A DNA stretch of 64,000 bases from an uncultured Eubacterium sp. (GTDB lineage Bacteria > Bacillota > Clostridia > Lachnospirales > Lachnospiraceae), in contig CAYLWI010000001.1 of assembly GCA_964387345.1 (NCBI GenBank), forward strand, positions 47,525-111,524, in the 5' to 3' direction. A program made the translations under genes and the position numbers. The notes beneath the pieces were generated by a model that was given only the letters and a program-made list of their open reading frames with translations, had not been told where the DNA came from and made no database searches. Below, piece after piece: positions 1-64,000 of the stretch. The number at the start of each line of letters is the position of its first letter. Position 1 is the stretch's first letter.

Positions 1-309
1 CTGAATAAGGATCTCACAGTCAGCAGGCGGGGGGGGCAGGCGGCGTCCACGGCAGATTTTAAAAAACTGACCTCCTACGTGGAGGGACAGATCCAGTCTG
101 CGGCGGACAGGATTCTGAAGGGTGAGATTCATGTGAATCCCTACCGTCTGGGAGACCAGACAGGGTGTGATTATTGTGGATTCCGGAGTGTCTGTGGTTT
201 TGACGGAAGGATTCCCGGATACGGATATCAGATGGAAGAAAAGCTGAGGGATGAGGAGATCTGGGAGAAGCTGAAAGAAAAGGCGGATAGTCAGGAGAAA
301 ACAGTATGA
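1..309 (+). CDS. addB: AddB helicase/nuclease subunit, C-terminal part (runs off window start)
   Basis: Frame 1 is open from base 1. C-terminal CDYCGFRSVC Fe-S ligand cluster; stop overlaps the addA start. Confidence 0.9.
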   Translation: MNKDLTVSRRGGQAASTADFKKLTSYVEGQIQSAADRILKGEIHVNPYRLGDQTGCDYCGFRSVCGFDGRIPGYGYQMEEKLRDEEIWEKLKEKADSQEKTV

Positions 310-3300
310 AAAACGGAACTGTAAAGGAAGACCGGAAAAAAGAAAATACAGGCCGGCAAGAAAGGACAGGAGAGGTTTCCTGGACCCCCGAACAGAGAAA
401 AGTTATTGATCTGAGGAACCGGAGCATGCTGGTGTCCGCGGCCGCGGGTTCCGGTAAAACGGCAGTTCTGGTGGAACGGATCCTTTCCATGATTATGGAT
501 ACAGAGCATCCTGTGGATGTGGATCAGCTTCTGGTGGTGACCTTTACCAACGCGGCCGCGGCGGAGATGCGGGAGCGGATACGGAAGGCCATTGAGAAAG
601 CGGCGGAGGCAGATCCGGGAAATGTCCATCTGCAGCGGCAGATGACATTGATCCACAATGCCCAGATTACTACTATTGACAGCTTCTGCAGCTATGTTCT
701 GCGGAATTATTTTCACCGGATCGGACTGGAACCGGGGTTCCGGATCGGAGATCCGGGAGAACTGACGCTTATGCGGGAGGATGTCTGTGATCAGGTGCTG
801 GAAGAGTTTTATGAAAAAAAGGATTCCCGGTTCCTTCAGTTTGCAGACAGCTATTCCACTGCAAAAAGTGACCAGCCGGTCCGGGAAATGATTCTGAGAC
901 TTTACGATTTTTCCCAGAGTTATCCCTGGCCGGATGAGTGGCTGGCCGGATGCGCGGATCAGTACCGGGCCGGTTCCGCGGAAGAACTGGAGAAGAAGCC
1001 CTGGGCGGCTGATTTCCTTGCTTATCTTCATGTGCGGATAGCGGAAGAGGTCAGCCGTTACCGGGAGATTTACGAATATACCCTGGATCCAGATGGTCCG
1101 CAGGTATATGAATCCACCATGGCAGACGATCTCTGTCAGCTGGAAGGGCTGCTGGAGTGCCGTCATCTGACAGACTGGCAGGAGCGTCTTGGGTCTCTGA
1201 CATGGAAACGTCTGCCCCCGGCACGGAAATATGAAGGCAGTCCGGAAAAAAAGGATGCGGTAACGGACGCCAGAAAAAGACTGAAGGGTCAGATGGATGA
1301 TTACAGGAAAAAGTATTTTTCTTCTGATATCTGTGAGCAGACAGATATTCTGAATAAAACCTCTTACATGGTGGAAATGCTTGTAGAACTGACCATTGCT
1401 TTCGGAGAACGTTTCCATACAGAAAAAAGTAAAAAAAATATGATGGATTTTTCTGATGTGGAGCATTACGCTCTGGACATACTGGTAGATCCGGATACAA
1501 AAGAGCCTACAGAGACTGCGTCGGAATTCCGGGCCCGGTTTGCCGAGGTTATGATTGATGAGTACCAGGACAGCAATTATGTACAGGAGGCGCTTCTGAC
1601 CGCGGTTTCCGGTCTGCCGGAGAACCGGGAAAATATGTTTATGGTGGGAGACGTCAAGCAGAGCATTTACCGTTTTCGTCTGGCCAGGCCGGAACTATTT
1701 ATGGAAAAGTCAGACATTTTTTCTACAGAGGACAGTCTGAAACAGAGGATTGATCTTCACAGGAATTTCCGCAGCCGGGGGGAAGTGGTGGAAGTGGTCA
1801 ACGATATCTTTTACAGGATTATGGGGCGTGACCTGGGGAATGTAGAATATGACAGCGAATCGGCCCTTTACCAGGGAGCAGTTTCCGAGCCATATGAGCA
1901 GGAGGACTGCTGCAGGCCGGAGTGTATTCTGGTGACAGATGATCCACAGGGGGAGGACAAAAAAACAGCGGAGGCCCGCGCGGTGGCTCAGAGGATCCGG
2001 CGGCTGGTGGAAAATCAGGAAATCCCGGGAAAAGAATATAAGGATTGTGTGATTCTGCTGCGTTCCCTGTCGGGATGGGCTGAGATTTTCCAGGAGGTTT
2101 TTGAGCAGGAGGGAATTCCGCTGATTGTGTCCTCCAGGACCGGATATTTTTCTGCCCGTGAGGTACAGACAGTACTTTCCATGCTCCGGATTCTGGATAA
2201 TCCGTTCCAGGACATTCCCCTGGCAGCGGTGATGCGTTCTTTTATCGGACAGTTCACCAGTGAGGAAATGGCGCGGATCCGGATGCTGGAGCCAGCCCTG
2301 CCTTTTTACGGCTGTGTCCGGGAGCTGGCCGCCCGGAGTACGGATCCGGAAGCTTCTGAAGAAAAGAGCGCGGATATGGAGCTCATAAGGAAAACAGCCA
2401 GGTTCTGGGAAAAAATAAATTCTTTCCGGCAGCGGGTACCATATACTCCGGTTCATATACTGATCCAGCAGATTTATAAAGAGACAGGTTTCCGGGATTA
2501 TGTAACGGCGCTTCCGGCAGGCGGACAGCGGCGGGCAAATCTGGATATGCTTCTGGAAAAGGCAGTTGCCTATGGAAAAACAAGCTATCACGGCCTGTTT
2601 CATTTTGTGCGTTATATTGACCGTCTTATGAAATATAATGTGGATTACGGTGAGGCAGAGAGGATGGGAGAGCAGGAAAACGCGGTGCGTCTCATGACGA
2701 TCCATAAGAGCAAGGGACTGGAATTTCCGGTTGTGATTCTGGCAGGGATGGGAAAGTCTTTTAATACCCAGGATGTGAAAAGCAGTATGATCTTTCATCC
2801 GGAATATGGTATAGGACTGAAGTTCCCTGATCCGGAGAAAAGAATCCGGAGGGATACCCTGATCCGGCAGGCTTTTTCTATAGAGATGAAAAAAGAGAAT
2901 CTGGGTGAAGAGCTCAGAATATTATACGTGGCGCTTACCAGAGCGCAGGAAAAGCTGATTCTCACGGGATATGGAAAAACAGAGCAGGCGGAAAAGCTTT
3001 CCAGAATGGAGAAGGGAGAGAGATTGTCTTTTTCACAGCGCATGGATGCCTCCTGTTACTGGGACTGGGTTCTGCCTGCCCTGGGAAGCTATGGAGAAAA
3101 ATATCCTGTTGAAATCTGCAGTTTCGGGAAGCGTGTGGAGAATGAAAAAAGCAGGCAGGAGGCGCTCCGTGAGGAGAAGAAGGAACTGGAGAAAGCCCTG
3201 GAACAGGTGGATGAGAAAATTTATGAGAGGCTTGACGCGGATCTGAAATGGGAATATCCATATGAACAGAATGAGAGGCTGAAGCAGAAAGTATCTGTTT

Positions 3301-3971
3301 CTGAAATCAAGCACCGCGCCATGGAGGAAGCCCGTGAAATTCTGGAAGAGTCCGGGGAAGCGGAACTGTTCCCCCGGGAAATACCGGCGCCCTATATTCC
3401 CAGGTTTGTCCGGGAAAAGGAGGAAAACCGGGGGGCGCTCCGGGGAACCGCCATGCACCGGTTTATGGAGTGTCTTGATTTTGGGAGGATTCCCGGTCTG
3501 GATGGCCGGGAAGCAGCAGAACGGTATCTGGAACAGGAAGCAGCAGAAATGATCCGGAAAGAGCGTATGACAAAAGAAGAAATGGAGCTTGTGAATTTTT
3601 ATCAGGTTTTTCGCTTTCTGGATACAGAAGAAGCCGCCCATATGTGTATGGCTGCCGGGAAGCAGCTTCTGAGGAAGGAACAGCCCTTTGTAATGTCGCT
3701 GCCAGCCTCCCGGGTGTGGCCGGATACAGAGACGGAGGAACCGGTGCTGGTCCAGGGGATCATTGATGTTTTCTGGGAAGAAGAGGATGGTATTGTGCTG
3801 CTGGATTATAAGACAGACCGGGTGGAAACGCCGGAAGAACTGGCGCAGAGATACCGGGCGCAGCTTCTGCTCTATGCGGATGCCCTTGACCGTTCTTTTT
3901 CCGGGAAGAAGGTAAAGGAGATTCTGATTTATTCGTTCCGGCTGAATCAGATGATCCGGGTGGAACGGTGA
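306..3971 (+). CDS. addA: ATP-dependent helicase/nuclease subunit A
   Basis: 1221 aa; AAAGSGKT Walker A, DEYQD, GDVKQSIYRFR, TIHKSKGLEF, C-terminal DYKTD nuclease motif. Confidence 0.97.
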   Translation: MKNGTVKEDRKKENTGRQERTGEVSWTPEQRKVIDLRNRSMLVSAAAGSGKTAVLVERILSMIMDTEHPVDVDQLLVVTFTNAAAAEMRERIRKAIEKAAEADPGNVHLQRQMTLIHNAQITTIDSFCSYVLRNYFHRIGLEPGFRIGDPGELTLMREDVCDQVLEEFYEKKDSRFLQFADSYSTAKSDQPVREMILRLYDFSQSYPWPDEWLAGCADQYRAGSAEELEKKPWAADFLAYLHVRIAEEVSRYREIYEYTLDPDGPQVYESTMADDLCQLEGLLECRHLTDWQERLGSLTWKRLPPARKYEGSPEKKDAVTDARKRLKGQMDDYRKKYFSSDICEQTDILNKTSYMVEMLVELTIAFGERFHTEKSKKNMMDFSDVEHYALDILVDPDTKEPTETASEFRARFAEVMIDEYQDSNYVQEALLTAVSGLPENRENMFMVGDVKQSIYRFRLARPELFMEKSDIFSTEDSLKQRIDLHRNFRSRGEVVEVVNDIFYRIMGRDLGNVEYDSESALYQGAVSEPYEQEDCCRPECILVTDDPQGEDKKTAEARAVAQRIRRLVENQEIPGKEYKDCVILLRSLSGWAEIFQEVFEQEGIPLIVSSRTGYFSAREVQTVLSMLRILDNPFQDIPLAAVMRSFIGQFTSEEMARIRMLEPALPFYGCVRELAARSTDPEASEEKSADMELIRKTARFWEKINSFRQRVPYTPVHILIQQIYKETGFRDYVTALPAGGQRRANLDMLLEKAVAYGKTSYHGLFHFVRYIDRLMKYNVDYGEAERMGEQENAVRLMTIHKSKGLEFPVVILAGMGKSFNTQDVKSSMIFHPEYGIGLKFPDPEKRIRRDTLIRQAFSIEMKKENLGEELRILYVALTRAQEKLILTGYGKTEQAEKLSRMEKGERLSFSQRMDASCYWDWVLPALGSYGEKYPVEICSFGKRVENEKSRQEALREEKKELEKALEQVDEKIYERLDADLKWEYPYEQNERLKQKVSVSEIKHRAMEEAREILEESGEAELFPREIPAPYIPRFVREKEENRGALRGTAMHRFMECLDFGRIPGLDGREAAERYLEQEAAEMIRKERMTKEEMELVNFYQVFRFLDTEEAAHMCMAAGKQLLRKEQPFVMSLPASRVWPDTETEEPVLVQGIIDVFWEEEDGIVLLDYKTDRVETPEELAQRYRAQLLLYADALDRSFSGKKVKEILIYSFRLNQMIRVER

Positions 3972-4046
3972 CAGGAGATCGGAAATGCGAAGTCCCCAGG
4001 CGGATATTCCTGCGGAGGGAAATATAATCTGAAAAGGAGAAAGACA

Positions 4047-4625
4047 ATGAAGATTATACTGGCGTCTGCGTCGCCCCGGCGCAGAGAATTGCTGACACAG
4101 ATGGGGCTGGAGTTTGAAGTACGTCCGTCCTGCGGGGAAGAAGTAATTACAAAGGAGACTCCTGCGGAAGCAGTCATGGAACTGGCGGAGCAGAAGGCCG
4201 CTGAAATCGCGGCCCTGACAGCGAAGGAGCGGCCCGGCGAAGAGATTCTGGTAATCGGCGCCGATACGGTTGTGGTGAAGGATCATCAGATTCTGGGAAA
4301 ACCGGAGGATGAAGAGGATGCGGTGAGGATGCTGCACAGGCTTTCCGGCGATGTACATCAGGTGTACACAGGCGTCTGTCTGATTGTTCTTGGGAAGGGA
4401 CAGCAGAAAACCAGGACTTTTTATGAGTCTACGGATGTTCATTTCTATCCCATGACCAATCAGGAGATTCTGGATTATGTAAATACCGGCGATCCCATGG
4501 ATAAGGCCGGGGCATATGGCATCCAGGGACTCTGCGGGAAATATATCAGAGGCATTGAGGGCGATTATAATAACGTGGTGGGACTTCCCATTGCCAGACT
4601 GTATCGGGAAATGAAAGAACTTTAA
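4047..4625 (+). CDS. maf: Maf-family nucleoside triphosphate pyrophosphatase
   Basis: ILASASPRR, GADTVV, KAGAYGIQG, NVVGLP motifs. Confidence 0.95.
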   Translation: MKIILASASPRRRELLTQMGLEFEVRPSCGEEVITKETPAEAVMELAEQKAAEIAALTAKERPGEEILVIGADTVVVKDHQILGKPEDEEDAVRMLHRLSGDVHQVYTGVCLIVLGKGQQKTRTFYESTDVHFYPMTNQEILDYVNTGDPMDKAGAYGIQGLCGKYIRGIEGDYNNVVGLPIARLYREMKEL

Positions 4626-4746
4626 TTTCCTATTTCCGGAATACTGGTTGCGGGAATGGCCGGGAACCGTTATAATCTATGTGACATGGAATTTTTGAAC
4701 CGGATCGGTTCATGTGAGACAGATATAAAGGAAGGGGAAGAGAACT

Positions 4747-5010
4747 ATGGGGCAGTATGACAGGATCATCATTGATACATTTTTGAAAAACCAGCTTCAG
4801 CTTTTTCCGGAAAAGGTTGCTGAAACGCCGGAGGAGGCAGAGGAATTTCTGGAGATCTGCGACGCGGTTGTCTGTAAAAATATCAAAGAGGTACGGGAGT
4901 ATTTTGAGGAATGCGGAGCAGATATTTCAGGGATGAGCAGCAGAGATCTGGCGGAGGCGGAGGAGGTTTTTGCGCTTCCGGATGGAAGATATCTGGTAGT
5001 GGAAGGCTGA
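4747..5010 (+). CDS. Small acidic conserved hypothetical protein (often auto-annotated as glyoxalase in Clostridiales)
   Basis: 87 aa with AAGGAAGGGG RBS; ends EVFALPDGRYLVVEG. Family recalled, function unproven. Confidence 0.6.
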   Translation: MGQYDRIIIDTFLKNQLQLFPEKVAETPEEAEEFLEICDAVVCKNIKEVREYFEECGADISGMSSRDLAEAEEVFALPDGRYLVVEG

Positions 5011-5040
5011 TGAAAAGACTGATACATTAGGAGAAAAAAC

Positions 5041-6063
5041 GTGCTGAAATCAGAGATACAAAAGAGGAAAACAAATCATAAGAAACAGCTTGCGGTGATA
5101 TTTCTGGCAGCGCTTCTGATCGGAACCGCGGCTGCAGCGTCCGGCTGCAGCGGGCCGTCTCTCCCATCTCTGGGAGGAAAATATGTTTTTAAAATGGGAA
5201 GCGAGAAGTGTCCGGAAAAGGAAGCGAAGATCATTCTGATGAGTTATCAGAAGGATTACAGTTCTTTTTATGGAATCGATATGTGGTCCGGTGAATATGA
5301 AGATGGAAACAGCCTGGAAGATTATGTGAAGGAGCTGGCCATATCCCAGCTGGCACAGGTCTATACCCTGGATATTATTGCCGGGGAGCAGGAGTTTGTG
5401 CTGTCTGAAGAGGAGACTGCGGAAACAGAGGCAGCGGCGAAGGAATTTATGGAAGGGCTTGATGATGCTGAACAGGAGTATCTGGGCGTTAGTGAGGGAG
5501 ATGTACAGAATCTGTACGAACGGTATCTTCTGGCAGAAAAGCTCTACACCAGTCTGACAGAGAGTGTATCCTCAGAGGTCAGTGATGATGAAGCCCGGGT
5601 CATGGATATGAAGCAGATCTGTGTGTCAGATGAGGATACCGCGGATGAAATTGTATCCCGACTTGCATCGGGAGCGGATTTTTCTGCAATGGCTGAAGAT
5701 TACAACGAATCGTCAGTTACAGATCTTCATGTGACAAGGACAACATATGACACAGAGGTTTCTGATCAGTTGTTTGCTCTTGGCACAGGGGACTTCAGCA
5801 ATGTGATATCCATGGATGGATCCTATTATATTTTTTACTGCGTAAATACCTTTAATGAGACGCTGACCCAGGAAAATAAAGAGAGTGTTCTGACCCGGCG
5901 GATGGAGGACGCCGTCAACAGCGTCTATACTTCTTATACGAATCAGCTGGATTCGGAATTAAACGAGAAGGTCTGGGGAGATGTGAGAGTAGATACTTCA
6001 TTGCCTCTGGAAGGCTCTTCTTTCCTGGAAATTTATAATGAGTATTTCGGAAGTTCCTTCTGA
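5041..6063 (+). CDS. PrsA/PpiC-type peptidyl-prolyl isomerase-like lipoprotein
   Basis: Basic N-terminus, hydrophobic stretch and ASGC lipobox; rotamase-like segment ADEIVSRLASGADFSAMAEDY. Start codon uncertain. Confidence 0.75.
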   Translation: MLKSEIQKRKTNHKKQLAVIFLAALLIGTAAAASGCSGPSLPSLGGKYVFKMGSEKCPEKEAKIILMSYQKDYSSFYGIDMWSGEYEDGNSLEDYVKELAISQLAQVYTLDIIAGEQEFVLSEEETAETEAAAKEFMEGLDDAEQEYLGVSEGDVQNLYERYLLAEKLYTSLTESVSSEVSDDEARVMDMKQICVSDEDTADEIVSRLASGADFSAMAEDYNESSVTDLHVTRTTYDTEVSDQLFALGTGDFSNVISMDGSYYIFYCVNTFNETLTQENKESVLTRRMEDAVNSVYTSYTNQLDSELNEKVWGDVRVDTSLPLEGSSFLEIYNEYFGSSF

Positions 6064-6105
6064 AGCAGTTTCCGGAAGCGGATTTTGGAAAGAAAGGACA
6101 TGGAA

Positions 6106-6519
6106 ATGAAAGAAAAGCTTCTGATACAGACGGCGCTGGATATGCGAAAAAACTCTTATGTTCCCTATTCCGGCTTTGCTGTGGGCGCAGGACTTCTGAC
6201 AAAGGATGGAAAAGTTTATGGTGGATGCAACATTGAGAATGCGGCATATACGCCGACAAACTGCGCCGAAAGAACGGCTTTTTTCAAGGCGGTCAGCGAG
6301 GGGGAGCGGGAGTTTTCCGCCATTGCCATTGCGGGCGGTCCGGTGGATGCGGAGTTCCTGGATTACTGCGCGCCCTGCGGCGTCTGCCGTCAGGTGATGG
6401 AAGAGTTCTGTAATGCGGATGATTTCCAGATCATACTGGCAAAGTCGGAGGATGAATATAAGGTATATACATTGAGGGAACTGTTTCCCTCCGGGTTCGG
6501 ACCGGGGAATCTGATGTAA
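6106..6519 (+). CDS. cdd: Cytidine deaminase
   Basis: NIENAAY, CAERTA and PCGVCRQ zinc motifs; start chosen by RBS spacing. Confidence 0.95.
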   Translation: MKEKLLIQTALDMRKNSYVPYSGFAVGAGLLTKDGKVYGGCNIENAAYTPTNCAERTAFFKAVSEGEREFSAIAIAGGPVDAEFLDYCAPCGVCRQVMEEFCNADDFQIILAKSEDEYKVYTLRELFPSGFGPGNLM

Positions 6520-6638
6520 TCTGTAATCTTGATGGGTAAGCTGGCGGTGGGTTCTGCCGGAAGATGATCCGGGAAATGGAGAAGAGACCGGGGTCTGGGA
6601 TTTTACAATGTGGAAAACGAAATGGATAACAAAAATGA

Positions 6639-6672
6639 AAATGAGGGCATACCATAGGGTATGTCCTCATTT
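6639..6672 (-). terminator. Rho-independent terminator of htpG
   Basis: AATGAGGGCATACC-ATAG-GGTATGTCCTCATT hairpin with a U-rich tail on the minus strand. Confidence 0.7.
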
Positions 6673-6681
6673 TCCGGATAT

Positions 6682-8772
6682 TTAATTGTCCTTATTGGCC
6701 AGGATCAGCATAATCTCATTGCTGCGGTTTACGAAAGCAGTCATGGCTTCCGGAGAGAGGGGCTGATTGGAGAGCATTGCCAGGTCATAGAGCTGTCTGC
6801 AGAAGACCGGTACGTGCTCGCTGTCCCTGTGCTCCAGAATATACTGGACAAGAGGATTGCTCACATTCAGGGTCAGGGTCTCATTTCCGCCGAACATGGA
6901 AGGATCCATACCGTACATATTGTACATCTTCATCATATCCTGCATACGTCTGCCTTCCTCATTGAGAGTAATAACAGAAGCAACGGAGGTATCTTTTAAT
7001 TTCTCAACTTTGACGTCCAGTTTATCCTTTTCCAGGGCTTTCCGGAAGGTCTCAGTAAGGGAATCCAGGGCATCCTTCAGATCCTCTTCGGAGACGTCTT
7101 CTTTCAGCGCGTCTGTCACATCAGCGTCAATCCGCATGAATTTGTAATTCTGGTTTCGCTGCTCTAACTGGGTGATGAAAGAAGTATCAATATTGTGATC
7201 CAGGATTACGGCGTTCATACCGGATTCCTTAAACATCCGGATATACTGACCCTGCTGGTTTACATCAGTTACATAATAGACGGTCTTACGTGTATCCTTA
7301 TCTGCGTCATCTGCGGCATTTTCATCGGAAACGGTATCGTCAGAAGCATCTTCCGGTTTTGCATCTGCATTCTCTTCGTTCTTCTTTTCTTCCTCTTCCT
7401 TCAGCAGCTCCGGAAGAGTGAGATACTTATCGTTGATATCCTTAAACAGAATGTAATCGTTCATCCTGTCACAGAATTTGGTATCTCTCAGGCAGCCGTA
7501 TTTGATGAAGGGACTGATATCGTCCCAGTATTTTTCATAGTTCTCCTTTTCTGTCTTACACATACCGGTGAGCTTATCAGCCACTTTTTTGGTGATGTAC
7601 TCGGAAATTTTCTTCACAAAACCGTCATTCTGCAGCGCGCTTCTGGAGACATTCAGAGGCAGATCCGGGCAGTCGATGACGCCCTTTAACAGCATCAGGA
7701 ATTCCGGAATTACTTCTTTTATATTATCGGCGATGAATACCTGGTTATTGTACAGCTTGATGGTTCCCTCGATGGAATCGTACTCTGTATTAATCTTCGG
7801 GAAGTACAGGATGCCCTTTAAGTTGAAGGGATAATCCATGTTCAGATGAATCCAGAACAGCGGCTCTTTATAATCGTTAAATACTGTCCGGTAAAACTTC
7901 TTGTATTCCTCTTCGGTACACTCGTTGGGATGTTTTGTCCAGAGGGGATGGATATCGTTGATGGGGACGGGACGCTTTACAATCTTCAGCTTCTCCGTCC
8001 GGGGAGATACCTCAACAATTTCCTTCTCGCCGTTTTCATTTTCTTTTTCTTCAGTCTTTGCCTCTTCCACGATGGTTTCGACAACAACATCTTTGTCCGT
8101 TTTTTCTTCGGGAAGAATCGTCTCATACTGGGTCTCGGCATTCTCATTTACCAGATAAATCTCTGTAGGCATGAAGGAGCAGTACTTCTCCAGGACTTCC
8201 CTGGCTCTGTATTCGTTGGCAAATTCCAGGCAGTCTTCATTTAAGAACAGGGTAATCTCTGTACCCACTGTAGTCTTATTGCCCTCTGCCATATCAAATT
8301 CAGTACCGCCGTCACAGCTCCAGTGAACCGGCGCGGCCCCCTCTTTATAGGAAAGGGTATCGATCTGTACCTCATCTGCCACCATGAAAGCAGAGTAAAA
8401 ACCGAGACCGAAATGGCCGATGATCTGATCCTCGCTGGACTTGTCCTTGTATTTCTCCAGGAAGTCGGTAGCGCCGGAGAAGGCGATCTGGTTAATGTAT
8501 TCCTCCACCTCGTCGGCGGTCATGCCGATACCGTTATCAATCACTTTGATGGTCTTATCGTTCGCGTTGACACGGACCTCTACCTTCGGCTCATAATCAT
8601 CAGGCAGCGCATACTCGCCGATGACGTCAAGCTTTTTCAGCTTGGTAATGGCATCGCAGCCGTTGGAAATCAGCTCACGATAGAAGATATCATGGTCAGA
8701 ATACAACCATTTTTTAATAATAGGGAAAATGTTTTCGCTGTTGATGGAAAGGTTTCCATGTTTGTTGCTCAT
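6682..8772 (-). CDS. htpG: Hsp90 chaperone HtpG
   Basis: RELISN, DNGIGM, IGHFGLGFYS, PLNVSRS motifs; 696 aa. Confidence 0.97.
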   Translation of the reverse strand: MSNKHGNLSINSENIFPIIKKWLYSDHDIFYRELISNGCDAITKLKKLDVIGEYALPDDYEPKVEVRVNANDKTIKVIDNGIGMTADEVEEYINQIAFSGATDFLEKYKDKSSEDQIIGHFGLGFYSAFMVADEVQIDTLSYKEGAAPVHWSCDGGTEFDMAEGNKTTVGTEITLFLNEDCLEFANEYRAREVLEKYCSFMPTEIYLVNENAETQYETILPEEKTDKDVVVETIVEEAKTEEKENENGEKEIVEVSPRTEKLKIVKRPVPINDIHPLWTKHPNECTEEEYKKFYRTVFNDYKEPLFWIHLNMDYPFNLKGILYFPKINTEYDSIEGTIKLYNNQVFIADNIKEVIPEFLMLLKGVIDCPDLPLNVSRSALQNDGFVKKISEYITKKVADKLTGMCKTEKENYEKYWDDISPFIKYGCLRDTKFCDRMNDYILFKDINDKYLTLPELLKEEEEKKNEENADAKPEDASDDTVSDENAADDADKDTRKTVYYVTDVNQQGQYIRMFKESGMNAVILDHNIDTSFITQLEQRNQNYKFMRIDADVTDALKEDVSEEDLKDALDSLTETFRKALEKDKLDVKVEKLKDTSVASVITLNEEGRRMQDMMKMYNMYGMDPSMFGGNETLTLNVSNPLVQYILEHRDSEHVPVFCRQLYDLAMLSNQPLSPEAMTAFVNRSNEIMLILANKDN

Positions 8773-8817
8773 TGTTCATCACTCCTGCAAATGTAAAATT
8801 CTGATTCACTAAAACAT

Positions 8818-8846
8818 ACTATAATACCGCGGATTCAAAAAGTCAA
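8818..8846 (-). promoter_or_regulatory. Sigma-A promoter of htpG
   Basis: TTGACT-17bp-TATAGT on the minus strand. Confidence 0.75.
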
Positions 8847-8853
8847 TAGAAAA

Positions 8854-8880
8854 TCAGCACTCTTTTTAAATGAGTGCTAA
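8854..8880. promoter_or_regulatory. CIRCE element (HrcA operator) upstream of htpG
   Basis: TCAGCACTC-N9-GAGTGCTAA, one mismatch to TTAGCACTC-N9-GAGTGCTAA. Confidence 0.92.
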
Positions 8881-9009
8881 CAAAACCAGGAAAGTAAGGA
8901 ACGGGCTTGAACAGGAACTGTTGTTTCTGGTAGAATAAAAAATCAGAAGAGCCTGCATAATCAGAAGAAGGCAGGCTGATCGGAATATACGGAAGGAAGG
9001 AGCATCTGA

Positions 9010-9267
9010 ATGGAAACAAGAGTGGCGGTACTTAGTATCATTGTGGAAAATATGGAAGTTGTGGAGCAGCTGAACACCATACTTCATCAGAACGGAAAAT
9101 ATATTATAGGAAGAATGGGGATTCCTTACCGGAATAGAAATATTAATATCATCAGTATTGCGGTGGACGCTCCCCAGGATGTGATTTCCGCTCTTTCCGG
9201 AAAGATCGGATCTTTGCAGGGCATCAGTGTGAAGACCGCTTATTCCAGCAAGATCTACCGGGATTAG
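9010..9267 (+). CDS. TM1266-family ACT-like protein (putative iron-only hydrogenase system regulator)
   Basis: 85 aa; RVAVLSIIVE...IIGRMGIPY...ISALSGKIGSLQGISVKTAY pattern. Confidence 0.85.
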   Translation: METRVAVLSIIVENMEVVEQLNTILHQNGKYIIGRMGIPYRNRNINIISIAVDAPQDVISALSGKIGSLQGISVKTAYSSKIYRD

Positions 9268-9279
9268 GGGGAGAGGCTT

Positions 9280-10458
9280 ATGCAGTATAGAAAAGGAAAA
9301 GACGGTACAGACATATCTATACTGGCTTATGGCTGTATGCGCTTTACCAGGAAAAACGGGAAAATTGACATGGACAAGACAGAACAGGAGCTGATGGAGG
9401 CCGTTTCCCTGGGCGTCAATTATTTTGATACCGCCTACATTTACGGCGGCAGCGAGGCGGCCATGGGAGAGATCTTTGAGCGGAATCACTGTCGTGAAAA
9501 GATATATATTGCGGACAAGCTGCCCCATTATCTGATCCGTTCCCGGGAAGGCCTGGAGAAAAAGTTCCGGGAGCAGCTGGACAGACTCCGTACAGATTAT
9601 ATCGATTATTATCTGATGCATATGCTGACAGATACGGCCACCTGGGACAAGCTGAAGAGTCTTGGAATTGAGGAGTGGATAGAGGAAAAGCTGAGGTCGG
9701 GACAGATCCGGCATATCGGTTTTTCTTATCATGGAAGCGCGGATATGTTCTGCCGTCTGGTGGACGTCTATGACTGGGATTTCTGTATGATCCAGTATAA
9801 TTATCTGGATGAAAACAGCCAGGCGGGACGAAAAGGGCTTTCCTATGCATCCGGGAAAGGACTTCCGGTGGTGATTATGGAGCCGCTCCGGGGAGGAAGG
9901 CTGGTGAACCTGCTTCCTGATTCCGCGAAGAAGCTGATCGCGGAGAATCCCCGGGGCTATACTCCGGCAGAGTGGTCTTTCCGGTGGCTCTGGAACCAGC
10001 CGGAGGTGACGGCTGTCCTTTCCGGCATGAATTCCCTGGAAATGCTCCGGGAAAATGCCGCCATTGCTTCCTCGGTAAAAGCGGGGGATTTTACGGAAGA
10101 GGATTTTGCTCTTGTTGAGCAGGTCAGGGCTGAAATCAATCATACGCTGAAGGTGGGCTGTACCGGATGCGGGTACTGTATGCCCTGTCCCCGGGCAGTC
10201 GATATTCCCGGAACCTTCAGCGCATGGAATATGTTTTATTCACAGGATAAGCGGGCGGCCAGGAAAAGCTATATGCGGTGTACCGTGTTCCGGCATGATC
10301 CCAGCAGCGCCTCCCGGTGTACCGGCTGCGGGGCATGCGAGCTGCGCTGTCCCCAGAAGATCCGGATCAGAGAGCAGCTGAAGGCGGCGTCCTCCGATCT
10401 GGAAACTCCTGTTTATAAAGGAGTCCGGACTCTGATCCGGCTGCTCCATCTGTGGTAA
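9280..10458 (+). CDS. Aldo/keto reductase with C-terminal 4Fe-4S dicluster domain
   Basis: GCMRF, FDTAYIY, MEPLRGG; CTGCGYCMPCP and CTGCGACELRCP. Confidence 0.9.
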   Translation: MQYRKGKDGTDISILAYGCMRFTRKNGKIDMDKTEQELMEAVSLGVNYFDTAYIYGGSEAAMGEIFERNHCREKIYIADKLPHYLIRSREGLEKKFREQLDRLRTDYIDYYLMHMLTDTATWDKLKSLGIEEWIEEKLRSGQIRHIGFSYHGSADMFCRLVDVYDWDFCMIQYNYLDENSQAGRKGLSYASGKGLPVVIMEPLRGGRLVNLLPDSAKKLIAENPRGYTPAEWSFRWLWNQPEVTAVLSGMNSLEMLRENAAIASSVKAGDFTEEDFALVEQVRAEINHTLKVGCTGCGYCMPCPRAVDIPGTFSAWNMFYSQDKRAARKSYMRCTVFRHDPSSASRCTGCGACELRCPQKIRIREQLKAASSDLETPVYKGVRTLIRLLHLW

Positions 10459-10466
10459 AACGGATT

Positions 10467-12227
10467 TTACCGGATTGTCCAGTTTCCGCTTTCGGTCTGA
10501 AGATGTACCATATGGGCGTACAGACCATTTTTTTCCATCAGCGCGACGGGGCTGCCCTGCTCGGCAACAGTTCCATCTGCCAGAACTATCACCTGGTCCG
10601 CTCCCGCGACGGTGCGCATCCGGTGGGCAATGACAAGAACGGTTTTGTCCCTGATCAGCCGGGACAGTGCTGTCTGGATGGCGGACTCATTTTCCACATC
10701 CAGACTTGCGGTCGCTTCATCCAGCAGGATGATGGGAGCATCCTTTAAAAAGGCCCGGGCAATAGAGATTCTCTGGCGTTCACCGCCCGATAATTCGCAT
10801 CCGTTTTCACCGATCCGGGCGTTCCACTGATCGGGAAGTTTTTCTGCAAATTCGTTTACATTCGCGAGCTTTGCCGCCCTTATGACCTCCTCGTCGGTGG
10901 CGTCTTTTTTCCCGATCCGGATATTTTCCATAATTGTATTATCGAACAGTGTGACATCCTGGAAAACAATGGAATACAGACGCATGAGCGTTTCCGGGGC
11001 GATTTCTGATATATCCATGCCGCCGACGGTGATTTTTCCTTTATCTATATCCCAGAATCTGGCCGCAAGGCGGGAAATTGTGGTTTTTCCGCCGCCGGAA
11101 GGACCCACCAGGGCTGTTACCTGCCCCTGTTTTGCCGTAAAGGAGACATCTTTTAAAACGGTTTCACCGGAATTATAGGAAAATCCCACATGATCAAACA
11201 CAATATCGCAGCCCTGGTTGGAGAGAGTGTTCTTTCCATCCTGCACCGGATAATCCAGAATCTCGTTCATACGGGAAATGTTTGTGTTTGTGCTGATAAT
11301 TGCAGCCAGGTTCTGGAGCGTACTTTCCAGAGGATCGTACAGCCGGGAGACTACAAGCAGGAACAGGAAAAAAGTGAGGATATCTGTGTTGCCGCTTATC
11401 AGCATTGCCGACCCGGCGAGAGCCACGGTGGCAATCCCCAGCTTCAGGATCATGGATGCGGGAACCACAAAGGCTGCCGCGCCCAGTTCAGAGATAACCG
11501 CCCGCTTTTCAATGACTCCGGCTTTTTCATCCAGCTGATCCAGATACTTATCCTGGGCATTGTTGGAACGGAGGTCGTTCATGGTCTCCATGAATTCCTG
11601 GAGACCATCCTCATAAGAGATTTTTGCGTCCATGGCCTTCCTGGAGAACATATTCTGCACCCGGGTGGAAAGAGCCACAATAGCGAGTGCCACCGGGAGA
11701 ACCCACAGGGCGGCCAGCGCCAGTCTCCAGTCAAAGAAAAACAGGATAATGCCGATCAGTACCGTGGAAATACCGGCGCCGATGAGAGGGGCTACATAGT
11801 GGGACTGGCTGGTTTCCAGAACAGCACAGTCATTCATAATGGAGGACGTCAGATCTGCCAGATCCTTTTTCCCAAAGAAAGAAAGCGGAATTTTCCGGAG
11901 CTTTTCCGCCAGGCTGATCCTGCGGACGCCCGTTTCCAGATAGGTTGCCAGATAAGTGCCGTTATACTGGAACCAGGTGGTGATCAGAATGAGGACGGCG
12001 CATAAAATAATTCCTCCGACATATAGCGCCGTCTGGCCGTCCTCATGCACGTTGCCCTGCAAAAGATTTCTGGTCAGGAAATAGAGAAGTCCTGCCGGAA
12101 ACATGAATGATATATTCTGGAGCGCGCAGAAAATACTTCCTTTTATCAGATCTACCGCTCCCTTATGGGAAAGGGCGAATCTTCTTTGTAATTTCTGAAT
12201 CATAACAGAATCAGGCCTCCTTTCCAT
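10467..12227 (-). CDS. ABC exporter subunit (permease + ATPase), second half of a heterodimer
   Basis: N-terminal TM domain; GPSGGGKT, LSGGERQR, ILLDEAT. Confidence 0.93.
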   Translation of the reverse strand: MERRPDSVMIQKLQRRFALSHKGAVDLIKGSIFCALQNISFMFPAGLLYFLTRNLLQGNVHEDGQTALYVGGIILCAVLILITTWFQYNGTYLATYLETGVRRISLAEKLRKIPLSFFGKKDLADLTSSIMNDCAVLETSQSHYVAPLIGAGISTVLIGIILFFFDWRLALAALWVLPVALAIVALSTRVQNMFSRKAMDAKISYEDGLQEFMETMNDLRSNNAQDKYLDQLDEKAGVIEKRAVISELGAAAFVVPASMILKLGIATVALAGSAMLISGNTDILTFFLFLLVVSRLYDPLESTLQNLAAIISTNTNISRMNEILDYPVQDGKNTLSNQGCDIVFDHVGFSYNSGETVLKDVSFTAKQGQVTALVGPSGGGKTTISRLAARFWDIDKGKITVGGMDISEIAPETLMRLYSIVFQDVTLFDNTIMENIRIGKKDATDEEVIRAAKLANVNEFAEKLPDQWNARIGENGCELSGGERQRISIARAFLKDAPIILLDEATASLDVENESAIQTALSRLIRDKTVLVIAHRMRTVAGADQVIVLADGTVAEQGSPVALMEKNGLYAHMVHLQTESGNWTIR

Positions 12228-13986
12228 CGCTCATTTTCCACCGAAGCGACTGCTGGTATTCCTCCCACATGCGGCTGAACAGCCCTTTCCGGTCCAGCAG
12301 TTCCCGGCTGTTTCCGCTTTCCGCCAGATGCCCGTCCTGGAGAACAAAGATTTTATCAGCGCTTACCACGGTGGAGAGACGATGCGCAATCATGATAACT
12401 GTTCTTCCCTTTGCGAGTTCTGTAAATGCGGCCTGGACCCGGCTTTCATTATCAGCGTCGGCGAAGGCCGTAGCCTCGTCCAGGATAATCACGGGAGCGT
12501 TTTTCAGCCAGGCCCGGGCAATAGCCAGGCGCTGCTGCTCCCCGCCGGAGAGGTAAACTCCCTTTTTCCCTACCACTGTATGAATACCGTCGGGCAGTTT
12601 TTCTATAATATCCATGCACTGGGCTGCCCGGAGGGCTTCCATGACCTGTTCCTCTGTGGCTTCCGGTTTTCCGAGGCGGATATTGTCCAGTATGGAAGCC
12701 TTCAGAAGCCGGCTGTTCTGGAATACGAAGGCGACGGTGTCCATCAGCTCTATTTTGCTGATTGTTTTTACATCCACTCCGCCCAGGAGAATCTGGCCGT
12801 CCCGGGGATCAGAGAACCGGGCAATGAGACTTGCCAGGGTCGATTTTCCGCCGCCGGAAGGCCCCACAAATGCTGCGGTTTCCCCGGCGCCAATGGTGAG
12901 AGAAATATGTTCCAGGGCATTTTTCTTTCCGTCATAACTGAAAGTGACGTCTTTCAATTCTACAGAAGCGCCTCCGGGATGTATGGGAGAGGAGCATTCT
13001 GACAGCGGCTCCATATCCAGAACAGAATCAATCCTCTGAAGGGCGTCGGCCACGATCATCTGATTTTCACTCTGGAACATGATTCTGGTCAGGGTCAGCG
13101 AGATGACCGGCGTGATTATAATGTAAAAGAGCAGGTTCAGCAGAAAGGAAGTATCCACTCCGTCTCTGGTGAAAACCAGCGCGGCCGCGATGAGAAAAGC
13201 AAACACACTGTTAATAGCCAGGGTGTAAAATAGCATCGGCGTCCGAAGATTTTTCGTGTAGGCGATAGCCCACCGGCTGTAACGGTCGATAGCGTCTTTA
13301 AATTTTTTGAAGGAAAACATGGTCTGCCCGAAGGTTTTTACGACAGGAATACCACGGACATATTCCACGGCTTCGTTTGACATATCTGCCAGGGCATTCT
13401 GGTATTCTGTCATTTTTTCCTGCATCCGGGAGCCGGTCATTCCCAACATGATCAGAAAACCGAGAGCCACTGGCACGAGGCTTAAAAGCCCCATTCTCCA
13501 GTCAAAAACCAGCAGGAGAAAGAGAAGACCGGCAGTGGTAGCCAGGGTTTTCGCCTTATCCGGAAGCTGGTGTGCCAGAAAGGTTTCCGCGGCGCCGCTG
13601 GTTTCCGAGATGATCCGTCTCAGCTTTCCGCTTCCCATCTGTCCGATTTTCCCCAGGGGAAGAGTGGCGATGTGATGGGTCAGATGAGTCCGTATATTGG
13701 TTGCGATCCGGAATGCGGACAGATGGGAGCACAAAAGTCCGCAGATATAAACTGCCATGGAAAGAACCGCTGACAGCACAGCCATCCAGCCGTAACGGGT
13801 AATGTGTACAGCCTGGGAAAAGTCCGGCGCCACGCGGAGAATCTCATCAAGGATCCGCCAGATATACCAGAAGGGAATCAGTGCAAGAATGGCGCTTGCC
13901 GCGGATAAACCCCAGGAAAGATAAGTGAGAATTTTGTGCTTCCCGGAATATGAGAGAAGCCGCGATAAGTTGGATTGTCTGTTCAA
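12211..13986 (-). CDS. ABC exporter subunit (permease + ATPase), first half of a heterodimer
   Basis: TTG start with GGAGG RBS; GPSGGGKS, LSGGEQQR, IILDEATAFAD; overlaps partner gene. Confidence 0.93.
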   Translation of the reverse strand: MNRQSNLSRLLSYSGKHKILTYLSWGLSAASAILALIPFWYIWRILDEILRVAPDFSQAVHITRYGWMAVLSAVLSMAVYICGLLCSHLSAFRIATNIRTHLTHHIATLPLGKIGQMGSGKLRRIISETSGAAETFLAHQLPDKAKTLATTAGLLFLLLVFDWRMGLLSLVPVALGFLIMLGMTGSRMQEKMTEYQNALADMSNEAVEYVRGIPVVKTFGQTMFSFKKFKDAIDRYSRWAIAYTKNLRTPMLFYTLAINSVFAFLIAAALVFTRDGVDTSFLLNLLFYIIITPVISLTLTRIMFQSENQMIVADALQRIDSVLDMEPLSECSSPIHPGGASVELKDVTFSYDGKKNALEHISLTIGAGETAAFVGPSGGGKSTLASLIARFSDPRDGQILLGGVDVKTISKIELMDTVAFVFQNSRLLKASILDNIRLGKPEATEEQVMEALRAAQCMDIIEKLPDGIHTVVGKKGVYLSGGEQQRLAIARAWLKNAPVIILDEATAFADADNESRVQAAFTELAKGRTVIMIAHRLSTVVSADKIFVLQDGHLAESGNSRELLDRKGLFSRMWEEYQQSLRWKMSDGKEA

Positions 13987-14105
13987 AATAAACCTCCTTT
14001 ATAACGGGAATTTATAGTGATAAACGGCGGCGCTGCAGTCGCCTCCCGGATATCCTGTTCTGGTGCGGTATAGTTACAGAGAGTGGTAAAAAAGGCTAAA
14101 ATATA

Positions 14106-14119
14106 TTAGTTATAACTAA
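14106..14119. promoter_or_regulatory. Perfect palindrome TTAGTTATAACTAA, candidate operator for the ABC pair
   Basis: 14-bp palindrome between the tetR stop and the ABC start; role inferred. Confidence 0.4.
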
Positions 14120-14144
14120 CTTATGGATATGAAATGACAGCCTC

Positions 14145-14765
14145 TTACTGTCCCATAATTTTCATCCAGCCTGCGGAGTAAAACTTCCACATTTCCTCCA
14201 GGTAACGCTCCGCCTGGTCCAGCGGCATTTCATGAATAATCAGTTCAAAATAGGCGTTGAACATCCCTGTGATCAGAATATGTTCCAGTTTCGGATCGAT
14301 ACGGGGAGAGGGCATTCCCAGCTGGTTCAGAACCTCCTGGTAATCGTGGGTGGACTGTGTCTCAATCTCAACCATCTCATCCACCATACCGGCAAAGCGT
14401 GTCCCCTCAGAGCAGCATAGCAGGAGCTTGAAAGAATCCAGATGTTCATAGGCGTAAAGCAGCATCTGATGCATACATCCATAGGAAATAACGCTGAGAT
14501 TTTCCGGCTGTTTTTCCGGAGGCAGCGCCGCGAAATCGGCCTGCGCTTTCCGGTAGGCGCCCATGAGAGTGTCATAAGATTCTTTTACCAGAGCTTCGAA
14601 AAGGTCTTCCTTGCTGTTGTAATAACCGTAAAAAGCTCCGGTGGTTACACCGGCTGTTTTTACGATATTCCGCAGCGACGCGGTGCGGAACCCCTTTTCC
14701 ATGAACTCTGCCCTGGCGGCCGTGTGAATCCGTTCTAAAGTATTGTTTTCTGTCTCTGTATTCAA
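14145..14765 (-). CDS. TetR/AcrR-family transcriptional regulator
   Basis: EFMEKGFRTASLRNIVKTAGVTTGAFYGYYNSKEDLF helix-turn-helix. Confidence 0.93.
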   Translation of the reverse strand: MNTETENNTLERIHTAARAEFMEKGFRTASLRNIVKTAGVTTGAFYGYYNSKEDLFEALVKESYDTLMGAYRKAQADFAALPPEKQPENLSVISYGCMHQMLLYAYEHLDSFKLLLCCSEGTRFAGMVDEMVEIETQSTHDYQEVLNQLGMPSPRIDPKLEHILITGMFNAYFELIIHEMPLDQAERYLEEMWKFYSAGWMKIMGQ

Positions 14766-14777
14766 TTCTTCACCCCT

Positions 14778-14832
14778 GTAACAGTGTTATATAGCGCTGT
14801 TATATTGTATGCCGGAGAAATGGAATTGTCAA
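14778..14832 (-). promoter_or_regulatory. tetR promoter with tandem candidate auto-operators
   Basis: TTGACA(14832-14827)-17-TACAAT(14809-14804), followed by ATAACAGCGCTAT and ATAACACTGTTAC near-palindromes. Confidence 0.65.
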
Positions 14833-14992
14833 GAGGGAGTGATGAAAATTAAAATTTTTCTTAAAAACAGAGCCAGTTCTTCCAGTCCTTTTTACTTTGT
14901 GATATACTGAGGAACATGGTGCCGGGGCAGGAAATATACCGGAAGAAGATTTACTGTAGAAAAAGGAGAGACGGGAGTCAGGGGAGTATACA

Positions 14993-15976
14993 ATGAAAAA
15001 AGTACGTGATAATCAGTTTGATAATATAAAAGCAATTTTGATTTTTTGTGTGTTGCTGGGACATGTCATCAGCAATTTTGGCAGGACAGGAAGCGCAGCG
15101 GTCGTATATGATATTATTTTCAGTTTCCATATGCCGGCCTTCCTGTTTGTATCCGGGTATTTTGCAAAATATAATCCGAAGAAGGTATTTGCCAGCCTGT
15201 GTCCGCTGTATGTTATTTTCCAGGTACTCCAGTATCTGGAACAGGGAATTCTGGAATTCTTTGAAACAGGAGATCTGAAGATGGGAAGATTTGATCTGTT
15301 TACTCCCCAGTGGACATTGTGGTATCTTCTGGCGCTGATGGCTTTCCAGCTTTTGCTGCCGGTGTTTGATACAGATAATAAAAAGAAACAGGGAGGCTTT
15401 CTCCTGCTGGCACTGGCTCTGGGAATGATGGTGGGATTTGCTCCGGATACAGATAATTTTCTCGCCATGTCAAGAGTGTTTGTATTTCTTCCTTTTTATC
15501 TCTGGGGATATTATGAAAAAAAGAATCAGATGCTCCGGACGCTGAGAAACAGCGGACATCCCTTCTGCATAAGGGGAGTCGCCGCCGCTGTCGGAGTCGC
15601 GCTGGTGCTCCTTTTCTGCCTGTTTCAAAGCCGGATTGTATCGAAAAACTTTTATGGAACAGAGCCATTTGACAATGCCGGAATGTTTGTGGGACGGGTA
15701 TTTTTCTGGATGACGGCGGCGCTATGGATTCTGATTCTTGTAATCTGGGTCCCGGACCGGAAACTGGGGTATCTTGGAACCATCGGAAGAAATACCCTGC
15801 CGGTTTATCTGTTTCATTCCCTGGTGATTCTGGCGCTGGCGGCTACGCCTCTGAAAGGGGTAATGGAAGAAAAGCTTTTTCTGATGATCTGTCTGTCGGC
15901 AGTGCTGACGGTCATTCTGGCCTGGAACAGGCTGGAAATGCTGCTGCGGAACATCAGGATTCCATGTAAGAGCTGA
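14993..15976 (+). CDS. Acyltransferase-3 family membrane O-acyltransferase
   Basis: DNIKAILIFCVLLGH, FHMPAFLFVSGYF, WYLLAL; about 10 hydrophobic segments. Confidence 0.88.
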   Translation: MKKVRDNQFDNIKAILIFCVLLGHVISNFGRTGSAAVVYDIIFSFHMPAFLFVSGYFAKYNPKKVFASLCPLYVIFQVLQYLEQGILEFFETGDLKMGRFDLFTPQWTLWYLLALMAFQLLLPVFDTDNKKKQGGFLLLALALGMMVGFAPDTDNFLAMSRVFVFLPFYLWGYYEKKNQMLRTLRNSGHPFCIRGVAAAVGVALVLLFCLFQSRIVSKNFYGTEPFDNAGMFVGRVFFWMTAALWILILVIWVPDRKLGYLGTIGRNTLPVYLFHSLVILALAATPLKGVMEEKLFLMICLSAVLTVILAWNRLEMLLRNIRIPCKS

Positions 15977-16091
15977 TGGGAAGATATGCTTCAGCTCACA
16001 GCGCAAAAAGAAAGAAGCAGGCGTTATTTTCGATGGAGCGCAGCGGCATTCAGCAGTATATGCAGACTGAGAACCTGTCTGGAACAGATGG

Positions 16092-16140
16092 AAATCCCCC
16101 GGGAAGCAGATCTTTGGATCCGGCTTTCCGGGGGATTTTT
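16092..16140. terminator. Hairpin between the convergent acyltransferase and activase genes
   Basis: AAATCCCCCGGGAAGC...GCTTTCCGGGGGATTTTT. Confidence 0.6.
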
Positions 16141-16165
16141 TCAGAAAATAATCAATAATGAAGGT

Positions 16166-19100
16166 TTATTCCTGCGCCGCCAGGTTCTTCTGGGCGGTGG
16201 AAAGCATCAGCTTGATACGGTTCAGCTGGTTTACTTCGCTGGCGCCGGGATCAAAGTCGATAGCGACAATATTGGATTCCGGATACTGGCGCCGCAGCTC
16301 CTTGATGACGCCCTTGCCGACGATGTGGTTCGGCAGGCAGGCAAAGGGCTGGCAGCAGACAATATTGTTGACGCCGGAATGGATCAGTTCTACCATTTCG
16401 CCGGTCAGGAACCATCCCTCGCCGGTCTGGTTTCCAAGAGATACAATGTCCTTTGCTCCCTCTGCAGTCTCATAAATACTGGAAGGAGGCGTAAAGTGCT
16501 TACTTTCCTCCAGGGCCCTATGAGCTGTCTTACGGAGGAATTCGATGCCCCGGATTCCCAGCTTTGATTTGATCCAGGTGGACTTTTTAAAGCCCAGATT
16601 GTCTGCCTTGAACTTGTTGTTGTAGAAGCAGTACAGGAAGAAGTCCATCAGATCCGGAACTACCGGTTCCGCGCCCTCAGACTCCAGCAGATCTGCCAGG
16701 AAGTTGTTTGCCATGGGCATGAACTTCACAAGGATCTCGCCCACAATGCCCACCTTCGGTTTTTTGATATCCCGTCTGGGAATATTGTCAAAATCCCGCA
16801 CGATTTCACGGCAGTAGCGTTTGTATGTTCTGTGGCTGATCGCTTTATCTGTGGAAACGTAATCCGTGATTTTTTTCACCCATTTCTGATACATGGCGTC
16901 CGTGGCGCCTTCTTCCGCTTCGTAAGGTCTGGTGGCATAAATGCAGCGCATCAGAATGTCTCCGAAGATCAGACAGTAAATGCCTCTCTGGGCCAGGGAG
17001 AAATTGATCTTAAATCCGGGATTCCGCTCCAGATCACTCAGATTCAGCGAAATCACCGGAATCTGCGGATATCCGGCATTTTCCAGCGCGCGCCGGATAA
17101 AGCCTACGTAGTTGGAAGCGCGGCAGCCTCCGCCGGTCTGGGTCATAATAATTGCCAGATGGTCGGTGTCATATTTGCCGGAGGTAACCGCGTCCATGAA
17201 CATTCCAACTGTAATCAGGGAAGGGTAGCAGGCGTCGTTGTTTACATACTTCAGTCCGGCGTTGACCGCATCTTTGTTGTCATTTCCAAGAACCACCAGA
17301 TTATAGCCGGAAGCTTTGAAAGCAGGTTCCAGCAGTTCGAAATGGATAGGAGACATCTGTGGCGCCAGGATCGTGTAGGTCTTCCTCATTTCCTCCGTGA
17401 AAACCACACGGTTATGGTTGGAGGGAACAATGGTTCTTTCTGTGGGATGTTTTTCTCTGGTGCGGATGGCGGCAATCAGAGAACGGATCCGGATCCGGGC
17501 CGCGCCAAGATTGTTCACCTCATCAATTTTCAGACAGGTATAAATCTTGCCTGATTTTGTCAGAATATCGCTGACTTCATCTGTTGTAATCGCGTCCAGA
17601 CCGCAGCCGAAGGAATTCAGCTGGATCAGATCCAGATTTTCTGTTGTCTTTACATACTGTGCCGCCGCGTATAGTCTGGAGTGGTACATCCACTGGTCCA
17701 GTACAATCAGCGGGCGCTCCACCGGCTGGAGATGGGAGATGGAGTCTTCCGTGAGAACTGCAAATCCATAGGAAGTAATCAGCTCCGGGATTCCGTGGTT
17801 GATCTCCGGATCAATGTGGTAAGGACGGCCTGCCAGGACAATTCCCCGGCGGTTGTTATCCTTCATCCACTGAAGGGTCTCCTCGCCCTTTTTCCCCATA
17901 TCGTTCCTGGCGTCAGCCAGCTCTTTCCAGGCTTTGTGGATTGCGGCATGGCTTTCTTTTTCATGGATACCGAACTCTTCCTTCAGAATTTCAGAAAGCC
18001 GTTTTGTCAGAATCTCCTCGTCGGTGAGAGCCAGGAAGGGATTGATCAGTTTTACCTTTCCGGAATTGATGTCATCCACATTATTCTTGATGTTCTCCGC
18101 ATAGGAAGTGACAATCGGGCAGTTGTAATTGTTGCTGGCGTCCCTGAACTCATTCCGCTCATAGGGAATGCAGGGGTAGAAGATGGTCTGGATTCCTTCT
18201 TTGATCAGCCATGCGATATGACCGTGGGCCAGTTTGGCCGGGTAGCACTCGGACTCACTGGGGATGGACTCAATACCCATCTCATAAATCTTTCTGGTAG
18301 AGGCAGGAGAGAGTACCAGGCGGAACTTCAGTTCCCTGAAGAGTACGGCCCAGAAAGGATAATCCTCGTAAATATTCAGTACACGGGGAATGCCCAGGGT
18401 TCCTCTGACTGCTTCTTCCTCAGAAAGAGGTTCATAATCGAAGACTCTGTGCAGCTTGTATTCAAACAGATTGGGAATCTGTTCTTTATTCTTTTCTTTT
18501 CCAAGGGCGCGCTCACAGCGGTTTCCGGTAATGTACTGGCGGTTCCCGGAGAACCGGTTAATGGTCAGGAGGCAGTTGTTTGTACATTTGCCGCAGCGGG
18601 CCAGTTTTGTGGCGAACTCCAGCTTATTGATCTCATCAATGGAAAGCATGGTGGTTTCCTGCCCCTCATACCGGTCCCTGGCGATCAGGGCAGCGCCGAA
18701 AGCTCCCATGATACCCGAAATGTCCGGGCGGATGGCTTCGCGGCCGGATATGGTTTCAAAGCTGCGCAGAACGGCGTCATTATAGAAAGTTCCTCCCTGG
18801 ACAACGACATTCTTTCCGAGCTGTTCCGGATCGGACAGCTTGATGACCTTGAACAGGGCGTTTTTGATTACGGAATATGCCAGGCCCGCGGAGATATCGG
18901 CCACTGTCGCGCCTTCCTTCTGGGCCTGTTTTACCTTGGAATTCATAAACACGGTACAGCGGGTTCCCAGATCGATGGGATGCTGCGCAAATAACGCTTC
19001 TTTCGCAAAGTCCTGGACGCTGTAATTCAGTGATTTTGCAAAGGTCTCAATGAAGGAACCGCATCCGGAGGAACATGCCTCGTTTAACTGTACGCTGTCA

Positions 19101-20413
19101 ACGGTGTTATTTTTGATTTTAATGCATTTCATATCCTGGCCGCCGATATCCAGGATACAGTCCACCTCCGGGTCAAAAAAGGCCGCGGCAGTATAGTGGG
19201 CAATGGTTTCCACCTCGCCGTCATCCAGCATCAGGGCCGCCTTTACCAGGGCCTCCCCGTAACCGGTGGAGCAGGAGGAGACAATCTTTGCGTCAGCAGG
19301 CAGCTTTTCGTAAATCTCCTTCAGGGCAATGATTGAGGTTGCCAGAGGGCTGCCGTTGTTGCTGCTGTAAAAAGAATACAGCAGAGAGCCGTCCCCGCCT
19401 ACCAGGGCCACTTTGGTGGTGGTGGAACCGGCGTCGATTCCAAGGAAACAGTTTCCTTTATATGTAGAGAGATCGCCTTTGGTAACGGTCGCTTTGCTGT
19501 GGCGTTCCCGGAATTCATCATAGGCAGCCTGATCCGCGAAAAGAGGGTCCAGACGTTCCACTTCAAATTCCATGTGGATCTCACTGGAAAGCTTTGCCAT
19601 CAGATCCTCCAGGGAGATCTGATTATCCTCCTTATAGTTCAGCGCAGATCCGATGGCCGCGAACAGATGGGAGTTTTCCGGAATGATGGTATGCTCCTCA
19701 TCCAGCTTCAGCGTACGGATAAATGCTTCCCGCAGTTCGGGCAGAAAGTGCAGGGGGCCGCCCAGAAACGCTACATGACCGCGGATCGGTTTGCCGCAGG
19801 CAAGACCGCTGATGGTCTGATTGACTACCGCCTGGAAAATAGAGGCGGACAGATCCTCGCGGGTAGCGCCCTCATTGATCAGGGGCTGGATGTCGGACTT
19901 GGCAAACACACCGCATCTGGCCGCAATGGGATAGAGCGCTTTGTAATCCTTTGCATATTCATTCAGACCGCTGGCGTCTGTCTGCAGAAGAGAAGCCATC
20001 TGGTCAATGAAAGAACCGGTGCCTCCGGCGCAGATTCCGTTCATACGCTGTTCTACATTTCCGCCTTCGAAGTAGATAATTTTAGCGTCCTCGCCGCCAA
20101 GTTCGATGGCGACGTCAGTCTGGGGAGCCGCTTTCCGCAGAGCAGTGGAAACAGAGATTACTTCCTGTACGAAAGGAATTTCCAGATGTTTTGCCAGTGT
20201 CAGTCCGCCGGATCCGGTAATCATGGGACTCAGCATAATCTGACCCAGTCTGTCATGCGCTTTCTTCAGAAGACCGGACAATGTTTCCCGGATATTGGCA
20301 AAATGCCGCTCATAATCAGAAAACAGGAGCTGGTCTTTTTGATCTAAAACAGCAATTTTTACTGTGGTGGAACCGATATCGATTCCAAGCTTGTGTAAAA
20401 TGTTGTTATTCAT
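16166..20413 (-). CDS. Large CoA-substrate-specific enzyme activase / 2-hydroxyacyl-CoA dehydratase-related fusion protein
   Basis: 1415 aa from MNNN; two ASKHA ATPase domains ([10 protein letters not shown]...CAGGTG; [10 protein letters not shown]...CSSGCG) plus C-terminal Cys-containing dehydratase-like domains. Confidence 0.88.
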
Positions 20414-20678
20414 AATTGTTTCACCTTTGAATTCAGATTGATTCTTACTTATTTCTATAGGTATTTCCTTCCGGATATTAACCTCACCAATTATACGACA
20501 GCGAGTTTCAAAAAACAATGTTTTTTATAGATTCTTTAGAAATGCCGGATACCAGGTGGGAATTATAAATTATTTTTTGTGAAAATTTGTGAAAATTCAC
20601 AAAAAAAATCTGTATAAAACTGGAAACTGAGGCAATATCTGTGCATATTATATAGAGATGAAATGTGCAGGTGACTGT

Positions 20679-20888
20679 ATGAGTGAATTTATAAGCGGCT
20701 GCGACGGACTGATTCATGTGATCCGGAAGGGAGATACGCTGTACCGTCTCTCGCAGGAATATCATGTGAGCGTGGCGGACATTATGTACAAAAATCCTTA
20801 TGCCAATATTTATAATCTTCAGGTGGGAGATGAACTGTGTATTCCGGCAGGGAGACCGGAAACAATGGAATATACAGAAGAACAGTGA
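20679..20888 (+). CDS. Single LysM-domain protein, possibly spore-associated
   Basis: HVIRKGDTLYRLSQEYHVSVADIMYKNP...LQVGDELCIP; upstream AC-16-CATATTATA resembles a sigma-K promoter. Confidence 0.8.
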   Translation: MSEFISGCDGLIHVIRKGDTLYRLSQEYHVSVADIMYKNPYANIYNLQVGDELCIPAGRPETMEYTEEQ

Positions 20889-20915
20889 AGATTTTATAAA
20901 AACATCCGGGCTGCG

Positions 20916-20944
20916 TTGACAAACAAAAACCGTGCCTTTATAAT
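20916..20944 (+). promoter_or_regulatory. Consensus sigma-A promoter
   Basis: TTGACA-17-TATAAT exact match upstream of the 20982 ORF. Confidence 0.85.
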
Positions 20945-20981
20945 CAGAAATCATAAATGATTTCGAAAACAGGAGAGAACA

Positions 20982-21824
20982 ATGCGTTTTATAGATAAAA
21001 TGGAACGGAAATTAGGAAGATATGCCATTCATGGTCTGATGAAGTATGTGATTGCCTGTTACATCGCCGGGTATGTAATTGCTTTTGCAGTGCCGGATTT
21101 TCTGAATGTCATAACACTGGAGCCCTATCTGGTTTTCCATCAGGGCCAGGTCTGGAGACTGATCTCCTGGGTGCTGATTCCGCCTTCCAGAAGCAATATT
21201 ATTTTTGTGGTTATCATGCTGATACTATATTATCAGCTGGGGACGGTTCTGGAGCAGACCTGGGGAGCCTTCCGTTTTAATCTCTATATATTCGGCGGCG
21301 TGATTTTTACAATCCTGGGCGCGCTGCTCCTGTATGTGATTCTGGGAGTGAACACGCCCGTTTCCATCGGCTCCAGCTTCAGCACTTACTATATTAATAT
21401 GACGATATTCCTGGCGTTTGCTGTCTGCTATCCGGATATGCGGGTTATGCTGTATTTCCTGATTCCGATCAGGATGAAGTGGATGGCCCTGGTTTATGGA
21501 GTACTGATTGTCTATGAGTTCGTGACCTGCGGAAGCTGGGCGGTCAGAGTGGCGATCTTTGCTTCTATCCTGAATTTTCTGATATTCTTCCTGGTGACGC
21601 GGAATCTGAAGGCTTATTCGCCGAAGGAAATGAGACGGAAGAAGAATTTCAAAAAGCAGGTGAGACAGCCCCGCAACGGCGGCGCGGCTTATATTCATAA
21701 ATGCGCCATCTGTGGGCGGACAGAACTGGACGATCCCAATCTGCAGTTCCGTTTCTGTTCCAGATGCAAGGGGAATTTTGAATATTGTCAGGATCATTTA
21801 TTTACGCATAAGCATGTGGAATAG
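20982..21824 (+). CDS. Rhomboid-superfamily (Derlin-like) membrane protein with C-terminal zinc finger
   Basis: About 6 TM segments, GQVWRLISW WR motif, no GxSG; C-terminal CAIC-x13-CSRC-x5-CQDH-x3-HKH. Confidence 0.65.
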   Translation: MRFIDKMERKLGRYAIHGLMKYVIACYIAGYVIAFAVPDFLNVITLEPYLVFHQGQVWRLISWVLIPPSRSNIIFVVIMLILYYQLGTVLEQTWGAFRFNLYIFGGVIFTILGALLLYVILGVNTPVSIGSSFSTYYINMTIFLAFAVCYPDMRVMLYFLIPIRMKWMALVYGVLIVYEFVTCGSWAVRVAIFASILNFLIFFLVTRNLKAYSPKEMRRKKNFKKQVRQPRNGGAAYIHKCAICGRTELDDPNLQFRFCSRCKGNFEYCQDHLFTHKHVE

Positions 21825-21980
21825 CAGGGGGTTACCGGCCGCTCCGTTCACGGCAGCGGTAATATTACGATTTACAGTTCCATAAATAAAATTACATTGA
21901 CCGGAAAGAAACTCTGTGATAAATTTATCACAGAGTTTTTCTATATAACTGATAGAAGAGGGAGATCAGGAGGAATTGGA

Positions 21981-23651
21981 ATGGAAATGGAAAAAAGCTC
22001 CAGGAATTTTATTGAGCAGATTATAGACAGGGATCTGGAAGAGGGAACGTATGAGACGGTCTGTACCCGTTTCCCGCCGGAACCCAACGGATACCTTCAT
22101 ATAGGACATGCAAAATCAATTCTTTTGAATTACGGTCTGGCGCAGGAATATCATGGAAAGTTTCACCTTCGCTTTGACGATACGAATCCTACCAAAGAAA
22201 AAGAGGAGTTTGTGGATTCCATCAAGAAAGATATCGAATGGCTGGGGGCGGACTGGGAAGACCGTCTGTTTTTTGCTTCCGACTACTTTCAGCAGATGTA
22301 TGAGGCGGCTGTGAAGCTGATCAGAAAGGGGAAAGCTTATGTCTGTGATCTGACTCCGGAGGAGATCCGGGAATACAGGGGAACCCTTACAGAGCCGGGG
22401 AAGAACAGTCCTTACCGCGACCGGAGCGTGGAAGAAAATCTGGAACTGTTTGAGAATATGAAAAATGGCGTTTACAAAGAGGGAGAGAAGGTGCTCCGGG
22501 CAAAAATTGATATGGCTTCTCCCAATATCAACATGCGTGATCCGATCCTTTACCGGGTGGCATATATGACTCATCACCGCACGGGAGATCAGTGGTGTAT
22601 TTATCCCATGTATGATTTTGCCCATCCCATTGAGGACGCCATTGAGGGGATTACCCATTCAATCTGTACCCTGGAATTTGAGGATCACCGTCCCTTATAT
22701 GACTGGGTAGTGCGGGAACTGGAATATCCCCGTCCCCCGAAGCAGATTGAGTTTGCAAAGCTTTATCTGACCAATGTAGTTACCGGGAAAAGGTATATTA
22801 AAAAGCTGGTGGAAGACGGGATTGTGGACGGATGGGATGATCCCCGCCTGGTCTCTATCGCGGCTCTGAGAAGGAGAGGGTTTACTCCGTCTTCCATTAA
22901 GAGGTTTGTGGAACTCTGCGGTATTTCCAAGAGCAACAGTTCCGTGGATTATGCCATGCTGGAGTACTGTATCCGGGAGGATCTGAAGATGACGGCGCCC
23001 CGGGCCATGGCGATTCTGGATCCGGTGAAGCTGGTGATTGACAATTATCCGGAAGACCGGACCGAGGAACTGGAAGTGGAAAATAATATGGAGAACCCGG
23101 AGCTTGGAAAGCGGATGGTGCCCTTCAGCCGTGAGCTTTATATTGAGCGGGAGGATTTTATGGAAGAGCCTCCGAAAAAGTACCGCCGGCTTTATCCCGG
23201 CAATGAAGTGCGCCTCATGAATGCATATTTTATAACCTGCACCGGCTTTGAAAAGGATGAGGAGGGAAATATTACCGTAGTTCACTGCACCTATGATCCT
23301 GCCAGCCGGGGAGGAAACAGTCCCGACGGAAGAAAAGTCCGGGGTACCATTCACTGGGTGGACGCCTCTGCCAGCGTAAAGGCTGAGGCGCGTCTGTATG
23401 AAAATATTATTGATGAGGAAAAGGGAGTTTATAACGAGGACGGTTCCCTGAATCTGAATCCAGATTCCCTTACTGTATTAAAGAATTGTTATGTGGAGCG
23501 TTCTCTGGAAACAGCGGAAGCCTGTGACAGTTTCCAGTTTGTGAGAAACGGATTCTTCTGTGTGGACTGCAAAGATTCCGGACCCGGACATCCCGTATTT
23601 AACCGGATTGTTTCTTTGAAGAGCTCTTACAAAATTCCGGCACAGTCCTGA
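21981..23651 (+). CDS. glnS: Glutamine--tRNA ligase
   Basis: [38 protein letters not shown]; AGGAGG RBS before 21981. Confidence 0.95.
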
Positions 23652-23692
23652 AAAGCTGTTGCTGATCTGCGCCGTCAGCACAGGACGGCAGA

Positions 23693-25120
23693 ATGGAAAG
23701 TATTATGAAAGAGTTTGCCGTAAGCCTGGATCCAGGCAGCAGAAAACCATTATATGAGCAGATTTACGAGGCTGTTCGTAACGCTATTCTCAGCGGGCAC
23801 ATTTCCTGCGGGGAGAAGCTGCCCTCTACCCGGTCTGAGGCGGCGTTTCTCTCCTGCAGCAGAAGCACCGTGGAGCTGGCTTACGGGCAGCTTTTTTCTG
23901 AGGGATACATTGAGTCGCAGCCCTGCCGGGGATATTATGTCTGTGATGTCCGGGAACTGTATCATCTGACGGATGTGACGCCGGAGCCCGATATTCCTGT
24001 TACCGGGACAGGGGATGACAGGACGGAATATAAGGTGGATTTTTCCCCCAACGGGACAGAATTCGCCGGGTTCCCCTTTGGAGCCATGGGGAAGATCATG
24101 AGGAATCTCATGCTGGATGAGGGAGAAAACATATTAAAGACAGGGGATTTTTTCGGAGATCGGGAACTCCGGCAGGCTATCTGTGACTATCTCTATCAGG
24201 CCAGAAGCGTCAACTGCTCGCCGGAGCAGATTGTCATCGGCGCGGGGAATGGGTATCTTCAGATTCTTCTTTCCCAGGTTCTGGGTATCCGTCATAAAGT
24301 TGCAATGGAATCCCCCACCTATCTCCAGGCCTTTGCCGCTTTTCGGAATATTGGTTATCCGGTGGAAGAAATTGCCATGGACAGGGAGGGGATGCGGACA
24401 GACTGTCTGGAGAAGACAGAAGCGGATATTGCTTATGTGATGCCGTCCCATCAGTTCCCCATGGGGACGGTTATGCCAATGAAACGTCGTCTGGAGCTTT
24501 TGAACTGGGCGGTGAAGGAGGAAGGCCGGTATATTATTGAGGATGATTATGACAGCGAGTTCCGGTATCGCGGGAAGCCGGTTCCGGCTCTCCAGGGAAT
24601 GGACCGGGCCGGACGGGTGATCTATCTGGGAACCTTTTCCCGCAGTATTGCCCCGGCTGTCCGCGTCAGTTATCTGGTGCTCCCTGCGCATCTGGTTACT
24701 CCGTTCCGGACTAAATGCGGGTTCTGCTCCTGCACGGTATCGAATATTATGCAGCAGACCATTTTCCGCTTTATGAAGGAGGGATATTTTGAGAAGAATC
24801 TGAACCGGAGAAGGGGCATTTATAAAGCGAAGCATGATTATATTCTGGGTGAACTCCGGAAATGCTTCTGGGTAAAGAAAATCTGGGGAGAAAATGCAGG
24901 TCTTCATCTTCTGGCAGCGGTGGATACGGAATTGGAGGAAAAAGAACTGATCAGAATCTGTGGGGAAAGAGGAATCCGTCTTTACGGATTGTCAGAATAT
25001 TTTCTGAGTGGAAAATCAGCTTTCCAGGATCCGGTTTTCCTGTTCGGGTACGGCGGCCTGAACCAGGAGAAGATTTCAGAAGGACTGGAAGAGATTGGAA
25101 AGGTGGTGCGCAAATGGTAA
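23693..25120 (+). CDS. MocR/GabR-family regulator (GntR wHTH + aminotransferase-like domain)
   Basis: LYEQIYE...GEKLPSTR wHTH; TPSHQFP-like MPSHQFPMG, IEDDYDSEFRY. Confidence 0.92.
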   Translation: MESIMKEFAVSLDPGSRKPLYEQIYEAVRNAILSGHISCGEKLPSTRSEAAFLSCSRSTVELAYGQLFSEGYIESQPCRGYYVCDVRELYHLTDVTPEPDIPVTGTGDDRTEYKVDFSPNGTEFAGFPFGAMGKIMRNLMLDEGENILKTGDFFGDRELRQAICDYLYQARSVNCSPEQIVIGAGNGYLQILLSQVLGIRHKVAMESPTYLQAFAAFRNIGYPVEEIAMDREGMRTDCLEKTEADIAYVMPSHQFPMGTVMPMKRRLELLNWAVKEEGRYIIEDDYDSEFRYRGKPVPALQGMDRAGRVIYLGTFSRSIAPAVRVSYLVLPAHLVTPFRTKCGFCSCTVSNIMQQTIFRFMKEGYFEKNLNRRRGIYKAKHDYILGELRKCFWVKKIWGENAGLHLLAAVDTELEEKELIRICGERGIRLYGLSEYFLSGKSAFQDPVFLFGYGGLNQEKISEGLEEIGKVVRKW

Positions 25121-25123
25121 CTC

Positions 25124-25152
25124 TTGACAAAGAAAATAGATGTTGCTAGAAT
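25124..25152 (+). promoter_or_regulatory. Sigma-A promoter of ilvN-ilvC
   Basis: TTGACA-17-TAGAAT with TG extension. Confidence 0.75.
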
Positions 25153-25223
25153 AAGGAAAGCCTGTGAGTAAACGGTGTTCTGATAACGGAAACTGTGAGA
25201 GAAATGCGGAGGAGATGTTTGTG

Positions 25224-25724
25224 ATGAGAAGACAGGTTCTTTCATTATTAGTGGAAAATACATCGGGAGTAGTCAGCCATATTTCCGGACTGTTTTCCCG
25301 TCGCGGATATAATATTGACAGTTTTTCTGCCGGAGTGACAGCGGATGACCGTTTTACACGGGTGACAGTAGTGGCCAGAGGCGAAGATCAGGTGCTGGAG
25401 CAGATCCGCAAGCAGCTTGCAAAGCTGGAGGATGTTGTGGATATCAAGGAGCTGAAGCCGGACGAGTCTGTCTGCCGTGAGCTGGTTCTGATCAAGCTCC
25501 GTGCGAAACCGGAGGACCGTCAGAATATTCTCTCTGTCGCGAATATTTTCAGAGCCAATATTATCGATGTCAGCAGTGATTCCATGGTGATTGAGCTGAC
25601 CGGAGATCAGAGCAAGCTGAGGGCATTCATTGATCTTGTAAAAGATTATGACATCCTCGAACTGGCGAGAACCGGTGAGACCGGCCTGAGCCGCGGCGAT
25701 AAGGATGTTAAAATAATATTATAA
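25224..25724 (+). CDS. ilvN: Acetolactate synthase small regulatory subunit
   Basis: LSLLVENTSGVV..ISGLFSRRGYNIDS ACT domain; ELARTG C-terminus. Confidence 0.93.
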   Translation: MRRQVLSLLVENTSGVVSHISGLFSRRGYNIDSFSAGVTADDRFTRVTVVARGEDQVLEQIRKQLAKLEDVVDIKELKPDESVCRELVLIKLRAKPEDRQNILSVANIFRANIIDVSSDSMVIELTGDQSKLRAFIDLVKDYDILELARTGETGLSRGDKDVKIIL

Positions 25725-25728
25725 CTAA

Positions 25729-26778
<1,050 letters not shown>

Positions 26779-26814
26779 AAGCAGATTTGTTCTTCTTAAA
26801 TTATATTCCGGAGA

Positions 26815-26850
26815 GGGCTGATGTGTGGGGATTCATGCATCAGTCCTTTT
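26815..26850 (+). terminator. Terminator after ilvC
   Basis: GGGCTGATGTG...CATGCATCAGTCC followed by TTTT. Confidence 0.65.
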
Positions 26851-26904
26851 CATTTCCTATCAGTTTGTGCTATACTAGGGACACTGAGTGAATGACAGGA
26901 GGTT

Positions 26905-27387
26905 GTGAAAGTGGGAAAAGTTTTCAGATTTCATACAGATGTGGATACGGATCAGATTATTGCGTCACAGTATCTTTTGTATCCCAGCGTTGATGAGATG
27001 AAGGCGCATGCCTTTGAATCCCTGGACAAGAGCTTTGCTTCAAAGGTACAGCCCGGGGATTTTGTGGTCGCCAATGAGAATTTCGGCTGCGGTTCTTCCA
27101 GGGAGCAGGCGCCAGCAGTGCTGAAAGCTCTGGGCGTAAAGGCGGTCGTCGCGAAATCCTTTGCCCGGATTTTTTACCGGAACGCCATCAATATCGGACT
27201 GCCGGTGATTATCAGCAAGGATCTGTACGATCATGTTTCGGCTGGAGATGAGATGGAACTGTCGCTGACAGACGGTGTTGCCGTCTGCAATGGACAGGAG
27301 TTTGTATGTACGAAGCTGCCGCCCTATATGCAGAGTATTCTGGACCAGGGCGGTCTGATCGCGTCATTGAATAAGGAAGAGGATTAG
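26905..27387 (+). CDS. LeuD/HacB/DmdB-family aconitase-type small subunit, copy 1
   Basis: [36 protein letters not shown]. Confidence 0.9.
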   Translation: MKVGKVFRFHTDVDTDQIIASQYLLYPSVDEMKAHAFESLDKSFASKVQPGDFVVANENFGCGSSREQAPAVLKALGVKAVVAKSFARIFYRNAINIGLPVIISKDLYDHVSAGDEMELSLTDGVAVCNGQEFVCTKLPPYMQSILDQGGLIASLNKEED

Positions 27388-27403
27388 AGAGGAGATATTC
27401 AGC

Positions 27404-28654
27404 ATGGGAATGACAATGGCTGAGAAAATTATAGCGGCTGCTGCCGGAGTACCGGAAGTAAAGCCGGGCGACATACATACGGTGGAAGTGGACCGCCTTA
27501 TGAGTAATGACGGAACGACCCACCTCACCATTGATATGTATAATAACAAGTTAAAGCATCCTCATATTGCGGATGTGAGTAAGCTGGTGTGGATTGTGGA
27601 TCATAATGTGCCCGCTGACAGTCCGAAAACTGCGGCGTCCCATAAGAAAATGCGTGATTTCGCGAAAGAGCACGGGATTACTTTCTATGAGGGAAGGGGC
27701 GTCTGCCATCAGATCATGATGGAGAATCATGTCCGCCCCGGCGAACTGATTTTCGGCGCTGACAGCCACACCTGCGCTTACGGCGCGCTGGGAGCTTTCG
27801 GAACAGGCGTGGGATGTACGGACTATCTCTACGCTATGGTAACCGGAAAGTCCTGGCTGCTGGTGCCGGAAACAATCCGCTTCAATCTTACCGGGAAGCT
27901 GCCGGAAGGCGTGTACGCCAGGGATCTGATTCTTACCATTATCGGGCGGATCGGCGCGAACGGAGCGAATTATAAAGCCATGGAGTTTGGCGGCGGGGGA
28001 CTGAAGACTCTTTCCATGAGCGACCGGATTGCCATCTGCAATCTCTGTGTGGAGGCCGGAGCAAAGACGGCGCTTATGGAAGTGGACGATGTGGCCATGA
28101 ACTATCTGAAGGAGAGGGGCCGGGAGCCGAAGCATCTGTTTGCCAGTGATCCGGACGCGGTCTATGAGGAAGAGTATGAGGTGGATCTGAGCGCCATTAC
28201 TCCGATTGTGGCAAAGCCCCATTTTGTAGATAATGTGGTAAATGCCAGAGAATGCGCGGGCATAAAAATAGACGAGGCGTTTCTCGGATCCTGCAATAAC
28301 GGCCGTCTGGAGGATCTCCGGGTGGGAGCAGAGCTCCTGAAGGGACGCAGGGTACATCCGCGGGTGCGTTTCCTTGTAGTTCCCGCCAGTCAGGAGGTTT
28401 ACCGGAAGGCCCTGGAGGAAGGACTGATTCAGATTTTTATGGATGCAGGAGCCATTGTTATGAATGCCAACTGCAGCGTCTGCTGGGGAAGCTGTCAGGG
28501 CGTGATCGGAAAGGATGAGACTCTGATCAGCACCGGAACACGTAATTTCAAGGGCCGCGCAGGAGATCCGGATTCCTTCATTTATCTGGCGTCAGCGGCG
28601 ACAGTTACAGCTTCCGCCATCAGAGGAGAGATCACTACGGCAGATAAGCTGTAG
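27404..28654 (+). CDS. LeuC/HacA/DmdA-family aconitase-type large subunit, copy 1
   Basis: [29 protein letters not shown]; three Fe-S cysteines present. Confidence 0.9.
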
Positions 28655-28692
28655 GCAGACAGAACGGAAATAACAGAGAAGGAAAGGAAAAA

Positions 28693-29184
28693 ATGGAACA
28701 GTTTACTGGAAAAGTATGGGTACTTGGAGACGATATTGATACAGATATTATCATGCCTACCGAGTATCTGGCATTGGAAACCGTAGAAGATATGAAACCC
28801 TATGCATTTTCTCCCCTGAGACCCGGACTGGCAGCGCAGATCGGGCCGGGAGATATTATCGTGGCCGGAAAGAATTTCGGCTGCGGATCCTCCAGGGAGC
28901 AGGCGCCGGAAGTCATTAAGGCTTTGGGAATCCGCTGTGTGATCGCAAAATCCTATGCCAGGATTTTCTTCCGCAATTCTATCAATAACGGACTGCTGCT
29001 GATTGAGAATGACAGACTGCAGGCGGACGTGAAAGAGGGAGATGAGATCACGGTTACGGTGGGAGAAAAAATTTCCCTGGGTGAGAGCGATTATCCGGTT
29101 GCGGCTCTGCCGGAGAATCTCCTTGAGATTATCAACGCCGGAGGTCTGGTGAAGGCCATGCGCAGACGCAACGGCCTGGACTAA
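28693..29184 (+). CDS. LeuD/HacB/DmdB-family small subunit, copy 2
   Basis: [33 protein letters not shown]. Confidence 0.9.
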
Positions 29185-29200
29185 GGAAGGAGGAAAGTAT

Positions 29201-30451
29201 ATGGGTGCGACCATGATTGAAAAGATCATCCGGAATCATGTGAAGCATGAGGTAAAGCCCGGAGATATTGTCACTGTAGATGTGGACCGGGTGATGATCC
29301 ACGATATTTTTATTCCCTTTGTGGCGGAGAAGTTTGAGGAGATGGGCTTTACGAAGCTCTGGGATCCGGACCGGGCGGTTCTGATCTATGATCATCTGGT
29401 TCCTGCCAGTCAGGTGGATGATACCCGTCATTTCCGTGTGGGGAATGCGTTTGCTGAGAAATATGGGATGGAGCATGTACATCGCTCTGACGGAATCTGC
29501 CATCAGTTAATGACGGAGGCCGGATATGTGAAGCCCGGCGATATTGTATTCGGCACAGACAGTCATACGACAACTTACGGCTGTGTGGGCGCTTTTTCTT
29601 CCGGTATCGGCTATACGGAGATGGCCGGTATTCTGGGAACAGGAACACTCTGGGTGAGGGTACCCGAGACCATTAAGGTTACGATTAACGGAAAGCTTCC
29701 GGAAAATGTGACCTCCAAGGATGTGATCTTAAAACTGATCGGTGACCTGGGTGCGGACGGAGCTACTTATATGGCATTGGAATTCCATGGGGATGCGGTA
29801 GAGCAGATGTCGGTGGCCAGCCGCATGACCATGTCTAATATGGCTGTGGAAGCGGGGGCGAAATGCGCGCTGTTCGCGCCGGATGAAAAAACGGCGGAAT
29901 ACTGTGAAATCACTCTGAGTGAAGAACAGAAGGCTCTGAAGGCGGACGCGGATGCTTCTTATATCAGAGAGATTACATACCGGGCGGAAGATCTGGCTCC
30001 TGTGATGGCCTGTCCGTCCCAGGTGGATAAGATCCGGCCGGTTACGGAGCTGGAGGGTACGGAGATCGACCAGGTATTTATCGGCTCCTGCACCAACGGC
30101 CGTCTGGAGGATCTGATGGCGGCTGCTGAAATTCTGAAAGGAAAGCAGGTGGCTCCCTTTGTAAAGCTGATTGTAACTCCGGCCAGCCGTAAGGTTTATG
30201 ATGAAGCTGTTGAAAACGGAACCATGGCTGTGCTCGCGGAAGCCGGAGCTATTATTACGCATCCCGGCTGCGGTCTCTGCTGCGGAAGAACCGGCGGCAT
30301 TCTGACAGACGGTGAGAGAGTGGTTGCGACAAACAACAGGAATTTCCTGGGACGTATGGGAACGTCGAAGGTGGAGATTTATCTGGCGTCTCCGAAAACT
30401 GCGGCTGCCTGCGCGGCTGCCGGAAAAATCGTTCCGCCTGTCTGCGGATAA
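29201..30451 (+). CDS. LeuC/HacA/DmdA-family large subunit, copy 2
   Basis: HD, DH, HQ, DSHT, GSCTNGR, CGLCCG, NRNFLGRMG. Confidence 0.9.
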   Translation: MGATMIEKIIRNHVKHEVKPGDIVTVDVDRVMIHDIFIPFVAEKFEEMGFTKLWDPDRAVLIYDHLVPASQVDDTRHFRVGNAFAEKYGMEHVHRSDGICHQLMTEAGYVKPGDIVFGTDSHTTTYGCVGAFSSGIGYTEMAGILGTGTLWVRVPETIKVTINGKLPENVTSKDVILKLIGDLGADGATYMALEFHGDAVEQMSVASRMTMSNMAVEAGAKCALFAPDEKTAEYCEITLSEEQKALKADADASYIREITYRAEDLAPVMACPSQVDKIRPVTELEGTEIDQVFIGSCTNGRLEDLMAAAEILKGKQVAPFVKLIVTPASRKVYDEAVENGTMAVLAEAGAIITHPGCGLCCGRTGGILTDGERVVATNNRNFLGRMGTSKVEIYLASPKTAAACAAAGKIVPPVCG

Positions 30452-30619
30452 AAAGAAAAACAATTTGTCAATCGCTGTCCTGTATGATAAGATAGCGGTG
30501 ATAAATTGATGTTGCTGCGGACAGAGCGGGCAGTAATAAAAAAGACTGCTGTTTGCGCGGTCGCAGCTGAGAGTTTCACAAATATATGAAGCCGTTTTCC
30601 GGCAGAAAGAGGATAGGAT

Positions 30620-32110
30620 ATGGAGATTTTATACGCAAATACCCGCGATGCATCTGAGAAAGTGACTGCGTCCCAGGCGATTTTAAACGGTCTGGCGAAG
30701 GACGGCGGCCTGTATGTGCCTTCCGTCATTCCTGCCCTGGATATCCCGGTTGAGAAACTGGCGGAGATGAGTTATCAGGAAACCGCCTGCGCGGTGATGA
30801 GCCGGTTTCTTACAGATTTTACGGAGGAAGAGCTGAAGACCTGTATTGACAGGGCTTACGATTCCAAGTTTGATACGCCGGAGATTGCTCCGCTTGTTTA
30901 TGCGGACGGCGCCTGTTATCTGGAGCTGTTCCATGGACCTACAATTGCGTTCAAGGATATGGCGCTTTCTATTCTGCCCCATCTTCTGATTACATCAGCG
31001 CGTAAGAATCATGTGACCAATGACATTGTGATTCTGACTGCGACTTCCGGTGATACCGGGAAAGCTGCGCTGGCCGGATTTGCTGATGTGAAAGGAACAA
31101 AAATAATCGTGTTCTATCCCAAAAACGGCGTCAGCCCGATCCAGGAGAAGCAGATGGTGACCCAGAAGGGAGATAACACCTTTGTGGCTGGAATTACGGG
31201 GAACTTTGATCAGGCCCAGACCGGCGTGAAGAAGATGTTCTCGGATCCGGAGCTGAAGGCAGAGCTGAATGCGGCGGGATATCAGTTTTCTTCTGCCAAT
31301 TCCATTAATATCGGGCGGCTGGTTCCCCAGATTGTTTACTATGTGTATGCATATGCGAAGATGTATGCCAATGGGGAGATCGGGAAGGATGATCCCATTA
31401 ATGTGGTGGTTCCCACCGGCAATTTTGGGAATATTCTGGCCGCTTTTTACGCAAAGAATATGGGACTTCCCATTGCGAAGCTGATCTGCGCTTCCAATGA
31501 GAACAAAGTACTGTATGATTTCTTTTCGACAGGTGTTTATGATAAAAACAGGGAGTTTATTCTGACTTCCTCACCTTCCATGGATATTCTGATTTCCAGT
31601 AATCTGGAGCGCCTGATTTACCGGATCGCGGGTGAGGATGCGGAGAAGAACGCGGAACTGATGCGCGAGCTTTCCACGGACGGAAAGTATACGATTACTC
31701 CGGAGATGCGCGGGAAGCTGGCAGTATTTTATGGTAATTATGCTACGGAAGCGGAGACAGCAGCGGTGATCCGTTCTCTTTATGAGAATACCGGATATGT
31801 CATTGACACGCATACGGCGGTTGCGGCAGGCGTATATAAAAAATATGTGGAGGAGACAGGTGATCAGACAAAGACAGTGATCGCTTCCACCGCAAGCCCC
31901 TTCAAGTTCACCAGAAGCGTTATGGACGCAATTGATGAAAAGTATGATACAATGAGCGATTTTGAGCTGGCGGATGAGCTTTCCCGGATTGCGAATGTGA
32001 AGGTGCCCCAGGCAATTGATGAGATCCGCAGTGCTCCGGTGCTTCATAAGACGGTATGTGCGCCGGAGGAGATGCCGGAGACGGTAAAATCATTTCTTCA
32101 CATACAGTAG
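30620..32110 (+). CDS. thrC: Threonine synthase
   Basis: GLAKDGGLY, ELFHGPTIAFKD (PLP lysine), ATSGDTG, NSINIGRL, VPTGNFG. Confidence 0.96.
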   Translation: MEILYANTRDASEKVTASQAILNGLAKDGGLYVPSVIPALDIPVEKLAEMSYQETACAVMSRFLTDFTEEELKTCIDRAYDSKFDTPEIAPLVYADGACYLELFHGPTIAFKDMALSILPHLLITSARKNHVTNDIVILTATSGDTGKAALAGFADVKGTKIIVFYPKNGVSPIQEKQMVTQKGDNTFVAGITGNFDQAQTGVKKMFSDPELKAELNAAGYQFSSANSINIGRLVPQIVYYVYAYAKMYANGEIGKDDPINVVVPTGNFGNILAAFYAKNMGLPIAKLICASNENKVLYDFFSTGVYDKNREFILTSSPSMDILISSNLERLIYRIAGEDAEKNAELMRELSTDGKYTITPEMRGKLAVFYGNYATEAETAAVIRSLYENTGYVIDTHTAVAAGVYKKYVEETGDQTKTVIASTASPFKFTRSVMDAIDEKYDTMSDFELADELSRIANVKVPQAIDEIRSAPVLHKTVCAPEEMPETVKSFLHIQ

Positions 32111-32135
32111 AGACAGGAGATAGATTGGAGATCAT

Positions 32136-32510
32136 ATGAGTTATATATTAGCCGGACTTAATTTGGAAGATATCGGTTTTATGACGATATTCGATTTTAT
32201 TATACTGATCTACGGCGCGTATTCCATTTATACGGCGCAGCAGATGAAAAAGAACAGTACGCCGCCGGCATGGCTTGTTCCCCAGCAGTATGTGAACAGG
32301 ATCACAAAACCGGGAGAGTTTTGTGATCTCATGAGGCCGAAGACTTTTATTTTCGGCCTTGTCTGTGTATTATATGGCATCTATGGACTGATTGAATGTT
32401 TTTATATTAAAAATGATTTTGCGGAGGCTGCGGGTGTAACTGTATTTGCGGTATTTCTGATCTGGTTTGTTATCAGCCTGCAGAACGCGAAGAGAAAGTA
32501 TATGAAATAA
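32136..32510 (+). CDS. Small three-TM hypothetical membrane protein
   Basis: 124 aa, three hydrophobic segments, GGAG RBS. Confidence 0.6.
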   Translation: MSYILAGLNLEDIGFMTIFDFIILIYGAYSIYTAQQMKKNSTPPAWLVPQQYVNRITKPGEFCDLMRPKTFIFGLVCVLYGIYGLIECFYIKNDFAEAAGVTVFAVFLIWFVISLQNAKRKYMK

Positions 32511-32547
32511 CAGCAGATGGAACTTGAAACGCGAGAGGGTGCATAAG

Positions 32548-34128
32548 ATGTATCGGTTGCTTTTGCTGGATGACGAGGAGATTGTTCTCAACGGCATCCA
32601 GAAGGTTTATGACCTGCAGAAATATGGTTTTAATGTGGTGGGAGCTTTCTCAAATCCGCTGAAAGCAGTGGAGCAGCTGGAGAATCTGAAGCCGGATCTG
32701 GTAATTACGGATGTCAGGATGCCGCAGATGGACGGGCTGGAGTTTGCCAGTCTGGTAAAAAAGTGGAATCCGGAGACGGAAGTGGTCATTCTATCCGGAT
32801 ATGATGATTTTTCCTATGCCCAGGCAGCAGTGAAAATAGGGATCAGCGATTATCTGTTAAAGCCGATAAAGAAAAATGATTTTATGGAAATGCTGTCGCG
32901 GATGGTTCGGAAGATCCGGGAAAAACAGTCCAGGGAGAATCAGCAGCAGCAGATCAGGGAACTGTTACAGAACAGTTACTCAGAACTGAAAAACCGTTAT
33001 TTTCTGGCGCTGACAGAGGAAAACAGGCGTGATGAAGGACTCTGGGAAGCGCTGAAAAAGCATGGCCGGAATGAGTTTGAAGATGAACTGTTTCTGATGA
33101 TTAAAATTGATACGGATCAGATCTCGTCAACGGAAGATTATATGTCAGAAGTCGGAAGACTTCTCCAGGAAATAGAGGCTGTTCTTTCAGATTATGGAAA
33201 GGTACTGGATTTCCTGTCTGATGAGAGTATGTTTTTTGTCCTGTACGATTTCAATGAAGAGCAGTATCAGGATGTAAAGGAGACCTTTTACAGACTTCTG
33301 GAAAAGAAGTGGGAAAAGGAGATGAAACTGGCATCGGGCTTCAGTGATATTCACCGGGGCCAGCGGGAGATGTTCCAGGCCAGGAATGACTGTGTGCGTC
33401 AGATTTTTATGGCGGAGGCAAATATTGCCGATACATCAGACGCAAATCCTGTACATAAAAAAGAGATGAATCTTACAATTCCTTATGCTGAGATTGAGAA
33501 TCTGTTTCATGCGATTTATATGAATGATAAAGATGGGATGATTAATACTCTGGATCAGATTTATGTAGCGCCGGAGGATAATGTGCATGTATTGTACCGA
33601 GATTATGTTTCCAGTATTTCTTTTCTGATTCTCCTTCGTATATATCAGTTACAAAATAAGTACGACGCCAGGGATCAGATTGCCCGTCAGGAGCTTCTTG
33701 ATCTGAAGTATCTGCGCAGGGAATATCCAGGAATGGAGAAGCAGAAAAATCTGGTGAAGGAAGTTTCTATGGAGATTGCGGAACTGATTTCCAGACAGAA
33801 GGTGGCTGCACCGTCTAAAATGGTACAAGCTGCTCTGGGATATATAGAGAAACATTTCGGAGAGAATATTTCTCTGCAGGATGTGGCTGATAATATTAAT
33901 ATAAGCAAAAATTATCTGTGTGATATTTTTAAAAAAGAAATAGGCATTACTTTTATCAATTATGTGACAAACCTCCGCATTGAGAAAGCGAAGGAGTATC
34001 TGACTAATACTGATATGAAAATGTATGAAGTATCCGGCGCAGTAGGATATCATGATTATGCCTATTTTTCACAGATTTTTAAAAAGCATACAGGGACAAC
34101 ACTTTCTGCCTATCGGAAAAACACATGA
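32548..34128 (+). CDS. YesN-like response regulator (receiver + AraC HTH)
   Basis: LLLDDE, ITDVRMP, ILSGYDDF, YLLKP; C-terminal SLQDVAD...YLCDIFKKE...YFSQIFKK. Confidence 0.93.
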   Translation: MYRLLLLDDEEIVLNGIQKVYDLQKYGFNVVGAFSNPLKAVEQLENLKPDLVITDVRMPQMDGLEFASLVKKWNPETEVVILSGYDDFSYAQAAVKIGISDYLLKPIKKNDFMEMLSRMVRKIREKQSRENQQQQIRELLQNSYSELKNRYFLALTEENRRDEGLWEALKKHGRNEFEDELFLMIKIDTDQISSTEDYMSEVGRLLQEIEAVLSDYGKVLDFLSDESMFFVLYDFNEEQYQDVKETFYRLLEKKWEKEMKLASGFSDIHRGQREMFQARNDCVRQIFMAEANIADTSDANPVHKKEMNLTIPYAEIENLFHAIYMNDKDGMINTLDQIYVAPEDNVHVLYRDYVSSISFLILLRIYQLQNKYDARDQIARQELLDLKYLRREYPGMEKQKNLVKEVSMEIAELISRQKVAAPSKMVQAALGYIEKHFGENISLQDVADNINISKNYLCDIFKKEIGITFINYVTNLRIEKAKEYLTNTDMKMYEVSGAVGYHDYAYFSQIFKKHTGTTLSAYRKNT

Positions 34129-34179
34129 AATCCTGTTGTGCGTATGTGTTTGCGTATGGTGTTTCTCTGGAGAATGAAG

Positions 34180-36030
34180 CTATAAAGTTTTTTTCACCGG
34201 AAGCATGATCTGACAGATAGTCTGACGGTTTATAGTGGAGTAGCTCAGACCATAATCATCGCCACAGATAATTTTTATTCTCCGGTGGATATTCTGGACG
34301 CCATACCCTTCATTTTTAAAGTTTAAGATGTCACTGTCCTCCGGGTTGAATACCAGGAGGCTTTTCATTTTTTCCAGATCAATCTGGGTACCGTCATTGA
34401 TGACCCGGAGTATCACATACTTTCCGATACTGATGCTGATGGAAAGACGACCGCCTCCCTCCAGTCTGTCGATTCCATGCTTCAGCGCGTTTTCTACTAC
34501 AGGCTGCAGAATAAAACGGGGAATGTACAGAGCAGGAAGTGGATCGGGCATATCGAAATTGTAGGTCAGGCGGTCGGCGTAACGGAATTTCTGCAGAACA
34601 AGATAACTCCGGATATATTGGATTTCCTGCTCCATTTCCACGAAAGAACTGTTATTTTTCATCAGGCTCAGGCGAAAGGTATCCGACAGGGCGGTAATCA
34701 TTTCGCTGATGTCATCCTGTCCGTTGGCCAGGGCGATCCAGTTGATGGAATCCAGGGTGTTATAGAGAAAATGTGGGTCAATCTGACTTTGCAGAAGAGC
34801 AAGCTCCGCATCTTTTTTTTCCAGATTTTTTACATAGATTTCCTGGATCAGCCGGTTCATACGTTCTTCCAGCTGTTCATAGGAACGGTACATCTGTCCA
34901 ATTTCATCCGAGCGGTTCTGATATCGTTTTACTGTATTTTTGTTCAGTTCCTGATCGGAGCCGTGATAGGCATCCATCATTTTGGAAAGGCTGACAATGG
35001 GCCGGGCCATACTGATGGAACTGTATTTGGATATAAAAAACAGAGCCGCGATGATGACCGCAATGGAGAGAATCAGAATATACATCATAATGGTGGCCGT
35101 TTCATTAATCTCGTGGTAGGGGGTCATCATATAAATCGTCCAGTTATCTGAATTCATTTCAGAAGCAGTAAGAACATATTGCTCACCTTCGTAGCGAAAA
35201 ATCTGATTCCCTTTCTGGTAATCCGCCTGGATGAAAATGTCATAATAGTTGTCCATCATGGAGTTTGCCATGATCAGATCTCCGTCTTCATTGAGCAGAA
35301 AAACATTGGTTGTTCTGCCCCAGGAAATATCCTGCCAGAGCTGTTCCACATATTCGTCATCGAGATAGATCATCAGATAGCCAAGGACAGTGTGATAATC
35401 TGTTGAACTGTATATGGGGCGGGCCAGCAGCAGAGTATTGATCTGTTTTGGAATCTCGTTGTTTTCCTGGGATTCGTAAACCGTTGCGGTCAGTCTGGAA
35501 TAAGGAAACCAGGCATAGGACTGATTCATGCTGATCAGCTGGGGATACCACCATTTTTCGCAGATGTTATGGAAGCCGGAGCGGTCTGTATAGGCATTCT
35601 CTGTTGAGTAGATAGTACGGTCTTTCGTGGTCAGAACAATACTGTCAATATAATCACGGTTGAGAAGCAGGCCGTTAATATAATAAGAAGTATCCGTATC
35701 GTCTGGGTATGCAGCTGAACTGTTGGCAATCGTCAGATACTCCTGGATAATTGAATTATAAATCAGCTCCCGGGACATATTTTCCGTATCATTAAAGATG
35801 GATTCTAATTGTGCGGATGTTTTTTCCAGCTCGGTTGCCTGGGTCTGGGTTACATTTTCATGAGTGATGAACTGGATGATCGAAAAAGCAATCACCAGAA
35901 CTCCGGATATTACAGGGATGGCAATAAAAAGAAATGAAATAAATAAACGCCGCTGGAAGCTGGCAGAGTCAGATAATCCGTTAAATATTTTAAAAAAGGG
36001 GAGCCGTCTTTCCTTTTTTTTGTTTTTCAT
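34180..36030 (-). CDS. YesM-like sensor histidine kinase (Cache/HAMP/His_kinase)
   Basis: Two TM segments, DEIGQM HAMP, QIDPHFLYNTL, LQPVVENALKHG, GYGVQNI. Confidence 0.92.
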   Translation of the reverse strand: MKNKKKERRLPFFKIFNGLSDSASFQRRLFISFLFIAIPVISGVLVIAFSIIQFITHENVTQTQATELEKTSAQLESIFNDTENMSRELIYNSIIQEYLTIANSSAAYPDDTDTSYYINGLLLNRDYIDSIVLTTKDRTIYSTENAYTDRSGFHNICEKWWYPQLISMNQSYAWFPYSRLTATVYESQENNEIPKQINTLLLARPIYSSTDYHTVLGYLMIYLDDEYVEQLWQDISWGRTTNVFLLNEDGDLIMANSMMDNYYDIFIQADYQKGNQIFRYEGEQYVLTASEMNSDNWTIYMMTPYHEINETATIMMYILILSIAVIIAALFFISKYSSISMARPIVSLSKMMDAYHGSDQELNKNTVKRYQNRSDEIGQMYRSYEQLEERMNRLIQEIYVKNLEKKDAELALLQSQIDPHFLYNTLDSINWIALANGQDDISEMITALSDTFRLSLMKNNSSFVEMEQEIQYIRSYLVLQKFRYADRLTYNFDMPDPLPALYIPRFILQPVVENALKHGIDRLEGGGRLSISISIGKYVILRVINDGTQIDLEKMKSLLVFNPEDSDILNFKNEGYGVQNIHRRIKIICGDDYGLSYSTINRQTICQIMLPVKKTL

Positions 36031-36052
36031 AAAAAACTCCTGTCAGATTTAT

Positions 36053-36097
36053 TTTTTTCATTTTACAATAGATTTGATACGTTGTAAAATGAAAAAA
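36053..36097. promoter_or_regulatory. 16-bp perfect inverted repeat forming mirror-image divergent promoters
   Basis: TTTTTTCATTTTACAA-13-TTGTAAAATGAAAAAA; gives TTTACA-17-TAAAAT on both strands. Confidence 0.7.
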
Positions 36098-36142
36098 CAG
36101 GAGTGAACGGCAAGAGAGAAGCTTTGATGCAGGATAAAGAAA

Positions 36143-37459
36143 ATGAAAAAAATAATTTCAAGAATATTAGTTATATTAGTATGCGTTCCGGTGGCCGCGT
36201 TATGGCTGACAGGATGCGGCTTCCGGACAAAGATGCAGGAGAATGTTTCGGATTCGCAGACAGAGATTTCTCTGGAAGTATGGTTTTGTTATGACAGAAA
36301 TGTTCCGGGAGCCTATTATGTATTTCTCTGGGATACGCTGGCAGAGCAGTACGGTTATGAGATAGAGATCGAGACATATTCAGCGCAGGAGATCCAGGAC
36401 AAACTGAAGATGGGAATTGTATGTAATGAACTTCCCGACATATTTTATGTACCAGGCGGAAACTATGCGGAATATCTGTTTGAGTCGGGAGCCTGTATGC
36501 CTGTCCAGGATTATCTGGAGGGTGCTGGGTTTCTGGAAAAGTATACGCTTCCCTCTGAGGACGGAAATAATTATATTATTCCCTGTATGGCTGACAGTTA
36601 TGCAGTGGCCTATTATGATTCCGCACTGCTGGAGGAAATCGGTCTTGAAGTTCCCTCTTCCTGGGAAGAATTGGAGGAGATGGTAAAAAAAGTGAATCAG
36701 TACAATCAGGAAAACGGAACAGAATACACTGCTGTTGAAATGGGTATGAAGGACAAATGGATGGGAGAATTGTTTTACTGCATGACTGCTCTCCAGACGG
36801 ATCAGGAAATTTATCATATGGTGGAAAGCGGAACTGCTTCGGAGAATGCGTTTGCACAGCTGCTTTCAGAATCATCTGCTGCAGTCCGGCAGATGATGGA
36901 TCTTGGTGCCTTTCCAGTGGATTATATGGAGATTGGTGAGTCAGAGGCAGTAAGAAATTTTATTAATCACGACGCGGTAATGATGGTACATCAATCATCG
37001 CTGGTCTATCATCTTATACAGAATATGGGGCAAGACGGATTCTGTGTTTCCGCGTTTCCGGGAACTGTTACTGACACAGGGGAGCAATCTGTTTATGATA
37101 TTATGAATATGAATGCTACATATACACCAGGACTGGCTGTCAGCGCAGGATCAGAATTTAAGGAGGAAGCGGCGCAGCTCAGTGTGGAGTTTGCCTTGAG
37201 TGTGAACCAGACAAATGTGGAACAGCACGGTTATCTGAACATGACAGAAAGTGCGTTCTCCCCCGCAAATCAGATCCTCTCCCAGGTTCAATTTATCCAT
37301 GAACTGGAAGATAATGTCAGATCGGCAAATGCATTTTTGTTTTCTGCAATTGCCCAGGATACCGGAGATGAATGGGGGAATATAATGAAACAGTTTTACG
37401 CGGGAGAAATAGATACAGGGGAATTTTCTGAAAAAATCACACAATTTATTGTAAAGTAA
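36143..37459 (+). CDS. Extracellular solute-binding lipoprotein (sugar-type cluster), no adjacent cognate permease
   Basis: MKK...LTGC lipobox; DIFY, VPSSWEEL motifs typical of SBP family 1. Confidence 0.8.
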   Translation: MKKIISRILVILVCVPVAALWLTGCGFRTKMQENVSDSQTEISLEVWFCYDRNVPGAYYVFLWDTLAEQYGYEIEIETYSAQEIQDKLKMGIVCNELPDIFYVPGGNYAEYLFESGACMPVQDYLEGAGFLEKYTLPSEDGNNYIIPCMADSYAVAYYDSALLEEIGLEVPSSWEELEEMVKKVNQYNQENGTEYTAVEMGMKDKWMGELFYCMTALQTDQEIYHMVESGTASENAFAQLLSESSAAVRQMMDLGAFPVDYMEIGESEAVRNFINHDAVMMVHQSSLVYHLIQNMGQDGFCVSAFPGTVTDTGEQSVYDIMNMNATYTPGLAVSAGSEFKEEAAQLSVEFALSVNQTNVEQHGYLNMTESAFSPANQILSQVQFIHELEDNVRSANAFLFSAIAQDTGDEWGNIMKQFYAGEIDTGEFSEKITQFIVK

Positions 37460-37503
37460 CAATGTTTCGGGTGTAAAAACGGAAAAAATCTGCATTATGC
37501 ATA

Positions 37504-37550
37504 AAAAAGAAAAAGATTTCACAATTTATTTGTGGAATCTTTTTCTTTTT
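37504..37550 (+). terminator. Terminator after the orphan binding protein
   Basis: AAAAAGAAAAAGATTTCACAA-TTTAT-TTGTGGAATCTTTTTCTTTTT. Confidence 0.75.
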
Positions 37551-37673
37551 GGGAGATATTCCCGTAACATTTTAAATAAAATAATAATATTTTCGGATTT
37601 TATTCTATAATATTTTCAGATAAAATAAGCATGTCGTAAGGATACACTTTTTATAACTAACTTACAGGAGGAT

Positions 37674-38972
37674 ATGAACATGAAAAAAAGATTAGCACAA
37701 ATGGCTGCAGTAGCTATGTGTGTAGCAGTGGTCGGTTCACTGGCGGCATGTGGCAGCAGCAGCGGCGATGGCGGAAGCGCTGACAACGAGAGTAGTTCAT
37801 CGGGAAGCTCCGGAGATACAATTACAGTCGGAGTAGTATACCCGGCAACCGGTGCCCTGGCAGCATTCGGCGATGGTACCGAGGAGATGTACGGATACGC
37901 CGTAGATCAGATTAATGAAGCAGGCGGTATTGAGGTGGATGGAACCATGAAGCAGATTGAACTTGTTTTCGCGGATTCCGAGTCTGATGCAACGAAGGCA
38001 TCTGAGGCAGCAAACAACCTTATTTCCAACAGAGGCGTTGATATTATGCTGACTGCAAAGACAGCAGATACGACTGTTCCGGTAGCAGCAGCATGCGAAC
38101 GTGCCGGTATTCTTTGTTTATCGGTAGACACGCCGGATGAGGCATGGGCGACAGCCGATTATACCACATCCTATCATGCAGGCTTTGATACTGAGAATGA
38201 GCTTTCTGCATTTGCAGACGCATGGGAGCTGGCTGGAGTTTCTGAAGGTGGTACCGTAGGCGTTATGCATGCTACTGATACAGAGGGGCAGACAATGATT
38301 GGCGCGATTGCTGATTTCTGTGATTCCAGAGGCTATGTAGCTTATGATCCCGGTGCATATACATCCGGTGCAACAGACTATACATCTATTATTAGTAATC
38401 TGAAACAGGAGAACTGTGAGGCCATTGCCGGCGTTATGCTGACATCCGATTTCGGTACTTTTTTTGCACAGCTGAAGTCTTCCGGATATATGCCGAAGGT
38501 TGTTACTGTAGCCAAAGCAACTCTGTTTACAGCAGATGTTGACGCGGCAGGTGCAGACGGACTTGCTTCTGGTCTGTGCTCTGAGGTATGGTGGACTGTG
38601 GACCATCCATTTACTTCATCTATTTCTGGACAGACTTGTGCAGAAATTGGAGAGGCATGGATGGAACTGATGCCCGATTATGATTATGCACCGGCAACTG
38701 CTGGTTATGACTATGCAAATGTTGAGATTCTTTACAATGTATTAAAGAATGCGGGATCGCTTGATATTGATGCCCTTACAGCAGCGTGTGATGAACTGAA
38801 TGTGGATACTGTGATTGGTAATATACAGTTTAATGACGAGCATTATTCTGTACAGCCTCTTGTAACCGGTCAGTGGATTTATAATGAGGATGGAACATGG
38901 ACCCAGAATATCATCGCTTCTACACAGATTGAAGGCCTTGAGACCACAGGCGAGTTTGTTCCGTTCGAATAA
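37674..38972 (+). CDS. HAAT/Liv-family ABC substrate-binding lipoprotein
   Basis: LAAC lipobox, Ser-rich linker, TITVGVVYPATGALAAFG type I periplasmic-binding fold start. Confidence 0.88.
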   Translation: MNMKKRLAQMAAVAMCVAVVGSLAACGSSSGDGGSADNESSSSGSSGDTITVGVVYPATGALAAFGDGTEEMYGYAVDQINEAGGIEVDGTMKQIELVFADSESDATKASEAANNLISNRGVDIMLTAKTADTTVPVAAACERAGILCLSVDTPDEAWATADYTTSYHAGFDTENELSAFADAWELAGVSEGGTVGVMHATDTEGQTMIGAIADFCDSRGYVAYDPGAYTSGATDYTSIISNLKQENCEAIAGVMLTSDFGTFFAQLKSSGYMPKVVTVAKATLFTADVDAAGADGLASGLCSEVWWTVDHPFTSSISGQTCAEIGEAWMELMPDYDYAPATAGYDYANVEILYNVLKNAGSLDIDALTAACDELNVDTVIGNIQFNDEHYSVQPLVTGQWIYNEDGTWTQNIIASTQIEGLETTGEFVPFE

Positions 38973-39112
38973 TTTACGGAATTTTGCCAGAGATCAGATG
39001 CTCTGACAGAAAAAATTGAATCACAATGTAAAAAGAAGTAGCCGTTATAGAGAGCTTCTATGGCGGTTACTTCCATTATAAAACAAAACAGGGTTAACAG
39101 GGAGGAATAGTT

Positions 39113-39844
39113 TTGAGTGCAATATTAACTGTTAAAAACCTTGGTATTTCTTTCGGCAGCAACCATGTATTAAAAAATATAAATTTTACACTGGATGAGG
39201 GAGAAGTACTGGGAGTGATTGGTCCCAATGGGGCCGGGAAAACGGTTATGCTGAACATCCTGACTGGTATCTTAAAACCAACCAGGGGTACCATTCATTT
39301 CCAGGAGAAAGAAATTTCCCATGAAGGAATTACTGATCGCTGCCGCGGAGGCATCGGACGTACATTTCAGGTTCCCAGACCGTTTGAACAGATGACCGTA
39401 TTTGAGAATATCATGGTCGGCGGTGTTTTCGGAGCGGGAATGTCCGAGGCTGAAGCAAAGAAAAAAGCATTGGAAGTATCAAAGATCATTAAGCTTGACA
39501 ATAAACTGGATCTGTTTGCAGGAAAGCTTGGACTGCTGGACCGCAAACGTCTGGAAATCGGACGTGCGCTGGCAACTGAGCCGAAAATCCTTCTTCTGGA
39601 CGAGGTGGGCGGCGGTCTGACAGAGTCTGAGGTAGGACTGATTATTGATCTGGTTAAAATCATAAAGAAGCAGGGAGTGTCTGTGATCTGGATTGAGCAT
39701 ATCATCCGCACTATGCTGGAAGGTACAGACCGCGTAATGTTGCTGGCTGATGGCGTTGACGTCATTACCGGAACGCCTCTGGATGTCATGAACTCCAAAG
39801 AGGTAAAGAGAGTATACATGGGAGGAGGAGACGACGAAGAATGA
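39113..39844 (+). CDS. LivG-like ABC ATP-binding protein
   Basis: GPNGAGKT, RTFQVPRPF, LLLDE, IEH. Confidence 0.9.
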   Translation: MSAILTVKNLGISFGSNHVLKNINFTLDEGEVLGVIGPNGAGKTVMLNILTGILKPTRGTIHFQEKEISHEGITDRCRGGIGRTFQVPRPFEQMTVFENIMVGGVFGAGMSEAEAKKKALEVSKIIKLDNKLDLFAGKLGLLDRKRLEIGRALATEPKILLLDEVGGGLTESEVGLIIDLVKIIKKQGVSVIWIEHIIRTMLEGTDRVMLLADGVDVITGTPLDVMNSKEVKRVYMGGGDDEE

Positions 39845-40560
39845 GCCTGCTGGAAGTAAAAAATATTGATGTTCATTATGGAGATTTCCTTGCTCTTCAG
39901 AATATCTCCTTAAATGTGGAACCGGGAACGATTGTATCACTGATTGGCGCCAATGGGGCTGGAAAGTCTACAATCATGAATACGATCTGCGGATTTAACA
40001 AACCTACGAAGGGTGAGATCATTTTTAATGGTCAGAATATCTCGGGAAAGAAGCCTTCCCAGATTGCAAAGCTGGGTCTGTCCATGGCACCTGAGGGAAG
40101 TCATTGTTTTGAGCGGATGACGGTGCAGGATAATCTGCTCATGGGCGCTTATCTGGCAAAAGGCAGTGAGAGAAAGGACCGGCTTGAGAGCGTTTATAAG
40201 CTTTTTCCCGTGCTGAGGGAGAAGGCAAAACAGATGTCAACTTTCCTTTCCGGAGGACAGAGACAGATGCTTGCCATCGGACGCGGAATTATGACACAGC
40301 CGAAGATTCTTCTTCTGGATGAAGTTTCTCTTGGCCTTGCACCGGTAGTTATCAATGATATTTATGATAAACTGAAAGAGATTGCTGAGACGGGACTGAC
40401 CATGCTGATTGTGGAGCAGAACGTCAACCGTTCCCTGGAAGCTTCCGATTATACTTATGTGGTTCTGGAAGGCAGGATCGTGATGGAAGGAAAATCAAAA
40501 GATCTGAATGTGGATGAAGTGAATGATGCTTACTTCGGAATCGGAAGCTTTGCCCATTAA
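39841..40560 (+). CDS. LivF-like ABC ATP-binding protein
   Basis: GANGAGKS, LSGGQRQMLAIGR, SLGLAP, VEQN. Confidence 0.92.
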   Translation: MSLLEVKNIDVHYGDFLALQNISLNVEPGTIVSLIGANGAGKSTIMNTICGFNKPTKGEIIFNGQNISGKKPSQIAKLGLSMAPEGSHCFERMTVQDNLLMGAYLAKGSERKDRLESVYKLFPVLREKAKQMSTFLSGGQRQMLAIGRGIMTQPKILLLDEVSLGLAPVVINDIYDKLKEIAETGLTMLIVEQNVNRSLEASDYTYVVLEGRIVMEGKSKDLNVDEVNDAYFGIGSFAH

Positions 40561-40583
40561 TTGATAAAAGGAGTTGAGATGAA

Positions 40584-41450
40584 ATGATTCAATGTATAGT
40601 TACAGGTATCCTCCTGGGAGGATTGTATTCCATGATTGGCGTCGGCATGTCCCTTGTCTTTGGTATTATGGGACTGACGAACCTGGCTCATGGTGATCTG
40701 ATGATTCTCGGTACATATATTACCATGGTAGTGGCAAACTTACTGGGATGTAATCTGATTGTGTCTACGCTTATCTCAGTGGTTGTCATGTGTGTACTGG
40801 GATTTGTAATACAGCATTTCCTGGTTAATCAGGTTATGGACAAGGGATCAGCCCCGGCGCTGCTGGTTACGTTTGGTCTGTCCATATTCCTGTCCAATCT
40901 GATGCTGAAAATTTTCAGTGCGGACAACCAGATTATCAACAATCCACTTGCGTCAAAGAATGTGATTACAACAGATATACTATCTATTTCTGCCAGCTAT
41001 CTGGTAAGCTTTATAATTGCATGTGTCATTATCATAGGTCTTTCACTGGTGATGCAGAAGACCAATTTCGGCCGTTCCATCCGTGCCACATCCGATGATG
41101 TAATGGCAGCGGAGCTGATGGGGGTAAATACAAAGCTGGCTTATGCGGCTGCAATGGTAATCTGTATGGGAATTACAGCAGTTGCAGGATCCCTGGTAGG
41201 TTCTACCTTTACCTTCTATCCGTCCTCTGGTACCCAGTACCTGATCATCGCTTTCGGTGTGGTTGTCATCGGAGGCATGGGCTCTCTGTTCGGAACACTG
41301 GTCGGCGGTATTGTTCTCGGTGTGTCGCAGCTGCTTGGCGGTTTTATATTCGGTTCCGGCGTTCAGATGCTGGTGGCTTATATTGTTCTGCTTGTAATTC
41401 TGGCATTAAGGCCCAACGGATTATTCGCGGCTTCTGCGGTGAGAAAGTAA
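40584..41450 (+). CDS. LivH-like ABC permease
   Basis: GMSLVFGIMGLTNLAHGD, GRSIRA, VIGGMGSL. Confidence 0.92.
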   Translation: MIQCIVTGILLGGLYSMIGVGMSLVFGIMGLTNLAHGDLMILGTYITMVVANLLGCNLIVSTLISVVVMCVLGFVIQHFLVNQVMDKGSAPALLVTFGLSIFLSNLMLKIFSADNQIINNPLASKNVITTDILSISASYLVSFIIACVIIIGLSLVMQKTNFGRSIRATSDDVMAAELMGVNTKLAYAAAMVICMGITAVAGSLVGSTFTFYPSSGTQYLIIAFGVVVIGGMGSLFGTLVGGIVLGVSQLLGGFIFGSGVQMLVAYIVLLVILALRPNGLFAASAVRK

Positions 41451-41465
41451 AGGGGGCTGACGATC

Positions 41466-42422
41466 ATGAAAAATATGAAAAAATCAAGTTTAATAATTTT
41501 AATAGCAATGGTTGCTGTCCTGTTTATTATTTTACCCCAGGCAGGCAGCCGTTATATACTGAACATCTGTACACTGATGTGTCTGTATCTGGCCATGAGT
41601 CAGATGTGGAACCTGCTGGGCGGTTACGCCGGGATGCTTTCTCTCGGTATGCAGGCATTCATCGGAATCGGCGGCTATTCACTGACTATCCTTTCTGTAA
41701 ATTATGGTGTGAACATTTACCTGTCCATTATCATTGGCGCGGTAATCTGTGCTCTGTTCGGGCTGGCAGTATCACCGGCAATCTTTAAGATGAGCGGTGT
41801 ATACTTTGCCATTGGTACCTGGATCATTGCAGAGGCTCTGAATATCTTTTTCTCCAACTGGAAGTTTGTAGGATATGCCCAGGACTGGTCTATCAGTTCC
41901 GTGTTTTCCATGAGTTACAAACAGCTGTATTATACAGCACTGGTGGTGGCGGTTATTGCGACGCTGATTGTCTATACTCTGCTGCGCACAAAGACAGGTC
42001 TTGCTCTTATGGCAATCCGTGACAGCGCTTCCGCAGCGGAGACCATGGGTGTGGAGCTTTATAAGACAAAACTGAAATGCTACGTCATTGCCTGCTTCAT
42101 GATGGGACTGATCGGCGGAGCACAGTATATGCAGACTGCATATATAAATCCCTCCACAGGATTTTCTATCAACTGGACCATTGCCATGACCTTTGCCGTT
42201 ATTATCGGAGGCCTGGGAACCATGGAGGGACCGATCGTGGGATCTGTTCTGTATGTAGTAATCGTACAGATCATGTATAGTTATCCGGGTATGTCAAATA
42301 TTGTACTCGGTATTATCGCGATTGTGGTAATTCTGCTTGCGCCCGATGGAATCATGGGTACATTGTATAAGAAAACAGGATTCCAGCTGCTTTCGCCCAG
42401 ACGGAGCATTCCAAAGGAATAG
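41466..42422 (+). CDS. LivM-like ABC permease
   Basis: WNLLGGYAGMLSLG, GVYFAIGT, AIRDS..AAE..G, IIGGLGT..GPIVG. Confidence 0.92.
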   Translation: MKNMKKSSLIILIAMVAVLFIILPQAGSRYILNICTLMCLYLAMSQMWNLLGGYAGMLSLGMQAFIGIGGYSLTILSVNYGVNIYLSIIIGAVICALFGLAVSPAIFKMSGVYFAIGTWIIAEALNIFFSNWKFVGYAQDWSISSVFSMSYKQLYYTALVVAVIATLIVYTLLRTKTGLALMAIRDSASAAETMGVELYKTKLKCYVIACFMMGLIGGAQYMQTAYINPSTGFSINWTIAMTFAVIIGGLGTMEGPIVGSVLYVVIVQIMYSYPGMSNIVLGIIAIVVILLAPDGIMGTLYKKTGFQLLSPRRSIPKE

Positions 42423-42459
42423 GAAAAAACAGATTCATATTTTAAAAGTCTCAGGACTG

Positions 42460-42490
42460 GGAAGCGCCGCGTATTGCGGCGCTTCTTCCT
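42460..42490 (+). terminator. Hairpin/terminator after the liv-type operon
   Basis: GAAGCGCCGC-GTATT-GCGGCGCTTC followed by TTCCT. Confidence 0.6.
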
Positions 42491-42529
42491 GGTTATGGCA
42501 ACTGTTTTGCGGTATGAGAAAGTTCTGAA

Positions 42530-42558
42530 TTGTCAAATACAGGAATTACTGGTATAAT
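42530..42558 (+). promoter_or_regulatory. Sigma-A promoter of pckA
   Basis: TTGTCA-17-TATAAT with TG extension; a second TTGACA lies at 42564. Confidence 0.7.
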
Positions 42559-42633
42559 ACCCATTGACAAACTCGGAAAAGTCTGATAAAAATAACAGAC
42601 TGGAAGGCATAAAGAAGAAATGAGGTAAAAAAT

Positions 42634-44238
42634 ATGGCAAAAATTGATTTAAGCCAGTATGGCATTACAGGTGTGAAAGAGATCGTGTACAATCCTTCTT
42701 TTGACGCTTTGTATGAGGAAGAGATCAATCCGGCGCTGGAGGGGTATGACAGAGGGCAGGTCAGCGAGCTTGGCGCAGTAAATGTTATGACCGGTATTTA
42801 TACAGGACGTTCTCCTAAGGATAAGTACATCGTAATGGATGATAATTCAAAGGACACTGTATGGTGGACTTCTGACGAGTATAAAAATGACAATCATCCT
42901 GTGTCGGAGGAAGTGTGGAAAGAACTGAAGAAAATCGCCCGGGAAGAGCTGTCCGGCAAGAAGCTGTATGTTATAGACGCTTTCTGCGGCGCGAACAGGG
43001 ATACCCGTATGGCCATCCGTTTCATTATGGAAGTGGCATGGCAGGCACATTTTGTAAAGAACATGTTTATCCGTCCTGCTGAGGAGGAGCTTGAGAATTT
43101 TGAGCCGGATTTTGTTGTTTACAATGCTTCCAAGTCTAAAGTAGAGAACTATAAAGAGCTGGGACTGAATTCTGAGACCGCGGTGGCATTTAATATCACA
43201 AGCCGCGAGCAGGTGATTATCAATACATGGTACGGCGGCGAGATGAAAAAGGGTATGTTCTCCATGATGAACTACTACCTGCCCTTAAAGGGAATTGCTT
43301 CCATGCACTGCTCTGCCAACACAGATATGAATGGCGGGAATACTGCTATTTTCTTCGGACTTTCCGGAACAGGAAAGACAACACTTTCCACAGATCCCAA
43401 GCGTCTTCTGATCGGCGATGACGAGCATGGATGGGATGATAACGGCATCTTCAACTTTGAGGGCGGCTGCTATGCGAAGGTGATTAATCTGGATAAGGAA
43501 TCCGAGCCGGATATCTACAACGCCATCAGGAAAAACGCTCTTCTGGAGAATGTAACCCTGGACGCTGACGGGAAGATCGATTTTGATGATAAGAGCGTGA
43601 CAGAGAATACCCGTGTTTCTTATCCCATTGACCACATTGAGAAGATTGTGCGCCCGGTTTCCGCCGCGCCAGCCGCAAAGAATGTTATTTTCCTTTCTGC
43701 GGATGCATTCGGCGTACTTCCTCCGGTTTCTGTTCTGACTCCGGAACAGACAGAGTACTATTTCCTGTCCGGCTTTACTGCAAAGCTTGCCGGAACAGAG
43801 AGAGGCATCACAGAGCCCACACCGACTTTCTCCGCATGCTTCGGACAGGCTTTCCTGGAACTGCATCCCACAAAATATGCGGAAGAGCTTGTAAAACGGA
43901 TGAAGATGAGCGGCGCAAAGGCATATCTGGTGAATACAGGCTGGAATGGCACCGGCAGACGCATTTCTATTAAGGATACCCGCGGAATTATTGACGCAAT
44001 CCTGAATGGTGATATCCTTAATGCTCCGACAAAGAAGATCCCTTACTTTAACTTTGAGGTTCCCACGGAGTTAAAGGGTGTGGATACCGGAATCCTGGAT
44101 CCCCGGGATACTTATGCTGATATTTCCCAGTGGGAGGCCAAGGCAAAGGATCTGGCAGAGCGTTTCATTAAGAACTTTAAGAAGTATGAAGGAAATGAGA
44201 TCGGTAAGGCGCTGGTTGCGGCCGGTCCTCAGTTATAA
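42634..44238 (+). CDS. pckA: Phosphoenolpyruvate carboxykinase (ATP)
   Basis: [53 protein letters not shown]. Confidence 0.98.
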
Positions 44239-44254
44239 AAAGTCATACTATGGT

Positions 44255-44281
44255 ATCTCCCCGGTTTTCCGGGGGGATTTC
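44255..44281 (+). terminator. Terminator after pckA
   Basis: ATCTCCCCGG-TTTT-CCGGGGGGAT followed by TT. Confidence 0.65.
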
Positions 44282-44334
44282 AGTCTGTATGTGAGGAATT
44301 TCCTGGTATTTTTCTCATAGAATAAAGAGGAATT

Positions 44335-44982
44335 ATGAAAAGAGAAGAGTTATTTCATTATGTGGATCATACTGCTTTAAAGGCATATGTAACATGGGAA
44401 GAGATCCGGAAGCTGTGCCGTGAAGCCGTACAGTATGGAATGGCTTCTGTCTGTATCCCCGGCAGTTATGTGAAAAGAGCTCATGAAGCTTTTCCGGATC
44501 TGAATATCTGTACTGTAGTCGGGTTCCCGCTGGGGAATACAAGTACTCATGCGAAGCTGGAGGAAACCAGGCAGGCACTGGCGGACGGAGCTTCTGAAAT
44601 TGATATGGTTATTCATATCGGGATGGTAAAAAGCGGGGAGTATGATGACGTTACAGAAGAAGTCCGTCTGCTGAAAAAAGCGGTGGGAGATAAGATTCTG
44701 AAAGTGATTATTGAGACATGTTATCTCACGGAGAAGGAGAAGATCCGGATGTGCCGGGCGGTGACAGAAGCCGGGGCTGATTACATCAAGACTTCTACCG
44801 GATTCGGAACCGGGGGAGCCGCCCTGGAGGATGTGAGGCTGATGAGGGAGCATATCGGTCCGGAGGTAAGGATAAAAGCGGCGGGAGGAATCCGCTCCAG
44901 AGAAGAGATGGAGGATTATATCGCGGCGGGATGCAGCCGGATCGGAACCAGCAGCGCGATTTCCATGCTGCGGTATGAGTGA
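44335..44982 (+). CDS. deoC: Deoxyribose-phosphate aldolase
   Basis: DHTAL, VVGFPLG, EIDMV, KVIIET, YIKTSTG, IKAAGGIR, RIGTS. Confidence 0.96.
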   Translation: MKREELFHYVDHTALKAYVTWEEIRKLCREAVQYGMASVCIPGSYVKRAHEAFPDLNICTVVGFPLGNTSTHAKLEETRQALADGASEIDMVIHIGMVKSGEYDDVTEEVRLLKKAVGDKILKVIIETCYLTEKEKIRMCRAVTEAGADYIKTSTGFGTGGAALEDVRLMREHIGPEVRIKAAGGIRSREEMEDYIAAGCSRIGTSSAISMLRYE

Positions 44983-45047
44983 TTTGATTTCAGAAATTTT
45001 ATTAACAATGGATGGAAAAGCTGGAATATTTTCATAGTAATAATCTC

Positions 45048-45076
45048 TTGTCATTATGCACATAGTAAGGTATAAT
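45048..45076 (+). promoter_or_regulatory. Sigma-A promoter of 6S RNA
   Basis: TTGTCA-17-TATAAT immediately before the RNA. Confidence 0.8.
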
Positions 45077-45079
45077 TAT

Positions 45080-45274
45080 TTCAGCAGATTCCTGGGGTGT
45101 ACGAGAGCCTTGCTATTTTGAACCTACATTTACGTTTATGGGACTCTTATATTGCTGGACGGATGTCAGGCCGCCTCCTCGTATCAGCGGAAGGCAGAAG
45201 GACAGTTGCGGACACCCACCTGGCTTTTCGCTAGGCGTCAAAATTGCAGGTACGGCACTTTGGGAATTGCTGAA
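45080..45274 (+). ncRNA. ssrS: 6S RNA
   Basis: About 195 nt; closing stem TTCAGCAGATTCC/GGGAATTGCTGAA; 3' GGACACCCACCTG...GGCGTCAAAA...TACGGCACTTTGGG resembles Firmicute 6S; own promoter and downstream terminator. Confidence 0.82.
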
Positions 45275-45360
45275 GATAATATATTGAAATACGAAAGATT
45301 TTTACAGGGAACGAAGGAGAACCTGTACGAAAGAAAATCTGATGAATGCACGAATGAGGA

Positions 45361-45391
45361 AAGAAGCTGCGTGATGCAGCTTCTTTTTTTC
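45361..45391 (+). terminator. Terminator downstream of 6S RNA
   Basis: AAGAAGCTGC-GTGAT-GCAGCTTCTT followed by a long T tract. Confidence 0.85.
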
Positions 45392-45420
45392 AGTCAGACA
45401 GGAAAGGTGAACGATGGCGC

Positions 45421-47346
45421 ATGAAAGATAGAAAACGGAGACGGCTCAGACGGAAAATGTTCCAGGGAAGAACAGATCGCAGAATATATATAAGATATAT
45501 CCTGATGCTGACGGCAATCCTTTTTCTCTGTCTGGAACTGGATCGTTTTGCGCATGAGAAAGCGGTATCCACAGGGAATGAGGAGCTGGTACCTTCTGTG
45601 GAGCTGGCGGGATATCTGCAGATCATCCCGCTGACTCCGGAGGAAACCAGGACTCTGATTCTTCCGGATCTGGGCGAATACATAACAGGAGAGGATCTGT
45701 ATAACCTTCTGGAATATCTCTGCATGGACAAACTGGCAGAGACAGTCAGGGAGGAAGAAGCCTTTGGGGAAGAGGATTTTCTCACTTATGAAATATGGTG
45801 CGGGATTTATGGGAGAATGATTGAAGAACTGGGACTTTCGGAACAGGTGGAAACGGTGGAGATACAATATCTCGGGATGCTTATGTCTGAAGAAAGGCTT
45901 ATGGCGGATAATGGGAATTATGACTGTGATGCGGAGGGAATTGATTTTGTATATGGAGAGACTTATCAGGTATATATCTATGGGAATGTTCTCCTGGGAA
46001 AAGCAGTGCCTGTCACCGGACAGATTCTGTCGGAAGAAGAGGAACAGGAGGATCAGGGAGAACAGACCGGACAGATTCAGACGCCCGACACAGTCAGGGT
46101 GCTTCTGACACAGGATAATTCTGAAAAAATTTACCGGGAGGAAGTTTTTCTCACTGGAAATGCCGGGCTGCAGGCCGCGATCCCCGGGCGGGAACAGGCT
46201 GATCAGAAGCAGGCGGGGCAGGTTCTGGACTGCGGGGAATGGATGAATGAAAATTCTGTGGATGAGATGACGGTATCGTCTGTAGAAGATGGCAGGATTT
46301 ATATTACAGATGAAACAGGAGAGATTCTTTCTTCCGGATACCGGGGAAGTTTCCGATTGTGCCGGAATGAAAATGGGATATGGATTGTAAATGAAATTTC
46401 CATGGAGGAGTATCTTTACGGAGTTGTACCGGGAGAGATGCCGGAAAGCTTTGAAACGGAAGCCCTGAAGGCGCAGGCAGTCTGCGCCCGTACTTATGCG
46501 TCCCATCTTGTTTCGCAGGATAAGTATGAAGATTATGGAGCAGATCTGGACGATACTACAGATTGTCAGGTATATCTTCCTTCCGGAGAAAATGAAAAAG
46601 CTCTGGAGGCTGTAAAAGATACCGCCGGAAAGGTTCTTTCCAGCCAGGGAGCTCTGGCAGATATTTATTATTTTTCTACATCCTGCGGCTTCACCTCGGG
46701 TCTGGAAGTATGGCAGATCAGCAGTCCGGACTATCTGGGAAAGGTCAGTCTGCTGCTGACGCAGGATCTGAAGGTAGGGGAGAATATTACGGTGGATGAG
46801 TTTCTGAGAAAGACGGATGTTTCTGCTTACGACAGTGGGAGCAGATATTTCCGGTGGACTGTCCAGCTTGATTTCACAGCGGATATTGAGCAGGTTCTGG
46901 AGGCAGTCCGGCAGGAGATTGACGCCGGCGCCGGAAAGGCGGGAATCGAGGCCGCGGGAGGAAGTGATGCAGATCAGCTGGGTGATTTCCAGGGAATGGC
47001 TGTGAATGGGAGAAATGACTCCGGAACGGTAACGGATCTTGTCCTGCAGTTTGAATATGGAAAGGTACATTTATATCACGAAAACACGATACGCAATGTC
47101 CTGGGCAGGGTAATGGTATCGGTTACGGATAAAAACGGAGAAATTGTCCATACTCTTAATATGCTGCCAAGCGCCGCGTTTTCTGTAGAGGATTCCGGAG
47201 ATGGAATAATTACCCTTTATGGCGGCGGACTGGGCCATGGGATAGGTATGAGCCAGTATGGAGCCGACGGGATGGCAGAAGCGGGAAAAACTTATGATGA
47301 GATTCTGGATTTCTTTTTCCCGGGGACAGAGATTGCGGGAAATTAA
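45421..47346 (+). CDS. Membrane-anchored SpoIID/LytB-domain protein
   Basis: N-terminal TM; EEYLYGVVPGEMP, EALKAQAVCARTY, GHGIGMSQYGA. Confidence 0.88.
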   Translation: MKDRKRRRLRRKMFQGRTDRRIYIRYILMLTAILFLCLELDRFAHEKAVSTGNEELVPSVELAGYLQIIPLTPEETRTLILPDLGEYITGEDLYNLLEYLCMDKLAETVREEEAFGEEDFLTYEIWCGIYGRMIEELGLSEQVETVEIQYLGMLMSEERLMADNGNYDCDAEGIDFVYGETYQVYIYGNVLLGKAVPVTGQILSEEEEQEDQGEQTGQIQTPDTVRVLLTQDNSEKIYREEVFLTGNAGLQAAIPGREQADQKQAGQVLDCGEWMNENSVDEMTVSSVEDGRIYITDETGEILSSGYRGSFRLCRNENGIWIVNEISMEEYLYGVVPGEMPESFETEALKAQAVCARTYASHLVSQDKYEDYGADLDDTTDCQVYLPSGENEKALEAVKDTAGKVLSSQGALADIYYFSTSCGFTSGLEVWQISSPDYLGKVSLLLTQDLKVGENITVDEFLRKTDVSAYDSGSRYFRWTVQLDFTADIEQVLEAVRQEIDAGAGKAGIEAAGGSDADQLGDFQGMAVNGRNDSGTVTDLVLQFEYGKVHLYHENTIRNVLGRVMVSVTDKNGEIVHTLNMLPSAAFSVEDSGDGIITLYGGGLGHGIGMSQYGADGMAEAGKTYDEILDFFFPGTEIAGN

Positions 47347-47422
47347 CAGGAAGTGCTTGCGGGAGACGGAAAAAAATGGTATGGTATCAACCGTGTAAAG
47401 AAACCCGCAGGAGGAGTATAAG

Positions 47423-48316
47423 GTGAAACAGGTTCTGTCCTATTTTATAAAGAAAATCAAAGAGGATAATATTGGCGCGTACGCAGGGCAGGCGTCGCTG
47501 TTCCTGATTATGTCCATGATACCGTTCCTGCTGGTTTTGTTGTCTCTTCTGAGATTCACACCGGTTTCAGAGAGCATGATTCTGGCTGGAATCGAGCTGA
47601 TCAGTCCGGGGTATGTGAGCTCCACGGTGGTTGCCATTGTGGATGAGGTGTATCACAATACCGGAGGAGTCCTGTTTGTATCTCTTGTGTTTTCTGTTTA
47701 TTCTGCGGCAAAGACGATACAGAGTCTGCGTTATGGACTTAATATTGTTTATGAAATAGATGAGACCCGTAACTGGTTTATACTTCGTCTGCGAGCCATG
47801 GTGGAGACCTTTTTTCTTATTCTGGCGATTCTTATTCTGGCGATTCTTCTGATGTTCGGAAAAACAATCCAGGATATGCTGGTGGAATATGTGCCAATTG
47901 TGGCTGTTGTGACAGAAACAATTCTGAAGCTGCGGATGCTGATTTTGTTTTTTGTTCTGATTGGAATCTTTACCGTGATTTATAAGGTGCTCCCTAACCG
48001 GAAAGCGACCTTCCGCAGCCAGCTGGTTGGAGCTGTCGGATGCTCGGTTGCCTGGTATGTATTTTCTTTTGGCGTATCCATTTATATTGAAGTATTTAAC
48101 GGTTTTTCCTTTTATGGGAGTCTGACAACCATTGTCCTGATGATGTTCTGGCTTTACTTTGCCATGTATATTTTTCTGGTCTGCGGAGAGATAAATAATG
48201 CTTTTGAAATGATTCTTGCTAAGCTGAAGCTGGATTTCAAAATGAGGAAGCAGAAGAAGATGAGAAAAAAGATTGAGAAGCAGGAGAGGGAGAAGCGGGA
48301 GAATGAGAAAGTCTGA
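47423..48316 (+). CDS. YihY/virulence factor BrkB family membrane protein
   Basis: AYAGQASLFLIMSMIPF, YGSLTTIVLMMFWLY, LVCGEIN. Confidence 0.9.
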   Translation: MKQVLSYFIKKIKEDNIGAYAGQASLFLIMSMIPFLLVLLSLLRFTPVSESMILAGIELISPGYVSSTVVAIVDEVYHNTGGVLFVSLVFSVYSAAKTIQSLRYGLNIVYEIDETRNWFILRLRAMVETFFLILAILILAILLMFGKTIQDMLVEYVPIVAVVTETILKLRMLILFFVLIGIFTVIYKVLPNRKATFRSQLVGAVGCSVAWYVFSFGVSIYIEVFNGFSFYGSLTTIVLMMFWLYFAMYIFLVCGEINNAFEMILAKLKLDFKMRKQKKMRKKIEKQEREKRENEKV

Positions 48317-48378
48317 AAGTAAACTTCCGGACCTTCCCCGGTGACGCGCCTGCCATGTCAGAGGGAGGTAAAAATGAG

Positions 48379-48412
48379 AGAAGGGTTTCCCCGATGATGG
48401 GGAAACCCTTCT
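48379..48412. terminator. Hairpin between convergent yihY and permease genes
   Basis: AGAAGGGTTTCCCC-GATGAT-GGGGAAACCCTTCT perfect 14-bp stem. Confidence 0.7.
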
Positions 48413-48417
48413 GCGGT

Positions 48418-50415
48418 TTATCTGCTGACAATTTTGTAATAGCTTTTTGCAGTAATGGAATAAATAATAATATACAATACCGCAAATCCCGCGAAGGTTC
48501 CGACCAGACAGAAAATAAAGGATTTTACATCTCCCATGGCCAGCACCGACAGAAGTCTGGAAACAATAGGGAAGGCAAAAGCGGAATGGACACCCGCAAT
48601 CACCAGGGGCAGGAAAAATACCATTAATACCTGGGAACGGATAAATTTCCGGATATTGTCTCTGGACAGTCCCACATTCTGCATGATCTCATATCTTCTG
48701 GCGTCCTGCAGTCCCTCTGAAATCTGCTTATAGTAGATGATCAGGACTGTAGCGATCAGAAAGATGATACTTAAGAAGATGCCGACGAAAAACATACTTC
48801 CATACAGGGGCAGATAGCGGTCGTAGCTGGATGATCTGGATTTTGCGCTGGCATAGAAGCTGATACCCTCTGTCTCTGCTGTGGATGGATTGTTCTGAGC
48901 GAATAATTCCTGTTCTCCCTGGAAAGCGTTGTTGAATCTCTGAAGGACGGCCTCTGAACGGGCAGAATCGGGAATATTATAACCACAGTAAAAATTCATG
49001 GGAGAGGCGTTGCTGCCGTAAATTTCTCTTTGCCGGTAATATAGTTCCGTCAGGGTATCCATGCTGTCTGTTACGATATAATAGACCGATATGCCGGTAT
49101 TGGCAGAGAAAACTATTGCTTCGGGAAGTTCATCCAGAACTTCTCTCACGGTAAACGTCCGGTTCATGACAGACAGAGTATCATAGGAATAAGAAGTGTC
49201 TGTGTTGGAATAGACCAGAACTTCGTCCGGGCTGAGATCTGTCTCCTGGCCGGTAACGCGGCTGTAATCTTCCGCTGTGGTAAAGACCAGGGTACAGAAG
49301 GCGTTGATGTTGATGGATGTTGCAGCGTCCATATCCACCAGGAAGGTATCTTCCTTCTGCTGGGCGCCGATTCCGAAGGCAATGGCATAGATTTCATCAG
49401 AGATTTCCACGCCTTCGTCCTCCGCGGCCTGTTTCAGCAGTTCCCGGGTGTCTGAGAAATACTGCTCAGAGAAGTTATCTGTATTCATATATACGCTGGC
49501 ATTTATTTCCCGTGGGTAGCGCTGCTGCACCATATTGTCAATTCCCGAATACAGGGAGAGGGTAGTGGATACGGCAATAATGACCATGGTGGACAGAATA
49601 CAAATGCTGGAAAGGCTGGCGGCATTTTGTTTCATCCGGTAAAGCATGTTGGATATATTGATAAAGTGGTTAGCCTTATAATAATATTTCTTATTTCTCC
49701 TGAGGCTTTTCAGCCAGATGATGCTGCCTGCGGTGAACAGACAATAGGTGCCGGTGACCACAAAGATCACAGCCAGAAAGAACAGGCCGAAGGCTGCCAG
49801 GGGATTGGTGATGCTGACGGAAATGCCGTAGCCGGTGACAATGGCTGCCACGCCGATAACGGCCAGTATCCATTTGCTCCGGGGTTCTTTTTCTCCCACA
49901 TCGCTTCCATGCAGAAGAGCAATGGTGTTGGAAAACTGGATCTGGCGGAAGGCATTCAGAAACAGAATCAGGTGGATGACTGCAAACAGGATCACAGTCC
50001 GGATAATTGCGTCCCCGGAGATCTCAAAACCCAGAGGAATTTCAGCCCCCATCAGCCGCATCAGTCCGGCAAAAGCCAGCTTATACAGAAGAAGACCGAT
50101 GAGGATTCCGCTGATGATGCTGCCGCCCGCGATAATAACTGTTTCATTGAATATAATTCTGGCAATATGGCGTTTTTCCAGTCCGAGAACATTATATATT
50201 CCGAATTCCCTTTTCCGTTGTTTCATTAGAAAACTGTTGGTATAGAACAGGAAGATGGCAGAAAAGATAATCATCAGCCCTGTTCCAAGCTTCAGCATAT
50301 ACCGGATGGCTCCTGAACCGTAGACCGCATCCATATTGGAGTTGGTTGTCAGCGCCTGGATAATGTAGAACAGGGTCGCCATCAGAATACAGGTCAGCAG
50401 ATAGGGAATATACAT
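48418..50415 (-). CDS. BceB-like FtsX-family ABC permease, apparently missing its first residues
   Basis: 665 aa; YTNSFLMKQRKREFGIYNVLGL, large extracellular loop, YYKQISEG..D..RY; ORF starts at MYIPY directly after a deletion junction. Confidence 0.85.
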   Translation of the reverse strand: MYIPYLLTCILMATLFYIIQALTTNSNMDAVYGSGAIRYMLKLGTGLMIIFSAIFLFYTNSFLMKQRKREFGIYNVLGLEKRHIARIIFNETVIIAGGSIISGILIGLLLYKLAFAGLMRLMGAEIPLGFEISGDAIIRTVILFAVIHLILFLNAFRQIQFSNTIALLHGSDVGEKEPRSKWILAVIGVAAIVTGYGISVSITNPLAAFGLFFLAVIFVVTGTYCLFTAGSIIWLKSLRRNKKYYYKANHFINISNMLYRMKQNAASLSSICILSTMVIIAVSTTLSLYSGIDNMVQQRYPREINASVYMNTDNFSEQYFSDTRELLKQAAEDEGVEISDEIYAIAFGIGAQQKEDTFLVDMDAATSININAFCTLVFTTAEDYSRVTGQETDLSPDEVLVYSNTDTSYSYDTLSVMNRTFTVREVLDELPEAIVFSANTGISVYYIVTDSMDTLTELYYRQREIYGSNASPMNFYCGYNIPDSARSEAVLQRFNNAFQGEQELFAQNNPSTAETEGISFYASAKSRSSSYDRYLPLYGSMFFVGIFLSIIFLIATVLIIYYKQISEGLQDARRYEIMQNVGLSRDNIRKFIRSQVLMVFFLPLVIAGVHSAFAFPIVSRLLSVLAMGDVKSFIFCLVGTFAGFAVLYIIIYSITAKSYYKIVSR

Positions 50416-50567
50416 ACGGTAGTTTTTCCGGAACCGGACTCGCCCATGATCGCGATGTATTCTCCCCGGTTGACGGAGAAGGAAACATCGGAAAGGGCCT
50501 GGACCTGGTTGCCGGACAACCGGGTGGTATATATTTTTTGCAGATTATGAACTTCTAAGATTGCCAT
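50394..50567 (-). pseudogene. BceA-like ABC ATPase N-terminal fragment
   Basis: MAILEVHNLQKIY...IAIMGESGSGKTT then an out-of-family tail and stop; signature, Walker B and H-loop absent. Confidence 0.88.
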
Positions 50568-50669
50568 TTCAATCATACCTCCTGTTGCTGTGTTTTATTT
50601 TTTCTGGATTCAGTATAACAAAAGCCCTGGTGAGGATGCCATTTCTTTATCTGACAATATGGAGCCAGA

Positions 50670-50687
50670 CCTTTCAAAAATGAAAGG
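50670..50687. promoter_or_regulatory. Candidate BceR-type operator upstream of the transporter genes
   Basis: CCTTTCA-AAAA-TGAAAGG palindrome, same geometry as ACA-N4-TGT Bce-type sites; extended -10 TGTTATACT near 50612-50620 on the minus strand. Confidence 0.5.
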
Positions 50688-50720
50688 CTGGCTGAAATTT
50701 CTGTGTTTTCCGGGAAAATA

Positions 50721-51443
50721 TCATTCCACGTCAGAAAACTGGCGGGAGAGATTAATATAGAAAGTAGTTCCTTCCCCCAGGGTGGAGGTGACAGAGATGG
50801 GATGGGACAGACGTCCCAGTATTTTTTTACAGAGATATAGTCCGAGACCGGTAGATCTTTTTTCCACACGACCGTTATAACCAGTATAGCTTTTCTCGAA
50901 AATCCGGGGCAGATCCTCCGGGGAGATGCCGATTCCGGTATCTGCTATGGAAAGGACCAGATGGCTGTCCACGGAAATAGTGATACTTCCCTCATTTGTA
51001 TATTTCACGGCATTTGACAGGATCTGGTCAATCACGAAGGAAAGCCATTTTTCGTCGGTCAGCACTTTCTGACCGGATGGCTCATAGATGAGACGCAGCT
51101 TTTTCTGGATAAACTGACCGGCGTATTTGCGGACAGACTGGCGTATGATGTCATCCAGATCATAATATTTAATTACAAAATCAGAGGAAGGGCTGTCCAG
51201 ACGGAAGTAGCAGAGAACCATCTCCACATACTGCTCAATCCGGAAAAGCTCTGTCTTCAACTGCCTCCCCAGGAGAGTATCTTCCTTCTGAAGCAGCAGC
51301 CGCATGGCGGCGATGGGAGTTTTGATCTGGTGTACCCATGTGGTGTAGTAATCTGTCAGATCTGTCTTTTCCATGTTTTCCGCAGTGATTTTCCGGGAGT
51401 AGAGATTATTCAGGGAGAGAACCAGCTCCTGGTAGTCCTTTTC
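50721..51443 (-). pseudogene. BceS-like histidine kinase lacking its N-terminal membrane region
   Basis: Frame open from KDYQELV through WVHQIKTPI, QILSNAVKY, DTGIGI, STGLGLYL; no TM segments upstream because the frame is joined to the response regulator gene. Confidence 0.82.
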
Positions 51444-52086
51444 TGGTTGTGATAAAACCGGTAAGGCCGGCCTGATCCAGCTTGCGGCGCAGCCGGGAGA
51501 CGTTGATGGTCAGTGTGTTTTCATCCACATAGCAGTCCGTTTCCCAGAGCTTTGTCATAAGGGTATCGCGGCTGACAATTTCCCCTTTATTCTCCATCAG
51601 TGTCTGGAGAATCCGGTAGTCATTTTTAGTCAGGGAGATCTTCTGATCCTGGTAAGAGAGAGTGGTGTCGCTCATATTCAGAATGGCTCCTCTGTGTTCC
51701 AGAAATGACGTTTTCTGCCCGAAATCATAAGTCCTGCGCAGAAGCGCCTGGATCTTGGCAGTCAGGACATCCAGATCAAAAGGTTTTGCAATGAAATCGT
51801 CGCCGCCCATATTCATGGCCATTACGATATTCATGTTGTCGGAAGCGGAGGAAATAAAAATCACCGGAACTCTGGAAATCTTACGGATTTCCGAGCACCA
51901 GTAATAGCCGTTAAAAAAGGGCAGCGAGATATCCAGGAGTACCAGGTGGGGATCAGAGGAAATGAAATCCTTCAGAACATTTCTGAAATCCTCCGCTGTA
52001 TTTACTTCCAGGTTCCAGACTTCAAGATGCTCTTTTATTTTCCGGGCAATCACCAGGTCATCTTCTACTAAAAAAATCTTATGCAT
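51406..52086 (-). CDS. BceR-like OmpR-family response regulator with altered C-terminus
   Basis: FLVEDD, LLDISLP, GGDDFIAKPF, NTLTINVSRLRRKL; ends RKGLPGAGSLPE instead of the usual KGxGY wing. Confidence 0.88.
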   Translation of the reverse strand: MHKIFLVEDDLVIARKIKEHLEVWNLEVNTAEDFRNVLKDFISSDPHLVLLDISLPFFNGYYWCSEIRKISRVPVIFISSASDNMNIVMAMNMGGDDFIAKPFDLDVLTAKIQALLRRTYDFGQKTSFLEHRGAILNMSDTTLSYQDQKISLTKNDYRILQTLMENKGEIVSRDTLMTKLWETDCYVDENTLTINVSRLRRKLDQAGLTGFITTRKGLPGAGSLPE

Positions 52087-52164
52087 AGTTACCATACCTC
52101 TTTTCAGTGTTTTATTATACTATTTCCTTGTAAAAATAGAAAGTGTCTTATGGCGAAAATGTGC

Positions 52165-52193
52165 TTGATGTTTCCGCACGGCTATGATAGAAT
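52165..52193 (+). promoter_or_regulatory. Sigma-A promoter of the pheST leader
   Basis: TTGATG-17-TAGAAT with TG extension. Confidence 0.65.
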
Positions 52194-52211
52194 AAATTCC
52201 GGTTTATAATG

Positions 52212-52520
52212 AAAAAGGCTGTGAAGATGTCAGTAGGCAGTCCTTCGGATTACAGAGAGGATATGTGAGGCGCTGAGAGCATATCTAAGGAAAGAGAACT
52301 GCTGAATTTCCCATCGGAGCTTCTGATCTGAACATATGGATGCCGTCTGTACCAGAAAGGGTTATTTTTATCCGGATATGGGGAGATGGAAATCAGAAGA
52401 GATAGTAGGATCAGACGTTGCCATGCACGTTACGCGTAAAAGAGCCCGGCTTCTGCCGGGAAAATGGGTGGTACCGCGGATATCAGACTTCGTCCCTTTG
52501 TGGATGAGGTTTTTTTGTTT
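52212..52520 (+). promoter_or_regulatory. Phe T-box riboswitch
   Basis: Stem I with AGTA, AGAGAG, GCTGAGA motifs; specifier GAA-T-TTC (52308-52310); T-box AAAATGGGTGGTACCGCG (52461-52478); terminator with T tract. Confidence 0.92.
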
Positions 52521-52613
52521 ATCCGGAAAATGGAAACCCTTTTAGAAGAATTTTATATGGACAGGAATCTGTCCGGAAATAATTTGCAGCCCAGGATGAG
52601 AGGAGAATCTGAA

Positions 52614-53633
52614 ATGGAAGAAAAGCTGAAAGAGATCAGAGAGCGGGCCCTGAAAGAAATCGAGAGCGCTGACGGACTTGCGAAGCTGAATGAAGTCAGG
52701 ATCGCGTACCTTGGAAAAAAAGGTGAACTGACCGCCGTATTAAAGGGTATGAAAAATGTCAGTCCCGGGGACCGTCCGAAGGTAGGACAGATGGTAAATG
52801 AGACCCGGACAGTGATTGAGGAGAAGCTGGAAGAGGCAAAGGCCCGGATGGAAGCGCTGGAGCTGGAGAAACGCCTGAAGGAAGAAGTGATAGACGTGAC
52901 TCTTCCCGCAAAGAGAAATAAAGTCGGACATGGACATCCCAATACCATTGCCCTGGAGGAAGTGGAGCGTATTTTTGTGGGAATGGGATATGAGGTTGTG
53001 GAAGGACCCGAGGTGGAATACGATTACTATAATTTTGAAGCGCTGAATATTCCTGCCAATCATCCCGCCAGGGACGAGCAGGATACCTTTTATATCAATG
53101 ACAGGATTGTGCTGCGGACACAGACCTCGCCGGTGCAGGTGCGCATGATGGAGCAGGGAAAGCTCCCCATCCGTATGATCGCGCCGGGCAGGGTATTCCG
53201 TTCCGATGAGGTGGACGCTACCCATTCTCCTTCTTTCCATCAGATTGAAGGCCTTGTCATTGATAAAAATATTACCTTTGCGGATCTGAAAGGAACACTG
53301 GAAGAATTCGCAAAGGAAATGTTTGGGCCGGAGACAAAAGTGAAATTCCGTCCCCATCATTTCCCCTTCACAGAACCCAGCGCCGAGGTGGATGTGACTT
53401 GCTTTAAATGCGGCGGAAAGGGCTGCCGGTTCTGTAAAGGAGAGGGATGGATCGAAATACTCGGCTGCGGTATGGTCCACCCCCACGTACTGGAAATGAG
53501 CGGCATAGATCCCAAAGAATACAGCGGTTTCGCGTTTGGCGTAGGTCTGGAACGTATCGCCCTTCTGAAATATGAGATCGACGATATGCGCCTTCTCTAC
53601 GAAAACGACGACAGATTCCTGAAGCAGTTTTAG
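52614..53633 (+). CDS. pheS: Phenylalanine--tRNA ligase alpha subunit
   Basis: [50 protein letters not shown]. Confidence 0.98.
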
Positions 53634-53753
53634 CGTCAGCATGGAGAAGTCAGTTATGGATTCCATACGGGAAAATCTGATTATAACCGTATGGAACCAG
53701 GAAAAGCAGATTGTGATGACAATATAGAAGAAAGAAAAACGAGGAGATCAATT

Positions 53754-56171
53754 ATGGTTACATCTTTAAAGTGGATCAAAGCATATGTGCCGGATCTGGA
53801 TGTGGAGCCCCAGGAATATATGGACGCCATGACCCTTTCCGGCTCGAAGGTAGAAGGATATAAAAGAATGGATGAGGATCTGGATAAGATCGTGATCGGA
53901 CAGGTGCTTTCCATTGAAAAACATCCCGACGCGGACAAGCTGGTGGTCTGCCAGGTAAATGCAGGGGAAGAGACGATCCAGATTGTGACCGGAGCGCCCA
54001 ATGTATCTGAGGGAGCAAAGGTGATTGTAGTGCTGGACGGCGGCCGTGTGGCAGGAACCCATGCAGATGGGAAAACAGTTCCCGGCGGTGTGAAAATCAA
54101 GGCCGGGAAACTCCGGGGAGTGCCGTCCTGTGGTATGATGTGTTCTATTGAGGAGCTGGGATCCAGCACAGATATGTATCCGGACGCAGATCCGGACGGG
54201 CTTTATATTCTTCCGGAGGACGCTCCTGTGGGAGAGAGCGCGGTTGCGTATCTGGGCCTGGATGATGTTGTCGTAGAATACGAAATCACGTCCAACCGTG
54301 TGGACTGTTTTTCTGTACTGGGAATTGCCAGGGAGGCTGCGGCTACGTTTGACAAAGCATTTGTTCCGCCTGTAGTGACAGAGACAGGAAATAATGAGGA
54401 CGTCAATGATTATATTAAGGTAACGGTGGAAGATCCGGAGCTCTGCCCCCGGTATACAGCCAGGGTAGTGAAAAATATTAAGCTGGCGCCTTCGCCGGAA
54501 TGGATGCAGAGACGGCTTGCCGCCCATGGAATCCGCCCCATCAACAATATTGTTGATATTACAAACTACGTGATGGAAGAGTATGGTCAGCCTATGCACG
54601 CCTATGACATGGATACCATAGCAGGCCGGGAAATCCGTGTGCGCCGGGCGTCCCAGGGGGAGAAGTTTATCACTCTGGACGGACAGGAGCGTACTCTGGA
54701 TGACAGTGTTCTGATGATCTGCGATGGAGAAAAGCCGGTAGGTCTTGCGGGAATCATGGGCGGAGAAAATTCCATGATTACCGATCACGTTCACACCATG
54801 CTGTTTGAGGCGGCCTGCTTTGACGGAACAAATATCCGTCTGTCCAGCAAAAAAGTGGGACTGCGCACGGATGCTTCTTCCAAGTTTGAGAAGGGGCTGG
54901 ATCCCAACAATGCCATGGAGGCCATGAACCGCGCCTGCCAGCTTGTGGAAGAACTGGGCGCCGGAGAAGTCGTAGGCGGCGCTGTAGATGTTTACAGCAG
55001 ACCCATGAAGGGACACCGGATTCCCTTTGATCCGGACTGGATTAACAGTCTGCTGGGAACCGGTATTGATGAAGCGACTATGCTTGGCTATTTTAAGAAA
55101 ATAGATCTGGATTTCGATCCGGAGACCAGAGAAGTAGTTGCTCCTTCCTGGAGACAGGATCTGATCCGTGATGCGGATATTGCGGAGGAAGTGGCGAGAT
55201 TTTACGGGTATGACAATATTCCCACCACGCTTCCCCATGCATCCACCACAGGAAAGCTTTCCTATAAGCTGCGGATCGAGGAGGTCGCCCGGGAGGTGGC
55301 GCAGTTCTGCGGTTTCTCACAGGCAATGACCTACTCCTTTGAGAGTCCGAAGGTGTATGATAAACTGCGGATTCCGGCTGACAGTTCTCTGCGCCGGGCA
55401 GTTGTGATTTCCAATCCCCTGGGAGAGGATTTCAGTATCATGCGTACCGTTTCCCTTAATGGAATGCTGACTTCGCTGGCAACCAATTATAACCGGAGAA
55501 ATAAAGATGTACGCCTTTATGAGCTGGGAAATATTTATCTGCCGAAGCAGGTTCCGGTTACGGAGCTTCCCGAGGAGAGAATGCAGTTTACCCTGGGATT
55601 TTACGGCGAGGGCGATTTCTTTACCATGAAGGGCGTAATCGAGGAATTCCTGGCTGCTGCCGGGATGAACCTGAAGCCGTCCTATGATCCGGAAGCAGAT
55701 CTTCCTTTTATGCATCCGGGCCGGAAGGCGTCGGTTGTTTATGACGGACAGGTCGTTGGATATCTGGGAGAAATCCATCCTGTGGTCGCGGCTGATTATG
55801 AAATCAAAGAAAGAGTATATGTGGCCGTCCTTGATATGCCGGAGATCGTGAAGCGGGCAGCTTTTGACCGGAAATATGAGGGGATTGCCAGATTCCCGGC
55901 GGTTTCCCGTGATTTGTCCATGGTAGTGCCGAAACAGATTCTGGCGGGAGAGATTGAAGCCGTTCTGGCCCAGAGAGGCGGAAAAATGCTGGAGTCCTAT
56001 GAACTGTTCGATATTTATGAGGGCGAGCAGATCAAAGAGGGATACAAATCCCTGGCTTATAAGCTGACTTTCCGTCTGAAGGACCGTACACTGGAGGAGA
56101 GCGATATCACCTCTGTGATGAAGAAAATCATGAACGGACTGGACCGGATGGGAATTGAGCTGAGGCAGTAA
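53754..56171 (+). CDS. pheT: Phenylalanine--tRNA ligase beta subunit
   Basis: HPDADKL, TSNRVD, NNIVDITNYVM, DIAEEVARFYGY, RFPAVSRDLS. Confidence 0.97.
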   Translation: MVTSLKWIKAYVPDLDVEPQEYMDAMTLSGSKVEGYKRMDEDLDKIVIGQVLSIEKHPDADKLVVCQVNAGEETIQIVTGAPNVSEGAKVIVVLDGGRVAGTHADGKTVPGGVKIKAGKLRGVPSCGMMCSIEELGSSTDMYPDADPDGLYILPEDAPVGESAVAYLGLDDVVVEYEITSNRVDCFSVLGIAREAAATFDKAFVPPVVTETGNNEDVNDYIKVTVEDPELCPRYTARVVKNIKLAPSPEWMQRRLAAHGIRPINNIVDITNYVMEEYGQPMHAYDMDTIAGREIRVRRASQGEKFITLDGQERTLDDSVLMICDGEKPVGLAGIMGGENSMITDHVHTMLFEAACFDGTNIRLSSKKVGLRTDASSKFEKGLDPNNAMEAMNRACQLVEELGAGEVVGGAVDVYSRPMKGHRIPFDPDWINSLLGTGIDEATMLGYFKKIDLDFDPETREVVAPSWRQDLIRDADIAEEVARFYGYDNIPTTLPHASTTGKLSYKLRIEEVAREVAQFCGFSQAMTYSFESPKVYDKLRIPADSSLRRAVVISNPLGEDFSIMRTVSLNGMLTSLATNYNRRNKDVRLYELGNIYLPKQVPVTELPEERMQFTLGFYGEGDFFTMKGVIEEFLAAAGMNLKPSYDPEADLPFMHPGRKASVVYDGQVVGYLGEIHPVVAADYEIKERVYVAVLDMPEIVKRAAFDRKYEGIARFPAVSRDLSMVVPKQILAGEIEAVLAQRGGKMLESYELFDIYEGEQIKEGYKSLAYKLTFRLKDRTLEESDITSVMKKIMNGLDRMGIELRQ

Positions 56172-56180
56172 GGAGCAGTC

Positions 56181-57206
56181 ATGAAAACAAGCGATTTTTA
56201 TTTTGACCTTCCCCAGGAGCAGATCGCCCAGGATCCCCTGGAGGACCGGTCTTCCTCCCGGCTTCTGGTTCTGGATAAGAAAACCGGGGAATATGAGCAC
56301 CGGATCTTCCGGGATATTGTGGATTATTTAAAGCCCGGCGACTGCCTGGTACTGAACAATACAAAAGTAATTCCCGCCCGTCTTCACGGGGAGAAAGAGG
56401 GAACCGGGGCCCATATCGAAATTCTTCTGCTGAAGCGGCGGGAGAATGATATCTGGGAGACCCTGGTGAAGCCGGGAAAAAAAGCAAAGCCCGGAACAAA
56501 GATCCTGTTTGGCGGCGGCCTTCTGACCGGGGAGGTTCTTGAAGTAGTAGAAGAGGGCAACCGGCTGATCCGGTTTTCCTATGAGGGGATTTTTGAGGAG
56601 ATCCTGGACCAGCTGGGGCAGATGCCCCTTCCGCCTTACATTACCCACCAGCTGAAGGACAAAAACCGCTATCAGACAGTTTACGCAAAATATGACGGTT
56701 CCGCGGCGGCGCCTACGGCAGGGCTTCACTTTACGCCGGAACTGCTGGAGCAGGTGCGGGAGATGGGCGTGGAAATTGCCGAGGTCACACTCCATGTGGG
56801 ACTGGGAACCTTTCGTCCTGTAAAGGTGGAGAATGTTCTGGAGCATCATATGCATTCCGAGTTTTACATGATTGATGAGGATGCCGCAGAGAAAATTAAC
56901 CGGACAAAAGAAAACGGCGGGCGTGTGATCTGCGTGGGAACCACCAGCTGCCGTACCATTGAATCTGCGGCGGATGAAAAGGGACATATCCGGCCTGTAA
57001 GCGGATGGACTGATATTTTTATCTATCCGGGTTATCAGTTCAGGGTGCTGGACTGCCTGATTACCAACTTTCATCTTCCGGAATCCACCCTTCTGATGCT
57101 GGTTTCCGCGCTGGCAGGGCGGGAGTATATTCTGGCGGCTTATGAAGAAGCGGTGAAGCAGGGATATCGTTTCTTCTCTTTTGGGGATGCCATGTTCATT
57201 AAATGA
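56181..57206 (+). CDS. queA: tRNA preQ1 S-adenosylmethionine ribosyltransferase-isomerase
   Basis: [59 protein letters not shown]. Confidence 0.98.
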
Positions 57207-57217
57207 TTTGTATATAA

Positions 57218-57251
57218 GGAAAACCCTGGAGTACGATCTCCGGGGTTTTCC
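57218..57251 (+). terminator. Hairpin after queA
   Basis: GGAAAACCCTGGAG-TACGAT-CTCCGGGGTTTTCC. Confidence 0.65.
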
Positions 57252-57409
57252 TCTGCCATCTGGCCTGAAATACTCATATCATTTAGCCTGTTGCCGGAAC
57301 TTTACAAAACACATCTGATGCTGGGAGATGCGCCTGAACGGATTAAAAAATTTACTGCCCGGGAAAAGCATCCCTCCCATATCTGCTTCCCGTGATCCGG
57401 TAAACAAAA

Positions 57410-57458
57410 GGGAACTGTTGCAAAATAGATGAGTAATCTATAGTGCAACAGCTCTCCT
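57410..57458. repeat. CTGTTGCA...TGCAACAG palindromic element between convergent genes
   Basis: GGGAACTGTTGCAAAATAGAT-GAGTA-ATCTATAGTGCAACAGCTCTCC, flanked by A and T runs. Confidence 0.55.
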
Positions 57459-57513
57459 TTTTAATATCTGAAAGGCAGACAATAAAACCGGCTATGGGAT
57501 GACGGCAGTCCGA

Positions 57514-58788
57514 TCAGCAGAAAAACTCCTGCATTGCCCGGATCATGTACGCGGTATCTTTCGTTCCGGCGGTTTCATAAGGCGAGTGCATGGCCAGCTG
57601 GGGCAGACCGATGTCCACGGTGCGGAGAGCCACCTTTGTATTGGAGATATTTCCCAGGGTGGAGCCGCCCGCCATATCGGAGCGATTAACAAAGGTCTGG
57701 ACAGGGACGCCGGCCTTTTGGCAGATGTCCCGGAACATGGCGGCGGAAACGCCATCGGTACAGTATCTCTGGTTCGCGTTGAATTTGATTACAATTCCCC
57801 CGTTCAGATATGGGCGGTTGGATACATCTGTCTTGTCTGTATGGTTCGGATGAACGGCATGGGCATTGTCGGCGGAAAGCATGAGACTGTCCGCCAGATG
57901 GATCAGGTAATCCTCCCGGCTGTATCCCAGACAGTCATGGACTCTGGTCAGCGTGTCATAGAGAAAGGTGGATGCCGCTCCCTGTCTGGTGCTGCTGCCG
58001 ACCTCCTCATTGTCCAGTACACAGTGAACTGCCATATAATCTTCTTTTTTCCCTTCCAGAAAACCCCGCAGGGAAGCAAAAGCGCATTGCAGGTCATCCA
58101 GACGGCCGCTGGAAATAAATTCTCCGGATGCGCCCCAGATGCTGGCCGGCTGCCGGTTGTAAAGGAAAAGGTCATGGCCGAGGATTTCCTCTTCACGGAC
58201 GCCTGCCGCCCCGGCAATCTGTCTGAAAAAACTTCCTTTTGCGGTAATATCACCGTACAGGGGCAGCATATCCTTCTGCGCATTGTATTTGTAGCCGTTA
58301 TTGATCTCCCGGTTCATATGGATAGCCAGATTGGGGATCAGCAGAAGATCCCGGTCTGCATCAGCCAGAACGGAACGCAGTTCCCCGGAGACGGCGTCTT
58401 TTACAATGACTCTTCCGGCTACCGAAAGAGGCCGGTCAAACCAGGGCGCGCAGAGCATTCCGCCATAGGGTTCCACATTCAGTTTCACATAATGTCCTTC
58501 CACTTCCAGTTCCGGGTTCTCTTTGATTTTGTAGGCAGGGGAATCACTGTGGCTGGCCGCGATGCGCATACCTTTCATATCCTGTGCGGGAACGGTAAAG
58601 GCGATCAGGGAAGAGCCGTTTCTTGTGACAAAATAGCTTCCGCCCAGAACAACGTTCCATTTCTGGTTTTCTTTCAGCTCCATAAAACCCTGTCCGGCGA
58701 GCTGGTCTGCCATGGTCTGTACGGCATGGAATGGAGAAGGACATCTCCGGATAAATTCTGCAAGCTGTTCTGATAGTTTTCTGTACAT
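57514..58788 (-). CDS. M18-family (aspartyl) aminopeptidase
   Basis: SHSDSP, GRLDDL, DNEEVGS, SADNAHA, GGSTLG, AMHS. Confidence 0.93.
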   Translation of the reverse strand: MYRKLSEQLAEFIRRCPSPFHAVQTMADQLAGQGFMELKENQKWNVVLGGSYFVTRNGSSLIAFTVPAQDMKGMRIAASHSDSPAYKIKENPELEVEGHYVKLNVEPYGGMLCAPWFDRPLSVAGRVIVKDAVSGELRSVLADADRDLLLIPNLAIHMNREINNGYKYNAQKDMLPLYGDITAKGSFFRQIAGAAGVREEEILGHDLFLYNRQPASIWGASGEFISSGRLDDLQCAFASLRGFLEGKKEDYMAVHCVLDNEEVGSSTRQGAASTFLYDTLTRVHDCLGYSREDYLIHLADSLMLSADNAHAVHPNHTDKTDVSNRPYLNGGIVIKFNANQRYCTDGVSAAMFRDICQKAGVPVQTFVNRSDMAGGSTLGNISNTKVALRTVDIGLPQLAMHSPYETAGTKDTAYMIRAMQEFFC

Positions 58789-58845
58789 AAGGTACCCTCC
58801 TTGTTTCAGTGATGCCGGGAATACAGGGATTCCGTCAGCGTTTTC

Positions 58846-60258
58846 TCAGGAACGGTTTCTGCCTCTGCGCGCGATCCGGGGCATAATAAAACCAAGACCA
58901 ATCAGTACAAAAGGCGTAATGATATTCAGGATTAACTGGAATCTGTCTTCAGAATAAATACCGAGGATGCAGGCAAATGCTGTGACAAAGAAGCACCAGC
59001 CGCCGATCAGCATACCGGGAATCCGTCTCCTGGCGAACTGGTACTCGGCAGTAAATTTATCACCCAGACGCTTCAGCGCGATATATGCGGCGAACACCCA
59101 GAGATAACGAAGGGGCATACATACGGAATTTACTTTTACCAGCCATTTTACCAGGGCGTCTACATTTTCGATTCCGAATACCGGAACAATGATCAGGATG
59201 GAAACAATAACCAGGATCAGTTTGTGTCCGTTGGTGTAAGTGCCGTATTTATTCTTTTTAAACAGCGCTTTCGGAATATATTTTTCATCTGCGCTGTCTA
59301 ACAGCATCCGAAGCGGGGCGTCGATAGACAGGACCATGACGGAAAACTGGCTGATCAGGTTTACAATGGCGTAAATGACAACAAACAGATCACCCACATG
59401 ATAGTATTCGCCCAGCATCTGGAATGCGTAGTAAGCGCCGTTGGTCATCAGGTCCTCCGGGATATTGTCAGAATCGAACATCATTCCCAGAGCAATTGTT
59501 CCCAGCATGGCGCAGACTGCCACCATGGCGGCCAGGGTAATCATACCCCGGGAAAAATCCTTTGCCGGATTTTTTGTTTTATTTACATAGGGAGAAAGCT
59601 TCTCGCAGCCGCCCACTGCAAATACAAGGATAGAAAGGCTCAGAAAGAAATTGCCGTCGAAGGCAGGCATAAAAGTATCCAGGGACCAGTCTATTTTCAG
59701 TACATCCGCGTCAGTAATGCCGGGAGCGGCAATCATCATGACAATGAAAAGCAATGACATAACGAACATGGTGGAACCCGCGATTGCGGTCAGTTTTTTG
59801 AGAACGCCCAGCCCTCTGGATGCGATCCATACGGCAAATAAAAACAGAACCAGACAGATAACCGCCATCAGCTGTACATTCATCTCGCTGGCTCTGGCAT
59901 CACGGAAAACGGCCCAGCTGGCGGCGATAACAGAAGAGTTCGGCTTCTGGGAAATATAGGGCATATGTACGATCCAGTAGGTCCATCCGGCCATATAGGC
60001 CATTCCGGGGCTTATGGTGCGCCGGATCCAGGAGCTGACGCCTCCGTCTTCGTTTTTAAAGGTGCTTCCCAGCTCGCCCACCATCAGGGCGTAGGGAATA
60101 AAGTAGACGGCAAAAAGGAGCAGCCAGGATACGATTGCTTTTAAGCCTCCGTATTCGGAAAAGCCATTGATAACATTTCCAAATCCCCAGACGGTGGAAA
60201 AGGCCATAAATGCCAGATTGTACCAGAGGATCTTTTTTTCATTTTGTGAGTTGTTCAT
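58846..60258 (-). CDS. APC-superfamily amino acid permease (YjeM-like)
   Basis: AFSTVWGFGNV, ELGS...GGVSSW, FAVGGCE; about 12 TM segments. Confidence 0.88.
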   Translation of the reverse strand: MNNSQNEKKILWYNLAFMAFSTVWGFGNVINGFSEYGGLKAIVSWLLLFAVYFIPYALMVGELGSTFKNEDGGVSSWIRRTISPGMAYMAGWTYWIVHMPYISQKPNSSVIAASWAVFRDARASEMNVQLMAVICLVLFLFAVWIASRGLGVLKKLTAIAGSTMFVMSLLFIVMMIAAPGITDADVLKIDWSLDTFMPAFDGNFFLSLSILVFAVGGCEKLSPYVNKTKNPAKDFSRGMITLAAMVAVCAMLGTIALGMMFDSDNIPEDLMTNGAYYAFQMLGEYYHVGDLFVVIYAIVNLISQFSVMVLSIDAPLRMLLDSADEKYIPKALFKKNKYGTYTNGHKLILVIVSILIIVPVFGIENVDALVKWLVKVNSVCMPLRYLWVFAAYIALKRLGDKFTAEYQFARRRIPGMLIGGWCFFVTAFACILGIYSEDRFQLILNIITPFVLIGLGFIMPRIARRGRNRS

Positions 60259-60468
60259 AACAGTTCTCCTCTCAAATCAGTATATACAGCTGAATTTTAT
60301 TAATTCAGACAACTGATCCATTTTATCTGTTTCCCCTGCAGAATGTCAAGAAAAATGTGCTTAAACTGGCATGGCGGTAGTAACAGTGTTATTGTTCACA
60401 GTAACGTAACAGCGGAGGAGAACCGCAGCATATCTGGCAGATGCGTAAACTTATCAGACAAGATACGG

Positions 60469-60499
60469 ACAGCTGGCAGAAATGATGCCTGCCAGCTGT
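60469..60499. repeat. Perfect inverted repeat downstream of tyrA without a U tract
   Basis: ACAGCTGGCAG-AAATGATGC-CTGCCAGCTGT. Confidence 0.55.
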
Positions 60500-60515
60500 G
60501 ATGTGTGATGCCTGT

Positions 60516-61616
60516 TTACTTTTCATAGATCGTATAATGATGTTTCTTTAACAGCTCCACTGACTTTTCGTAGGTGTCCTGATCATAAAATTCCACCTGC
60601 AGGACTCCCTGCTGGAATTCCCGGTTGTGGATAATACCGATATTTTTAATACTGATGCCGTTGGTGGCCAGAATCGTTGCCACGGTGGCGATCCCTCCGG
60701 CTTCATCAATCAGATCCAGAAACAGCTGGTAAACCGGATGGAGCGCGCCTTTGTGGGAAATATTGAAGGAATCCCGGTATTCCTTGGCGGAACTGAAGAA
60801 CTGTCTGATTTCCTTCTCATGTCCTCCGGCGATGGTATCCCGGGTTCCCTTCAGCGCCTCCATATAAAGATCAATCAGATGGATAATCTGGTTTCTGTTG
60901 GCAATGCAGATATTTTCCCACATGGTAGGATCAGAGGAAGCCACCCTTGTGATATCCTTGAAGCCTCCGGCCGCGATGGTACGCAGGGTTTCATTGTCGT
61001 CATCCAGGTTTTTCACCAGACTGACCAGCGTAGAAGCGATTACCGTAGGCAGATGACTGATGGACCCCACAGAAAAATCATGTTTTTTGTAATCCAGAAT
61101 CAGGGGCAGGGCGTCGATGCTTTTTACAAAAGATTCAAATTCTGCTATTTTGGAACAGGGAACCGTTTCTGTGGGGGTGAGAAGATAAAAAGCATTTTCC
61201 AGCATGTAGGGAGTAGAGTATTCGTAGCCCACATGTTCAGTGCCGCACATGGGATGACCGCCGATAAAATGTTTCTCCAGTTCCGGATATTGGCGGATGT
61301 TTTCATGGATCCGGTTCTTTACGCTCCCTACGTCGGTCAGAAGCATATCATCGTGAAGAATGCCGGACAGAGTCCGGACGTAATCATTATTATTTAAAAC
61401 AGGAGCGCACAGATAAATATAATCGCAGTCTGCGAATTCCTCTGTGACGCCGCTGCATTCTTTTGAAATAACGCCCTCCGCAAGAGCCATGTCAAGTGTT
61501 TCGCGGCTGATATCGTAAGCAATCATCTCAATCTGCGGGTGTATGCGGTGAATGGTTTTCGCGACAGAGCCTCCGATATGTCCCAGGCCGATAAAGCCGA
61601 TTTTTTCCGGAATCAT
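60516..61616 (-). CDS. tyrA: Prephenate dehydrogenase with C-terminal ACT domain
   Basis: IGLGHIGGS, TDVGSVK, FIGGHPM, SHLP, GGFKDITRVASS, ACT tail SIKNIGIIHNRE. Confidence 0.93.
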   Translation of the reverse strand: MIPEKIGFIGLGHIGGSVAKTIHRIHPQIEMIAYDISRETLDMALAEGVISKECSGVTEEFADCDYIYLCAPVLNNNDYVRTLSGILHDDMLLTDVGSVKNRIHENIRQYPELEKHFIGGHPMCGTEHVGYEYSTPYMLENAFYLLTPTETVPCSKIAEFESFVKSIDALPLILDYKKHDFSVGSISHLPTVIASTLVSLVKNLDDDNETLRTIAAGGFKDITRVASSDPTMWENICIANRNQIIHLIDLYMEALKGTRDTIAGGHEKEIRQFFSSAKEYRDSFNISHKGALHPVYQLFLDLIDEAGGIATVATILATNGISIKNIGIIHNREFQQGVLQVEFYDQDTYEKSVELLKKHHYTIYEK

Positions 61617-61666
61617 AATATACTCCCCCTTGTCTGCTTGAAATTAATATATAACCGATTGCAAAG

Positions 61667-61695
61667 ATCATAACGCTTTTTGAAGGGAAAGTCAA
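61667..61695 (-). promoter_or_regulatory. Sigma-A promoter of tyrA
   Basis: TTGACT-17-TATGAT on the minus strand. Confidence 0.7.
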
Positions 61696-61783
61696 CACTT
61701 TAACGTGCGAAAGCCGACCGGCTTTTGAAGCTGTGCGGATAATACGGATTTTAAAAAAATATGCACATCGTAAATGCAATATA

Positions 61784-61812
61784 TTGACAATCTCCACCTG
61801 TTCATCTATAGT
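61784..61812 (+). promoter_or_regulatory. Sigma-A promoter overlapped by palindrome CAATATATTG
   Basis: TTGACA-17-TATAGT; the palindrome at 61777-61786 covers the -35. Confidence 0.75.
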
Positions 61813-61835
61813 AAAGACAATGAAATGGCGATATT

Positions 61836-61995
61836 ATGGCAATAACAAGTATTGCTTTAAGGGCGGACGATAACTTAAAACAGCTGCGGGAATTAATGGC
61901 AGACCCGGTCCTGACAGGAGACCTTTTTTGCCATGGCCGCAAAACAAGGCGGTGCGGGAACAGGCATTATCGTTTCATATAACCACGACAGACGC
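61836..61995 (+). pseudogene. Frameshifted RelB/DinJ-like antitoxin remnant
   Basis: Three frames give MAITSIALRADDNLKQLRELMAD / TFFAMAAKQ / AVREQALSFHIT, resembling the RelB/DinJ pattern. Confidence 0.5.
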
Positions 61996-62207
61996 GGGTA
62001 TGATCGGGTATGATATGGAATTACCGGATATGTATTTTACAATTGGAAAATCTGCAAAGTCAGGGACGGTAAGGGGGCTGTCTGACAGCAAAAGTGTCTG
62101 GTCCGGGACACAATATGCTGCTGTCTGCCGCCCGTTTTTGTTTGTCGGAAAATTCGATTTCCGGGTTAATAAATAATACAAAGGATAGCTGGTTTGCGGG
62201 GAATAAT

Positions 62208-63662
62208 ATGGTATTCAGTTCACTTATTTTTTTATGTATTTTTTTGCCGGTAGTATATATTCTGCATCTTATACTTCCATCAGTCCGATGGAAGAACGGG
62301 TTGCTGATCGTTGCGAGTCTTCTTTTTTATGCCTATGGGGAACCGGTATATGTGCTGCTGATGATCCTCAGTACTCTGATTAATTATTTCGGGGCGAGGG
62401 CTTTGGACGGGGTATCCCACAGGAAGACAGTTCTGGCGGTTATAGTAATCCTGAATCTGGGTATATTGGGAGTTTTCAAGTATACAGGTTTTATTCTGAA
62501 TACTCTGAATGAAATCGGCAATCTTCATATTCCGGTACCCGGTATTGTCCTTCCTATAGGCATTTCATTCTTCACATTCCAGGCATTATCTTATGTTATT
62601 GATGTATACCGGGGGAATGTTGCGGTTCAGAAGAATTATTTTAAAGTATTATTGTATATATCATTCTTTCCCCAGCTGATTGCGGGACCGATTGTAAAAT
62701 ATCGTGACATCGAACTGGAAATTAATGACCGGACGGTGACTGCCCAGGAGTCGGCAGCCGGGCTGGAGAGATTTATTTTCGGATTATCAAAAAAAGTACT
62801 GATTGCCAATACCATGGGACTGGCTGCAGATAACATTTTCAGTGCGGGCAATGGAAGTATTCATGCATTGACGGCATGGATTGGCGCTTTTGCGTATCTG
62901 CTTCAGATTTACTATGACTTTAGCGGATACAGCGACATGGCGATCGGTCTGGGACGTATGTTTGGTTTCCATTTCAAGGAGAATTTTCTCCACCCCTATG
63001 GAGCAACCTCAATCCAGGATTTCTGGCATAAATGGCATGTTTCCCTGTCCGGATGGTTTAAGGAGTATCTGTATATACCGCTGGGTGGGAACAGAAAAGG
63101 GCGTCTGCGTACCTGTATAAATAAAATAATTGTATTTTTCTGTACCGGATTGTGGCATGGAGCCAGCTGGACATTTGTGTTGTGGGGGCTGTTCCATGGA
63201 GCATTTCTGCTTCTTGAGGATTTCGTACCGGTATTAAAGAAACTGCCAAAAGCATTGTCGCATATCTATGTGGTTGTGGTAGTAATGGTTGGTTTTGTGC
63301 TGTTCCGGGCAGATACTATTAGCCAGGGCGGATATTTTATCCGTCAGATGTTTACCGGATTTTCCATGAATGAGGCCGGAATCAGCCTTGCCGCGCAGCA
63401 GCTTACGCCATGGTTTATCGCAATGTTTATTGCGGGAATCGTTTTCATGGCGCCGGTTCAGAAATACACGGAAAGACTGGCGGCCCTTCTGGAGGAGGGC
63501 GGTGAAAATTCCGGAAAGACCAGACGGGGGCAGGCTGTGATTGGACGGAGTGTCAAAGCGGCGCGCCTGATTGTGGGAGTCATCTGTATCCTTTTACTGA
63601 TCTGGTGTATGATGAGATTATCTTCAGGAACCTATAATCCATTTATTTATTTCAGATTCTGA
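62208..63662 (+). CDS. MBOAT-family O-acyltransferase (AlgI/DltB-like)
   Basis: LPIGISFFTFQALSY, FFPQLIAGPI, YYDFSGYSDMAIG, FWHKWHVSL, GLWHGA catalytic His. Confidence 0.95.
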   Translation: MVFSSLIFLCIFLPVVYILHLILPSVRWKNGLLIVASLLFYAYGEPVYVLLMILSTLINYFGARALDGVSHRKTVLAVIVILNLGILGVFKYTGFILNTLNEIGNLHIPVPGIVLPIGISFFTFQALSYVIDVYRGNVAVQKNYFKVLLYISFFPQLIAGPIVKYRDIELEINDRTVTAQESAAGLERFIFGLSKKVLIANTMGLAADNIFSAGNGSIHALTAWIGAFAYLLQIYYDFSGYSDMAIGLGRMFGFHFKENFLHPYGATSIQDFWHKWHVSLSGWFKEYLYIPLGGNRKGRLRTCINKIIVFFCTGLWHGASWTFVLWGLFHGAFLLLEDFVPVLKKLPKALSHIYVVVVVMVGFVLFRADTISQGGYFIRQMFTGFSMNEAGISLAAQQLTPWFIAMFIAGIVFMAPVQKYTERLAALLEEGGENSGKTRRGQAVIGRSVKAARLIVGVICILLLIWCMMRLSSGTYNPFIYFRF

Positions 63663-63706
63663 TAAAAAGAACTTATGGCGGAATAAACAGATTGGAAATA
63701 AAACCG

Positions 63707-64000
63707 ATGAAGAGAAAGACAGGAAATGTAATATTTGTAGCGGCCTGCATGGCAATCGGACTGATTCCTTTTGCCTGTATGGCTGTTGCGAAGACAGAGA
63801 CGACAACAGAAAACAGAGTATTATCTGAATGGCCCGCACTGATAGAAGATGGTTCTCTCAATGTGAATTTCCTGCCGGAAGCAGGAACTTATTTTGAAGA
63901 TCACTTTGCCTTCCGGAATCAGATAGTAGCGGCAGATTCGCTGGTTATGGGAAAAATATTTCATCAGTCAGCAGTAGATACCGTGCTGGTGGGAACAGAC
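63707..64000 (+). CDS. AlgJ/AlgX-like or DHHW-family partner protein, N-terminal part (runs off window end)
   Basis: Read by eye: MKRKTGNVIFVAAC (TM)...TENRVLSEWP...YFEDHFAFRN...VLVGTD, directly downstream of the MBOAT gene. Confidence 0.7.
   Translation, partial: MKRKTGNVIFVAACMAIGLIPFACMAVAKTETTTENRVLSEWPALIEDGSLNVNFLPEAGTYFEDHFAFRNQIVAADSLVMGKIFHQSAVDTVLVGTD

Follow-up and report, generated by a model that had tools for sequence, protein, structure and literature searches.

A cassette of two LeuD-LeuC pairs as a probable replacement of the canonical isopropylmalate isomerase in Lachnospiraceae

Background

In the textbook view of aconitase-type isomerases, the alkene "flips" within a single active site. 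The canonical clostridial isopropylmalate (IPM) isomerase, LeuCD (TIGR02083/TIGR02084), is encoded by one pair of genes, with the large subunit preceding the small one. The IPM/citramalate isomerase of M. jannaschii (MJ0499/MJ1277; structures 4kp1, 4nqy and 3vba) is also a single pair, is encoded by dispersed genes, and serves both leucine synthesis and the citramalate route to isoleucine. The methanogen homoaconitase HacAB (MJ1003/MJ1271; 4kp2 and 2pkp) is recognized by the hacA_fam and LEUD_arch models. The substrate specificity of such enzymes is set by a loop of the small subunit and, in plants, differing small subunits confer differing substrates (PMC7308503). In fungi, the isomerization of homocitrate needs both aconitase and homoaconitase, with dehydration and rehydration assigned to different enzymes (Fazius et al. 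2012, PMC3556520).

Here we analyze a cassette of two LeuD/LeuC-type gene pairs. Our literature search yielded no publication on paired leuDC cassettes, only general ones on the specificity loop and on the fungal two-enzyme case. The cassette lies in a 64,000-nucleotide stretch of the genome of an uncultured Eubacterium sp. of the family Lachnospiraceae (hereinafter the window, in which position 1 is the first nucleotide). With canonical LeuCD, the cassette shares the superfamily, the subunit sizes, the Fe-S ligands, the catalytic motifs and the partner genes (long-form leuA and leuB) as well as, in congeners, the genomic slot. However, the two are only 40-45% identical, the scores of the cassette proteins fall far below the equivalog cut-offs, and the cassette consists of two pairs, each with the small subunit first. 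The M. jannaschii IPM isomerase is the best match of solved structure for all four proteins although, unlike its genome, those with the cassette have two pairs and no citramalate synthase. The hacA_fam and LEUD_arch models are matched by the cassette proteins as well, but the scores against the homoaconitase structures are below those against the IPM isomerase.

Gene organization and family membership

The cassette comprises four intact open reading frames on the forward strand, in the small-large-small-large order and with exactly the boundaries that a previous sequence-only reading of this DNA had reported: D1 (positions 26905-27387; 160 aa), the small, swivel-domain subunit of pair 1; C1 (27404-28654; 416 aa), the large Fe-S subunit of the same pair; D2 (28693-29184; 163 aa), the small subunit of pair 2; and C2 (29201-30451; 416 aa), its large Fe-S subunit. 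The intergenic gaps are short (16 nt for D1-C1, 38 nt for C1-D2 and 16 nt for D2-C2), and the GTG at 26911, 8 nt past an AGGAGG, is the more likely true start of D1. The slot is flanked upstream by ilvN (25164-25724) and ilvC (25741-26778), both of which pass their equivalog models, and downstream by thrC (30620-32110; TIGR00260, 238 bits), all on the same strand. An own -10 element after an ilvC terminator had also been proposed. A terminator-like hairpin does follow ilvC on the forward strand (26810-26851; a 19-pair stem with a T-rich tail; a consensus match only), along with a promoter-like site (26847-26876; TTTTCA, an 18-nt spacer and TATACT, with TG ahead of the -10; 9 of 12 matches); given that sites of this kind are no more numerous here than expected from shuffled sequence, this pattern match is weak evidence of a promoter. 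Rfam searches of the window and of 20 cassette loci detected no leucine T-box, other riboswitch or other leucine-specific control element upstream of the cassette, and a scan of all collected cassette loci for T-box motifs was negative as well; these results speak against the function preferred below.

In Pfam, C1 and C2 belong to the Aconitase family, and D1 and D2 to Aconitase_C. We compared the proteins to the archaeal-type subfamily models, namely, TIGR02086, TIGR01343 and PRK00402 for the large subunit (cut-offs of 385/386/410 bits) and TIGR02087 for the small subunit. Both large subunits pass, C1 with 525/524/491 bits (525 for PRK00402) and C2 with 546/533/518 bits (546.5 for PRK00402), and LEUD_arch (cut-off 108.95) is passed by D1 and D2 with 177.7 and 168.6 bits, respectively. 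The models of better characterized enzymes are not passed. On the LEU2 equivalog (TIGR02083; cut-off 610.65), C1 and C2 reach 451.6 and 441.1 bits, compared with 685 for the canonical LeuC of congeners and 740 for that of another family; on the leud equivalog (TIGR02084; cut-off 245.85), D1 and D2 reach 161.7 and 144.1 bits, compared with 242 and 275 for the corresponding LeuD. The scores are likewise below the cut-offs of HacA_Meth (429 and 445 vs 550), the HacB models, including HacB_Meth (138-166 vs 230), and the PRK07229 aconitase model (340 and 338 vs 612). Among solved structures, C1 and C2 are closest to 4nqy (396 and 407 bits, respectively). Judging from these profile matches, the cassette is predicted to encode two [4Fe-4S] hydro-lyase heterodimers of the archaeal-type LeuC/LeuD family. 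TIGR02087 is named "LeuD/DmdB family", and this shared subfamily name is the one link seen here between the cassette and the single-step LeuCD-like hydratases, namely, the 2,3-dimethylmalate dehydratase DmdAB and maleate hydratase.

Catalytic motifs and specificity loops

The motifs listed in the sequence-only reading are all present, namely, SNDGT, ARD, GSCNN, CSVCWG and GTRNF in C1, and IHDIF, SKD, GSCTN (within GSCTNGR), CGLCCG and NNRNF (within NNRNFLGR), in addition to DSHT, in C2; the same holds for the three cysteine ligands of the Fe-S cluster in each large subunit. The alignment shows the full catalytic set in both proteins, that is, the three cysteines and the DH, H, DSH, N..E and RNF.GR signatures. 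The sole departures in C1 are an Asn in place of His/Gln in the first motif and a Thr in place of Asn before RNF. We considered and rejected the possibility that the former replacement is inactivating: the canonical LeuC of the same family has the same Asn, so that an "ND" version of the first substrate-binding motif is common to both. In addition, C1 resembles HacA in the "DGTT" motif and a one-residue deletion before DSHT, and C2 shares the "HD" motif with the M. jannaschii IPM isomerase.

Both small subunits contain GSSRE, and their specificity loops are, as previously described, YLLY in D1 and YLAL in D2. The reference loops quoted in that reading are right: the small subunit of the M. jannaschii IPM isomerase (3vba) has YLVY, and that of homoaconitase (2pkp) has YLRT. 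The loops are conserved across the cassettes as YLL[FY]P in D1 and YLAL[KE] in D2, and thus are distinct and fixed. They differ from the canonical YLN[ST] in being hydrophobic, and the D1 version resembles YLVY. The Arg of the homoaconitase loop is missing in both, and the genome lacks homocitrate synthase. From their composition, both loops appear suited to a hydrophobic side chain.

Conservation and phylogeny

The D1-C1-D2-C2 order is kept in all 80 genome loci analyzed, and 11 additional genera, with identity as low as 58%, have it as well. Among the carriers is the cultivable Hominiventricola aquisgranensis, with a C1 that is 86% identical. All four genes evolve under strong purifying selection, similar to that on ilvC and thrC, with dN/dS of 0.02-0.10. 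C1 and C2 are only 40% identical to each other, and D1 and D2 42%. A phylogeny with LeuC and HacA, one of the checks that the sequence-only reading had proposed, separates C1, C2 and canonical LeuC into clades with 100% support each, which form a polytomy with the M. jannaschii IPM isomerase; homoaconitase falls outside this grouping. The large subunits thus group with IPM isomerases, and neither belongs to the canonical LeuC clade. Because the C1 clade is not the sister of the C2 clade, and given the low identity noted above, a recent tandem duplication can be rejected.

The subtree of C1 is congruent with that of C2. In nature, D1 is found fused to C1, and D2 to C2, with both fusions adjacent in one genome, indicating that D1 pairs with C1, and D2 with C2. 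A search among 1.8 billion representatives yielded no characterized close outgroup of C2, the only such relatives being fusion proteins and a leuB-linked relative. A more distant lineage, L125, has a decayed C1-like gene that has lost its small subunit, but retains the D2/C2-like pair intact beside leuB, so one pair may be enough in that lineage. Since the two pairs form distinct clades with full support and have distinct conserved loops, they are very probably non-redundant, having diverged anciently and been conserved separately.

Replacement of canonical leuCD

No leuA or leuB is present in the window, as the sequence-only reading had correctly noted. Both genes are found elsewhere in the genome, and their location outside the window reflects the scattering of leu genes in Lachnospiraceae and does not indicate a different pathway. 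The leuA gene, of the long form, is located 4.2 kb ahead of the window start (contig C1:41325-43319), and the single leuB is on contig C20, clustered with ilvD and ilvB; ilvA is present and ilvBNCD is complete. The long-form LeuA is the only synthase of its family in the genome. A search for canonical leuABCD genes beyond the window revealed no second LeuCD, and the aconitase-family genes of this 99%-complete genome are three, namely, C1, C2 and a 760-aa PRK11413-type hydratase.

In the same genus, 15 species have the arrangement ilvN-ilvC-D1-C1-D2-C2-thrC and 9 species have ilvN-ilvC-leuC-leuD-thrC; the flanks of the slot are orthologous between the two arrangements, with ilvC 92-99% identical. 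Among 300 Lachnospiraceae genera, represented by one genome each, 46 have the cassette, about 227 have canonical-type leuC, and a single one (G104) has both. The two are thus almost perfectly mutually exclusive (Fisher p = 6e-33), although the genera are interrelated, so that this p value overstates their independence. Recurrent linkage of the cassette to ilvNC, thrC or leuB was found in several other genera. Comparative genomics thus indicates that the cassette displaced canonical leuCD in about 15%, or about one in seven, of the Lachnospiraceae genera sampled.

A replacement on this scale in Lachnospiraceae of the gut and the rumen, encompassing 46 of the 300 sampled genera and hundreds of metagenome-assembled genomes, is hidden by the database name "3-isopropylmalate dehydratase subunit" that all four proteins carry, and a metabolic reconstruction would take the genes for a duplicate or else suspect that a pathway is missing. 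The swap within one genus also provides a clean natural experiment for enzymology.

Predicted function

The cassette most likely functions in leucine synthesis at the isopropylmalate isomerase step, because it is the sole LeuCD-type enzyme in a genome with leuA and leuB, its slot is occupied by leuCD in congeners, the two are almost mutually exclusive, and it is recurrently linked to ilvNC, thrC or leuB. The same observations argue against the proposal of the sequence-only reading that the pairs act on an unknown organic acid and not in ordinary leucine synthesis. The cassette would supply the conversion of 2-isopropylmalate via 2-isopropylmaleate to 3-isopropylmalate, between LeuA and LeuB. 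The other part of that proposal, two activities or sequential steps, fares better: the pairs are ancient, distinct and conserved, and sequential dehydration and hydration is still a live idea. On balance, we favor as the best overall explanation, with appreciable but far from complete confidence, that the cassette is a two-heterodimer replacement of leuCD in which dehydration and rehydration are possibly divided.

Under such a division of labor, one heterodimer would be dedicated to the half-reaction of dehydration, and its counterpart to the rehydration of the flipped alkene. The idea arises because both pairs are always kept, strongly constrained and apparently co-transcribed, and are accompanied by one synthase and one dehydrogenase. 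The fungal aconitase and homoaconitase could serve as a model, by analogy, although they act on another substrate, belong to another branch of the superfamily and are not encoded together. No sequence feature limits either pair to one half-reaction, the catalytic set being full in both large subunits and GSSRE present in both small ones. We regard a division between half-reactions as a tentative suggestion, with chances somewhat short of even. An obligatory split, with one enzyme only converting 2-isopropylmalate to 2-isopropylmaleate and the other only converting 2-isopropylmaleate to 3-isopropylmalate, seems rather unlikely; if it occurs, the alkene flip in one active site would be replaced by a hand-over between two operon-encoded enzymes. 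If the half-reactions are split, this would be the first divided aconitase-type isomerization in a bacterial leucine pathway and would offer a handle on the substrate flip.

Alternative functions

An alternative to the two-heterodimer IPM isomerase is that the pairs differ in substrate, with one acting in leucine synthesis and the other on (R)-citramalate/citraconate, for isoleucine via pyruvate, or on a longer 2-alkylmalate produced by a promiscuous LeuA. The bifunctional nature of the closest solved enzyme, the consistent difference between the YLL[FY] and YLAL loops, the determination of substrate by small subunits in plants (PMC7308503), and the JGI label of both large subunits, "3-isopropylmalate/(R)-2-methylmalate dehydratase", are all compatible with this scheme, which, if true, would mean that abundant gut anaerobes have a second, hidden route of 2-oxoacid elongation. 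However, a CimA-like gene or a second type of synthase is absent from at least 44 of the 45 cassette genomes, which have only the long-form LeuA, and this complement is the same in the Lachnospiraceae with canonical leuCD that we compared, none of which has CimA. Furthermore, the genome analyzed here has IlvA for isoleucine and a single LeuB, and it would be odd to divide the isomerase alone if one synthase and one dehydrogenase handle both substrates. Given the absence of CimA and the presence of IlvA, the citramalate isomerase role in particular was judged unlikely, and we consider the substrate split as a whole improbable.

It is less probable still that the cassette, or at least one of its pairs, functions outside the branched-chain amino acid pathways, on some other organic acid. 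Most of the cassette loci have unrelated housekeeping neighbors, neither pair reaches the equivalog cut-offs, and in G104, which retains canonical leuCD, the cassette is the most divergent one and has genes for an ACP, a ketosynthase and a thioesterase around it, which indicates that a cassette can serve something besides leucine. As a general explanation, however, this would leave the cassette genomes with leuA and leuB and without any isomerase, and is at odds with the same-slot swap, the mutual exclusivity with canonical leuC and the linkage to leuB, ilvNC or thrC.

We assign a slightly lower likelihood to the possibility that the pairs are redundant IPM isomerase isozymes or form one obligate hetero-oligomer, C1D1C2D2, with no catalytic specialization. 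The complete motifs of both pairs and their location in one apparent operon fit this picture, as does the L125 lineage, with one large subunit decayed and the other pair still next to leuB. Redundancy, however, is hard to reconcile with the retention of both pairs, at 40% mutual identity and with the low dN/dS values given above, in all of the more than 90 loci from at least 46 genera, and with specificity loops that are distinct and fixed.

Finally, the presence of two citrate synthases and isocitrate dehydrogenase in a genome with no PRK07229-type or AcnA-type aconitase, together with the lack, in the cassette congeners, of the Re-citrate synthase and aconitase pair of some canonical-leuCD congeners, might suggest that one pair is the IPM isomerase and the other an aconitase that converts citrate to isocitrate for glutamate synthesis, but we reject this role as highly improbable because both loops are hydrophobic, with no Arg for the third carboxylate, and a PRK11413-type hydratase, of 760 aa in this genus, is encoded in every species of the genus, with either arrangement, and in 41 of the 45 cassette genomes.

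Organization and conservation of the cassette

The window, positions 47525-111524 of contig C1, derives from a 2.2 Mb, 99% complete Lachnospiraceae genome, in which D1 (26905-27387), C1 (27404-28654), D2 (28693-29184) and C2 (29201-30451) are closely packed on the plus strand; D1 and D2 are LeuD-type small subunits (Pfam Aconitase_C), and C1 and C2 are LeuC-type large Fe-S subunits (Pfam Aconitase). These are the four open reading frames located by the sequence-only reading, and all motifs quoted there occur in the encoded proteins; the archaeal loops cited there are correct as well, with YLVY in 3vba, the small subunit of isopropylmalate (IPM) isomerase, and YLRT in 2pkp, from homoaconitase. 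All four proteins score above the NCBIfam subfamily cut-offs for archaeal-type LeuC/HacA and LeuD/DmdB, and none reaches the NCBIfam equivalog cut-offs for LeuCD, homoaconitase or aconitase. The two large subunits are 40% identical, and the two small subunits 42%. The cassette is preceded by genes for a MocR-type regulator, ilvN and ilvC, and followed by thrC; pattern matches place a hairpin and a -10-like box in the ilvC/D1 gap. The listed GTG start of D1 (26905) is just 2 nt past an AGGAGG box, from which a second GTG, at 26911, is spaced by 8 nt; this second codon fits the N-terminus of D1 orthologues (MGKVFRF...). The regulator, encoded directly 5' of ilvN (23693-25120), combines a GntR helix-turn-helix with an aminotransferase-like domain and is PdxR-like (501.7 bits with the PdxR model).

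The gene order D1-C1-D2-C2 is kept, barring truncation at contig ends, at 80 of 80 loci from named genomes, including Hominiventricola aquisgranensis and Candidatus Choladocola, and the same order is found in 11 further genera; we found no description of a paired leuDC cassette in the literature. The neighbors are variable and mostly housekeeping genes, with recurring links to branched-chain metabolism, namely ilvN-ilvC upstream, thrC downstream and, in one genome (G049), leuB directly downstream. The dN/dS values are 0.02-0.10 in all four genes, and those of ilvC and thrC are in the same range. In the maximum-likelihood tree, C1, C2 and canonical LeuC form three clades, each with 100% support, which bears out the proposed divergence of the two large subunits; their placement is an unresolved polytomy with the M. 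jannaschii IPM isomerase, with homoaconitase outside. The matching topologies of the C1 and C2 subtrees indicate that the cassette travels as a unit. Protein P0097 is a D1-C1 fusion, and a further locus (L127:5988-9785, GCA_964370045.1) encodes adjacent D1C1 (589 aa) and D2C2 (594 aa) fusions with the small domain N-terminal, which establishes that D1 serves C1 and D2 serves C2.

Replacement of canonical leuCD

Within the GTDB genus, 15 species encode orthologues of both C1 and C2 (86-96% identity to the C1 of the window), and the other 9 encode just one LeuC, with about 45% identity to C1. The respective loci are ilvN-ilvC-D1-C1-D2-C2-thrC and ilvN-ilvC-leuC-leuD-thrC, with orthologous flanks in both groups (ilvC, 92-99% identical). 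Because the canonical LeuC proteins, with 685 and 740 bits, pass the LEU2 equivalog cut-off of 610.65 bits (C1, 452; C2, 441) and the flanks are shared, the cassette and leuCD are alternative occupants of one slot. The cassette species of the genus also tend to encode two Si-type citrate synthases (in this genome, contigs C115:1117-2517 and C2:40254-41636) and no 464-aa Re-citrate-synthase-like protein; the canonical-leuCD species encode one Si-type enzyme and one Re-like protein. This association is not exclusive across the family.

Among 300 Lachnospiraceae genera, each represented by one genome, a C1 orthologue (58-100% identical) was detected in 46, and in about 227 others the sole LeuC is of the canonical type (44-47% identity to C1). 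Apart from C1 and C2, nothing LeuC-like is present in 41 of the 46 cassette genomes. The additional matches are an assembly split in G295 and other paralogues in large-then-small order in G108, G185 and G308; true canonical leuCD accompanies the cassette in G104 only. The 2x2 table of cassette versus canonical leuC yields a Fisher p of 6e-33, a value inflated by the shared ancestry of genera.

The remainder of the leucine pathway is encoded outside the window, without canonical leuCD: a long-form leuA is located 4.2 kb upstream of the window (41325-43319 of the same contig), and leuB adjoins ilvD and ilvB on contig C20, ilvB thus being split from ilvN. The only aconitase-family genes of the genome are C1, C2 and one for a 760-aa PRK11413-type hydratase. 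If the cassette does not encode it, LeuCD is thus the only leucine enzyme that lacks a recognizable gene in this genome. Taken with the slot exchange and the near-exclusivity with canonical leuC, this contradicts the original proposal that the cassette does not serve leucine synthesis, and we classify it, from comparative sequence evidence, as a widespread, two-heterodimer putative replacement for IPM isomerase.

In the sole LeuA of this genome, the long-form 2-isopropylmalate synthase spans residues 5-547 and is joined in frame to an AraC-type helix-turn-helix domain at residues 551-661. Proteins orthologous to the whole fusion (662-667 aa, 64-65% identical) are found in three other genera, and LeuA reading frames of 663-743 aa, often the only LeuA, in many Lachnospiraceae; the LeuA of the closest relative, G005, ends at 561 aa. 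The fusion may be an enzyme that also acts as a leucine-sensing regulator. Upstream of the cassette, neither a T-box nor another leucine-responsive RNA was detected (Rfam, window and 20 loci; T-box motif scan of all loci collected), and such a regulator could explain this absence. Rfam gathering-score matches unrelated to the cassette are a 6S RNA gene (45086-45270; 67.8 bits) and a T-box leader (52212-52500; 107.6 bits).

Possible roles of the two heterodimers

The small-subunit loop, the accepted specificity determinant (PMC7308503), is fixed and different in each type: YLL[FY]P in D1, YLAL[KE] in D2 and YLN[ST] in canonical LeuD. The claim of two distinct enzymes stands, and sequential steps are possible. 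Both pairs are obligately retained in one operon, alongside a single synthase and a single dehydrogenase, which suggests that each heterodimer handles one substrate binding mode: one would dehydrate 2-isopropylmalate, and hydration of the flipped isopropylmaleate would fall to the other. We infer that such a split of half-reactions between D1C1 and D2C2 is the best fit; the requirement for both aconitase and homoaconitase in fungi (PMC3556520) offers a parallel.

Three observations speak against this split. First, all catalytic residues are intact in both enzymes. Second, in metagenome contigs of a distant relative (L125:6308-10366 and L126), a decayed C1-like gene is followed by D2-like, intact C2-like (49% identical) and leuB genes, the second pair being kept intact beside leuB; the decayed protein (382 aa) retains the three cysteines but no longer has the DSH and RNF..GR motifs or a small subunit of its own, and may be a pseudo-enzyme or a cassette relic. 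Third, the cassette of G104 (L104:155-16624), the most divergent one (58-59% identical), coexists with canonical leuCD encoded elsewhere and belongs to a same-strand cluster with genes for an acyl carrier protein, a ketosynthase, a thioesterase-like protein, a hotdog-fold protein and a reductase. Nearby, beside a NifV-like 391-aa synthase, lies a third LeuCD-like pair. This cluster may represent a specialized-metabolite pathway that uses 2-oxoacid elongation. The decay in L125 and the context in G104 show that the fates of the two lineages can be separated and that they can be put to other uses.

A citramalate isomerase role for the second pair was judged unlikely: 44 of 45 cassette genomes encode long-form LeuA only, with no CimA-like or short LeuA, the synthase complement is the same in 45 canonical-leuCD Lachnospiraceae, and this genome encodes an IlvA-type threonine dehydratase (contig C170). 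The only step that sets the cassette group apart from the canonical group is that of the isomerase. An aconitase role was rejected, because all species of the genus and 41 of 45 cassette genomes encode the PRK11413 hydratase, and because the recognition loops of D1 and D2 are hydrophobic and devoid of the Arg by which a third carboxylate is held.

Follow-up and report, generated by a model that had tools for sequence, protein, structure and literature searches.

Probable stepwise decay of a Bce-type sensor-transporter operon through two short-repeat deletions in an uncultured gut Eubacterium species

We analyzed a stretch of 64,000 nucleotides from an uncultured Eubacterium sp. of the Lachnospiraceae (GenBank assembly GCA_964387345.1, contig CAYLWI010000001.1, positions 47,525 to 111,524 of the forward strand), hereafter the window. 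On its minus strand, at 48418-52095, lie four open reading frames that we identify by sequence comparison as the remnants of a Bce-type module, comprising an OmpR-type regulator, a BceS-like kinase, a BceA-like ATPase and a BceB-like permease. We consider it highly likely that this four-gene module was turned into a pseudo-operon by two independent deletions between short direct repeats, referred to below as deletion A (regulator-kinase boundary) and deletion B (ATPase-permease boundary), and the module has presumably lost its function. An earlier note on this sequence had proposed two separate deletions hitting all four Bce-like genes, and comparison with intact relatives bears this out, with 335 bp and 666 bp missing from the window. 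The features of the locus are the following:

51406..52095, minus strand: OmpR-type response regulator remnant (ORF with Pfam Response_reg and Trans_reg_C)
51434..51443, minus strand: junction A, where one copy of the 10-bp direct repeat GAAAAGGACT remains (alignment to conspecific contig L116)
50721..51443, minus strand: BceS-like histidine kinase remnant, native residues 96-335 (ORF, Pfam)
50577..50720, minus strand: retained kinase-ATPase intergenic region, where by its position a transporter promoter under regulator control would be expected
50394..50576, minus strand: BceA-like ATPase stub (Pfam ABC_tran positions 1-28 of 137 only; 254 aa in relatives)
50418..50432, minus strand: junction B, TCCGGAAAAACTACC (HSP overlap with intact relatives)
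48418..50415, minus strand: BceB-like permease remnant, a 665-aa ORF from internal Met20 (Pfam FtsX twice)
48379..48412, minus strand: terminator-like hairpin of 14 pairs followed by a T-run, directly after the permease stop (operon end)

The module is patchy in the genus: of 24 same-genus genomes, only two (G005 and G013) have close orthologues, and these carry a syntenic intact operon (regulator 224, kinase 335, ATPase 254 and permease 684/680 aa) flanked as in the window by BrkB-like/SpoIID genes on one side and pheST on the other. The locus shares its four gene types with BceRS-BceAB of Bacillus subtilis and its paralogue PsdRS-PsdAB (structures 7TCG, 8G3A and 9UGG), the regulator being likewise OmpR-type and the ATPase MacB/LolD-like; it differs from these in its arrangement (regulator-kinase-ATPase-permease on a single strand), in its low sequence identity, with permease matches limited to the N-terminal half, and in that all four genes are broken. 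The B. subtilis Bce module senses and resists a lipid II cycle-binding peptide via transporter-dependent (flux) signalling, in which activation of BceS requires a functional transporter and kinase-permease coupling needs the BceS transmembrane helices, which touch TM1-4 of BceB (PMC10314905). By likeness to this system, the intact module may have had a role in antimicrobial-peptide sensing and resistance. Another contig of the genome carries a second, apparently complete Bce-type module.

The coordinates and dual-frame readings that the earlier note gave for the two junctions were confirmed when we re-read the sequence. At junction A, GAAAAGGACT reads AGA AAA GGA CTA (RKGL) in the regulator frame and GAA AAG GAC TAC CAG (EKDYQ) in the kinase frame, and at junction B the ATPase frame gives SGKTT and the permease frame RKNYR-MYIPY. 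When intact relatives were compared with the window by BLAST, the HSPs from the two sides of deletion A overlapped at exactly 51434-51443 (10 bp). The segment itself is present in the conspecific contig L116, which is 99.71% identical to the window over 7960 bp and carries GAAAAGGACT as a perfect repeat at 7951 and 8286, 335 bp apart; this is the short-repeat flank that the note had proposed to look for at the orthologous locus. The alignment of the two contigs has one clean 335-bp gap, which the aligner places 2 nt inside the repeat, with 121/121 aligned window bases identical. The window thus equals L116 minus one repeat unit and the interval, so that a repeat-bounded segment was lost with exactly one copy kept and no filler, as in slippage-type deletions. 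Deletion A takes in regulator codons 219-225, the stop codon, a 15-nt spacer and kinase codons 1-95.

Deletion B runs from ATPase codon 51 through codon 254 and on to about codon 14 of the permease, and the corresponding HSPs overlap in the window at 50418-50432 (14-15 bp). Its ancestral repeat is deduced from a relative that is 6-8% diverged: this nearest intact one (contig L109, 92-94% identical) carries the perfect 11-mer TCCGGAAAAAC at 371 and 1037, 666 bp apart. The intact operon of the congener contig L023 has this 11-mer pair at an equal distance, and no perfect direct repeat found there within 1.5 kb is longer than it and three others of 11 bp. Of the microhomology claimed earlier for B, the repeat 666 bp apart in the nearest intact relative therefore stands, but the full 15 nt is probably overstated, 11 bp being perfect and the two copies in L109 matching at 13/15 positions in register. 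At position 12 of the repeat, the junction has a T that is unlike either parental copy in any relative. The Tyr codon of the permease-frame reading most simply stems from the junction itself. All five conspecific assemblies that span the site carry deletion B, and a search of 5.8 billion proteins with the L023 ATPase as query returned no conspecific intact ATPase among its best matches. One candidate, protein P0141, was rejected as such, its contig (L109) belonging to the 92-94% identical relative, which is another species. In contig L022 of a G013-like relative, the same A-run is lengthened from A5 to A6; we discarded this as a further natural frameshift in the ATPase, since the contig's split kinase and long-read-style name make a homopolymer sequencing error at least as likely.

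Deletion A spares most of the regulator and removes the membrane part of the kinase. The regulator ORF has 229 aa, with the homologous start at the ATG at 52086, and adjoins the kinase as is usual for OmpR-family regulators of Bce-type modules; it keeps native residues 1-218, including a match to positions 2-72 of the 77 of Trans_reg_C. Its last seven native residues, GYIIENQ, are swapped for PGAGSLPE, which is kinase sequence read out of frame, whereas the conspecific intact regulator has 225 aa and ends in TTRKGLGYIIENQ. As a consequence of deletion A, the protein is predicted to lack the last, C-terminal strand of its DNA-binding wing. In the kinase remnant only HATPase_c is matched in Pfam and the His-box HQIKTP is kept, while both transmembrane helices are gone together with residues 69-95, which, judged from the BceS structure, are probably much of the HAMP linker. 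The first ATG of the remnant, at 51374, begins an ORF of 217 aa and is preceded by no obvious Shine-Dalgarno sequence. The intact orthologous kinase (335 aa) matches BceS chain 8g3a_D essentially end to end (residues 34-326, 7e-36) and is, like BceS, of the intramembrane-sensing type, with two N-terminal helices joined by a short loop and no extracellular sensor domain; the conspecific intact allele has the same organisation, with hydrophobic segments at aa 7-42 and 42-68 that are both deleted in the window. Among the best 120 of 7988 kinase homologues, the only near-identical ones are three 217-aa forms from this lineage, and the next one (93% identity) and nearly all others have about 325-345 aa, so the short kinase is not the family norm. 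The possibility that relatives natively encode short kinases and ATPases, which would have undone the deletion reading, is contradicted by their full-length ORFs.

On the transporter side, the ATPase stub is a 60-aa ORF; from its homologous start (ATG at 50567) it consists of native residues 1-50, up to the Walker A motif GESGSGKTT, followed by VCIFPIC and a stop, which is permease sequence out of frame. The window therefore lacks the succession of Walker A, Q-loop, signature, Walker B and H-loop of a complete ABC ATPase at this locus, whereas the 254-aa relatives span the full domain. The permease remnant has lost its basic N-terminal 19 residues, its own start, its ribosome-binding site and its ATPase partner. 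What is left still has the characteristics of a BceB-type permease (about 650 aa, ten TM helices, a large TM7-TM8 extracellular domain, FtsX): it is homologous to PsdB (9ugg_E, E-value 2e-42) and BceB (7tcg_A, E-value 3e-30) by phmmer, the matches beginning at their residues 18-19, and it has the same hydropathy profile, with 7 hydrophobic segments, a hydrophilic loop of about 240 aa (aa 293-533) and 3 further segments.

Deletion A is polymorphic within the species. It was found on at least four SNP-distinct consensus haplotypes, and it is absent from L116, where the kinase is instead interrupted by the end of a group II intron on the opposite strand. Here L116 8446-8372 (minus strand) matches the domain V-VI consensus of an intron 3' end, Rfam RF00029, along the whole model (positions 1-77 of 77; 41.4 bits against a gathering threshold of 40, E-value 4e-07). 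The match stops exactly where the kinase homology ends, which corresponds to 51358 in the window, and the contig includes only 85 bp of the element. A second contig from the same sample as L116, L114, stops exactly at 51443, as expected of an assembly graph that forks between A-deleted and A-intact alleles. L114 runs unbroken through deletion B, from which we infer that the A-intact strain also carries B. As deletion B is common to every sampled conspecific haplotype and deletion A occurs on at least four distinct ones, the two deletions are inherited population-level alleles and not a culture or assembly event. The haplotype pattern of A may be explained in several ways. Recurrent loss at the perfect 10-bp repeat acting as a hotspot, or active selection, rather than a single inherited event, seems unlikely; repeated loss could for instance reflect selection for shutting down the kinase-regulator pair once the death of the transporter had orphaned it. 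One old deletion shuffled by recombination, or metagenome consensus sequences that are mosaics, is the alternative source of the pattern. The undeleted L116 is nearly identical in its flanks to one of the A-deleted haplotypes, that of contig L016, with 100% identity over the 760 bp before the junction and 3 differences in about 5 kb.

Three other readings of the locus were weighed. The genome assembly is a draft in 186 contigs, its relatives are MAGs, and the junctions could in principle be assembly, binning or amplification chimeras in an organism with an intact operon. We regard this as extremely unlikely, and judging from the assemblies both deletions appear genuine: both junctions recur, gapless and with different SNPs, in six other metagenome assemblies (including ERZ25039383, -385, -386, -390 and -391 in ENA), the overlap of 10-15 bp is far below any assembler k-mer, and the intact A allele forms a separate contig in one sample with the break exactly at the junction, which shows that the assembler does resolve both forms. 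Contigs built by MEGAHIT at k87 cannot be joined through a 10-15-bp overlap, so that reads must span the junctions. The deleted segments were found nowhere else in the genome, and the 29-mer just left of junction A had no exact match in the genome contigs or in JGI metagenome contigs. All deletion-bearing contigs come from the consecutive ENA accessions ERZ25039383-391, to which the species seems to be confined, and their recurrence is therefore one across samples and not demonstrably across studies. The two deletions might also stem from one complex replication event with serial template switching, given that the junctions lie about 1 kb apart, each at a short repeat, that they share GAAAA(N0-2)ACTACC, which does not occur at any other place in the 64 kb, and that no B-intact allele was found. 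This is improbable in view of the conspecific allele with A intact and of the only contig through B in that sample, whose unbroken deletion implies B without A. The likeness of the junctions is also slight, with 1-2% of random 25-mer pairs scoring as well (6.7% if both contain an A-run), and each shared piece encodes a conserved motif in synonymous codons (KDY and GKTT). As a meaningful junction motif it was rejected (p about 0.01-0.07 against random 25-mer pairs, for a motif built from the junctions themselves), and we treat the resemblance as a coincidence between Lys-rich motifs.

The truncated genes could also be read as a functional rewired system, with a soluble kinase core (DHp and CA) and a permease that borrows another ATPase. 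The remnant frames have no stop in 3531 nt, the kinase remnant keeps its His-box and ATP-binding domain, a second ATPase of the same type is encoded on contig C99 of the same genome, and polarised counts gave no significant excess of nonsynonymous changes on the window's branch (permease 56N/50S vs 33N/41S, p = 0.29; kinase p = 1; regulator p = 0.055, with 4/9 nonsynonymous counts being junction artefacts). Open frames are however expected by chance at this age, a neutral divergence of 0.54% leaving a 50% probability of no stop; native starts and ribosome-binding sites are missing from the kinase and permease remnants, the regulator has no last wing strand, and Bce kinases need their membrane helices for permease coupling (PMC10314905). 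Conspecific strains moreover carry, besides the opposite-strand intron end, radical changes at residues that are invariant in the congeners compared (regulator L11P, L to R in the kinase N-box and K to N in the kinase). Taken with this evidence, a rewired system is very unlikely. The operon SNPs (7 nonsynonymous vs 5 synonymous) argue little for drift, since pheST has 4N:4S and the branch-specific counts show no significant relaxation. Of the earlier suggestion that the events are recent, the open frames sustain only a bound on neutral divergence since inactivation, below about 2.4%, and the presence of B in every sampled conspecific haplotype and of A on at least four is a caveat to it.

Under the two-deletion reading, B and then A would have arisen between short direct repeats, probably by replication slippage or template switching, the classical RecA-independent route, as judged here from junction anatomy only. 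Deletion B (666 bp, 11-bp repeat) would have come first, removing 80% of the ATPase and the permease start and leaving the transporter dead. Since Bce kinases lack a sensor domain and respond only when their transporter works, the flux-sensing kinase would then never be activated, and the two-component pair would be useless and drift. Most sampled strains would subsequently have lost 335 bp at the perfect 10-bp repeat, and with it the regulator wing strand and the kinase membrane anchor, while another conspecific strain would have received the intron end in the kinase instead. This order, with loss of the transporter followed by decay of the sensor pair, is likely.

Bacterial pseudogene decay is deletion-biased, and here too an accessory, patchy module was removed by deletions rather than point mutations; the present case differs in that intermediate stages are visible in one species, with B in every sampled contig, A polymorphic and the intron as an alternative. 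Spontaneous deletions between short direct repeats have reportedly been studied in E. coli lacI. RecA-independent deletions of this kind, by slipped misalignment or template switching, have been described (PMC7145654), and as in the window they keep one copy and lose the interval with the other. The repeats at this locus measure 10-11 bp and enclose intervals of a few hundred bp, with that of B among the longest in the operon. The window departs from them in that the retained copy at B has bases beyond the perfect 11-mer (13/15), so its crossover point is not exact.

The locus holds no new biology and, though clean, is an ordinary example of genes decaying step by step. For annotation, its four ORFs are best regarded as pseudogene fragments, and labels such as regulator, "soluble kinase", 60-aa ATPase or permease should be avoided. 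It does show, inside a single uncultured gut species, successive steps by which a co-dependent sensor-transporter module is lost, with a transporter lesion in every sampled contig and strain-variable lesions in the sensor pair, which is what the flux-sensing model would predict.

We identified four consecutive open reading frames on the minus strand of the window (48418-52095), followed by a hairpin:

51406-52095, minus strand: OmpR-type regulator, 229 aa (Pfam Response_reg and Trans_reg_C)
50721-51374, minus strand: kinase fragment, 217 aa, frame open back to 51443 (Pfam HATPase_c alone)
50394-50576, minus strand: ATPase stub, 60 aa (Pfam ABC_tran, positions 1-28 of 137 only)
48418-50415, minus strand: permease, 665 aa (Pfam FtsX twice)
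48412-48379, minus strand: terminator-like hairpin after the permease

The permease matches PsdB (2e-42) and BceB (3e-30) from their residues 18-19 on, and its hydropathy profile comprises 7 hydrophobic segments, a hydrophilic loop of ~240 aa and 3 further segments. Nearby, a 558-aa antisense ORF of low-complexity composition (45394-47070, minus strand) overlaps a SpoIID-like gene (45421-47346, plus strand) almost fully and is probably a shadow ORF.

We searched 40 related genomes in six frames and found close permease orthologues in two same-genus genomes, G005 (82% amino acid identity) and G013 (78%), and no close copy in most other members of the genus. Both loci encode on one strand a 224-aa regulator, a 335-aa kinase, a 254-aa ATPase and a 684/680-aa permease, flanked, as in the window, by BrkB-like/SpoIID genes and pheST. 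The intact kinase aligns with the B. subtilis BceS chain 8g3a_D (residues 34-326); since the permease also matches PsdB/BceB with the 7 + loop + 3 profile, "Bce-like" is, judging by these similarities, the correct label for the ancestral module. In G013, acetyltransferase, Fic-like/DUF4143-type and AAA ATPase genes lie between the regulator and pheS (L015:8691-12001, against 52096-52463 in the window), and the intact operon of another relative, L023, has different upstream neighbors (MBOAT, GDSL lipase and a sigma factor); the surroundings of the module therefore vary between species. A G013-like relative (ERZ21563605 contig_25170, L022:4772-6766) carries a kinase split into 225 + 114 aa and an ATPase split into 59 + 197 aa, the latter by an A5 to A6 shift in the Walker A lysine run, which in the window adjoins deletion B; this shift may reflect either homopolymer miscalling in a long-read assembly or a further inactivation that occurred naturally.

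The earlier note had proposed two recent deletions at microhomologies read in both flanking frames, and its dual readings proved exact: at junction A, GAAAAGGACT encodes both RKGL and, in a second frame, EKDY; at junction B, TCCGGAAAAACTACC encodes SGKTT and, in a second frame, RKNYR then MYIPY. When the window operon was compared by BLAST with each of the intact relatives, every junction gave two HSPs, which overlap in the window at 51434-51443 (A) and 50418-50432 (B).

For junction A, we retrieved an intact allele by way of a kinase N-terminal fragment (L116; ERZ25039391, k87_1172487). This contig is 99.71% identical to the window across 7960 bp and is therefore of the same species. Relative to the window it is longer by 335 bp, made up of 325 bp and a second copy of the repeat; perfect GAAAAGGACT copies at its positions 7951 and 8286 flank this stretch, and pairwise alignment gave a single clean gap with 121/121 aligned window bases identical. 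Its intact regulator has 225 aa and ends in TTRKGLGYIIENQ, so the Arg of the window's RKGL is native. Deletion A takes regulator codons 219-225 with the stop codon, the 15 nt between the genes, and the first 95 codons of the kinase, in which both hydrophobic helices lie (aa 7-42 and aa 42-68); the regulator is left without the last strand of its winged helix, and the kinase without membrane anchor, native start or evident ribosome-binding site.

The species yielded no intact allele for junction B, and the nearest intact relative (L109) is 92-94% identical. It carries TCCGGAAAAAC at positions 371 and 1037, a spacing of 666 bp, the repeat copies matching in register at 13/15 positions. The window junction has the ATPase-type CC at positions 14-15 and, at position 12, a T present in no relative; given that relatives carry Lys or Arg at this residue, the simplest reading of the Tyr in RKNYR is a junction product rather than an ancestral residue. 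In the intact operon of L023, the B 11-mer pair is one of only four perfect direct repeats of 11 bp, the longest class within 1.5 kb. Deletion B takes all of the ATPase after codon 50 (codons 51-254) together with the first ~14 permease codons, leaving a 50-residue ATPase stub and a permease without basic N-terminus, start or partner.

One repeat copy is kept, junction A has no filler, the repeats are 10-11 bp and the intervals 335 and 666 bp; this anatomy is characteristic of deletion by slipped misalignment or template switching at short direct repeats, a route that does not need RecA in model bacteria (see also PMC7145654). Lys codons give each of the four parental sites an A4-A5 run, which may favor fraying and realignment. 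We regard the likeness between the two junctions as coincidence: among random pairs, 1-2% reach the local alignment score of their 25-mers, or 6.7% when both members contain an A-run, and the shared pieces are ordinary synonymous spellings of the conserved peptide motifs EKDY and GKTT. GAAAA(N0-2)ACTACC occurs in the window at the two junctions only, the motif having been derived from them.

An assembly or amplification chimera would leave an intact operon behind, and short ORFs could instead be native to relatives. The exact regulator fusion protein and ATPase stub recur in other ENA metagenome assemblies:

L016 (25.8 kb): junctions A and B
L019, L115: junction A
L017, L018, L114: junction B

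All six contigs align with the window without gaps (99.4-99.9% identity) and differ in their SNP sets, which speaks against a chimera; as a k-mer assembler could not join a 10-15 bp overlap, reads must cross these junctions in each sample. The accessions of the deletion-bearing contigs are consecutive throughout (ERZ25039383-391), so that a single study is the probable source. The deleted segments are absent elsewhere in the window's genome. Among 120 matches listed for the kinase remnant against 5.8 billion proteins, the only near-identical ones were three 217-aa forms of this lineage, the next (93%) has 335 aa and nearly all remaining ones have ~325-345 aa, so the short form is not native to relatives. 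The deletions observed in the earlier note are thus confirmed and their interpretation supported.

The remnant frames span 3531 nt without a stop, which 3.6% of random substitutions would create; the probability of none is 50% at 0.54% neutral divergence and 5% at 2.35%. Haplotypes sharing the deletions differ by 0.1-0.6%, setting a lower bound on age. In evolutionary terms the word "recent" is fair, although the alleles are inherited.

Deletion B was found in 5/5 conspecific assemblies spanning the site, and no conspecific full-length ATPase was among the top matches of the ATPase search. Deletion A is polymorphic, the segment being intact in L116. From the same sample, the 48-kb L114 (ERZ25039391 k87_483248) ends exactly at window 51443, the first base of the junction-A repeat common to deleted and intact alleles; this fits a de Bruijn graph fork and suggests that both A alleles coexist there. 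The L116 kinase carries an interruption of its own: 86 bp past the right repeat (window equivalent 51358), homology to the window breaks off, and the last 85 bp (8372-8456, minus strand) match Rfam RF00029, group II intron domain V-VI, on the opposite strand (41.4 bits vs gathering score 40, E 4e-07), ending exactly at the breakpoint. By this match, the inserted element is a group II intron, of which only 85 bp, at the 3' end, lie on the contig; the window's genome lacks this element.

Conspecific nonsynonymous variants fall at residues invariant in the compared congeners (regulator L11P, also in the A-intact allele; kinase N-box L to R; kinase K to N). One conspecific haplotype, represented by L016 and L116, carries two changes (window 52055 and 51710): L11P, which follows directly on the DD pair of the receiver domain, and a T to M change where 4/5 compared congeners share the residue. 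The allele that retains a full-length regulator belongs to this haplotype. Operon SNPs are 7 nonsynonymous to 5 synonymous vs 4:4 in pheST, numbers too small for a test.

In Bce modules, kinase activation requires a functional transporter, and the kinase membrane helices contact BceB TM1-4 (PMC10314905). The most economical history would place B first, disabling the transporter; the two-component pair would then be useless and different strains would have acquired different lesions. We infer the order B before A. Contig C99 of the same genome carries a second four-gene Bce-like module in the same gene order, complete up to the contig end (L117:1509-6503; regulator 257, kinase 339, ATPase 255 and an FtsX permease of 697 aa or more, reaching that end), only ~20% identical to the broken one. 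The window locus is a well-documented but ordinary pseudogenisation.
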